From Schaalia odontolytica (GTDB taxonomy: Bacteria; Actinomycetota; Actinomycetes; Actinomycetales; Actinomycetaceae), in assembly GCF_005696695.1 (NCBI RefSeq), contig NZ_CP040006.1, positions 930,001 through 962,000 of the forward strand: a stretch of 32,000 bases of DNA, in the 5' to 3' direction. A program made the position numbers and the translations under genes. The notes under the pieces were generated by a model. It saw only the letters and a list, made by a program, of their open reading frames with translations. It did not search any database and had not been told where the DNA came from. Positions 1 through 32,000 of this stretch are shown piece after piece; positions within the stretch are counted from its first letter, which is position 1, and the number at the start of each line of letters is the position of its first letter.

Positions 1-821
1 ACTACCCGGCCATGGACGTCCTCCAGGACGAGGACGACTTCCACGACCTGGCCGCCGCCTACTTCGAGCGCGCCCGCGCCAACGGTGTCGTGCGCGCCGA
101 GTGCTTCTTCGACCCGCAGGCCCACACCTCGCGCGGCATCGCCATCGAGACGGTCATCCGCGGCTATCACCGCGCCGTCGTCGAGGCCCGCGAGGCCGGC
201 CTGTCCGCCGACCTCATCCTGTGCTTCCTGCGTGATATGAGTGCCGAGTCCGCGCTCGAGACCCTCCAGGCAGCGCTGCCCTATAAGGACATGTTCATCG
301 GTGTGGGCCTGGACTCCGACGAGCGTGACAACCCGCCCACGAAGTTTGCCGAGGTCTTTGCCCTGGCCCGCGAGGCCGGCCTGCACGTGACGATGCACTG
401 CGATATCGACCAGGTCGGCTCGATTGATAACATCCGCGCGGCCCTCACCGAGCTGGGTGCCGAGCGCCTCGACCACGGCACGAACATCGTCGAGGATCCC
501 GAGCTGGTCGCCTACGCCCGCGACCACGGTATCGGCCTGACCTCGTGCCCCCTGTCCAACTCCTTCGTCACCGAGGAGATGAAGGGCAAGGAGATCGTCG
601 AGCTGACCGCCGCGGGTGTGAAGGTCAGCGTCAACTCCGACGACCCCGCCTACTTCGGCGGATACGTCGGGGACAACTACCTGGCGCTCGCCGAGCGTTT
701 CGACCTTGGCCGCGCCGACCTGGAGCGCATCGCCCGCAACTCCATCGAGATCGCGTGGATCTCAGATGACGAGAAGGCCGAGCTGCTCGCCCGCGTGGAC
801 CGCTTCGTGTCCGAGAACTGA
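1..821 (+). CDS. Adenosine/adenine deaminase-family amidohydrolase, 5'-partial (continues upstream of the window)
   Basis: The reading frame is open from the window edge (codons TAC CCG GCC ATG from nt 3), so the ATG at 12 is internal. Motifs SCPLSN and VNSDDPAYFGGY are typical of the adenosine/adenine deaminase family. Stop at 819-821. Third codon positions are strongly G/C. Confidence 0.85.
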   Translation, partial: YPAMDVLQDEDDFHDLAAAYFERARANGVVRAECFFDPQAHTSRGIAIETVIRGYHRAVVEAREAGLSADLILCFLRDMSAESALETLQAALPYKDMFIGVGLDSDERDNPPTKFAEVFALAREAGLHVTMHCDIDQVGSIDNIRAALTELGAERLDHGTNIVEDPELVAYARDHGIGLTSCPLSNSFVTEEMKGKEIVELTAAGVKVSVNSDDPAYFGGYVGDNYLALAERFDLGRADLERIARNSIEIAWISDDEKAELLARVDRFVSEN

Positions 822-998
822 CCATCGACGAACGAGGCTGGGGCTCAGAGGCCGTGAACGCGCGGATCAGCCCCGGCCTCGTCGTGCGTGGGGGAGCGCT
901 ATTCTCACGTTGCACGTGGGGTGGACACGAGCTGTCACAATTGGCCACCCCGTGAACCCACCCGGCACGGTGGCTGCGAGACTGCAAAGATAGTAACC

Positions 999-1781
999 AT
1001 GACGAACCACACGAAGCCGACGTTGTTGATTTCCAACGTCCTGCCGGCACGCCCGGGGGACGAGGCATACAACAACATCTGCATGCGCCTGTGGGATCGT
1101 CTCCTTGAGGCCGCGCTGCCGAACTGGAACGTTATCCGCGAGTACGCTCAGGAAGATGGTGCCGAGGGTGCCGCCCTGCGCGCCCAGCACGCGGACGCCA
1201 TCATCATCATGGGCGGCGAGGACGTCCACCCCAGCCTGTACGGCGCCCCCCAGGGCTACGAGGCCGAGGGGCGTCACTGGTACCGCGCTGACCGCGGACA
1301 GATCGCCCTCGTCGACTACGCCGTGCGCACGGGCACCCCGCTCCTGGGGATTTGCCGCGGCATGCAGATCATCAACACGGCGCTGGGCGGCACGCTCGAG
1401 CAGCATATTGAGGGTGCTCATGGCACCCACACGAATAACCGGATCCTGTCCGATCACCGCTTCATCCGCCACAGCGTGCGCGTCGGCGAGGGAACGAACC
1501 TTGAGCGCGCCCTGGCCCCCGTCCTTACCGACTCCGAGCTGGTTATCTCGTCGGCGCACCACCAGCGCGTGGATCGCCTCGCGCAGGGCCTCCAGGTCAG
1601 CGCCTACGCCCCCGACGGCACGATCGAGGCCATCGAGTCGATCGACGCCCCCGTCATCGGCGTGCAGTGGCACCCCGAGGACCCCGCGGCCGACATCTCC
1701 CAGCTGCACGCACTCCTCGGCCACCTGGATGCGCGCCGCGCCCCCCGCCTCGAGAGGGCCTCGACTACCCTGGTCGCATGA
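999..1781 (+). CDS. Class I glutamine amidotransferase / gamma-glutamyl hydrolase (peptidase C26, PuuD-like)
   Basis: Nucleophile motif GICRGMQ and His-Glu motif VQWHPE. I chose the ATG at 999 (MTNHTKPTLL...) rather than the alternative start at 888; the RBS is weak, so the start is uncertain. Confidence 0.8.
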   Translation: MTNHTKPTLLISNVLPARPGDEAYNNICMRLWDRLLEAALPNWNVIREYAQEDGAEGAALRAQHADAIIIMGGEDVHPSLYGAPQGYEAEGRHWYRADRGQIALVDYAVRTGTPLLGICRGMQIINTALGGTLEQHIEGAHGTHTNNRILSDHRFIRHSVRVGEGTNLERALAPVLTDSELVISSAHHQRVDRLAQGLQVSAYAPDGTIEAIESIDAPVIGVQWHPEDPAADISQLHALLGHLDARRAPRLERASTTLVA

Positions 1782-2449
1782 CCATCTCCCCGGGAACGAA
1801 CTTCGACGACCCCCGATTCTGCGACGACGAGCGCACACCCGTGCAGCGCATGCGCGATGGTGACTACTACGTCGCGGACGATGAACTCGCCGCATCAATG
1901 AAGCGCGCGGTTCGCCTCCTGAGCCTCTACGAGCAGGCGCATCCCACCGACCCGGATATTGCTCGGTACCTGCTCGCCCAGGTCCTTGGCCAGGTGGGGG
2001 AGTGCGTCGACATCCGACCGCCCCTGCGCGTTGACTACGGCTACAACATCTCGATCGGCGACGGCTCCTGGGTCAACTATGGGCTGACCGTGCTCGATGT
2101 CGCGCCGGTCGTCATCGGCGCCGACGTCCTCATCGGCCCCAACTGCTCGCTCTACACGGCGATCCACCCGACCGAGCCCGGGCCTCGTCGAGCGAAATGG
2201 GAGTCCGCAGCACCGATCACCATCGAGGACAACGTGTGGCTGGGTGGCTCCGTCGTCGTCTGCCCGGGAGTGACCATCGGCGAAAACTCGATCATTGGAG
2301 CGGGCGCCGTCGTCACCCGCGACATCCCCGCCAACTCCATCGCGGTGGGCAACCCCGCCCGCGTCATCAAGAACCTGGACCCCACCACCCCGCGCGCCAT
2401 CGAAGCAGCGGGCGTCGGAGTCATCGCACACACGGGAGATCACGCATGA
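1778..2449 (+). CDS. Hexapeptide-repeat sugar O-acetyltransferase (maltose/galactoside O-acetyltransferase family)
   Basis: Left-handed beta-helix hexapeptide repeats (WLGGSVVVCPGVTIGENSIIGAGAVVTRDIPANSIAVGNPARVI). The ATG at 1778 overlaps the upstream TGA (ATGA, 1778-1781). Confidence 0.8.
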   Translation: MTISPGTNFDDPRFCDDERTPVQRMRDGDYYVADDELAASMKRAVRLLSLYEQAHPTDPDIARYLLAQVLGQVGECVDIRPPLRVDYGYNISIGDGSWVNYGLTVLDVAPVVIGADVLIGPNCSLYTAIHPTEPGPRRAKWESAAPITIEDNVWLGGSVVVCPGVTIGENSIIGAGAVVTRDIPANSIAVGNPARVIKNLDPTTPRAIEAAGVGVIAHTGDHA

Positions 2450-3084
2450 GCATCCTGCCGATCTGCATCACGGGCGAGCCGGTCCTGCACCGGGCCGCGG
2501 CACCAATCGAGTCCTTCGATTCGGAGCTGAGCGACCTCGTCGCCGACATGATCGAGACGATGCACGCCGCACCCGGCGTCGGCCTCGCCGCACCCCAGGT
2601 GGGCGTCGGCTCTCAAGTCTTCGTGTGGAGGTACGGCGGCGCCGGCTCCTTCGATTCCCACTACCGCGACGTCCTTCAGCTCGACGAGGCCCCCGCGTGC
2701 GGCTTCAACACGGCGCTGCACGGCGTCGTCGTCAACCCCACGCTCGACCTCGTGTGGGATACCGAAGGGGCGGGAGCCATCCTGCCCGAGGAACCCGACA
2801 TAGCGCTCGAATCCGAGGGCTGCCTGTCCGTGCCTGGCTACGGATACCCCCTGCGCCGCGCGCTCGGTGCGGTCCTGCGCGGCTACGACGTGGACGGCAA
2901 CGCCATCGAGGTCAGCGCGCGCGGATGGCTCGCGCGCATCTTCCAGCACGAATACGACCACCTGCAGGGCACCCTCTACGTCAACCGCCTCGAGGCACCC
3001 TACGCCGACGAGGCCCAGCGGGTCATCGCCGAGCGCGGATGGGGCGTCAGCGGACACACGTGGACCCCGGGGGAGCGGGCTTAA
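2446..3084 (+). CDS. def: Peptide deformylase
   Basis: All three deformylase motifs are present: GVGLAAPQ, EGCLSVPG, QHEYDHLQG. The ATG at 2446 overlaps the upstream TGA (ATGA). Confidence 0.9.
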   Translation: MSILPICITGEPVLHRAAAPIESFDSELSDLVADMIETMHAAPGVGLAAPQVGVGSQVFVWRYGGAGSFDSHYRDVLQLDEAPACGFNTALHGVVVNPTLDLVWDTEGAGAILPEEPDIALESEGCLSVPGYGYPLRRALGAVLRGYDVDGNAIEVSARGWLARIFQHEYDHLQGTLYVNRLEAPYADEAQRVIAERGWGVSGHTWTPGERA

Positions 3085-3101
3085 GCCGCTTCCTCCCGGG
3101 G
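3065..3101. terminator. Candidate bidirectional hairpin between convergent def and pflA
   Basis: The outer arm CCCCGG (3065-3070) pairs with CCGGGG (3096-3101). The inner region pairs imperfectly around the CTTAAG centre. There is no U-tract on either strand. Confidence 0.25.
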
Positions 3102-3117
3102 TCCCGGTACGTTCGCG

Positions 3118-3996
3118 TCAGTGGACCAGGAAGCCCAGCGAACGGAAGTAGTTGCGGACCTCCTCGGTGGCCTCGGGCGTGGGAGCCTTCGTGTCCTCCA
3201 GCTGATACTCCAGGCCGAGGGAGTGCCACTTATCCTTGCCCAGCTGATGGAAGGGCAGGACCTCAACGCGATCGATGACGTCCTTCCAGCGCGAGACAAT
3301 CTCGCCGACCTGGCGCACGTTCTCGGGGTCGTCGGTCAGACCCGGAACCAGGACGAAGCGGATCCAGATGCGGGTGGCGCCACCGCGAGCCGCGATGCGG
3401 TCGCCGAACTCGATCGTGGGCGCCAGGGAACGTCCCGTCGCCTTCTTGTAGGTCTCCTCGTTGCCGCTCTTGACGTCCAGGAGCACCAGGTCGATCGCGT
3501 CGAGCATCTCGTCGTCGCAGTTCGCGCCCAGGAACCCTGAGGTGTCGATGCAGGTGTGAACGCCCATCTCCTTGGCACCCATCAGAATTCGCTTGGCGAA
3601 CTGCGGCTGCATGAGGACCTCGCCGCCGGACAGGGTGATGCCGCCGTTCGTCGTGCGGAAAATGCGGCGGTAGCGGGCAATGCGGGAGAGCAGCTCCGTG
3701 TCTGACACGGGAGCGCCGTCCTTCATGAGGAAGGTGTCGGGGTTGTGGCAGTACAGGCAGCGCAGCGGGCAGCCGTTGAGGAACACCGTCATGCGCGTGC
3801 CGGGGCCGTCAACGGCGGTGACGAGCTCCCAGGAGTGAATGGAACCCAGCGTGCCCTCACGCATGCGGCGCAGACGCTCGGAGCGCTCCAGGTCCGTGAT
3901 CTCCTCCAGGCCTTCGACGCCGGCGCCGACGGTACGGGATTGGGGAGCTTGGAAGTCCTGCTCACGGAACGTGGGGAGAGCGAGGGGCTGCGACAT
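3118..3996 (-). CDS. pflA: Pyruvate formate-lyase activating enzyme (radical-SAM glycyl-radical activase)
   Basis: Radical-SAM cluster motif CPLRCLYCHN, DGPGTR and GGITLSGGE. RBS GAAGGAA lies just upstream of the ATG at 3996. It has a ~44-aa N-terminal extension relative to the E. coli PflA start as I recall it; an internal ATG at 3864 is an alternative start. Confidence 0.9.
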   Translation of the reverse strand: MSQPLALPTFREQDFQAPQSRTVGAGVEGLEEITDLERSERLRRMREGTLGSIHSWELVTAVDGPGTRMTVFLNGCPLRCLYCHNPDTFLMKDGAPVSDTELLSRIARYRRIFRTTNGGITLSGGEVLMQPQFAKRILMGAKEMGVHTCIDTSGFLGANCDDEMLDAIDLVLLDVKSGNEETYKKATGRSLAPTIEFGDRIAARGGATRIWIRFVLVPGLTDDPENVRQVGEIVSRWKDVIDRVEVLPFHQLGKDKWHSLGLEYQLEDTKAPTPEATEEVRNYFRSLGFLVH

Positions 3997-4133
3997 AATT
4001 CCTTCTTCGCGGTTGAGTGGGAGTGGTGGCCGTGATGGGAACGAGGCCGGGCTGCGTCAGCGGTGCGCGCCGACGTGGGCAGACATAGTAGTGGGGCGCC
4101 GAGCGTTGCCCGACGCCCCACTCCAATCAGCTA

Positions 4134-4385
4134 TCAGGCCGAGTGGTGGAAGGTGCGGGACAGGACGTCCAGCTGCTGCTCACGGGTGAGCTTGACGAAG
4201 TTAACGGCGTAGCCGGAAACGCGAACGGTCAGGTTCGGGTACTTCTCGGGGTGCTCCATGGCGTCCTTCAGCGTGGACTCCTCGAGAACGTTGATGTTCG
4301 CGTGGTACAGGCCCTCCTTGTCGCCGCGCTCTTCGCGGGCGGCCTTCATGTCGGCGAGGCGCTCTTCGTAGGTCTTGGTTGCCAT
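4134..4385 (-). CDS. grcA: Stand-alone glycyl-radical domain protein (GrcA/YfiD-like), 83 aa
   Basis: Contains the glycyl-radical motif [11 protein letters not shown] and the flanking [13 protein letters not shown] strong SD (AAAAGGAGAAAT) sits directly upstream of the ATG at 4385. The longer GTG-started ORF (4451) has no SD. Confidence 0.85.
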
Positions 4386-4444
4386 AACATTTCTCCTTTT
4401 GTGAGATTCCGGCGGTGCCGGTTTGGGCGGGTCGCGGTGCGGCT

Positions 4445-4499
4445 CACCCACGAGTGGTGGGTGGCGGGGATCAACACGGGTGGCGCATCGATCCCCGCC
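4445..4499 (-). other. Two adjacent stable hairpins in the pflB-grcA spacer
   Basis: Plus-strand coordinates. CACCCAC (4445-4451) pairs with GTGGGTG (4457-4463) across a 5-nt loop. GGCGGGGATC (4463-4472) pairs with GATCCCCGCC (4490-4499), a perfect 10 bp with a 17-nt loop. On the mRNA the 10-bp stem begins 9 nt after the pflB TGA. Confidence 0.6.
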
Positions 4500-4508
4500 G
4501 ATGGTGGA

Positions 4509-6614
4509 TCAGTAGCCCTTGGTGCCGTCGTAGGCGCAGGAATCGTCCGGAACGAAGCCGGCGTCGAGGATGCCGACCAGGTTCTGGATCTGCTCTTCCT
4601 TGGAGCGGCCCAGGCCCTGCGGGGTGATCGTGTTCGTCAGCGAGATGCCGTCGAGCGCGTCGTTGTAGTCCAGCTTGCCGACCGACAGCATGGAAGCGAC
4701 CATGCCGTGCGTGTCGATGCCGTTCTCCGGGTTCGCGCCGGGGGCGAAGGGGGTGCCCTTCTGGTGGCCCGACGGGAAGGAGCCGGTGGCCTTGCCGTAG
4801 ACGACGTTCGAGGTGATCGTCAGGACCGACTGGGTCGGGATCGCGTCGCGGTACATGGGGATGGCGCGGATCTTGTCCATGACGGTGTGGACGACGGTCG
4901 CGGCGATGTCGTCGGCGCGGTCATCGTCGTTGCCGTAGGTCGGGAAGTCGCCCTCGGTGCGGTAGTCGACGACCAGGCCGGTCTCGTCGCGGATCGGGTA
5001 GACCTTCGCGTACTTGATGGCGGCCAGCGAGTCGGCAACGATGGACAGACCGGCGATGCCGCAGCCCATGGTGCGAATGATCTCGGAGTCGTGCAGCGCC
5101 ATCTCGATGGACTCGTAGGCGTAGCGATCGTGGCAGTAGTGGATGATGTTGAGGGCCTCGACGTAGGTGCCAACGACCCAGTCCAGCATCTCCTCGTAGC
5201 GCTTCCACACGTCATCGAAGTCGAGCGGGCCGTCACCCTGGACGGGCTCGTAGCCTTCCATGACCTGCTTGCCGGTCATCTCGTCGCGGCCACCGTTGAT
5301 GGCGTAGAGCAGGGCCTTGGCGGCGTTCACACGCGCGCCGAAGAACTGCATCTGCTTGCCGACCTTCATGGGGGAGACGCAGCATGCGATGGCGGCGTCG
5401 TCGCCCCAGTGCGCGCGGATCTGCGGATCGGACTCGTACTGGATCGACGAGGTGTCGATCGAGATGCGGGCGCAGAACTCCTTGTAGCCGCGGGGCAGGT
5501 TCTCGTCCCAGAAGATGGTGATGTTCGGCTCGGGGGCCGGGCCGAGGTTGACCAGCGTCTGGAGCAGACGGAACGAGGTCTTGGTGACCAGCGTACGGCC
5601 GTCGTCGCCGAAGCCGGCGTCCGACCAGGTGGCCCAGTAGGGGTCGCCCGAGAAGATCTGGTCGTAGGCGATGGTGCGCAGGAAGCGGGTGATGCGCAGC
5701 TTGATGACGAGGGCGTCGATGATCTCCTGGGCGCCGGACTCATCCAGCGTGCCGTTCTTCAGATCGCGCTCGAAGTAGACATCGAAGAAGCCGGACAGGC
5801 GGCCGATCGACATGGCGGCGCCGTCCTGGGACTTCACGGAGGCCAGGTAGCCGAAGTAGGTCCACTGCACGGCCTCGTGCGCGTTGGTGGCCGGGCCGGA
5901 GATGTCGTAGCCGTAGGACTGCGCCAGGTTCTTCAGCTTCTTGAGGGCCTTGATCTGCTCGGAGTGCTCCTCGCGGTAACGCGCCCAGTGCTCGGAGAAG
6001 GGCTCGTTCGCGTAACGATCCTTGTCCTTTTCCTTCTCGGCGATGAGGTGGTCAACGCCGTAGAGGGCCACGCGGCGGTAGTCGCCGATGATGCGGCCAC
6101 GGCCGTAGGCGTCCGGCAGACCGGTGATGATGTGGGAGGAACGAGCAGCACGAATACGCGGCGTGTAGATATCGAAGACCGCATCGTTGTGGGTCTTGCG
6201 GTACTTGGTGAAGATCTTCTTCACCTCGGGGTTGTACTCCATGCCGGCCTCGTGAATGGCCGTCTCGACCATGCGCCAGCCGCCGTTCGGCATCATCGCG
6301 CGCTTCAGGGGGGCATCGGTCTGCAGGCCGACGATCACGTTGTCGTCCTCGCAGATGTAGCCGGGCTTGAAAGCATCGATGTCGGCGGGGGTGTCCGTGT
6401 CGATGTCGAGGATGCGCACCTTGCGCTCTTCGGAGAGGTACTTCTCTTCGAGAGTGTTCCACACGCGCAGGGTCTTCTCGGTCGGCCCTGCCAGGAACGA
6501 GGCGTCGCCCTCGTACGGGGTGTAGTTCAGCTGGATGAAATCACGAACGTCGATTTCATCGCACCAGTTACCCTTTACGAAACCTTCCCAGGCCTTCTGG
6601 TCTGCTGTCGTCAT
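4509..6614 (-). CDS. pflB: Formate C-acetyltransferase (pyruvate formate-lyase) catalytic portion, lacking the C-terminal glycyl-radical domain
   Basis: Catalytic Cys pair in AIACCVSPMKVGKQMQFFGARVN. It appears collinear with E. coli PflB (from memory) up to ...GILDAGF, then ends at a TGA (4509-4511) before any RVSGY motif. Start ATG at 6614 with RBS GAAGAGGAAGA. The 21 codons further upstream in the ORF track lack support. Confidence 0.9.
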   Translation of the reverse strand: MTTADQKAWEGFVKGNWCDEIDVRDFIQLNYTPYEGDASFLAGPTEKTLRVWNTLEEKYLSEERKVRILDIDTDTPADIDAFKPGYICEDDNVIVGLQTDAPLKRAMMPNGGWRMVETAIHEAGMEYNPEVKKIFTKYRKTHNDAVFDIYTPRIRAARSSHIITGLPDAYGRGRIIGDYRRVALYGVDHLIAEKEKDKDRYANEPFSEHWARYREEHSEQIKALKKLKNLAQSYGYDISGPATNAHEAVQWTYFGYLASVKSQDGAAMSIGRLSGFFDVYFERDLKNGTLDESGAQEIIDALVIKLRITRFLRTIAYDQIFSGDPYWATWSDAGFGDDGRTLVTKTSFRLLQTLVNLGPAPEPNITIFWDENLPRGYKEFCARISIDTSSIQYESDPQIRAHWGDDAAIACCVSPMKVGKQMQFFGARVNAAKALLYAINGGRDEMTGKQVMEGYEPVQGDGPLDFDDVWKRYEEMLDWVVGTYVEALNIIHYCHDRYAYESIEMALHDSEIIRTMGCGIAGLSIVADSLAAIKYAKVYPIRDETGLVVDYRTEGDFPTYGNDDDRADDIAATVVHTVMDKIRAIPMYRDAIPTQSVLTITSNVVYGKATGSFPSGHQKGTPFAPGANPENGIDTHGMVASMLSVGKLDYNDALDGISLTNTITPQGLGRSKEEQIQNLVGILDAGFVPDDSCAYDGTKGY

Positions 6615-6768
6615 TCTTCCTCTTCTCGGATGTCCGTATCCCGTTGTGGGGACGGTATGTTCGGAGCGAAGCTCCATGTGCGTCGGATTCCAACGCTTAG
6701 GCCCATTGTCCTACGGCTTGGGGGGTCTCCACAACCCATATCGACCGACAGTCTATGTTCTGTGTCTC

Positions 6769-6799
6769 AGGATATGGGCCCATAGTCTCTGTCGGTCAA
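6769..6799 (-). promoter_or_regulatory. Candidate pflB promoter with a 12-bp perfect palindrome in its spacer
   Basis: On the minus strand: TTGACC (plus 6794-6799), a 19-nt spacer, then TATCCT (plus 6769-6774). The palindrome TATGGGCCCATA (6773-6784) lies in the spacer and overlaps the -10. The spacing is longer than ideal, so this is tentative. Confidence 0.3.
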
Positions 6800-6800
6800 A

Positions 6801-6873
6801 TTGTGGGACCAAGGTCCTTAAGAGAAGGGAGGGGCTTTGACCGCCTACACTGGTACCAGTGCCCGTCCCACAA
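6801..6873 (+). promoter_or_regulatory. Structured region upstream of hom (long-range 9-bp dyad abutting the SD)
   Basis: TTGTGGGAC (6801-6809) is the exact reverse complement of GTCCCACAA (6865-6873). The 3' arm runs into the hom SD AAAGGAG (6872-6878). Internal palindromes are GGACCAAGGTCC (6806-6817) and CTGGTACCAG (6850-6859). Confidence 0.3.
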
Positions 6874-6888
6874 AGGAGAAAAAGTCCT

Positions 6889-8196
6889 ATGTCTGCACCC
6901 CGTCCTGTCCTCGGAGTTGGCGTTCTTGGAGCCGGAACCGTCGGTAGCCAGGTCATTCGCATTCTTCAGTCGAGTCGCGAGGATTTCGCCGCTCGCTCGG
7001 GCGCGGAGATGGAGGTGCGCCGCGTCCTCGTCCGCAATGTGGATGCCCCGCGTGACGCTCCGATCGACCGCGAGCTGCTGACGACCGACCCGGCCGAGGC
7101 GATCGACAACATGGATCTCGTCGTCGAGCTGATCGGCGGTATTGAGCCCGCTCGCACCCTCGTGCTGCGCGCCCTCAACCAGGGCATCTCGGTCGTCACC
7201 GGCAACAAGGCCCTCCTGGCCGCCCACGGTCCCGAGCTTTACGAGGCAGCCGCGTCTAACGGTGCCGACCTCTACTACGAGGCCGCCGTTGCGGGCGCCG
7301 TCCCCGTCGTGTACGGCCTGCGCGAGTCCCTCGCCGGCGACCGCATCACGACCGTCATGGGCATCGTCAACGGCACGACGAACTTCATCCTGGACGCGAT
7401 GAGCACCAAGGGGCTGAGCTACGAGGATGCTCTCAAGCAGGCGCAGGACCTCGGTTTCGCCGAGGCCGACCCCACCGCCGACGTCGAGGGTTTCGATGCA
7501 GCCGCCAAGTGCTCCATCCTGGCCTCCCTGGCCTTCCACACGCGCGTCGGCATTGACGACGTCGCTGTCGAAGGCATCTCGAGCATCACCAAGGAAGACA
7601 TGGAGGAGGCCGCTCGCGTCGGCCACACCATCAAGCTCCTGGCCATCGCCGAGCGCCGCATCGGCGAGGACGGTCGCGAGGGCGTCGCCATGCGCGTCCA
7701 CCCCGCACAGGTTCCCTCCGATCACCCGCTCGCTTCCGTCGACGGCGCTTTCAACGCGATCCTCGTTGAGGGCGAGGCCGCGGGTCGTCTCATGTTCTAC
7801 GGCCAGGGAGCGGGCGGCGCTCCCACGGCCTCGGCTGTTCTGTCCGACCTCGTCGCCGCGGCGCACCACCGCGCCTTCGGTGGGCATGCCCCGCGCGAGT
7901 CGGTCTACGCCCACCTGCCGATCCTCGATCCCGGCTCGACGCACACGCGTTACCAGATCCGCCTCCAGGTCGAGGACCGCCTCGGCGTCCTGTCCGACGT
8001 TGCCGGAATCTTCGCCCGCCACGGCGTCTCGATCCAGTCCGTGCACCAGCGCAACGACGAGGTGCCCGGTGCCTGCGTCATCGTCGTGACCAGCCACCGC
8101 GCCCGCGAGGCCGACCTGCGCGCCGTCGCACGTGCGTTGTCCGTCTCCGACGCGGTGCGCGAGGTGACCTCCACGATCCGCGTTGAGGGTGAGTGA
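6889..8196 (+). CDS. hom: Homoserine dehydrogenase
   Basis: N-terminal NAD(P)-binding motif VGVLGAGTVGSQV. The C-terminal region looks ACT-like (YQIRLQVEDRLGVLSDVAGIFARHGVSIQSV). ATG at 6889 is preceded by AAAGGAG. Confidence 0.92.
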   Translation: MSAPRPVLGVGVLGAGTVGSQVIRILQSSREDFAARSGAEMEVRRVLVRNVDAPRDAPIDRELLTTDPAEAIDNMDLVVELIGGIEPARTLVLRALNQGISVVTGNKALLAAHGPELYEAAASNGADLYYEAAVAGAVPVVYGLRESLAGDRITTVMGIVNGTTNFILDAMSTKGLSYEDALKQAQDLGFAEADPTADVEGFDAAAKCSILASLAFHTRVGIDDVAVEGISSITKEDMEEAARVGHTIKLLAIAERRIGEDGREGVAMRVHPAQVPSDHPLASVDGAFNAILVEGEAAGRLMFYGQGAGGAPTASAVLSDLVAAAHHRAFGGHAPRESVYAHLPILDPGSTHTRYQIRLQVEDRLGVLSDVAGIFARHGVSIQSVHQRNDEVPGACVIVVTSHRAREADLRAVARALSVSDAVREVTSTIRVEGE

Positions 8197-8197
8197 C

Positions 8198-9148
8198 GTG
8201 CGCCTGCGTGATGATTTCGTTGCGGTGAAGGTTCCCGCGACCAGCGCGAACCTCGGCCCCGGATTCGACTCCATGGGCCTGGCTCTCGACCTGTGGGACG
8301 AGGTCTCGGTCCACGCGACGACGGGGGCCACCTCGGTCGTCGTCGAGGGTGAGGGAGCCGGAAACGTTGAGCAGGGCGAGGACAACCTCGTCGTGCGCGC
8401 GCTGCGCCTCGCACTCGACCGCGTCGGCGCGCCCCAGGTGGGCGTGCGTATGCACTGCACGAATCGGATCCCCCATTCCCGAGGCCTGGGTTCCTCTGCG
8501 AGTGCGATCGTCGCCGGTGTGACCCTGGCGCGCGCCCTCATCGGTGACGCCGACGTGCTCGGCCGCCAGGAGATCCTCGAAATCGGCTCGCAGATGGAGG
8601 GCCACCCCGACAACGTTGCTCCGGCCGTCTTCGGCGGCGCGACCGTGTCGTGGATGAATGAGGAGACCTCCGAGGTTGGCAGCGTTCGCCTGACCCCGCC
8701 CGAGGGTATTCACCCGGTCGCCTTCATCCCAGACTTCGAGCTGCGCACCGCCGCCGCGCGTGCCGCGCTGCCCGCGACCGTGCCCCACGGTGACGCGAGC
8801 TTCAACGTCGCCCGCGGCGCCCTGCTGGCCGCCGTGCTCTCGGGCAATGCGCAGGCGAGCGGGGGAGCGGACCTGCACTTTCTCCTCATGGAGGCCACCC
8901 GCGATCGCCTTCATCAGGAGCAGCGTCGGGCCGCGATGGAACCCTCCCTCGCCCTCGTCGATTGGCTGCGCGGCGCCGGCTTTGCCGCCGTCGTCTCCGG
9001 CGCGGGCCCGACGGTCCTCTCCCTGGAATCCGTCGGTGCCGACATCCGCCGGGATGCCGCGGCTGCCGGGTGGCGAGTCGTCCCGATGGGCGTGGCTCCC
9101 CAGGGTGTCCAGATCACCCGCGGAAGCCTCTCGAAGGTGGAATTCTGA
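8198..9148 (+). CDS. thrB: Homoserine kinase
   Basis: GHMP-kinase motif PHSRGLGSSASA, and N-terminal VPATSANLGPGFDS. Start chosen as the GTG at 8198, 1 nt after the hom TGA, with GAGGGTGAG upstream. In-frame TTG 8183 and GTG 8189 are alternatives. Confidence 0.88.
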   Translation: MRLRDDFVAVKVPATSANLGPGFDSMGLALDLWDEVSVHATTGATSVVVEGEGAGNVEQGEDNLVVRALRLALDRVGAPQVGVRMHCTNRIPHSRGLGSSASAIVAGVTLARALIGDADVLGRQEILEIGSQMEGHPDNVAPAVFGGATVSWMNEETSEVGSVRLTPPEGIHPVAFIPDFELRTAAARAALPATVPHGDASFNVARGALLAAVLSGNAQASGGADLHFLLMEATRDRLHQEQRRAAMEPSLALVDWLRGAGFAAVVSGAGPTVLSLESVGADIRRDAAAAGWRVVPMGVAPQGVQITRGSLSKVEF

Positions 9149-9180
9149 GCATTTACGCCCTGTGAGTTTCTGCGCAAGCA

Positions 9181-9235
9181 CCGCCAGCCGTGTCGTCTGA
9201 TCGACAGCGGGCTGGCGGTCTTGCTATATTTTTTT
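9181..9235 (+). terminator. Intrinsic terminator candidate after thrB
   Basis: CCGCCAGCC (9181-9189) pairs with GGCTGGCGG (9210-9218), and inner TGTCG pairs with CGACA around the loop TCTGAT. A T-rich tail follows, including a run of 7 T at 9229-9235. The T-run is 10 nt from the stem, which lowers confidence. Confidence 0.6.
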
Positions 9236-9365
9236 CAGGTTGAGACGAATGTTCGACTTCGGCCTTCGCGATGCACCTCTTTTGTGCATCTTCCTGATCA
9301 AGCTTTTTCATGTGCTTGAGCAATCACCTCGCCCGCTGTGGGCGCATTCCAGTAAGGATCACTTC
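9236..9365 (+). promoter_or_regulatory. rho 5' leader region with hairpins
   Basis: GATGCAC (9270-9276) pairs with GTGCATC (9284-9290) across a 7-nt loop. CAAGC (9299-9303) pairs with GCTTG (9314-9318). The stretch is unusually AT-rich for this genome. I could not define a promoter. Confidence 0.3.
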
Positions 9366-11108
9366 GTGAGCAACGAAACCTCCGCCGATACGGCCGCGTC
9401 GCTGTCGGCGATGAAGCTGCCTGAGCTGAAGGCTCTGGCCGCCTCCCGCGGCCTCAAGGGCATCTCCCAGCTTCGTAAGTCCCAGCTGATCGAGCTGCTG
9501 AGCAACGGCGCCGGCGCCTCGACCCCGCAGGAAAAGGCTCCCCGCAAGGAAGCCGCTGCCTCGTCCGAGAAGAAGGCTGACAAGGCTGAGAAGCCGGCCG
9601 CCGAAAAGTCGGTTGAGCAGGCTTCCGCGTCCGACGCGCCCGCCGAGGCTCCGCGACGCTCTCGCCGCCGCCGCGCTGTGAGCCAGGGCGCCGTTGAGCC
9701 CGCGCACGTCACCCTCGACCTGCCCCTGCCGGCCGCCGAACGCACCGAGCCCACTCCGGAGCCCGACACGAGCGTCGTCGAGACCGTCCTGAACATCGAG
9801 CTGCCCGACGGCGATGACACCGAGGCACGTCGCCCCCGCCGTGAGCGCGGCCGCCGTGGTCGTCGCGACCGTGAGAACCGTGAGAACCGCGGCGAGGGTC
9901 GTGAGAATCGCGAGAACCGCGAGAACCGCGGCGAGGGTCGTGAGAACCGCGAAGCTCGCCCCGCGCGCGGCGGCGAGGATAACCTCGCGCCGATCGCCGG
10001 CATCCTCGATATCCAGGAAAACCACGCCTTCGTGCGCACCTCCGGCTACCTGCCCGGCCCGAACGACGTCTACGTGACGCTCGGCAACGTGCGCCGCTGG
10101 GGCCTGCGCGCTGGCGACGCGGTCGCCGGTGCCGTGCGCCTGCCCCGCGAGGGCGAGCGTCAGCGCCAGAAGTACAACGCCCTCGTGCGCGTTGACTCCG
10201 TCAACGGCATGACGATCGAGCAGGCACAGGCGCGCCGCGAGTTCGGTAAGCTGACCCCGGTCTACCCCTCCGAGCAGCTGCGCATGGAGACCTCTCCCAA
10301 GGCCTACACGCCGCGCGTCATCGACCTGGTCGCCCCCGTCGGCAAGGGCCAGCGCGGCCTCATCGTCTCCCCGCCCAAGGCCGGTAAGACGATGGTCATC
10401 CAGCAGATGGCCAAGGCTATTGAGCTGAACAACCCCGAGGTGCACCTCATGGTCGTCCTGGTGGACGAGCGTCCCGAAGAGGTCACCGACATGCGCTCGA
10501 TCGTCAAGGGTGAGGTCATCGCTTCCACCTTCGACCGTCCCGCATCGGACCACACGACCGTCGCCGAGCTCGCGATTGAGCGCGCCAAGCGCCTGGTCGA
10601 GCTGGGCCAGGATGTCGTCGTGCTCCTCGACTCGCTCACGCGTCTGTCGCGCGCATACAACCTGGCTGCGCCCGCCTCGGGCCGTATCCTCTCCGGTGGC
10701 GTCGACGCGTCCGCGCTGTACCCGCCCAAGAAGTTCTTCGGCGCTGCCCGCAACATCTCCGAGGGCGGCTCGCTGACGATCATCGCCTCCGCGCTGGTGG
10801 AGACGGGTTCGAAGATGGACGAGGTCATCTTCGAGGAGTTCAAGGGCACCGGCAACATGGAGCTGCGCCTGTCGCGTCAGCTCGCCGAGCGTCGCATCTT
10901 CCCCGCAATCGACCTCAACGCGTCGGGCACCCGTCGCGAGGAGTTGCTCTTCAAGCCCGAGGAGCTGCGCATCATGTGGAGGCTCCGCCGCGTCCTGGGC
11001 ACCCTCGACCAGCAGCAGGGCCTCGAGCTGGTCCTCGATAAGCTCAAGGAAACCCAGTCCAACGCTGAGTTCCTCATGCTCATCCAGAAGACGACGCCCT
11101 CCGAGTGA
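9366..11108 (+). CDS. rho: Transcription termination factor Rho with a long N-terminal Arg/Glu/Asn/Ala-rich insertion
   Basis: Rho N-terminal helix bundle ([30 protein letters not shown]), an RNA-binding domain, and Walker A in [13 protein letters not shown]. Start chosen as the in-frame GTG at 9366 with AAGGA 8 nt upstream. The product is about 580 aa against about 419 aa in E. coli. Confidence 0.93.
9882..9959 (+). repeat. 39-bp tandem duplication inside rho (encodes [13 protein letters not shown] x2) built on a 9-bp (R-E-N) sub-repeat
   Basis: Copy 1 is 9882-9920 and copy 2 is 9921-9959. The first 26 nt are identical, and 34/39 match overall by hand alignment. GAGAACCG[CT] units extend upstream from 9872. 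Confidence 0.85.
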
Positions 11109-11117
11109 TCGGCGGGT

Positions 11118-11162
11118 GAGAGCGGGGCGAGTGGCGAGAGCCGCTCGCCCCGCTTTCTTTTC
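11118..11162 (+). terminator. Strong intrinsic terminator of rho
   Basis: AGCGGGGCGAG (11121-11131) pairs perfectly with CTCGCCCCGCT (11144-11154). The stem extends through a U-G wobble and GGC/GCC to a GAGA tetraloop, about 15 bp in total. TTCTTTTC follows directly (11155-11162). Confidence 0.8.
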
Positions 11163-11215
11163 GGTGCACGCCCCAATACCGGACAACTGATGAGGGGCTG
11201 TGTCAGACTTGGGGC

Positions 11216-12388
11216 ATGGTGAACATGGCGCCGAATTCGATCAATGCGCAGGCGACACGGGAATCCTCGCGCCGGTCCTGGAGTGCTGCGCGCGGATCTC
11301 TGCGCCTCGTTCTTGGTCTATTTCTCTTGCTGGTGGCTCCCCTTCAGCTGGCGATCGCCATCTATGATCAGGCCCATCACGGGATGGGGGAGGCTGTGGA
11401 CTGGCCGAATTGGACCGGCTGGGTCATGGCGCTGTGCGGAATCGGAGTGCTGTGGCGCGGCGCTGATCTTCGGCGCTCGGGGCGTCAGAAAGTGACGATG
11501 ATCGCTGAGAAATGGGCTGCCTTGGAGAGCCGGCGGGCAGAGGTTGAGCGCGTGTTTTCCACGCTCGTCGGCGCAGGTTACTACGAGATCGGACTGACGG
11601 CGCGCCACGAGTGTGCCCGAGCCGAACGCGTCAGGGTTGGCGCTCGGATCGCCGAGCACAGGCCTCCGGGTTTCCTCGCGTCGCTCAGCGAGGCGTCGGC
11701 AGGCGCGGGGGATGAGATCCTTGCGCGGATGGAACGCCTGGCAGACGCGGATGCCGCGATCATGGCTGCGCGCGGCTTTTTCGCGCTCGCGCCCGGCTGG
11801 CGCGACGTGTGGAAGACCGAGGTCGGCCCGATCATCGAAGACCTGGACATACTCGACGACGTCGCAGACACCCTCGAAAGTGTCAATACGGACCCGCGAA
11901 TCCTGACGGACATTGAGGCTTTCAGGGAGCGCGTGGGGGATGACAAGGACACGGTGAACGACCTCGGGACACGCCTTGAGGGCGGGCAGATCGCTCCCAC
12001 TCAGGCCCTCGAAGAACTCGACCGGATCACCAACGAAGCGCGAGCACGCACCGCCGAGCTCATCGAGGAAACTCTCGCAACGGATGCCTCGGCGCAGGGA
12101 CGGCAACGCTACGCCCGATGGAAGAACACAGGCATCAGGCTCACCGCGGCGAACGCGGAGTACGACGCAGCCTATTGGAGCCAGGACGCGGACACTGACA
12201 TCGAGTACAACCCGGCGGCCACGATTCGACTGACCGCAAATTCAGCAGGCGTTGACCTGGAAGGGCTACCCGCTCCGGCGACCGGTATCCTCACGGCTGG
12301 CGGCTCGTCCGTCTATCTACTGCCCATGTACCTCGAGCAATACCTGAGCGACGACGTGGACGAGGCAGGCGGAGGCTCGTCGACCTGA
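11216..12388 (+). CDS. Two-TM membrane protein, paralog A of a three-gene family (no ectodomain; ~310-aa cytoplasmic module of unknown function)
   Basis: Coding is supported by three-way amino-acid conservation with the next two ORFs. TM1 is LRLVLGLFLLLVAPLQLAIAIY and TM2 is WTGWVMALCGIGVLW, followed by the basic stretch RGADLRRSGRQK. Shared motifs are FALAPGWRDVW..EVGPIIEDL and YNPAATIRLTANSAGVDL. The ATG at 11225 is an alternative start. Confidence 0.8.
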   Translation: MVNMAPNSINAQATRESSRRSWSAARGSLRLVLGLFLLLVAPLQLAIAIYDQAHHGMGEAVDWPNWTGWVMALCGIGVLWRGADLRRSGRQKVTMIAEKWAALESRRAEVERVFSTLVGAGYYEIGLTARHECARAERVRVGARIAEHRPPGFLASLSEASAGAGDEILARMERLADADAAIMAARGFFALAPGWRDVWKTEVGPIIEDLDILDDVADTLESVNTDPRILTDIEAFRERVGDDKDTVNDLGTRLEGGQIAPTQALEELDRITNEARARTAELIEETLATDASAQGRQRYARWKNTGIRLTAANAEYDAAYWSQDADTDIEYNPAATIRLTANSAGVDLEGLPAPATGILTAGGSSVYLLPMYLEQYLSDDVDEAGGGSST

Positions 12389-12478
12389 GGGCGGAAGCGA
12401 CATCTCATTGTCGTCGCTGCGGGTATCAGAGTGCTGAGCCAGCGCGCGCATGAGGTCGGACCGTGACACAGTGGATGC

Positions 12479-14143
12479 ATGACTTCAGTGACGACCGAAT
12501 CGGCAAACGAGGAACGCGGCCACATGACGGCGCGAGACGTGAAGCGCTCGGTGCGAGGGGTGGGCCGGATCCTGCTGGGCGTCGTCATGGCGATCTGCGT
12601 TCCCGTGTGGCTGGTGTTCTCCTTCGTTGAATTCACCCGGCCCACGGTGCCAGCCAGCGAACTCGTCGCGCCGTCTGTCGAGGTGCACGACGAGACGGGA
12701 AGCTTCGGGCCGGTCGACGGGCGAACGCTGACAGACGCCCTCGGCGACGTCACGTTCACGCGTCCCATCCACCTCGTCATCTTGTCAACGGATGACCTGG
12801 TGGACGACAACCTCGACGAGGCGACCCTCAAGTACGCGCGGGCCGGGCATAAGGAGTGGATCTCACCCAATGGGTACAAGTGGGCCGACGGCTACCTGAT
12901 CCTGTCGGTGTCGCCCACCCACCGCAAGGTGGGGACGTACTTCGGCGAGGACATCGCCCCGTTGCTGTCCGTGCAAGAGGAGATCCAGGACGCCGCGAAG
13001 GACGACTTCCGTGCGGGCCGCTGGAGTGCGGGGATCGTCGCCGCGGCCACGAAGGCTGCCGCAAACATCCCGAACGAGGCAGGCTACAGCATTAAGAACC
13101 GAGTCGTCTGGCCTCACTGGACGGGATGGCTGATCTCGCTTACGGGCATCGGCGTGCTCCTGCGCGGACGCAGCCTGCGCCGGACGGTACGAGAAAGCTC
13201 CGAGCGTATTGCTGAGGCGTGGAAGGAGATGGAGGGGCGTCGCTCGGAGGTGGATCGTGCTTTCCACTCGATCGTCGATGCGGGGCAATATAGCAAGGGG
13301 CTGACCGTGCGCTACGGGTGCGCTAACCAGGAGCGCAAGAAGGTGCGCGAGCGCGTCTCCGTCCTGCGATCCCCTGGGTTTTTCGGATCCCTCAGCGCCG
13401 GCGCGGCAAGCGAGCGAGAGGAACTGCTCGAAGATATCGAGCTGCTGTCGGCCGCCGATGACGCGATTTTCGCCGCCCGCGACTTTTTCGCGCTGGCTCC
13501 GGGGTGGCGCCATCTGTGGGACAACGAGGTGGGACCGGTCTTCGAAGACCTGTTAGCCGCGGATTCCATCTCAGTCAAGGTGCGCAACCGCGTCAAGAAG
13601 CGTCAAGTGAAGAACGCAGTCGAGGCCTTTAACCGCTGGACGAACGAGCAGCGGGACATCATCGTCGGACTCGGAACGAGCCTGGAGCGCGCGGAGATCA
13701 CTCTGGTGCAGGCTCTCGACGAGCTGGACCGAATCGCGAGCGAGTCTCGCGCGCGACTGACGAAGCTCATCGGGCAGGCACTCGTCGCCGACACTTCCTC
13801 GTCTGGGCGTCAGCGCTACGAGCATTGGGAAAGCAACAAGGGCGGTACCGTCAGCGCCAGCGAGGTGCTCTACAAGGGCACGTACCTGAGTGGCGGTGAC
13901 CACCATGAGTACAACCCCGCCTCGACGATCCGCCTGACCGCGAACTCTGCGGGTGTTCGCCTGACGGGCAAGGCTGCGGAGAAGTCCGGCCGTTTCCAGG
14001 CGAACAATGTGTCCGTCTGGGCGTATCCGACGTATCTCGATCGCTACGTGGACTACGAACCGTCCAGCTCCTCGACCAGTTCAGCGGACTACGGCTCATC
14101 CTCGGGTGGCTTCTCGGGTTCCGGCTCGTCCTCGTCCTTCTGA
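12479..14143 (+). CDS. TPM-domain membrane protein, paralog B (TM1 - extracytoplasmic TPM domain - TM2 - shared cytoplasmic module - Ser/Gly tail)
   Basis: Between TM1 (ILLGVVMAICVPVWLVFSFV) and TM2 (WTGWLISLTGIGVLL) lies a ~150-aa segment fitting the TPM/YgcG pattern (VHDETG...IHLVILSTDDL...WADGYLILSVSPTHRKVGTYFGEDI...DDFRAGRWSAGI). The C-terminal module is homologous to paralogs A and C. The tail is SSSSTSSADYGSSSGGFSGSGSSSSF. The ATG at 12524 is an alternative start. Confidence 0.85.
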   Translation: MTSVTTESANEERGHMTARDVKRSVRGVGRILLGVVMAICVPVWLVFSFVEFTRPTVPASELVAPSVEVHDETGSFGPVDGRTLTDALGDVTFTRPIHLVILSTDDLVDDNLDEATLKYARAGHKEWISPNGYKWADGYLILSVSPTHRKVGTYFGEDIAPLLSVQEEIQDAAKDDFRAGRWSAGIVAAATKAAANIPNEAGYSIKNRVVWPHWTGWLISLTGIGVLLRGRSLRRTVRESSERIAEAWKEMEGRRSEVDRAFHSIVDAGQYSKGLTVRYGCANQERKKVRERVSVLRSPGFFGSLSAGAASEREELLEDIELLSAADDAIFAARDFFALAPGWRHLWDNEVGPVFEDLLAADSISVKVRNRVKKRQVKNAVEAFNRWTNEQRDIIVGLGTSLERAEITLVQALDELDRIASESRARLTKLIGQALVADTSSSGRQRYEHWESNKGGTVSASEVLYKGTYLSGGDHHEYNPASTIRLTANSAGVRLTGKAAEKSGRFQANNVSVWAYPTYLDRYVDYEPSSSSTSSADYGSSSGGFSGSGSSSSF

Positions 14144-14194
14144 GTCCCATCGGGATACCGGGCAACTGAAGGCGATCCGTGCCAGAGTGGAGCC

Positions 14195-15394
14195 ATGACG
14201 TCTCAGGCAACGGAAACGATGAGTCACGCACCCCAGCATCCTCGCGCGGTCATGCGCAGCGCGCGAGGCTGTGCGCGCCTCCTGGCGGGTCTCGCCCTCT
14301 TTCTGGTGGCCCCCGTGTGGCTCGGCATCGCCGTGTCCGTCGGTGCATCGCACAGCATGCTGTGGCCCACCTGGTACGCGTGGGTGGCGACGCTCGCGGG
14401 CATCGGCCTGTGGGCGCGCGGGTGGATGCTGCGCCGCGTCGCCCGCGAGAACATGCGGAAGGCATCCGATGAGTGGGAGGCGCTCGAAAAGCGTCACCTG
14501 GAGGTCGAGCGTGCCTTTCTTCCACTCCTCGGGACCGGGCGCTACGACCGCGGTCTGACTGCGCGCCTCGAGGCAGCTCGGGCCGAGCACGAGAAACTTC
14601 GCGTTCGTCTTGCAACGGTGGTGACACCTCCGTTCCTCGCCTCGCTCAGCGCGGCAACAGCGTGGGAGGCGGATGAGATCGTCAAGGACTTCCACGGTCT
14701 GATGGATGCCCACGCCGCGATGATGGCCGCGCGCGATCTGTTCGCGCTGGCTCCTGCCTGGCGCAGGGTGTGGGAGAACGAGCTGGGGCCGGTGTACGAG
14801 GACCTAACCGTCGTCGAGACCATCACGCAAACTGTCCAGAGTAGAAGCATGGACCCGACCGTCCTCAGCATGGCTGCCTCCCTCGTGCTGTGGCTCGATG
14901 AGCAGCGCCTGGCTGTCAACGAGCTGGGGGCGAGTCTCGAGCGCGCGCAGATTGATCCTGCTGGGGCACTCACGCAGCTCGACCGCATCGCCGACGAGGC
15001 CAGGGTGCGGCTCGTGTGCCTCGTCGAGGCGGCTCTCGGTGCCGACACGTCCATGATTGGGCGGAGGCGTTACAAGCGCTGGAGGAAGGGCGCGGGGGAG
15101 AAGCTGCGCAGGAACGAGACATGCTACCTCGGCGCCTACCGGATCGCCGGCGTGACGTACACCTACAACCCCGCTCAGGCGATTCGCCTGACCGCAAACA
15201 GCGCGGGTATCAACCTCAAGGGGAGTGCGGCCCATTCCACCGCGCGCTTCACGGCGTTTGGCGCGGAGCTCTACGTGCCGCCCGCGTACCTCCATCGCTA
15301 CCTCGTGTGGGACGGAACCTCGCGGTACGGCTCCTCGCGAGCGAACTACCTGACGTCGGCCGCAAACCTCGATCCGCGCGGGCGCACACGCTGA
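14195..15394 (+). CDS. Two-TM membrane protein, paralog C of the three-gene family
   Basis: TM1 is ARLLAGLALFLVAPVWLGIAVSV and TM2 is WYAWVATLAGIGLWA, followed by the basic stretch RGWMLRRVAREN. Shared motifs are FALAPAWRRVW..ELGPVYEDL and YNPAQAIRLTANSAGINL. GGAG lies upstream of the ATG. Confidence 0.8.
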   Translation: MTSQATETMSHAPQHPRAVMRSARGCARLLAGLALFLVAPVWLGIAVSVGASHSMLWPTWYAWVATLAGIGLWARGWMLRRVARENMRKASDEWEALEKRHLEVERAFLPLLGTGRYDRGLTARLEAARAEHEKLRVRLATVVTPPFLASLSAATAWEADEIVKDFHGLMDAHAAMMAARDLFALAPAWRRVWENELGPVYEDLTVVETITQTVQSRSMDPTVLSMAASLVLWLDEQRLAVNELGASLERAQIDPAGALTQLDRIADEARVRLVCLVEAALGADTSMIGRRRYKRWRKGAGEKLRRNETCYLGAYRIAGVTYTYNPAQAIRLTANSAGINLKGSAAHSTARFTAFGAELYVPPAYLHRYLVWDGTSRYGSSRANYLTSAANLDPRGRTR

Positions 15395-15451
15395 GCGCTG
15401 TGCTCGGTGCCCGCCCATAGCCGATGTCACGCCCGTGGGGGCCTTCCCTCG

Positions 15452-15480
15452 TTGAAGGGGGTGGGGGCGTGTGCGATAAT
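15452..15480 (+). promoter_or_regulatory. Candidate housekeeping-sigma promoter of rpmE
   Basis: TTGAAG (15452-15457), an exact 17-nt spacer, then GATAAT (15475-15480). A TG at 15472-15473 gives an extended -10 (TGcGATAAT). Confidence 0.5.
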
Positions 15481-15609
15481 GTCGTGTCGGCTTACCGGTT
15501 CACCGGCATGCCCCAGGCGCTTTTGGCGCGCTGGAAGGTGAGTCCCCGCCAGATGCGGGGGACGCTGCATGTCCGGACCCGGGGCACCAAACGATCCAGG
15601 AGAAACTCC
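15481..15609 (+). promoter_or_regulatory. Structured 5' leader of rpmE (candidate L31 autoregulatory leader)
   Basis: About 120 nt between the candidate -10 and the ATG, holding several hairpins: CCGG-TTCA-CCGG, an imperfect CCAGGCGC-TTTT-GGCGCGCTGG, GTCCCCGC-CAGAT-GCGGGGGAC (one bulged G), and the GTCCGGAC palindrome. The SD AGGAGA is at 15596-15601. Confidence 0.4.
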
Positions 15610-15831
15610 ATGAAGCAGGGTATTCACCCCGAATACGTGGACACCGTCGTGACCTGCACGTGCGGCAACTCGTTCCACACCCGTTCCACCATCACCTCCG
15701 GTGAGATGCGCGTGGACGTGTGCTCGGCCTGCCACCCGTTCTACACGGGCAAGCAGAAGATCCTCGACACCGGCGGCCGCGTCGCCAAGTTCGAGGCTCG
15801 CTACGGCAAGCGCGTGCGCCCCTCCAAGTGA
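15610..15831 (+). CDS. rpmE: 50S ribosomal protein L31 (zinc-binding type A)
   Basis: [10 protein letters not shown]..., a CTCG...[12 protein letters not shown] four-Cys pattern, and AGGAGA 8 nt upstream. The 62-codon upstream extension in the ORF track is not supported. Confidence 0.93.
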
Positions 15832-15850
15832 GGGTGAGCGGCTAGCTCAA

Positions 15851-15894
15851 CGGCGGTGTCGTTGGCCTCACGGCCGACGGCGCCGCCGCTTTGT
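15851..15894 (+). terminator. Long hairpin between rpmE and prfA (terminator/attenuator candidate)
   Basis: CGGCGGTGTCGTTGGCC (15851-15867) pairs with GGCCGACGGCGCCGCCG (15872-15888). That gives a 17-bp stem including 3 G-U wobbles, with a TCAC loop. A weak CTTTGT tail follows. Confidence 0.45.
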
Positions 15895-15925
15895 CAACTG
15901 TATGGAACGAAGGAAGTGGTGAATC

Positions 15926-17020
15926 GTGGCCGCGACGGATGAACTCGGTGCCCTGGGCCCCCTGCTGCAGGAATATGAGCAGGTCGAGGCGCAGATGGCG
16001 GATCCCCAGACGCTGGCGGACCCGCAGCTGATGCGCCGAGTCGGCCGACGCTACGCCGAGCTTGGCCGCGTGAAGGCCGCTGCCGATAGGCTCTCCTCAG
16101 CCTCGGGAGACCTCGAGGCCGCCCGAGAGCTGGCCGCCGAAGATCGTTCCTTCGCCGACGAGATTCCCGCCCTCGAGGAAGAGGAAGCGGCCGCCCACGA
16201 GGCGCTCGTGAAGATTCTGGCTCCCCGCGACCCCGAGGATGCGATGGACGTCATCCTTGAGATCAAGGCGGGTGAGGGCGGCGAAGAATCCGCGCTGTTC
16301 GCCTCCGATCTGGCGCGCATGTACGCCCGCTACGCGGAGGCGCACGGCTGGAGCGTCACCGAGATGAGTGCGACCCACACGGAGCTCGGCGGTTTCAAGG
16401 ACATTACGCTCGCGATCCGTGCGAAGGGCACGCCCGCACCCGACGAGGGCGTGTGGGCGCACCTGAAGTACGAGGGCGGGGTGCACCGCGTGCAGCGCGT
16501 GCCCGTCACCGAGTCGCAGGGCCGCATTCACACGAGCGCCGCAGGCGTTTTCGTCATGCCGGAGATCGAGGATGACGAGGAGATCGTCATCGACCCGAAC
16601 GATCTGCGTATCGACGTCTATCGGTCCAGCGGTCCCGGTGGCCAGTCGGTCAACACGACCGACTCCGCCGTGCGCATCACGCACATTCCCTCGGGCATCG
16701 TCGTGTCGATGCAGAATGAGAAGTCGCAGCTGCAGAACAAGGAGGCCGCGCTGCGCGTGCTGGCCTCGCGACTGGCCGCCGAGGCGAGGGCGAAGAAGGA
16801 AGCCGAGGCCTCGGCCCAGCGTCTGTCCCAGGTGCGCACCGTGGATCGCTCGGAGCGTATCCGCACCTATAACTTCCCGGAGAACCGCATCGCGGATCAC
16901 CGCACGGGCTTCAAGGCTCACAATCTGGACGCGGTTCTGTCCGGTGCGCTCGATGCAGTGATCGCTTCGCTGCAGGAAGCTGATGAGGCTGAGCGCCTGG
17001 CTGCCGCCGCTCAGTCGTGA
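15926..17020 (+). CDS. prfA: Peptide chain release factor 1
   Basis: GGQ motif in [27 protein letters not shown] start at 15926 with GAAGGAAG 8 nt upstream. Confidence 0.95.
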
Positions 17021-17928
17021 TTGGAGGAGACATGGGGACGTGGTCTGTGACGGATGCGCGTTCGTGGGCGCGCGAACGCCTGACGAAGGCCGGCATCGAC
17101 TCGGTCGATGCGGACGTGCGTGAGCTGCTCGAGTGGGCGTGTGACGCCTCGTCCCAGTGGGACCTGCCGGCGGAGCTGAACGAGGACCAGGCCGAGAAAC
17201 TGCGCTCGGCGGTGGGGGAGAGGGCTCTGCGCATTCCCCTTCAGCACGTCACGAGTCGCATGTTCTTCCGTGGCTTGACCCTTGCCGCCCGCCCCGGCGT
17301 GTTCGTCGTGCGCCCGGAGACCGAGGTTCTTGCCGGCCTCGCGATTGACGAGGCCATGGCGGTCGTCGCCCGCCACGGTGAGGCTCGCGTCGTCGACCTG
17401 TGCGCCGGCTCCGGCGCGATCGGGCTGGCGGTCGCCGTTGAGACCACCTGCACGGAGGTCTGGGCAGTCGAAAAGGAAGCCGAGCCCTTCGCCCTGGCCT
17501 GTCAGAACCGTGACGCTGTGGGGGTTCCCTGCCTGCACTTGGAGCGAGGCGACGCGACGGATTCGGCGACGCTTGCGCACCTGGACGGCATGGTTGACGT
17601 CGTCGTCACCAACCCGCCCTACGTTCCCGCCGATGAGATGCCCACTCAGCCCGAGGCCAGCGCTGATCCGCACGTCGCCCTGTACGGGGGAAGCCCGGAT
17701 GGAACCGAGATCCCCGCGCGCATCGCGCGTCGCGCGCTCACCCTCCTGCGTCCCGGCGGTGTCCTGCTGATGGAACACTCGCCCTCGCAGGAAGAAGCCA
17801 TGGTGGCGATCGCCGCGCAGCTCGGAATGACGGACATCGCAACCCTGCCCGACCTGGCTGGCAGGCGACGTTTCCTGAGCGCCCGCGCGCCCGAATCGAC
17901 GAAGCCCACGGCATCCGTGACACAATGA
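17017..17928 (+). CDS. prmC: Release-factor glutamine N5-methyltransferase (HemK/PrmC)
   Basis: NPPY motif (VVTNPPYVP) and the SAM-binding motif [13 protein letters not shown]. The GTG at 17017 overlaps the prfA TGA. The ATG at 17032 is an alternative start. Confidence 0.85.
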
Positions 17929-18599
17929 ACACGATGAGTACAGAGACGATCCTGAGCGCCGTTCCTTCCCTGAGCGAGGACGACCTGGCGCGCGCCCAGC
18001 GGGAGCTGCGCGACGGCCATCTCCTCGTCGTACCGACGGACACCGTCTACGGCATTGGCGCGGATGCGGCCAACGCCGAGGCCGTCGCCGCCGTCCTGTC
18101 CGCCAAGGGCCGCGGACGGCAGATGCCTCCGCCCGTGCTCGTCGCCTCCGTCGACGCGATCGACTCGCTGTGCGTCGATGTGCCCGAGGCCGCCCGCGCT
18201 CTTGCGCGTGCCTTCTGGCCCGGCGGACTCACCCTCATCCTGCGTGCCCGCCCCGACCTCGGGTGGGACCTGGGCGAAACCGGCGGCACCATTGGTGTGC
18301 GCATGCCGAACCAGACGGCCCTCCTGCGCCTCCTGCATGACTTCGGACCAATGGCCGTCACCTCCGCGAACCTGACCGGTCAGCCCCCCGCGACCTCGGT
18401 TGAACAGGCCGTCGGATACTTCGGAACCCGAGTGTCCGCCTACCTCGACGGTGGTCCCACCCAGGGTTCCACGGCCTCGTCGATCGTTGACTTCGCGCAC
18501 GAGACGCCCCGCGCGCTCCGCCTGGGGACCATCTCCCTGGATGACCTCAGTGCAGCCGCTGGCGTGCCCATCGCCCCCGTCGAAGGGGCCGCTTCGTGA
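17925..18599 (+). CDS. tsaC: L-threonylcarbamoyladenylate synthase (Sua5/YrdC/YwlC family, YrdC domain only)
   Basis: Motifs LLVVPTDTVYGIGADA, GRQMPPPVL, VTSANLTG. ATGA overlap with prmC (17925-17928). Confidence 0.85.
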   Translation: MNTMSTETILSAVPSLSEDDLARAQRELRDGHLLVVPTDTVYGIGADAANAEAVAAVLSAKGRGRQMPPPVLVASVDAIDSLCVDVPEAARALARAFWPGGLTLILRARPDLGWDLGETGGTIGVRMPNQTALLRLLHDFGPMAVTSANLTGQPPATSVEQAVGYFGTRVSAYLDGGPTQGSTASSIVDFAHETPRALRLGTISLDDLSAAAGVPIAPVEGAAS

Positions 18600-19702
18600 A
18601 GGTCTACCTGCTGCTGGGGGCCATCGCGATGGCCCTGACGATCCTGCTGACCCCGGCCGTGCGCTGGGCGTGCCTGCAGTTCAATATCTTGCCGCCCCTG
18701 CGCGGACGGGACCTGCAAAAGAAACCCATCCCGCGCCTGGGCGGCGTCGCGATGACCATCGCACTGATCGTCACGATGCTGCTTGCCTCCCGGATCCCCT
18801 ACATGGCGCCGCTCTTTACGACGACGGTCCCGTGGGCCGTCATGGCCGGCGCCGGCGCCATGTGCATCCTCGGCATCGTCGATGACATCATCGAACTCGA
18901 CTGGATGGCCAAGCTCGGTGGGCAGGTCCTCATCGCGGGCGGCATGGCTTTCGGCGGCGTGCAGCTGGCCTCGTTCCCGATTTTCGGCCTGACGCTCGGA
19001 TCCTCCCGACTGTGGCTCTTCGTCTCCGTCTTCTTCATCGTCGGCATCATGAACGCCGTCAACTTCATCGACGGACTCGACGGTCTGGCATCCGGCATGA
19101 TCGCGATCGGCGCAGGGTCCTTCTTCGTCTACTCCTACATCATCACCCGGCTCATGGGCGCGGCCTCCTACGCGACGACCGCCAGCCTCATCGTGATCGC
19201 GCTGCTCGGGGTGTGCGCCGGCTTCCTCTGGTTCAACTTCCACCCCTCCTCGATCATGATGGGCGGGGGAGCGGAGACCATGGGACTCGTCCTGGCCGCC
19301 GCCGGCATCATCGTCACCGGCAAGATCGATCCGTCGCTGCTCGGTCGGCAGCAGATGATCGTGTCCGCGCTGCCGCTCATCCTCCCGCTGTCGGTCATCT
19401 TTATGCCCGTCCTCGACCTGGTCGTCACCTCGATTCGCCGCATGAGCCGAGGGAAGAGCCCCTTCGTTGCCGACCGCTCCCACTTCCACGACCGTCTCCT
19501 CGTTGCCGGGCACTCTCACCGCGGGGTCGTTGCGATCCTGTGGATGTGGACCGCCATTGTCTGCGTCCCCGCCGTCGGGCTCCTCGTCTTCGAGTGGTGG
19601 AGCGTCACTCTCGTCGCAGTCACCGCTGCGGCTATCGGCGTGGCCGTCACGACCCGAGAATTCCCCAAGGAAGAGACCACTCCCGAGGAGGTTTCCGCAT
19701 GA
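18596..19702 (+). CDS. wecA: MraY/WecA-family polyprenyl-phosphate N-acetylhexosamine-1-phosphate transferase
   Basis: Polytopic membrane protein with the motif NAVNFIDGLDGLASG. GTGA overlap with tsaC. It sits in the rfe/wecA position just upstream of the atp operon. Confidence 0.8.
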   Translation: MKVYLLLGAIAMALTILLTPAVRWACLQFNILPPLRGRDLQKKPIPRLGGVAMTIALIVTMLLASRIPYMAPLFTTTVPWAVMAGAGAMCILGIVDDIIELDWMAKLGGQVLIAGGMAFGGVQLASFPIFGLTLGSSRLWLFVSVFFIVGIMNAVNFIDGLDGLASGMIAIGAGSFFVYSYIITRLMGAASYATTASLIVIALLGVCAGFLWFNFHPSSIMMGGGAETMGLVLAAAGIIVTGKIDPSLLGRQQMIVSALPLILPLSVIFMPVLDLVVTSIRRMSRGKSPFVADRSHFHDRLLVAGHSHRGVVAILWMWTAIVCVPAVGLLVFEWWSVTLVAVTAAAIGVAVTTREFPKEETTPEEVSA

Positions 19703-19992
19703 CCTACGTGCTCGCCCTCGCCATGGTCGTCGTCATCGTTGCGGCGCAGTGGTTTTTCACGTCGCGCGCCCTGCGATCGCCCTCCCACTTCATCGGATGG
19801 GTGACCGGCGGATACGCGGCGAAGATCGCTCTGCTCGCCATCGGACTGTACGTTCCGCGCGCGCTGGGCATGGACGTGCGAGTTGCCGCAATCGCCACGA
19901 TCATCGCGATTATCGTGTCCTCGACCGTCGAGATGATGGTTATGATGCGCAAGCGCACGATGAACGTGGACGCGCCGAGCGACACTCAGTAA
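19699..19992 (+). CDS. Small 3-TM membrane protein in the AtpI/Rv1303-like position upstream of atpB
   Basis: The ATG at 19699 overlaps the wecA TGA (ATGA). The 97-aa product has three hydrophobic segments. Only the last 98 codons of track ORF 19012..19992 are taken as coding. Confidence 0.6.
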   Translation: MTYVLALAMVVVIVAAQWFFTSRALRSPSHFIGWVTGGYAAKIALLAIGLYVPRALGMDVRVAAIATIIAIIVSSTVEMMVMMRKRTMNVDAPSDTQ

Positions 19993-20074
19993 CCCTTGCG
20001 CGCGCTAGGCGGCCCCTTCTCTGTATAGAATGGTTGAGTTGCCCCGGCAGCAGACACAAACCAATGGAGTTGAG

Positions 20075-20965
20075 ATGAAGGAGGCACATTCAGTGTCCGA
20101 TCACGCGCCTGCTCGCCGCACCGCGTCCAAGCCGCGTTGGTATTGGGTGAGCCTCGCGGTCCTTCTCATCGTCATCGCACTCACCGCGTACCCTGCGTTC
20201 ACGCAGCACCCCCACCAGCCGGCCCTCGAGGACTTTTTCCCGACCGTGATTTTTGGTGAGGGAACGTTCTTTGAGTTCAACCGACTGACTCTCGCCCGCG
20301 TCATCATGGGCGTACTCGTCTCGCTCATCCTCGTCGCAGTCGCGCGCAAGCCTCAGCTGGTGCCGACCCGCGGCCAGATGGCCGTCGAGGCGATCGCCGG
20401 CTACATTCGCGACAATGTTGCCCTCGACATGCTTGGCCCCAAGACCGGCCGCAAGTTCTCCGGCTTCATTGGCTTCCTGTTCTTCGGCGTCCTGTCCATG
20501 AACATTGCGGGCATCATTCCCGGCATCAACATCGCAGCCTCGTCGGTTGTCGCCGTGCCGATGGTCTTCGCTCTCATCACGTACGTGACCTTCATCGGTG
20601 CGGGTATCTCCAAGCAGGGCGTCGGCGGTTTCTTTTCCTCGCAGCTTTTCCCGCCGGGACTGCCCGTCCCCATGTACCTGCTGATCACGCCCATCGAGTT
20701 CCTCTCGAACTTTATCGTTCGCCCCGTCACGCTGACCCTGCGTCTTCTGTGCAACATGATCTCGGGCCACCTCCTGCTGGGTATGACCTACTTTGGAACG
20801 GCGATTCTGCTCCACGAACTCTCCGTCCTGTCCGCCGCGTCCGCGCTGACCGGTGCCGCCATGTTTGTCATGACGGGCTTCGAGGTCTTCGTGGCCTTCC
20901 TGCAGGCGTACATTTTCACGATCCTGTCGACCGTCTACATCAAGCTTTCCGTCGAACATCACTGA
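20075..20965 (+). CDS. atpB: F0F1 ATP synthase subunit a
   Basis: Conserved C-terminal helices with the essential Arg (LTLRLLCNMISGHLLL). The start is uncertain: ATG 20075 has GGAG upstream, while the in-frame GTG at 20094 is preceded by a strong GAAGGAGG. Confidence 0.88.
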   Translation: MKEAHSVSDHAPARRTASKPRWYWVSLAVLLIVIALTAYPAFTQHPHQPALEDFFPTVIFGEGTFFEFNRLTLARVIMGVLVSLILVAVARKPQLVPTRGQMAVEAIAGYIRDNVALDMLGPKTGRKFSGFIGFLFFGVLSMNIAGIIPGINIAASSVVAVPMVFALITYVTFIGAGISKQGVGGFFSSQLFPPGLPVPMYLLITPIEFLSNFIVRPVTLTLRLLCNMISGHLLLGMTYFGTAILLHELSVLSAASALTGAAMFVMTGFEVFVAFLQAYIFTILSTVYIKLSVEHH

Positions 20966-20991
20966 CCCCCAACGCCACCCGGCGTTACTAA

Positions 20992-21778
<787 letters not shown>

Positions 21779-21782
<4 letters not shown>

Positions 21783-22597
21783 CACAGATGCGCACGATCG
21801 AGTCCGTCCCCTTTGCGAAGGAGCTGGCGGCGGCCCTGGCCACACCCGGCACCGACCCAATGCGGGTTGCCGAGGATTTTTTCGGCCTGGCTGACCTGTT
21901 CAAGGAGAACACTCGTCTCGCGCGTGCAGCGACCGACCCGGCGCGGTCGGTCGCAGATAAGCAGGGGCTCGCCTCCAGCGCGTTCGCTTCGCACGTGACG
22001 GCTGCGACGCTGTCCGTCGTGAATGCGGTCGTCGCCGACCACTGGCGTCATCCGGCGGATGTGGCGGACACGCTCGAAGTGCTCGGCATCCTCGGCGTGC
22101 TCAATGCCGCCGGTGCCCAGGGAGCTCTCGAGCAGGTCCGTGAGGAGCTGTTCCAGGTGCGCTACTTCCTGGCACACCACCGCGAGGTCCGCGTGCGCCT
22201 GTCGGATAAATCCAAGGGCGACGCACACGAGCGCGGCGATGTCGCGTCGAAGCTTTTCGGCAAGCACGTCAGCACCTGGACGATGCGTCTCGTGCGTCGG
22301 GCGGTCGGACGCTCGAACCACGGTCGTCTGCTGCACAACCTGCGTCGCTACGCCCAGTGGGCAGCGACTATGCAGGACCGTCTCTTCGTTACCGTCGCCA
22401 CGGCGACCCCGATGAGTGAGACTCAGGTTGAGCGCCTTCGTTCCATCCTCTCGAAGCGCTACGGCACGGACGTTGACCTGGCGATCTCGATTGATCCCGA
22501 GGTCGTGGGCGGATTCCGCCTGCGCGCGGGCATGACCGCGATCGACGCCTCGTTGGCCAGCCGCATCAGTGCAGCGCGCGACGCGATCGCCAGCTAG
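21779..22597 (+). CDS. atpH: F0F1 ATP synthase subunit delta (long actinobacterial form, 272 aa)
   Basis: OSCP/delta C-terminal signature IDPEVVGGFRLRAGMTAIDASLASR. ATGA overlap with atpF. Confidence 0.88.
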
Positions 22598-22644
22598 CAC
22601 TTCTCGTACACACATTAATTTCTTTTACCTAGTTAGGAATCCTC

Positions 22645-24282
22645 ATGGCTGACCTCAGCATCTCCCCGGAGGAAATCCGCGGAGCACTGGACTCCTTTAT
22701 GGAGTCCTACCGTCCGGCGGACGTGGCCACCGAAGAGGTGGGTCACGTCATCGAAACGGCCGATGGTATCGCGCACGTCGAGGGCCTGCCCGGCACCATG
22801 GCGAACGAGCTGCTGCGTTTCGAGGACGGGACGCTGGGCCTGGCCATGAACCTCGACCAGCGCGAGATCGGTGCCGTCGTCCTCGGTGACTTCGGCGGCA
22901 TCGAAGAGGGCCAGGTCGTGCACCGCACGGGCGAGGTTCTCTCGGTTCCCGTCGGTGACGGCTACCTGGGTCGCACGGTCGACCCGCTTGGCCGCCCGAT
23001 CGACGGCCTCGGCGAGATCACGGACCTGGACGGGCGCCGCGCGCTCGAGCTGCAGGCGCCCGGCGTTATGGCGCGTAAGAGCGTCCACGAGCCCCTCGCG
23101 ACCGGTCTGAAGGCCATCGACTCGATGATCCCGGTTGGCCGCGGCCAGCGTCAGCTCATCATCGGCGACCGCAAGACCGGTAAGACCGCGATCGCCCTCG
23201 ATACGATCCTCAACCAGCGTGAGAACTGGAAGAGCGGCGACCCGAACAAGCAGGTGCGCTGCATCTACGTGGCGATCGGCCAGAAGGGCTCGACCATCGC
23301 TTCGGTGCGCTCCACGCTCGAGGACGCTGGCGCCATGGAGTACACGACCATCGTGGCCTCCCCGGCCTCGGATCCCGCCGGCTACAAGTACATGGCCCCC
23401 TACACGGGTTCCGCCATCGGTCAGCACTGGATGTACCAGGGCAAGCACGTCCTCATCGTCTTCGACGACCTGTCCAAGCAGGCCGAGGCCTACCGCGCCG
23501 TGTCGCTGCTGCTGCGTCGCCCGCCGGGCCGCGAAGCCTACCCCGGTGACGTCTTCTACTTGCACTCCCGCCTGCTGGAGCGTTGCGCGAAGCTCTCGGA
23601 TGCCCTGGGTGGCGGTTCGATGACCGGCCTGCCGATCATCGAGACCAAGGCGAACGACGTGTCGGCCTACATCCCGACCAACGTCATTTCGATCACCGAC
23701 GGTCAGATCTTCCTGCAGTCCGACCTGTTCAACTCGAACCAGCGTCCCGCCGTCGACGTCGGTATTTCCGTGTCCCGTGTTGGTGGCGCGGCGCAGCCCA
23801 AGGCCATGAAGAAGGTCGCCGGTACGCTCAAGCTGACGCTCGCGCAGTACCGCTCGATGGCTGCCTTCGCCATGTTCGCTTCCGACCTGGATGCGGCGAC
23901 TCGTCGTCAGCTGACCCGCGGTGAGCGCCTCATGGAGCTGCTCAAGCAGCCTCAGTCCACGCCTTACGCGATGGAAGACCAGGTCGCCTCGATCTGGATG
24001 GGCACCAAGGGCTACATCGATGACATCGAGGTCGAGGACGTCCTGCGCTTCGAGCGCGGCCTGCTCGACCACCTCCACGCGAACTCCACCGTGCTCGACA
24101 CGATCGCGGCGACCGGCGACCTGACCTCCGAGACGGAGGAGGCGCTCAAGAACGCCGTTGAGGAGTTCCACCACCAGTGGATCAGCGCCGGACGTGGCGC
24201 CGCCGAACTCGAGGACGGCGAGGTCGTGGCTGAGCGCACCCGCGAGGAAATCTCGCGCGGTCGCACGAGCGAGAAGGCCTAA
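22645..24282 (+). CDS. atpA: F0F1 ATP synthase subunit alpha
   Basis: Walker A GDRKTGKT and high similarity to alpha subunits throughout. AGGA lies 6 nt upstream of the ATG. Confidence 0.96.
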
Positions 24283-24285
24283 GCG

Positions 24286-26688
<2,403 letters not shown>

Positions 26689-26689
<1 letters not shown>

Positions 26690-26961
26690 TGGCATCGGGC
26701 AAGTCCTTGCAGGTCGAGGTCGTCTCCCACGAGGGACGCCTGTGGCACGGCGCGGCTGCGTCCGTCCAGTTTCCGACGGTCGACGGAAGCCTCGGTGTGC
26801 TGCCAGGCCGTCAGCCGCTCCTCGCTCAGCTGAGCGAGGGAACTGTGACGGTGTCGCGCGCGGACGAGGTCGTGTCCTTCCAGGTCACTGGGGGATTCGC
26901 CTCAGTCGACTCGGATTTCGTCACGGTCGTGGCCGACCACGCTACAGTGGCAGAACAGTAA
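26689..26961 (+). CDS. atpC: F0F1 ATP synthase subunit epsilon (short, 90 aa)
   Basis: Beta-sandwich N-terminal domain pattern (LQVEVVSHEGRLW...VQFPTVDGSLGVLPGRQPLLAQL). TGATG overlap with atpD. Confidence 0.88.
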
Positions 26962-26986
26962 TTCGACGCAACGCGAGGAGGACCTC

Positions 26987-27391
26987 ATGAGCCTGATGAC
27001 GATTGTGATCTGGTGTGCGGTTCTCCTCGCGTGCGTGGGGGCGATCCTGTGGGCGTACATGAATGTGCGCGCCCGCAGGATCGTTTCGCGTTTGGGCGCG
27101 TTCCGCTGTTGGTCGCGCCCGGACGTTCATTCGGGATGGACGGCCGGCATCGGCGTGTACGGCGTCGAGGAGCTGTCCTGGTATCGGCTGGTGGGACTGA
27201 CCTTCAAGCCGGTGTATTCGATCCCGCGTCGGGGCATGGAGGTTTCGGCTCCGATCGCGCACTCGGCTGACGGATCTGTCGTTGAAGTGCGCCTGGCGTA
27301 CGGTGACCATCGTTACGAGGTGGCCGTAGAACGCTTGACATATAACGGATTGGTCTCCTGGGTGGAGTCCGGTCCTCCGCGCCTCGTGTGA
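26987..27391 (+). CDS. DUF2550-type small membrane-anchored protein (Rv1312-like position after atpC)
   Basis: An N-terminal TM helix, then the pattern WTAGIGVYGVEELSWYRL. GAGGAGG RBS. The family assignment is from memory of the conserved synteny. Confidence 0.7.
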   Translation: MSLMTIVIWCAVLLACVGAILWAYMNVRARRIVSRLGAFRCWSRPDVHSGWTAGIGVYGVEELSWYRLVGLTFKPVYSIPRRGMEVSAPIAHSADGSVVEVRLAYGDHRYEVAVERLTYNGLVSWVESGPPRLV

Positions 27392-27413
27392 GCAGGATTG
27401 GTAAGCTCACGGG

Positions 27414-28106
27414 GTGCGTATTGTTATTGCTACCTGCACCGTTGATTATTCCGGTCGTCTGAGCGCCCACCTGGACCCCGCCAAGCGCGTCATCATGCTC
27501 AAAGGTGACGGCTCGGTCCTCATCCATTCCGAGGGCGGTTCCTACAAGCCGCTCAACTGGATGACGGCACCCTGTACGGTCTCCATGGGGGAACCCGGCG
27601 AGGACGAGGAGGGTGTCGAGCAGGTCTGGACGGTTCAGGCCGACAAGACTGACGACAAGCTGATCATCCGCATCCACGAGATCATCGCGGATGTCACCGA
27701 GGACCTGGGCGTCGACCCCGGCCTCGTCAAGGACGGCGTTGAGGCGCACCTGCAGGAGCTTCTCGCGGAGCAGGTGCCCCAGATCCTCGGTGAGGGTTGG
27801 GAGCTGGTGCGCCGCGAGTTCCCCACGCCCGTGGGCCCGGTGGACCTCATGGTGCGCGACGCCGACGGCAACCACGTGGCGATCGAGGTGAAGCGCCGGG
27901 GCGGCATCGATGGCGTTGAGCAGCTGACGCGCTACCTGTCGCTGCTGGGGCGCGATGCGCTTCTGGGCGACGTGACCGGTATTTTCGCAGCCCAGGAGAT
28001 CACCAAGCAGGCTCGTACCCTCGCCGAGGATCGCGGTATCCGCTGCGTGGTTCTCGACTACGACGCGATGCGCGGGGTTGATGACCCCGAGTCTCGACTT
28101 TTCTGA
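27414..28106 (+). CDS. nucS: Endonuclease NucS (EndoMS, mismatch-specific)
   Basis: N-terminal [16 protein letters not shown] and a C-terminal PD-(D/E)xK-type core [23 protein letters not shown] start at 27414. Confidence 0.93.
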
Positions 28107-29212
28107 TGGAGACATCCCGTCGGGTGAGCCTGGGGAGAATCATCGCCCAAGGACTCGTCCCTGCGACCGTGGCGCGCTCGCCGCTGGACGCCGTGGAGAA
28201 TCTGCTGGCACTGCAAGGCCAACAGGCGAGCGCGATCCCGTGGGCGATCGGTGTGCGCTGCACGGGTGTGTCGCGCGCTCGCGTCGAGGAGTCCTTCGCG
28301 CGCGGTGAGCTGGTTCGATCCTGGCCGATGCGCGGCACCATTCACGTGACGAGCGCCCGTGACCACCACTGGCTGCGCCGACTGCTGCGTCACCGCCGTG
28401 CGGCGTGGGAACGCCAGGCGTCTTCTCTGGGCCTCACTGATGCTCTCGTCGAGCGTGCGGCGCAGGTTGCGTGTGACCTACTGGAGACCTCACCCCAGGG
28501 AGTGAGCCGCGCCGAGCTTGTCGCGGCGTGGGGAAGTAGTGGGATCGATACAGTGACGGTTTCTTCCGCACAGGAAGGGCTACGGCGCCGCCACCTCATC
28601 ATGCGCCTCCATTTGGATGGTGTGCTCACCGCTGGTCCTGTGTGCGCGGGTGAACACCGGATCATTGACGCGCGTTCACTTCCGGCTGCCCCCGGGGTTG
28701 CGAAAGGGGAGGCTGGGCACGAAGAAGCCCTCGCGGTCCTGGCAGCGCGTTACGCCTGGGGGCACGGTCCCATCGACGAGGCGGACCTGGCTAGGTGGAC
28801 CGGGTTGACTCTCACCGAAGCGCGTCGGGCGATGGCTGGGGCGCGCGTGGCGGGGAAAAATATCGGCCTGCCCATCGCGGAGTTTGAAGGTGGCCTGGCT
28901 CGCGCTGACCTTGCTGACCTCGTGGAAGCCTTCAGCGACGAGGCCGAGGCGATGCTCGCGCTGCCCTCATTCGATGAGCTGCATGTCGGTTATAAGGACC
29001 GTTCCTGTCTGACGGACGAGGCAGGCGAGGCTTTGATCTGCCCTGCGAAGAACGGGATGTTCCGTCCGATTGCTGTCGCAGGTGGACGCGTGGTTGCTGT
29101 GCGCGCCCCCGGCAGCCAGGTTGTGACTGCCGACGGCTGCGGGACCTATGAGGAATCGGCGCGACGGGCGTTCGGAGACTGGGAGAAATGGTTGTCCGAG
29201 ACGCAGCAGTGA
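28106..29212 (+). CDS. Winged-helix DNA-binding protein of the HTH_42 (AlkZ/YcaQ-like DNA glycosylase) family
   Basis: The N-terminal pattern LLALQGQQASAIPWAIGVR...GELVRSWPMRGTIHV is typical of this family as I recall it. The ATG at 28106 overlaps the nucS TGA by 1 nt (TGATG). Confidence 0.7.
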   Translation: METSRRVSLGRIIAQGLVPATVARSPLDAVENLLALQGQQASAIPWAIGVRCTGVSRARVEESFARGELVRSWPMRGTIHVTSARDHHWLRRLLRHRRAAWERQASSLGLTDALVERAAQVACDLLETSPQGVSRAELVAAWGSSGIDTVTVSSAQEGLRRRHLIMRLHLDGVLTAGPVCAGEHRIIDARSLPAAPGVAKGEAGHEEALAVLAARYAWGHGPIDEADLARWTGLTLTEARRAMAGARVAGKNIGLPIAEFEGGLARADLADLVEAFSDEAEAMLALPSFDELHVGYKDRSCLTDEAGEALICPAKNGMFRPIAVAGGRVVAVRAPGSQVVTADGCGTYEESARRAFGDWEKWLSETQQ

Positions 29213-29238
29213 AGTGTCATGTGTGCCACAATTAGTGC

Positions 29239-30429
29239 ATGACTACTTCTGTGTTGCGTGGCCGTCTGGTTCTGGAAGATACCGTCGTTGAGGACGGAAT
29301 CATCGAGTTCGACGGCGCGACTATTACCCGTGTGTGTCCCGTTTCCGAATACGAGGGCGAGGCGCCCGAGGCCAGCGATGCGACCTACCTGCCCGGCCTC
29401 GTCGATGTGCACTGCCACGGCGGCGGCGGAGAGTCCTTCCCCAACGCCGAGACCGCCGAGGCTGCTCTCGTTGCTGTCCTTGAGCATCGCCGTCACGGCA
29501 CGACCTCCCTGGTCGCATCCTGCGTGACCGCCTCCGCCGAGGTGCTGCGTGCGCGTGCGAAGACCCTGGCTGAGCTGGCGAAGGCCGACGAGCTTGCCGG
29601 TATCCACTTCGAGGGCCCCTTCGTCTCCCACGAGCGCTGCGGCGCCCAGGACCCGACGTACATCGTCGATCCCGACGCTGACCTGACGCGCACCCTCATC
29701 GAGGACTGCCAGGGATACGCACTGTCCATGACGCTGGCCCCCGAGAAGCCGAATGCCTACGGCCCCGGCTCGGTCGCCGAGGCCCTCATCGACGGGGGAG
29801 CGGTGCCGTCCTGGGGACACACTGACTCCAACTCCGTGAAGGCTCGCGAGGCCCTGGCCTACTCGCGCGAGCGTTTCGCCCAGGTGGAGACCAAGCGCGG
29901 CCCGCGTGCGACGATCACCCACCTGTTCAACGGCATGCGCCCGCTGCACCACCGTGACACCGGCCCGATTGCCGAGTTCCTCTCGGATGCCGCGCGCGGC
30001 GGTGCTGTCGCCGAGCTGATATGCGACTCCGTCCACGTCGATCCGTCGCTCGTTCGCGACGTGTACGAACTGGTCGGCCGCGAGCACGTCGTTCTCATCA
30101 CCGATGCGATGGCGGCCGCCGGCATGGCCGATGGCGAATACACGCTCGGCCCCCAGGACGTCATCGTGAAGGACGGCGTCGCTCGCCTGGCTCACGGCAA
30201 CTCCATCGCGGGCGGCACGGCGCACCTCATGGACTGCGTGCGCGTAGCCGTCACCAAGGGCGGGATCCCGCTCGTTGACGCCGTGTACATGGCCTCAGCT
30301 CAGGGAGCCACGATTCTCGGCGACGATACGATCGGCTCGCTGGCGGCCGGAAAGAAGGCCGACATCGTCGAGGTCGACTCTGACCTCGTCGTGCGCCGCG
30401 TCTGGCGACGTGGCACTGTGGTTGCGTGA
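29239..30429 (+). CDS. nagA: N-acetylglucosamine-6-phosphate deacetylase
   Basis: Motifs PGLVDVHCHGGGG, ITHLFNGM and SIAGGTAHL. Confidence 0.9.
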   Translation: MTTSVLRGRLVLEDTVVEDGIIEFDGATITRVCPVSEYEGEAPEASDATYLPGLVDVHCHGGGGESFPNAETAEAALVAVLEHRRHGTTSLVASCVTASAEVLRARAKTLAELAKADELAGIHFEGPFVSHERCGAQDPTYIVDPDADLTRTLIEDCQGYALSMTLAPEKPNAYGPGSVAEALIDGGAVPSWGHTDSNSVKAREALAYSRERFAQVETKRGPRATITHLFNGMRPLHHRDTGPIAEFLSDAARGGAVAELICDSVHVDPSLVRDVYELVGREHVVLITDAMAAAGMADGEYTLGPQDVIVKDGVARLAHGNSIAGGTAHLMDCVRVAVTKGGIPLVDAVYMASAQGATILGDDTIGSLAAGKKADIVEVDSDLVVRRVWRRGTVVA

Positions 30430-30722
30430 GAGGCAAACGAAGCAAGAAACGACCGTGGGGCGAGGCGCGTCCATTGCAGATGGACCGCCTCGCCTCCGTG
30501 CCGCGTACGGAACGCGGCCCTGACGGGGGCGATTATCAGGTGCGCCGCCTGCCCGGTTCGGCGAAGGAATACACCTGCCCGGCCTGCTTGCGCCCGATTC
30601 CCGTGGGCAGTGCGCACGTGGTTGCGTGGCCCGAAGAAGCGCCGTTTGGCCTGCCCCAGGGAGTAGAGGGACGCCGTCATTGGCACTCGGAGTGCTGGCG
30701 GCGAGGACTGCGTCCCCTGTGA
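30426..30722 (+). CDS. Small basic protein with CxxC ... HxxC (zinc-ribbon-like) pattern, conserved in actinobacteria
   Basis: YTCPACLRPIPVGSAHVVAWP...RRHWHSECW. The GTG at 30426 overlaps the nagA TGA (GTGA); the ATG at 30480 is an alternative start. My recollection that related proteins carry a generic ATP/GTP-binding label is unverified. Confidence 0.6.
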   Translation: MRGKRSKKRPWGEARPLQMDRLASVPRTERGPDGGDYQVRRLPGSAKEYTCPACLRPIPVGSAHVVAWPEEAPFGLPQGVEGRRHWHSECWRRGLRPL

Positions 30723-30731
30723 CGCGCGGAT

Positions 30732-30743
30732 GTGATGCATCAC
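30732..30743. promoter_or_regulatory. 12-bp perfect palindrome GTGATGCATCAC upstream of the terminal membrane-protein ORF
   Basis: The sequence is exactly self-complementary and lies about 95 nt upstream of the GTG at 30839. With no loop it is more likely a protein-binding site than an RNA hairpin. Confidence 0.3.
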
Positions 30744-30838
30744 TGCCCCGCGTGCGAATTCGGCCGTCAACGGGGTTAGCACGTAAAGTGGAGCCTGAAG
30801 AATGCCCGCAGTGTGGGTGTTGGACGTGAGGAGCAACC

Positions 30839-32000
30839 GTGGAACTCTTTAAGCGATACGTGGCGGCATCGTCGATGGGCGTTGTGGCTCTCGTATGCGT
30901 GCTCGTCGGGCTGCTCGGTGTGACCGTGCTGCGGCCGCCGACGCATCAGGTCTCGTCGGTCGTGTCTTCGACCGATCTGATCATGACGCGCGGCAACGTG
31001 CTGTCGATCGTGAAGGACGACGTGACGGTCACCGCGACGTCGAAGTCGGGTGCACCCGTGACGCTGAGCATCGGCACCACGCAGGACGTCAAGGGCTGGA
31101 TTGGCGATGCTGCCTACACCGAGGTCATCGGCGTCGAGTCCGACCGCACGAAGCTGAAGGCCGAGTCGCACGATGCGATCGGCCCGTCTCGCGTCCCGTC
31201 ACCCACCCCGACCCAGCCCGGCGCACAGTCGGGGGCTCAGTCGGGCGTGCAGTCCGGTGCGCAGCCCCTCGCCGAGCCGTCGTCGGCCGACCTCGTGCAG
31301 CAGCTCGCCTCCTCCGACATGTGGTTCAAGCAGGCCAGCGGTGAGGGCACCGTGAGCCTGGACCTCGAGAACGTTCCGTCGGGCCGTTCCGCTCTCGCCG
31401 CGTCGGCCGCTGGCCCCGACGACCTGACCCTGACGCTGACCTGGAAGGTCGAGCAGACCAACACCCTCGCCATCATCGCGTTCCTTGCCGCCTGTGTCTT
31501 CGCGCTGATTGCCCTCGCGCTCTTCCTCACGCGCTGGCAGCTCCTGCGTCTGCGCAAGATTCGCGAGGCCCGCATTGAAGAGCGCCGTAAGGCTGACTCG
31601 CTCGAGACCTCCTCGATCAACTCCGCCGCCGTCGCCGAGCGCATTGCCGCCGCCCGCGAGGCTGCCCCGGCTGCCGTCGCGGCCTCTGAGCCGGCAAAGG
31701 CCGACGAGCCGTCCGTGGAAGAGTCGGAGCAGCCTGAGGCTGACACCGACGACCAGCCCGCAGACAACGCTCCCACGTGGGGCGCCGCAGCTTTCGCGTC
31801 CGGCAAGAACGAGGCCGAGGACGACGAAGCTCCCGTCGCAGAAGCTGACGAGGCCGTGGCTGAGGACAGTGCCGAGACCGAGCCCGCCGATGAGGCCCCC
31901 GTGGAGCCCGCCGAGGCCTCGGACGAGAACGCCGAGCAGGCACAGCCTACTGTTGACGCCTCCGAGGAGTACGTCCCGGACCCGCTGACCGATACCTTTG
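30839..32000 (+). CDS. Membrane protein, 3'-partial (TM - ~190-aa ectodomain - TM - acidic low-complexity tail); not in the supplied ORF track
   Basis: I translated this frame by hand from GTG 30839 to the window end: 387 codons with no stop. A TGA at 30827-30829 closes the frame upstream. GAGGAG lies 5 nt upstream of the GTG. TM1 is MGVVALVCVLVGLLGV and TM2 is LAIIAFLAACVFALIALALFL, followed by RWQLLRLRKIR. Third codon positions are strongly G/C. Confidence 0.75.
   Translation, partial: MELFKRYVAASSMGVVALVCVLVGLLGVTVLRPPTHQVSSVVSSTDLIMTRGNVLSIVKDDVTVTATSKSGAPVTLSIGTTQDVKGWIGDAAYTEVIGVESDRTKLKAESHDAIGPSRVPSPTPTQPGAQSGAQSGVQSGAQPLAEPSSADLVQQLASSDMWFKQASGEGTVSLDLENVPSGRSALAASAAGPDDLTLTLTWKVEQTNTLAIIAFLAACVFALIALALFLTRWQLLRLRKIREARIEERRKADSLETSSINSAAVAERIAAAREAAPAAVAASEPAKADEPSVEESEQPEADTDDQPADNAPTWGAAAFASGKNEAEDDEAPVAEADEAVAEDSAETEPADEAPVEPAEASDENAEQAQPTVDASEEYVPDPLTDTF

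Follow-up and report, generated by a model that had tools for sequence, protein, structure and literature searches.

Pyruvate formate-lyase (PFL) is the founding glycyl radical enzyme, and the pfl locus of Schaalia odontolytica raises the question of which polypeptide carries the radical. In the window (the whole 32-kb stretch of DNA that was analysed, 32,000 nucleotides) the catalytic reading frame closes with a TGA where the radical domain would be expected, and that domain follows in a small ORF of its own. According to the current picture one polypeptide carries its own radical and YfiD/GrcA is an emergency spare part (June 2026 review, PMC13450708). The small gene might encode a spare part, the TGA might be an error or might be read through, or the two ORFs might encode two pieces of one enzyme. 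We propose, with a probability of about 80%, that the last is the case, and that the locus is an operon, pflB (minus the radical domain)-grcA2-pflA, for an obligate two-subunit PFL. The features referred to below are as follows:

4509..6614, minus strand: pflB without glycyl-radical domain, 701 aa, ATG at 6614, stop TGA at 4511-4509
4386..4508, minus strand: pflB-grcA2 spacer, 123 nt, in frame and stop-free; length, frame and sequence vary in relatives
4463..4499, minus strand: hairpin 1, 16 bp, G+C-rich, starting 9 nt past the pflB stop, without a U-tract
4392..4398, minus strand: Shine-Dalgarno sequence (SD) AAGGAGA, 6 nt 5' of the grcA2 ATG
4134..4385, minus strand: grcA2, stand-alone glycyl-radical subunit, 83 aa, ATG at 4385, stop at 4136-4134
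4091..4121, minus strand: hairpin 2, strong, lying in the 137-nt spacer between grcA2 and pflA, 13 nt past the grcA2 stop
3118..3996, minus strand: pflA, radical-SAM activase, 292 aa, with CPLRCLYC and extended by about 50 aa at its N-terminus

Two proteins that together cover the domains of one PFL

The sequence-only reading had described a 701-aa ORF with an ACC(V)SPM cysteine pair that stops at the TGA, and ORF 6614..4509 bears this out: its translation places the catalytic pair at Cys411-Cys412 within AIACCVSPM and ends in ...GILDAGFVPDDSCAYDGTKGY directly before the TGA, the tail in front of the stop being ...NLVGILDAGFVPDDSCAYDGTKGY. PflB matches Pfam PFL-like with 674 bits and reaches the equivalog score of TIGR01255 (formate C-acetyltransferase; 999.7 bits, cutoff 994.2), although it covers profile positions 1-682 of 744 only, and it accounts for only positions 1-65 of 106 of the Pfam Gly_radical model. 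It aligns with the solved PFL in PDB 38lb (879 bits), where the motifs GRGRIIGDYRR and QFFGAR are kept, and with E. coli PFL (877 bits). The RVSGY motif, which would put the radical glycine on the same polypeptide, is absent from the 701-aa ORF. PflB lacks beta10, which is the last strand of the barrel, as well as the glycine loop and C-terminal helix, and all of these are present in the 83-aa protein. The region has a G+C content of 66%, and antisense to pflB there is a stop-free ORF of 880 aa.

The small protein belongs to the NCBIfam family NF008341 (GrcA2; 165.9 bits, cutoff 145), which it matches end to end, residues 4-82 corresponding to profile positions 1-79 of 80. A conserved N-terminal helix spans its residues 5-19 and is followed by beta10 (the strand LYHANINV, 26-33), by the loop with the radical glycine, RVSG58YAV, and by a helix at the C-terminus. 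PflB and GrcA2 tile TIGR01255 without overlap (positions 1-682 and 684-743 of 744), and the Pfam Gly_radical model is likewise shared out between them, GrcA2 taking positions 53-106. The beginning of the radical domain in E. coli PFL had been placed correctly: PflB residues 7-689 align with PFL 9-695, and GrcA2 residues 22-82 with PFL 698-758 (E = 4e-18). By alignment the split point also coincides with the boundary between E. coli tPFL(1-695) and YfiD 61-127 (PMC8683613). GrcA2 is similar to YfiD 6OWR (E = 9e-20), which is also the top Foldseek match of an AlphaFold2 model of GrcA2 alone (mean pLDDT 67.8); the model superimposes on E. coli PFL with 1.5 A rmsd over 48 residues. In contrast to its fit to NF008341, GrcA2 scores 83.6 bits with the E. 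coli-type GrcA model TIGR04365 (spare_glycyl), below the cutoff of 170, and the match is confined to residues 16-82 (profile 59-125). E. coli GrcA backs up a PflB that bears a radical domain; the PflB adjoining GrcA2 has no RVSGY.

The charged, 25-aa N-terminus of the small protein had been taken for novel, but it is in fact a conserved signature of the GrcA2 family. Among 113 homologues RVSG58YAV is invariant, and in the N-terminal columns R9 is conserved in 100%, M13 in 99%, R17 in 97% and T5 in 95%. The segment, which is predicted to be helical in the AlphaFold2 model, fits M-x-x-K-T-Y/F-E/D-E-R-L-A-x-M-K-A-x-R, a signature that is our own reading of the family alignment and has no published definition behind it. 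It resembles RTPEERIANL and KTEEDRRRNL, found at the collinear position in some fused PFLs, and we considered whether it is a diverged duplicate of the PFL helix that precedes beta10. The statistics do not support this: an HMM of the GrcA2 N-terminus gives only negative scores, at scattered places; in Smith-Waterman comparisons the pre-beta10 window is equalled or outscored by a median of 13-40% of the other windows of its protein; and the best hhalign match lies away from the pre-beta10 helix (P = 0.13). The duplicate origin remains an unproven hint.

The closest database entries, all of 83 aa and named GrcA2, come from Pauljensenia, Schaalia, Actinomyces, Corynebacterium, Micrococcales, Arachnia and Actinotignum; a Pauljensenia protein already annotated as GrcA2 is 99% identical to that of the window, and the 83-aa protein cluster P0002 (99% identical) has 423 member sequences. 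The pflA product scores 296 bits with TIGR02493 PFLA (cutoff 231.75), has CPLRCLYC as its CxxxCxxC motif, and also matches Pfam Radical_SAM and Fer4_12. Its N-terminal extension is common to the fused PFL loci of Bifidobacterium and Cellulomonas.

Conservation of the split locus and the meaning of the TGA

Outside the window, split pflB/grcA2 occurs at 35 loci, which belong to at least 13 named genera and several orders of Actinomycetota; a 36th is interrupted by a contig end. Schaalia sp. 19OD2882 and Corynebacterium coyleae are among the species with a split locus. The ORFs of both halves are intact in all 35, and over 36 loci PflB is 81-99% identical to that of the window. The same architecture recurs in independent isolates and MAGs and in hundreds of contigs from metagenomes, and the best 120 matches to a Corynebacterium PflB are mostly truncated forms of 675-724 aa. 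Fused PFL of the actinobacterial type occurs in Bifidobacterium, Cellulomonas spp., Micrococcales KH10 and Oscillospiraceae HV4-5-C5C (70-82% identical in the catalytic part). It is a single polypeptide running ...NLVGILDAG-(NGH/MQE)-GLYHANINV..., with the same GLYHANINV strand as here but without the PflB tail, stop, SD and GrcA2 N-terminus. Judged from these sequences, the split architecture is a single shared derived state that arose from a fused LDAG... ancestor. In one Corynebacterium, sp. Marseille-P4321, the split PFL appears to have been re-fused by a change of TAG to TAC. A search of a representative library for radical domains gave matches dominated by contig-truncated PFL fragments.

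The sequence-only reading had placed the radical ORF 123 nt downstream of pflB, with its own AAGGAGA and ATG, and had counted 41 stop-free spacer codons that keep both genes in one frame. Each of these statements checks out in the window (AAGGAGA at 4398-4392, ATG at 4385, no stop in 4508-4386, both stop codons starting at coordinates divisible by 3). The stop-free, in-frame spacer is not special, since shuffling leaves 41% of spacers without an in-frame stop and the frames match by chance one time in three; in-frame stop-free spacers are present at 9 of the 35 related loci, about the chance rate. It had been proposed that relatives be compared for the TGA, the frame and the SD-ATG. An ATG preceded by an SD-like motif (GGAG/AGGA/GGGG) is kept in 35/35, whereas the stop codon of pflB is TGA in 24, TAA in 7 and TAG in 4, the frame offset from pflB to grcA2 is 0 in 15, +1 in 16 and +2 in 4, and the spacer ranges from -4 to 139 nt. 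With three stop codons, three offsets and varied spacers among relatives, the frame shared in the window is a coincidence. The suggestion that a separate radical protein is the default arrangement is supported by its own ATG and SD, by the 35 other loci and by the strong conservation of both halves.

These comparisons bear directly on the alternatives. A single TGA that parts two in-frame ORFs is what a sequencing or assembly error, or a recent nonsense mutation in a full-length pflB, would produce, but after a simple nonsense mutation one would expect PFL sequence on either side of the stop. Here about 65 codons foreign to the fused relatives lie between LDAG and GLYHANINV, comprising the PflB tail, the spacer with its SD, the ATG and the conserved 24-aa N-terminus, so that a simple nonsense mutation is not the explanation; the recurrence of the layout in isolates, MAGs and metagenome contigs speaks against it as well. 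Given how widely the layout is kept, and given an SD, an ATG and an N-terminus that have been inserted, we regard an error or pseudogene as ruled out for practical purposes. Nearly as improbable is programmed recoding, in which readthrough or selenocysteine insertion at the UGA (4511-4509), signalled by the hairpin, would give a fused PFL of about 825 aa. The common frame, the 41 stop-free codons and a 16-bp hairpin 3' of the UGA would suit such a mechanism, but the varied stops and offsets in the 35 split loci show neither a conserved UGA nor a conserved frame. Moreover, A. oris has a spacer 1 nt shorter than that of A. naeslundii (75 versus 76 nt), relatives about 90% identical have a TGA-TAG double stop, and in S. 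georgiae (93% identical) grcA2 is out of frame with pflB. Hairpins also follow TAA stops in Rothia, hairpin 1 has no match in Rfam, and the 32-kb window contains no tRNA-Sec and indeed no tRNA at all. Readthrough, which had been put forward as a speculative possibility, is refuted as a conserved mechanism by the relatives' stops and frames.

A further alternative, which we think unlikely, is that GrcA2 is a true spare part for a full-length PFL encoded elsewhere and that the adjoining truncated PflB is a decaying or regulatory remnant. It is encouraged by the NCBI family name 'autonomous glycyl radical cofactor', given by analogy with E. coli GrcA. The truncated PflB, however, is intact and 81-99% identical across several orders and keeps the Cys-Cys pair and substrate-binding motifs, which is a mark of purifying selection and not of decay. 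The position of grcA2 directly between truncated pflB and pflA (pflA lies 3' of grcA2 in 15 of the 17 split loci examined) also differs from that of E. coli grcA, which is away from pflB and coexists with full-length PflB (PMC12338860). Among the 80 loci listed there is one PFL locus per listed genome, which is weak evidence in the same direction. On the sequence evidence, then, the two-piece PFL of many Actinomycetota is a real, little-studied variant and not the outcome of error or readthrough.

A model for the proposed two-subunit enzyme and its known counterparts

The complementary domains of the two proteins, their independent translation signals, the conservation of both and their single derived architecture are direct observations; the formation of a PflB-GrcA2 complex, its activation by PflA and a docking role for the N-terminal helix are what we infer. 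For the obligate two-subunit enzyme we envisage that the 701-aa PflB would provide the barrel and the Cys411/Cys412 pair, and that the separately translated 83-aa GrcA2 would provide the three elements that PflB lacks. PflA would take a hydrogen from Gly58 of GrcA2, and the charged GrcA2 would then dock into PflB, where the glycyl radical would generate a thiyl radical on the Cys pair that cleaves pyruvate to acetyl-CoA and formate. The amphipathic N-terminal helix (T5, Y/F6, R9, M13, R17) could serve as an extra docking element, making up for the missing PFL residues 696-733 needed by E. coli YfiD. A detachable radical domain may be easier for the activase to reach. As cleavage by O2 at the radical glycine would leave only a 9-kDa subunit to be replaced, cheap replacement after oxygen damage is a selective benefit that we suggest more speculatively.

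In E. coli, PflB that oxygen has cleaved is served by GrcA (YfiD), the 'autonomous glycyl radical cofactor' of Knappe (Wagner et al. 2001, as cited in PMC8683613), and rescue of PflB G734A by GrcA in vivo is cited in PMC12338860. Both E. coli GrcA and GrcA2 are small homologues of the C-terminus of PFL (63% identity over 60 residues), and both have the RVSGYAV glycine, which in GrcA2, as in GrcA, would be activated by PflA and hand the radical in trans to the cysteine pair of PflB. They differ in that E. coli GrcA has 127 aa with a disordered N-terminus of 60 residues, whereas GrcA2 has 83 aa with a short, conserved, helical one. E. coli GrcA is encoded away from pflB, alongside full-length PflB, and acts only after damage; grcA2 lies between pflB and pflA, and its partner PflB never has a radical domain. 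The protein of the window shows no sequence-level difference from NF008341 GrcA2, although the name of that family implies a spare part and the gene context indicates an obligate subunit.

The best reading, by analogy, is that PflB plus GrcA2 would be the natural counterpart of the engineered E. coli pair tPFL(1-695) plus YfiD, which is cut at the same site within a few residues and whose activity, once the radical is in place, equals that of wild-type PFL (Andorfer et al. 2021, PMC8683613). Removal of residues 696-733 in that pair made YfiD binding too weak to measure and lowered radical installation 32-fold (PMC8683613), so a bare split is not automatically efficient, and the natural pair has presumably evolved compensating contacts. 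The docking helix of GrcA2 and the acidic tail of PflB are candidates for these.

In Clostridia the radical domain of the GrcA3 type (NCBIfam NF038360; locus L073) is likewise a separate protein, of about 77 aa and encoded just 5' of pflA, and structures of its radical-domain-less PFL are available (PDB 38la, 38lb). The cut lies about 20 residues earlier, so that the helix QQIENLISLLDGY belongs to the small protein, and a 57-aa Cys-rich ORF stands between the two genes. Its PflB branches with fused PFL of Clostridium; this split arose independently and shows that such an architecture is viable. We give slightly less than even odds to a wider proposition, that in the actinobacterial clade, and independently in some Clostridia (GrcA3), the radical domain has become a dissociable protein cofactor that is charged by the activase and plugged into a radical-domain-less subunit. 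The GrcA2 helix would then be a new docking element replacing the role of PFL 696-733 or of the long YfiD N-terminus, and repair in E. coli a special case of a general, convergent modular design that limits oxygen damage to a 9-kDa part.

The split-PFL clade is large and consists of mostly facultatively anaerobic, largely host-associated Actinomycetota. The A. naeslundii locus (L010) is split, and this species makes formate anaerobically and less of it in air, for which PFL is credited by the authors (PMC11904265). A full-text literature search turned up no publication that deals with GrcA2, a naturally split PFL or GrcA in Actinomycetota, and no report, in the literature searched, of a GrcA2 system being put to a biochemical or genetic test. 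An always-separate radical subunit would make it possible to test how a free radical domain is recognised by activase and barrel, why engineered E. coli tPFL binds YfiD poorly though nature uses the same cut site, and whether modularity makes brief contact with oxygen less costly for Actinomycetota of the mouth, skin and urogenital tract. For studying or engineering glycyl radical enzymes, the pair may offer a convenient minimal system. Many of the truncated PflBs here carry only the annotation 'pyruvate formate lyase family protein'; such a protein could be taken for a defective enzyme, and its small neighbour for a repair factor that is optional.

Hairpins in the two spacers

The 151-nt stretch 4530-4380, which includes hairpin 1, folds with -60.1 kcal/mol (z = -2.5), and the pflB-grcA2 spacer has z = -4.2. 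The stem of hairpin 1 is kept with a changed loop in four related loci (L001, L002, L004, L005), and unrelated strong hairpins occupy its position in every locus with a spacer of at least 85 nt; among the loci folded, those with spacers of 38-76 nt have no hairpin there. Hairpin 1 may be an attenuator or a stabiliser of an RNA 3' end, and a hairpin of such strength in this spacer could reduce the expression of grcA2. Hairpin 1 was also considered as a repeated, REP-like element, but it has no second copy in the window. A scan for consensus promoters and terminators over 2800-7100 found nothing. In the grcA2-pflA spacer a hairpin-type Rfam match at 4083-4128, around hairpin 2, is spurious; the minimum free energy of that spacer is -55.2 kcal/mol.

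The gene pair and its protein families

The pyruvate formate-lyase (PFL) locus contains three ORFs and two G+C-rich hairpins.

Features of the PFL locus (window coordinates)
6614 (ATG) to 4511-4509 (TGA), - strand: pflB, 701 aa, GAGGAAG upstream of the ATG
4463-4499, - strand: 16 bp hairpin starting 9 nt after the pflB stop, no U-tract
4385 (ATG) to 4136-4134 (stop), - strand: grcA2, 83 aa
4091-4121, - strand: second strong hairpin, directly after the grcA2 stop, no U-tract
3996..3118, - strand: pflA, 292 aa

The elements described by the sequence-only reading, a 701-aa ORF with the catalytic Cys pair, a TGA, a 123-nt open in-frame spacer, a Shine-Dalgarno (SD) motif and an ATG, are all present as claimed when the ORFs and sequence are checked. 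PflB carries AIACCVSPM with Cys411/412 and ends in ...NLVGILDAGFVPDDSCAYDGTKGY; an alternative upstream start (ATG 6677) would add 21 residues, to which relatives do not align. The spacer (65% G+C) has no in-frame stop codon, and AAGGAGA lies 6 nt 5' of the grcA2 ATG. This open in-frame spacer carries little weight, as 41% of shuffled spacers are equally free of in-frame stops and the prior for a shared frame is one third. Antisense to pflB is an 880-aa stop-free ORF (4143-6785, + strand), which is an artefact of high G+C and not a gene; long open frames mean little here. The locus is an ordinary chromosomal one: one flank has adenosine deaminase, a C26 amidotransferase and peptide deformylase, the opposite flank hom, thrB and rho. 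Downstream of rho lies a tandem array of DUF5129 paralogues, three consecutive ORFs of 390, 554 and 399 aa (11216-15394, + strand).

On NCBIfam TIGR01255 (PFL equivalog) PflB scores 999.7 bits, narrowly above the 994.2 cutoff, and covers positions 1-682 of 744 only, and GrcA2 covers positions 684-743, so that the two proteins tile a normal PFL with no gap and no overlap. Against Pfam, PflB matches PFL-like (674 bits) and only positions 1-65 of the 106 in Gly_radical, of which GrcA2 matches 53-106. Alignment to solved structures pairs PflB 7-689 with E. coli PFL 9-695, and GrcA2 22-82 with both PFL 698-758 and residues 67-126 of YfiD, the GrcA of E. coli; Gly58 of GrcA2 is therefore the counterpart of Gly734. 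GrcA2 is an end-to-end member of the curated NCBIfam family NF008341, 'autonomous glycyl radical cofactor GrcA2' (165.9 bits, cutoff 145), and falls below the cutoff of the NCBIfam E. coli-type GrcA model (83.6 bits versus 170). The third ORF is PflA (TIGR02493, 296 bits versus 231.75). Compared with E. coli-type activases it is longer at the N-terminus by about 50 residues (residues 1-50, 3846-3996); this extension has the conserved motifs DQDF..AP and RSERL.RMREG.LGS.HSWE and is not tied to the split, being common to split loci and to the fused loci of Bifidobacterium and Cellulomonas.

Conservation of the split among relatives

Identity to the window is 99% in Schaalia sp. ORNL0103 and 98% in Pauljensenia and 'Actinomyces' genomes. 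Among the 80 related loci kept, 35 others have the same split with a visible small ORF, and a further one is truncated where its contig stops. Their sources are Schaalia/Pauljensenia, Actinomyces, Arcanobacterium, a record labelled Trueperella, Gleimia, Ancrocorticia, Rothia, Dermabacter, Brachybacterium, Helcobacillus, a Cellulomonadaceae MAG, Tessaracoccus and Corynebacterium. What persists across these relatives is the SD-ATG, the small ORF starting at an ATG with an SD-like motif upstream in 35/35; the TGA and the shared frame do not persist. The pflB stop is TGA in 24 loci, TAA in 7 and TAG in 4, the small ORF is offset by 0 in 15, +1 in 16 and +2 in 4, and spacers run from -4 nt (an overlapping ATGA) to 139 nt. 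Relatives about 90% identical have TGA-TAG at the pflB end, S. georgiae, at 93% identity, has its small ORF out of frame, and the spacers of A. naeslundii and A. oris differ in length by 1 nt. Only 9/35 loci combine a shared frame with a stop-free spacer, close to what chance would give. These loci conserve separate initiation and do not conserve a frame relationship.

Low-level UGA readthrough to a fused form, raised by the sequence-only reading as a speculative alternative, is contradicted by this mixture of three stop codons and three frame offsets across the 35 loci, with separate initiation kept. The hairpin after pflB was considered as a recoding signal and rejected, since hairpins also occur downstream of TAA stops. 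In other genera an unrelated strong hairpin is found at the same position in every spacer of at least 85 nt (z -2.2 to -7) and in none of the shorter ones that were folded (38-76 nt), and some split loci have just 4-12 nt between the genes, or an overlap, so that the hairpin is a lineage-variable addition outside the core design, possibly an attenuator or 3'-end stabiliser. A consensus scan of 2800-7100 gave no promoter or terminator, and neither an Rfam family nor a tRNA was found.

Nearly all of the best 120 relatives of GrcA2 have a length of 82-86 aa, and they are named GrcA2 wherever the source gives a name. The best 120 relatives of a Corynebacterium PflB are mostly truncated forms of 675-724 aa, many labelled just 'pyruvate formate lyase family protein', the remainder being fused proteins of 755 aa found in Cellulomonas and Micrococcales KH10. 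Two records look like mislabelled or contaminated assemblies: a locus labelled Trueperella pyogenes (L008) shares its spacer and small ORF with uncultured Actinomyces loci (L006, L007, L009) and has a PflB tail nearly identical to theirs, and a 695-aa truncated PflB labelled Staphylococcus chromogenes (P0190) is 86% identical to a Corynebacterium protein.

A proposed two-subunit enzyme

The best-supported reading of these comparisons is that PflB and GrcA2 form an obligate two-subunit PFL. In this model PflB would supply the barrel and Cys pair, GrcA2 would supply beta10, the radical loop and the C-terminal helix, and PflA would install the radical on Gly58 of GrcA2. The components are catalogued already (GrcA2 and GrcA3 in NCBIfam; a 99%-identical protein named GrcA2 in RefSeq). 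Full-text literature searches found no paper on GrcA2 or a naturally split PFL, and in a glycyl radical enzyme review of June 2026 YfiD is the only spare part described and no natural split appears (PMC13450708). The arrangement is well founded by comparison, would moderately surprise a specialist and lends itself to experiment.

There are precedents in E. coli, where YfiD/GrcA is reported to supply the radical in trans to oxygen-cleaved PflB (PMC8683613) and GrcA is reported to rescue PflB G734A in vivo (PMC12338860). Engineered tPFL(1-695), which has the same cut site as the window pflB, is with YfiD as active as wild type once activated, but its YfiD binding is below detection and its radical uptake 32-fold less, because PFL residues 696-733 serve in recognition (PMC8683613). 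As the natural PflB lacks these residues, its partner recognition presumably differs from that of E. coli, and GrcA2's conserved N-terminal helix would be the obvious candidate for the recognition element.

This charged 25-aa N-terminus, earlier called novel, is actually the GrcA2 family signature: over 113 homologues T5 (95%), Y/F6 (100%), E8 (90%), R9 (100%), M13 (99%) and R17 (97%) are conserved, followed by variable residues 18-24 and then a nearly invariant 10-residue stretch. An AlphaFold2 model of GrcA2 alone (mean pLDDT 67.8) has helices at 6-19, 36-44 and 68-82, an unstructured segment at 21-32 into which the expected beta10 strand falls, and a hairpin at 53-62 that carries Gly58 at its tip. 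The spacing of Y6-L10-M13-R17 fits a single face of the predicted first helix. Over its C-terminal 48 residues the model fits E. coli PFL at 1.5 A, and the YfiD NMR structure is its top Foldseek match. Several fused PFLs (P0250, P0289, P0363) have (K/R)T-x-EER-(I/V)-x-N-L directly before beta10, a segment that resembles GrcA2 residues 4-13 at the same distance from the strand. None of three statistical tests for a diverged copy of this pre-beta10 helix was significant, so that a duplication origin is a hint only.

Under anaerobic conditions A. naeslundii and S. odontolytica produce formate, and in air they produce less of it; the authors' explanation is an oxygen-sensitive PFL (PMC11904265). 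The A. naeslundii locus (L010) is split. We propose that the advantage may lie in replacing a 9-kDa part, not a 78-kDa enzyme, after oxygen cleavage. The split-bearing genera are largely facultative, Bifidobacterium is strictly anaerobic and Cellulomonas is facultative. The proposal fits the contrast between facultative split genera and the fused strict anaerobe Bifidobacterium, although Cellulomonas, facultative and also fused, runs counter to it.

Origin, a possible re-fusion and an independent split

Fused relatives (Bifidobacterium, Oscillospiraceae HV4-5-C5C and the 755-aa Cellulomonas type) read ...NLVGILDAG-(NGH/MQE)-GLYHANINV..., whereas split forms have, between LDAG and GLYHANINV, a short variable and usually acidic PflB tail, a stop, a spacer with SD and ATG, and a 24-residue N-terminus. 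All GrcA2-type split loci group together, with moderate bootstrap support (121/200), when a neighbour-joining tree is built from the catalytic core; this clade is sister to the fused Cellulomonas/KH10/HV4 group (200/200 for the two together), with Bifidobacterium outside. Independently of the tree, a single origin is supported by the N-terminal motif, a shared derived trait. PflB identities of 81-87% across Actinomycetales, Micrococcales, Mycobacteriales and Propionibacteriales, with other Micrococcales having a different fused type (~66%), suggest to us that the cassette has also moved horizontally.

At a Corynebacterium sp. Marseille-P4321 locus (L027, 1612-4095) pflB, a 45-nt spacer and grcA2 form one 801-aa ORF; the stop position reads TAC (TAG in the close relative L021), and the internal SD and ATG are kept. 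As this locus is nested in the split Corynebacterium clade, it is either a secondary re-fusion or a sequencing (base-call) error. No further re-fusions were found among the best 120 matches to Corynebacterium PflB.

An independent split, cut about 20 residues earlier, is found in a Clostridia MAG (CAKVOK010000018; L073, 3956-7320). Its large ORF ends in ...ALGKDDKVFMGDIDLDMLKKED and is followed by a 57-aa Cys-rich ORF (6049-6222), a 77-aa GrcA3 (6265-6498; NCBIfam NF038360, 165 bits) and pflA. PFLs of this type that lack the radical domain are deposited in the PDB as entries 38la (687 aa) and 38lb (739 aa), and the 38lb tail aligns to that of the MAG protein; the PDB contains no small partner chain. 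These entries look unpublished, which suggests that the clostridial type is under study by someone.

The PFL of Oscillospiraceae bacterium HV4-5-C5C (L022) is one of the fused forms nearest to the split clade. It lies in low-G+C DNA, is 81% identical to the window PflB and has the actinobacterial GLYHANINV strand, and looks like a horizontal transfer between phyla.

Follow-up and report, generated by a model that had tools for sequence, protein, structure and literature searches.

The oral bacterium Schaalia odontolytica carries three paralogous genes in tandem between rho and rpmE, here called A, B and C, that belong to DUF5129, a protein family of Actinomycetaceae; they lie in the 32 000-bp stretch of chromosome analysed here (the window). 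Their placement in this slot is lineage-specific. The array was originally proposed as an undescribed system, which overstates the case: the family has already been catalogued as Pfam DUF5129 (PF17173) and is annotated so by NCBI. It is, however, uncharacterised and restricted to the Actinomyces family.

Gene array and protein architecture

The main features of the array are as follows.

11118..11167, + strand: intrinsic terminator of rho, a G+C-rich 18-pair stem (11118-11157) and then a T-run; bounds the array upstream
11176..11190, + strand: 15-nt box ATACCGGACAACTGA, with 25 nt between it and the start codon of A
11201..11209, + strand: extended -10-like element TGTCAGACT, 6 nt upstream of the start codon of A
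11216..12388, + strand: gene A, 390 aa, 'headless' DUF5129 paralog (ORF list, Pfam)
12464..12472, + strand: extended -10-like element TGACACAGT, 6 nt upstream of the start codon of B (12479)
12479..14143, + strand: gene B, 554 aa, 'headed' DUF5129 protein (ORF list, Pfam)
12566..12634, + strand: TM1 of B, aa 30-52 (hydropathy 2.61; AF2 helix 18-52)
12659..13078, + strand: predicted extracytoplasmic TPM domain of B, aa 61-200 (Pfam TPM aa 69-194; AF2 pLDDT ~88)
13115..13180, + strand: TM2 of B, aa 213-234, with W-rich cap WPHWTGW, then RGRSLRRTVRESSER (6 K/R)
13181..14053, + strand: predicted cytoplasmic DUF5129 module of B, aa 235-525 (alignment, AF2)
14054..14140, + strand: Ser/Gly-rich tail of B, ending in ...GSSSGGFSGSGSSSSF (sequence comparison)
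14155..14169, + strand: the 15-nt box again, as ATACCGGGCAACTGA, with 25 nt between it and the start codon of C
14180..14188, + strand: extended -10-like element TGCCAGAGT, 6 nt before the ATG of C
14195..15394, + strand: gene C, 399 aa, 'headless' DUF5129 paralog (ORF list, Pfam)
15452..15480, + strand: promoter-like site of rpmE, TTGAAG-17-GATAAT, TG-extended, a consensus match only; downstream boundary of the array
15610..15831: rpmE, with an AGGAGA ribosome-binding site preceding its ATG at 15610

The three same-strand reading frames, with spacers of 90 bp (A/B) and 51 bp (B/C), were recovered at exactly the coordinates originally predicted, and their description as paralogous membrane proteins was borne out by predicted TM helices and by pairwise protein identities of 42-46%, far beyond chance in BLASTP (A-C, E=4e-91; A-B, E=1e-88). 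The shared motifs quoted in that prediction proved to be invariant columns of the A/B/C alignment (WP.W..W...L.GIG...G..LRR, FALAP.WR..W..E.GP..EDL, GR.RY..W, YNPA..IRLTANSAG and Y.P.YL..Y), which is free of gaps from WP to EDL. All three proteins exceed the Pfam gathering score of DUF5129, A with 34.0 and C with 28.1 bits (cut-off 27.3) and B with 4.7e-45 over model positions 6-337. The 'Actinomyces-restricted DUF' mentioned in the original prediction is thus DUF5129, whose named relatives are almost all from Actinomycetaceae. The TPM domain was found by Pfam in B only, as anticipated (23.9 bits; cut-off 22.1). Because they pass the DUF5129 threshold, have intact orthologues in about 20 genomes and evolve with dN/dS below 0.5, A, B and C are real genes, and not the decaying ones that had been considered.

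The predicted layout comprises a cytoplasmic N-terminus, TM1, an outside TPM head (B) or a loop of 7-13 residues (A and C), TM2 and a cytoplasmic helical module of about 290 aa. In B, five K/R within the 15 residues preceding TM1 place the N-terminus in the cytoplasm, and the six K/R of the segment after TM2 do the same for what follows. The TM hairpins of the other two proteins lie at about aa 29-50 and 66-84 (A) and 27-48 and 60-80 (C), followed by modules at aa 85-375 and 81-372, respectively; both proteins are predicted to have almost no extracytoplasmic residues, and lack both the TPM domain and the Gly/Ser tail, which nearly all TPM-bearing family members keep. Foldseek matched the TPM domain of B, in every case with probability 1.0, to cg2496 (2kpt), AscF (8ovc_V, 6adq_J, 8hcr_J), TLP18.3 (3pvh), BA42 and Psb32.

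The module of B consists of about seven helices of 25-35 residues and a conserved Y.G.Y...YNPASTIRL..NSAG segment. AF2 models of the module reach only moderate confidence, with a mean pLDDT of 61-66. Its acidic and aromatic motifs are strongly conserved, it contains the invariant core FFALAPGWR..W.NE.GP..EDL (aa 337-358, nt 13487-13552), and the family-invariant residues are in this module, not in the TPM head. Sequence and fold searches, including PADLOC and PHROG, matched the module to no solved structure and to no defence or phage family, and it has no characterised relative in sequence or fold. The original prediction had recognised no catalytic or nucleotide-binding motif in it, and A, B and C matched no catalytic or nucleotide-binding family.

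The rho terminator bounds the array upstream, as originally proposed, with a stem of 18 pairs at 11118-11157 instead of about 15 bp at 11118-11162, and is conserved in nine syntenic loci. The site described as a good promoter of rpmE is also present, as a promoter-like match to the consensus only. The same extended -10-like element occurs at all three gene starts, 6 nt from the ATG, a geometry that fits putative promoters of leaderless mRNA. Before B it is kept even in divergent alleles. An alternative start of B at M16 (12524) is less likely: it is not conserved, unlike the element ahead of 12479, and this contrast supports 12479 as the true start. The 15-nt box has exactly two perfect copies in the window, and its conservation is confined to the upstream regions of A-, C- and D-type genes (16 loci); it may be a -35 region or an operator that was duplicated along with the gene.

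Distribution, history and selection

All of the syntenic Schaalia, Pauljensenia and Actinomyces loci recovered have one to three such genes between rho and rpmE, compared with two of 80 other metagenome Rho loci, those two being from the same or near species. The rpmE start lies within 600 bp of rho in 31 of these 80 loci, and that of prfA within 300 bp in at least 20. The survey of this interval thus upholds a lineage-specific slot, but not the recent insertion of three genes that was proposed with it, as the slot is occupied across a whole Actinomycetaceae subclade. A recent three-gene insertion is ruled out. In this subclade the position between rho and rpmE was ancestrally, and for a long time, taken by one TPM-bearing gene; A and C derive from later duplications and have lost both the tail and the TPM head that separates the two TM helices. 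Of the three proteins, B retains the original layout (N-terminus in the cytoplasm, then TM1, TPM, TM2, the all-helical module, the YNPASTIRL segment and a Phe-terminated Ser/Gly tail), and most family representatives share its length and layout. The array grows and shrinks through duplication, head loss and deletion, in a chromosomal core locus with native GC3.

The family occupies a different slot in Actinomyces oris and A. naeslundii, and in Brachybacterium. The arrays of the two Actinomyces species comprise two to five genes, in which headless copies arose independently: in A. oris a headless and a headed copy adjoin (340 and 542 aa), and A. naeslundii has five genes as well as decayed fragments of one further copy. 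Overlaps of 4 bp among the last three of the five imply that their translation is coupled. None of the loci examined has a linked pspA, SPFH or other partner gene.

The array genes are under purifying but relaxed selection, with dN/dS of 0.09-0.45 (A, 0.20-0.45; C, 0.23-0.42; both above B) against 0-0.2 in the neighbours, a 5- to 20-fold elevation. B is intact at every locus examined. A is missing from L008 and L009 and carries a frameshift in L014. L009 also has a truncated C, L018 has a C with an altered C-terminus, and in L012, L013 and L023 D takes the place of C; fused or frameshifted forms occur in the metagenome assemblies P0034, P0036 and P0078. Intact A and C were nevertheless found in about 19 and 16 loci, respectively, in lineages with flanking dS up to 0.7. 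Allele classes of B are merely 56% identical (dS 1.36-1.53, versus 0.12-0.32 in flanking genes) and are segmentally mosaic, for example in L014. Identity between them is lowest (26-36%) in TM1, in the N-terminus ahead of it and in the helices that come first in the cytoplasmic module, whereas the exposed TPM head is best conserved (70%). The N-terminal/TM region of C diverges in the same loci as that of B.

A possible membrane adaptor and its alternatives

Our best reading, tentatively held, is that the array encodes a hetero-oligomeric, non-enzymatic membrane adaptor or scaffold analogous to the TPM proteins YdjH and AscF. A, B and C would be joined by TM hairpins and helical modules to form a platform under the membrane, to which B alone would contribute an outside TPM head and a cytoplasmic tail. 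B would form the core, while A and C would be dispensable and would tune stoichiometry or the choice of partner; each gene is apparently transcribed from its own promoter into leaderless mRNA. The characterised TPM proteins all serve membrane complexes in an auxiliary or adaptor capacity, and by analogy the complex would most likely be an adaptor or an assembly/maintenance factor of the cell envelope. The heteromeric complex, already part of the original prediction, gains indirect support from the recurrent headed-plus-headless arrays and the overlaps in A. naeslundii. It is weakened by strains without A or C; the absent or frameshifted A genes and the replacement of C by D make an obligate three-part complex unlikely. 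In favour of this reading are the co-divergence of B and C, the intactness of B, purifying selection on all three genes and the lack of a catalytic match. Against it, apparently separate promoters do not guarantee co-expression, B-C covariation could reflect linkage alone, the module models are only moderate and no partner gene is linked, and phosphatase or ATPase activity in vitro has been reported for several TPM domains (cited in PMC13456599), so that the head may yet be enzymatic.

The paralogs might instead be independent alternative variants, each acting alone or as a homo-oligomer, in birth-and-death evolution under balancing or diversifying selection by a variable external or mobile partner, with roles such as phage receptor, exclusion factor or inter-strain antagonism. 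The variable copy number and decayed fragments, the old and mosaic B alleles, the elevated dN/dS and the promoter-like element of each gene would all suit this account, which we consider unlikely: divergence peaks in the cytoplasmic and TM parts and not in the exposed head, A and C expose almost nothing outside, dN/dS is well under 1, PADLOC and PHROG gave no matches, and the locus belongs to the chromosomal core and has native GC3. It is quite improbable that B acts mainly as an enzyme outside the cytoplasm, namely a TPM acid phosphatase or nucleotidase that the module and the headless paralogs only regulate or localise. B does pass Pfam TPM_phosphatase and has the TPM fold, and phosphatase or ATPase activity has been reported for TLP18.3, Rv2345 and BA41, but such activities are weak and disputed, and AscF/AscG binds neither metals nor nucleotides (PMC13456599). 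The location of the invariant residues, and purifying selection on headless copies in several lineages, also argue against it. That A and C are functionless duplicates heading for loss, with only B of importance, would explain their absences, truncations and fusions and their higher dN/dS, and is very improbable given their many intact copies, persisting purifying selection (dN/dS 0.2-0.45), conserved upstream box and -10-like element, and motif columns invariant across all three proteins.

Comparison with known systems

The DUF5129 model, which B spans entirely, takes in the TPM domain, TM2 and about 200 aa at the start of the module. The conserved ADTS...GR.RY...YNPASTIRL region and the tail lie beyond its end, and for lack of a head A and C align with its C-terminal part only. 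Examples include Cg3192 of Corynebacterium glutamicum and proteins of A. oris, A. naeslundii, A. vulturis and Brachybacterium. The sole experimental mention of the family is an ambiguous intergenic transposon hit at Cg3192, which adjoins glfT2, a weak hint of an envelope link (PMC7775120).

Residues 61-200 of B have the signature and fold of the TPM family (PF04536: TLP18.3, Psb32, MOLO-1; cg2496 2KPT, BA42, AtTLP18.3). Bacterial membrane TPM proteins (COG1512/YgcG) usually have a TM-TPM-TM layout with a Gly/Ser-rich C-terminus, which B shares; it differs in the ~290-aa helical module between TM2 and tail, and A and C in having no TPM. SPFH paralog pairs (HflK/HflC, flotillins, prohibitins) are likewise encoded in tandem; anchored in the membrane by their N-termini and rich in long helices, the paralogs build large hetero-oligomers together at the membrane. 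Their likeness to A, B and C is a functional analogy, not homology; Pfam and fold searches found no Band_7/SPFH match in A, B or C.

Bacillus subtilis YdjH, the TPM membrane protein of the pspA-ydjGHI operon, self-interacts and anchors cytoplasmic PspA and the SPFH protein YdjI; its C-terminal end, from a primer sequence, is ...GSRGSF (PMC8581546), G/S-rich with Phe as in the tail of B. It has no DUF5129 module, its known sequence likeness is confined to the TPM head, and pspA, SPFH and ydjG-like genes are not linked at the array. AscF/AscG is a heteromeric TPM adapter on the mycobacterial CIII-CIV supercomplex (CIII2CIV2) that binds no metal or nucleotide (PMC13456599). This actinobacterial, non-enzymatic adapter of two polypeptides matches B structurally, but the AscF TPM is cytoplasmic and completed by a strand of AscG, the DUF5129 module is absent, and the Schaalia-type genes are not linked to respiratory genes. 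TLP18.3, Psb32 and MOLO-1 have auxiliary or adaptor roles of a similar kind in membrane complexes.

The three DUF5129 paralogs and their predicted architecture

The interval between rho and rpmE holds three tandem paralogous membrane-protein genes, separated by 90 bp (A-B) and 51 bp (B-C), and the ORF list agrees exactly with the coordinates, sizes and spacing of the original prediction:

11216-12388, + strand, gene A (390 aa)
12479-14143, + strand, gene B (554 aa)
14195-15394, + strand, gene C (399 aa)

The existence of three paralogous genes as first described is confirmed. In a three-way alignment the proteins are 42-46% identical, every motif quoted originally is made up of invariant columns, and no gap interrupts the alignment between WPxW and EDL; pairwise BLASTP gives E=4e-91 for A-C and E=1e-88 for A-B. 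Many gene callers start B at Met16 (12524; 539 aa). This start was rejected, and 12479 is favoured as the true one, because a -10-like element before 12479 is conserved and Met16 is not conserved in divergent alleles.

All three proteins score above the gathering cut-off (27.3 bits) of Pfam DUF5129 (PF17173), with whole-protein scores of 34.0 (A), 154.6 (B) and 28.1 bits (C), and this family is the "Actinomyces-restricted DUF" of the original prediction. The Pfam model has 337 positions, spanning the TPM head, a transmembrane (TM) helix and the proximal module. B covers positions 6-337, A only 235-337 and C only 139-337, so that A and C, which match only the C-terminal part, are truncated (headless) members. 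The fourth, TPM-bearing paralog of this family (D) and distant relatives also match DUF5129. As anticipated, the TPM domain itself (PF04536, cut-off 22.1 bits) was found in B alone (23.9 bits, aa 69-194), with no match in A or C at E<=1. NCBIfam has no family for A, B or C. PHROGs gave no match to them and PADLOC-DB none at E<=0.1, and these empty results rule out a known defence system or a prophage origin.

In A, B and C, TM1 is strongly hydrophobic, with four to five K/R among the 15 residues before it, and TM2, of moderate hydropathy, opens with a W-rich WPxWxxW cap and has five to six K/R among the 15 residues after it. The positive-inside rule places the N-terminus and all that follows TM2 in the cytoplasm, and the segment between the two helices outside. 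This segment comprises about 160 residues in B (the TPM domain) and a loop of 7-13 residues in A and C.

An AlphaFold2 model of B, built from a 22-sequence alignment (the family alignments, drawn from close relatives, are shallow, 22-27 sequences), has a mean pLDDT of 66.5. The TPM head is modelled confidently (local pLDDT about 88). After TM2 the model has about seven helices of 25-35 residues each (pLDDT 56-90), a poorly modelled β-hairpin at Y.G.Y...YNPASTIRL and a disordered Ser/Gly tail; the AlphaFold2 model of C agrees with it. When the B model was compared with the PDB by Foldseek, TPM structures alone reached probability 1.00, with target-normalised TM-scores of 0.5-0.6. They were cg2496 (2kpt, E 1.8e-3), AscF of the mycobacterial CIII2CIV2 supercomplex (8ovc_V), AtTLP18.3 (3pvh), BA42 and Psb32, the entries also including 2lt2/4oa3 and 8c7i. 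The head of B is thus predicted to have the alpha-beta-alpha sandwich TPM fold, superposable on solved TPM structures.

The module is the predicted cytoplasmic helical part of about 290 aa after TM2 (B aa 235-525). A profile search of the module against all PDB sequences gave a best E of 0.085, with unrelated hits, and Foldseek with the C model, of moderate quality, returned only generic three-helix/spectrin-like bundles (best E 0.49 in the PDB and 0.059 in BFVD). With nothing beyond such bundles (E>=0.06), there is no basis for relating the module to LemA, PspA/ESCRT-III, SPFH, chemoreceptors or spectrin. Internal repeats were undetected in the module (hhalign segment-versus-segment probabilities <=1.2%). 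The module lacks any enzymatic signature, and the family-invariant residues all lie in it (B numbering: W343, W347, E350, G352, P353, E356, D357, L358; A412..E422; D438; R446; Y478, P480, I484, R485). The C-terminal sequence GG(F)SG(S/A)GSSS(S/R/H)F is shared by nearly all members with a TPM domain and is absent from A and C.

Residence between rho and rpmE and spread of the family

The original prediction took the array to be a lineage-specific insertion. The first part stood: a scan of one genome per GTDB species recovered 36 loci, all from Actinomycetaceae (titles Schaalia, Pauljensenia and Actinomyces), and the family appears in only two of 80 metagenome loci. However, the insertion is an old one, common to a whole subclade. 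The order hom-thrB-rho-[one to three DUF5129 genes]-rpmE-prfA-prmC is found in all sufficiently flanked loci except L035 (A. culturomici). GC3 is 0.75-0.82 in A, B and C and 0.81-0.90 in the flanks, values close enough for us to reject a recent horizontal acquisition.

The metagenome loci, with 63-100% identity, were collected by scanning contigs with the Rho C-terminal domain. In 31 of the 80, rpmE starts <600 bp after rho, and in at least 20 prfA starts 30-284 bp after rho, without rpmE. The two loci with DUF5129 are L041, from the window's own species, and L042, whose Rho is 92% identical. In M. tuberculosis, rho, rpmE and prfA are adjacent (Rv1297-1299). Unrelated inserts lie behind rho in four or five of the 80 loci, which suggests that insertion behind the rho terminator is generally tolerated; judged by these contigs, the site seems to be a recurrent landing place. 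The inserts between rho and rpmE in other high-GC lineages are:

L070, 1493-3529
L075, 7606-9126
L093, 1499-6751
L110, 9181-13756

Among the inserts are genes for an oxidoreductase, a UvrD-like helicase and an ABC ATPase, and two large ORFs of 678 and 506 aa that lack a Pfam match.

Several public records (L001, L007, L031 and protein P0130) look mislabelled or contaminated. Those named 'Xylanimonas cellulosilytica 352_XCEL' and 'Sanguibacter keddieii 250_SKED' are, judged by sequence identity to the window (92-96% in flanking genes, 94-100% over the whole block), evidently mislabelled. A MAG labelled 'Trueperella pyogenes' also falls in the family, as does protein P0130 ('Mycobacteroides abscessus'), which is 95% identical to C.

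Slot content varies within the subclade:

DUF5129 genes in the rho-rpmE slot
A. marseillensis group, L036: one headed (TPM-bearing) gene
L029, L031: two headed genes
L023: A+D
L008, L009: B+C
L012, L013: A+B+D
S. odontolytica/Pauljensenia group: A+B+C

Neighbour-joining trees, drawn without bootstrap, resolve four paralog clades, all arisen within this subclade, with C nearest D. When 1.84 billion cluster representatives were searched exhaustively by HMMER with a profile of the module alone, only 183 proteins matched at E<=1e-3; the family is a narrow one. Most of the 183 are 470-575 aa long and begin to match the profile at residue 70-120, as B-type proteins do; headless proteins are essentially limited to the A and C types. 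Members with a named source belong to A. oris, A. naeslundii, A. viscosus, A. vulturis and a Brachybacterium, and Cg3192 of C. glutamicum also belongs to the family (PMC7775120).

A. oris and A. naeslundii carry the family elsewhere, between RidA and DUF5926 (L037 3806-10918; L038 501-8419; L039 6935-9629). A. oris has two genes there, for a 340-aa headless and a 542-aa headed protein, and A. naeslundii has five tandem DUF5129 genes, the last three overlapping by 4 bp. The A. naeslundii array also holds 42-75-aa fragments of a decayed TPM-bearing copy. The headless members of both species group with the headed genes next to them rather than with A or C, and therefore head loss beside a headed copy was independent there. 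Brachybacterium and A. culturomici each have a solitary DUF5129 gene with unrelated neighbours. The neighbours of the window array are hom, thrB, rho, rpmE, prfA, prmC and atp genes, and no conserved non-family neighbour was found across the loci, including the neighbourhoods of distant members.

Selective constraint, B alleles and flanking signals

Constraint on the array was compared with that on its neighbours:

dN/dS (NG86) of window genes against 12 syntenic genomes
A: 0.20-0.45
B: 0.09-0.28 (0.46 against L023, whose best-matching gene is a D-type paralog)
C: 0.23-0.42
hom: 0.00-0.05
thrB: 0.03-0.11
rho: about 0
prfA: 0-0.03
prmC: 0.08-0.22

These ratios indicate that A, B and C are functional, though weakly constrained, and they refute, for the array as a whole, the alternative that its genes are decaying. 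B is intact in every locus. A is missing in L008 and L009 and frameshifted in L014. For C, L009 has a truncated and L018 an altered copy; some strains can do without A and C.

B exists in deeply divergent alleles (relative to window 12479-14143, divergence or mosaicism is seen in L021, L028, L014, L016 and L012/L013). L021 (S. odontolytica UMB0018) and L028 match the window at 92-97% DNA identity in the flanks (dS 0.12-0.32), whereas their B is only 67% identical in DNA and 56% in protein (dS 1.36-1.53). Between the allele classes, similarity is lowest in the cytoplasmic N-terminus and TM1 (26-35%) and the first helices of the cytoplasmic part (36%), and highest in the TPM head (70%). B of L014 is a clean mosaic, with residues 1-340 of the L021 type (90-100%) and 341-554 of the window type (93-97%), the switch falling at the invariant FFALAPGW...NEVGPVxEDL block, near codon 340. 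Among 22 B genes the segment types are 1-1-1-1-1, 2-2-2-2-2, 3-2-3-2-2, 3-2-3-1-1 and 4-1-1-3-1. C is likewise strongly divergent in its N-terminal/TM region (38-55%), and this in precisely the loci whose B has non-type-1 N-terminal segments. Deep, mosaic B alleles inside a near-identical core block pose a population-genetic puzzle in a common oral commensal.

Consensus scans and an alignment of the spacers from nine loci gave the following signals:

11118-11157, + strand, rho terminator, an 18-pair stem followed by a T-run (consensus scan)
11201-11209, + strand, TGNCA[GC]A[CG]T element before A (spacer alignment)
12464-12472, + strand, TGNCA[GC]A[CG]T element before B (spacer alignment)
14180-14188, + strand, TGNCA[GC]A[CG]T element before C (spacer alignment)
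15452-15480, + strand, promoter-like site of rpmE (consensus scan)
15610, + strand, rpmE start, preceded by an AGGAGA ribosome-binding site

The conserved TGNCA[GC]A[CG]T element ends 6 nt before each ATG, the geometry expected of leaderless-mRNA promoters in Actinobacteria, and we infer that it is a candidate promoter of this kind before each paralog. A 15-nt box, ATACCGGRCAACTGA, ends 25 nt before the ATG of A and of C (boxes at 11176-11190 and 14155-14169, in the upstream stretches 11176-11218 and 14155-14197; the corresponding stretch of B is 12464-12481). It has exactly two perfect copies in the window and, in 16 related loci, is confined to the upstream regions of A-, C- or D-type genes. 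About 130 nt (window 15481-15609) separate the promoter-like site of rpmE from its start codon. Rfam matched nothing anywhere in the window, this stretch included, which could be an uncharacterised ribosomal-protein leader.

Some other features of the window deserve mention. Rho (9240-11108) has an Arg/Glu/Asn-rich repetitive insert in its N-terminal part (about aa 200-250), and its listed start, TTG at 9240, is probably too far upstream. The homoserine dehydrogenase gene hom overlaps thrB by 14 nt, with no thrC between them (6859-9148), unlike in M. tuberculosis, where the order is thrA-thrC-thrB. The 880-aa ORF at 4143-6785 (+ strand), rich in V, G, D and A and without a Pfam hit, is an antisense artefact; opposite it, the 722-aa ORF at 4509-6677 (- strand) is probably the real gene. 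The latter adjoins a radical-SAM/4Fe-4S activase (3118-3996, - strand), and the two look like a candidate anaerobic ribonucleotide reductase pair.

Proposed role and comparison with known systems

The original prediction took the array as its best candidate for an undescribed system, but DUF5129 is already catalogued (PF17173), though wholly uncharacterised. In the literature we found no functional study of DUF5129, of cg3192 or of TPM together with Actinomyces, and the sole paper found to mention DUF5129 does so for an ambiguous intergenic transposon hit (PMC7775120). We found no earlier description of the tandem headed/headless organization, which recurs, of the fixed position between rho and rpmE within one subclade, of the deep divergence and mosaicism of the B alleles, or of the duplicated putative promoter box. 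TPM domains occur in all kingdoms, few with a defined role: PSII repair, the mycobacterial respiratory supercomplex, PspA anchoring and an acetylcholine receptor. DUF5129 joins a TPM head to a conserved cytoplasmic module without a detectable relative of known structure. Because headless tandem partners evolved repeatedly, nature has already made a domain-deletion series, and because A. oris is genetically tractable and carries the two-gene version, the hypothesis is testable. If this is merely a dispensable membrane protein family, its interest is local.

Our tentative preference is for a role as non-enzymatic adaptor or scaffold in maintaining the envelope or membrane complexes. The TM hairpins and helical modules would let A, B and C co-assemble into a platform anchored in the membrane, for which B alone would supply the outside TPM head and the cytoplasmic tail. 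Co-assembly is suggested by the repeated, independent origin and retention of headless copies beside headed ones, and by translational coupling in A. naeslundii. The adaptor role is suggested by the TPM proteins whose cellular role is defined, all of which serve membrane complexes as auxiliary or adaptor subunits. YdjH self-interacts and anchors PspA/YdjI (PMC8581546; PMC11237479), AscF/AscG is a two-chain TPM adapter that binds neither metals nor nucleotides (PMC13456599), and TLP18.3/Psb32 and MOLO-1 are further auxiliary subunits (as cited in PMC13456599).

The paralogs could also be independent variants under balancing or diversifying selection, a reading that we regard as unlikely. The co-divergence of C with B fits linkage as well as it fits co-adapted interfaces. 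That B is an ectophosphatase with regulators we find distinctly unlikely. The literature is divided on the phosphatase/ATPase activity and metal binding of TPM domains (PMC13456599), and no family-invariant residue lies in the TPM head. The losses of A and C in some strains raise the thought that both are junk, which, given their dN/dS values, appears highly improbable. An extension of the favoured adaptor or scaffold role is a long shot: an unrecognised hetero-oligomeric scaffold or cage under the membrane, mixing headed and headless subunits, whose interfaces (TM1 and the proximal helices) would be diversifying by segmental recombination among strains. If true, it would be a new Actinomycetaceae-specific machine for envelope maintenance or partner recognition, and would offer a natural setting in which to learn the function of TPM heads.

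Among known systems, the YdjH-type, PSP-associated TPM anchors have a described family layout (PMC11237479) that B is predicted to share: an N-terminal TM helix, an outside TPM domain, a second TM helix and a cytoplasmic low-complexity/coiled-coil tail. Unlike these anchors, the array has no linked pspA or SPFH (band-7) gene, either at the window locus or at those of A. oris/A. naeslundii, Brachybacterium and A. culturomici. A scaffold or cage of the kind proposed would be analogous in function to HflK/C- or PspA-type assemblies, but unrelated to them in fold.
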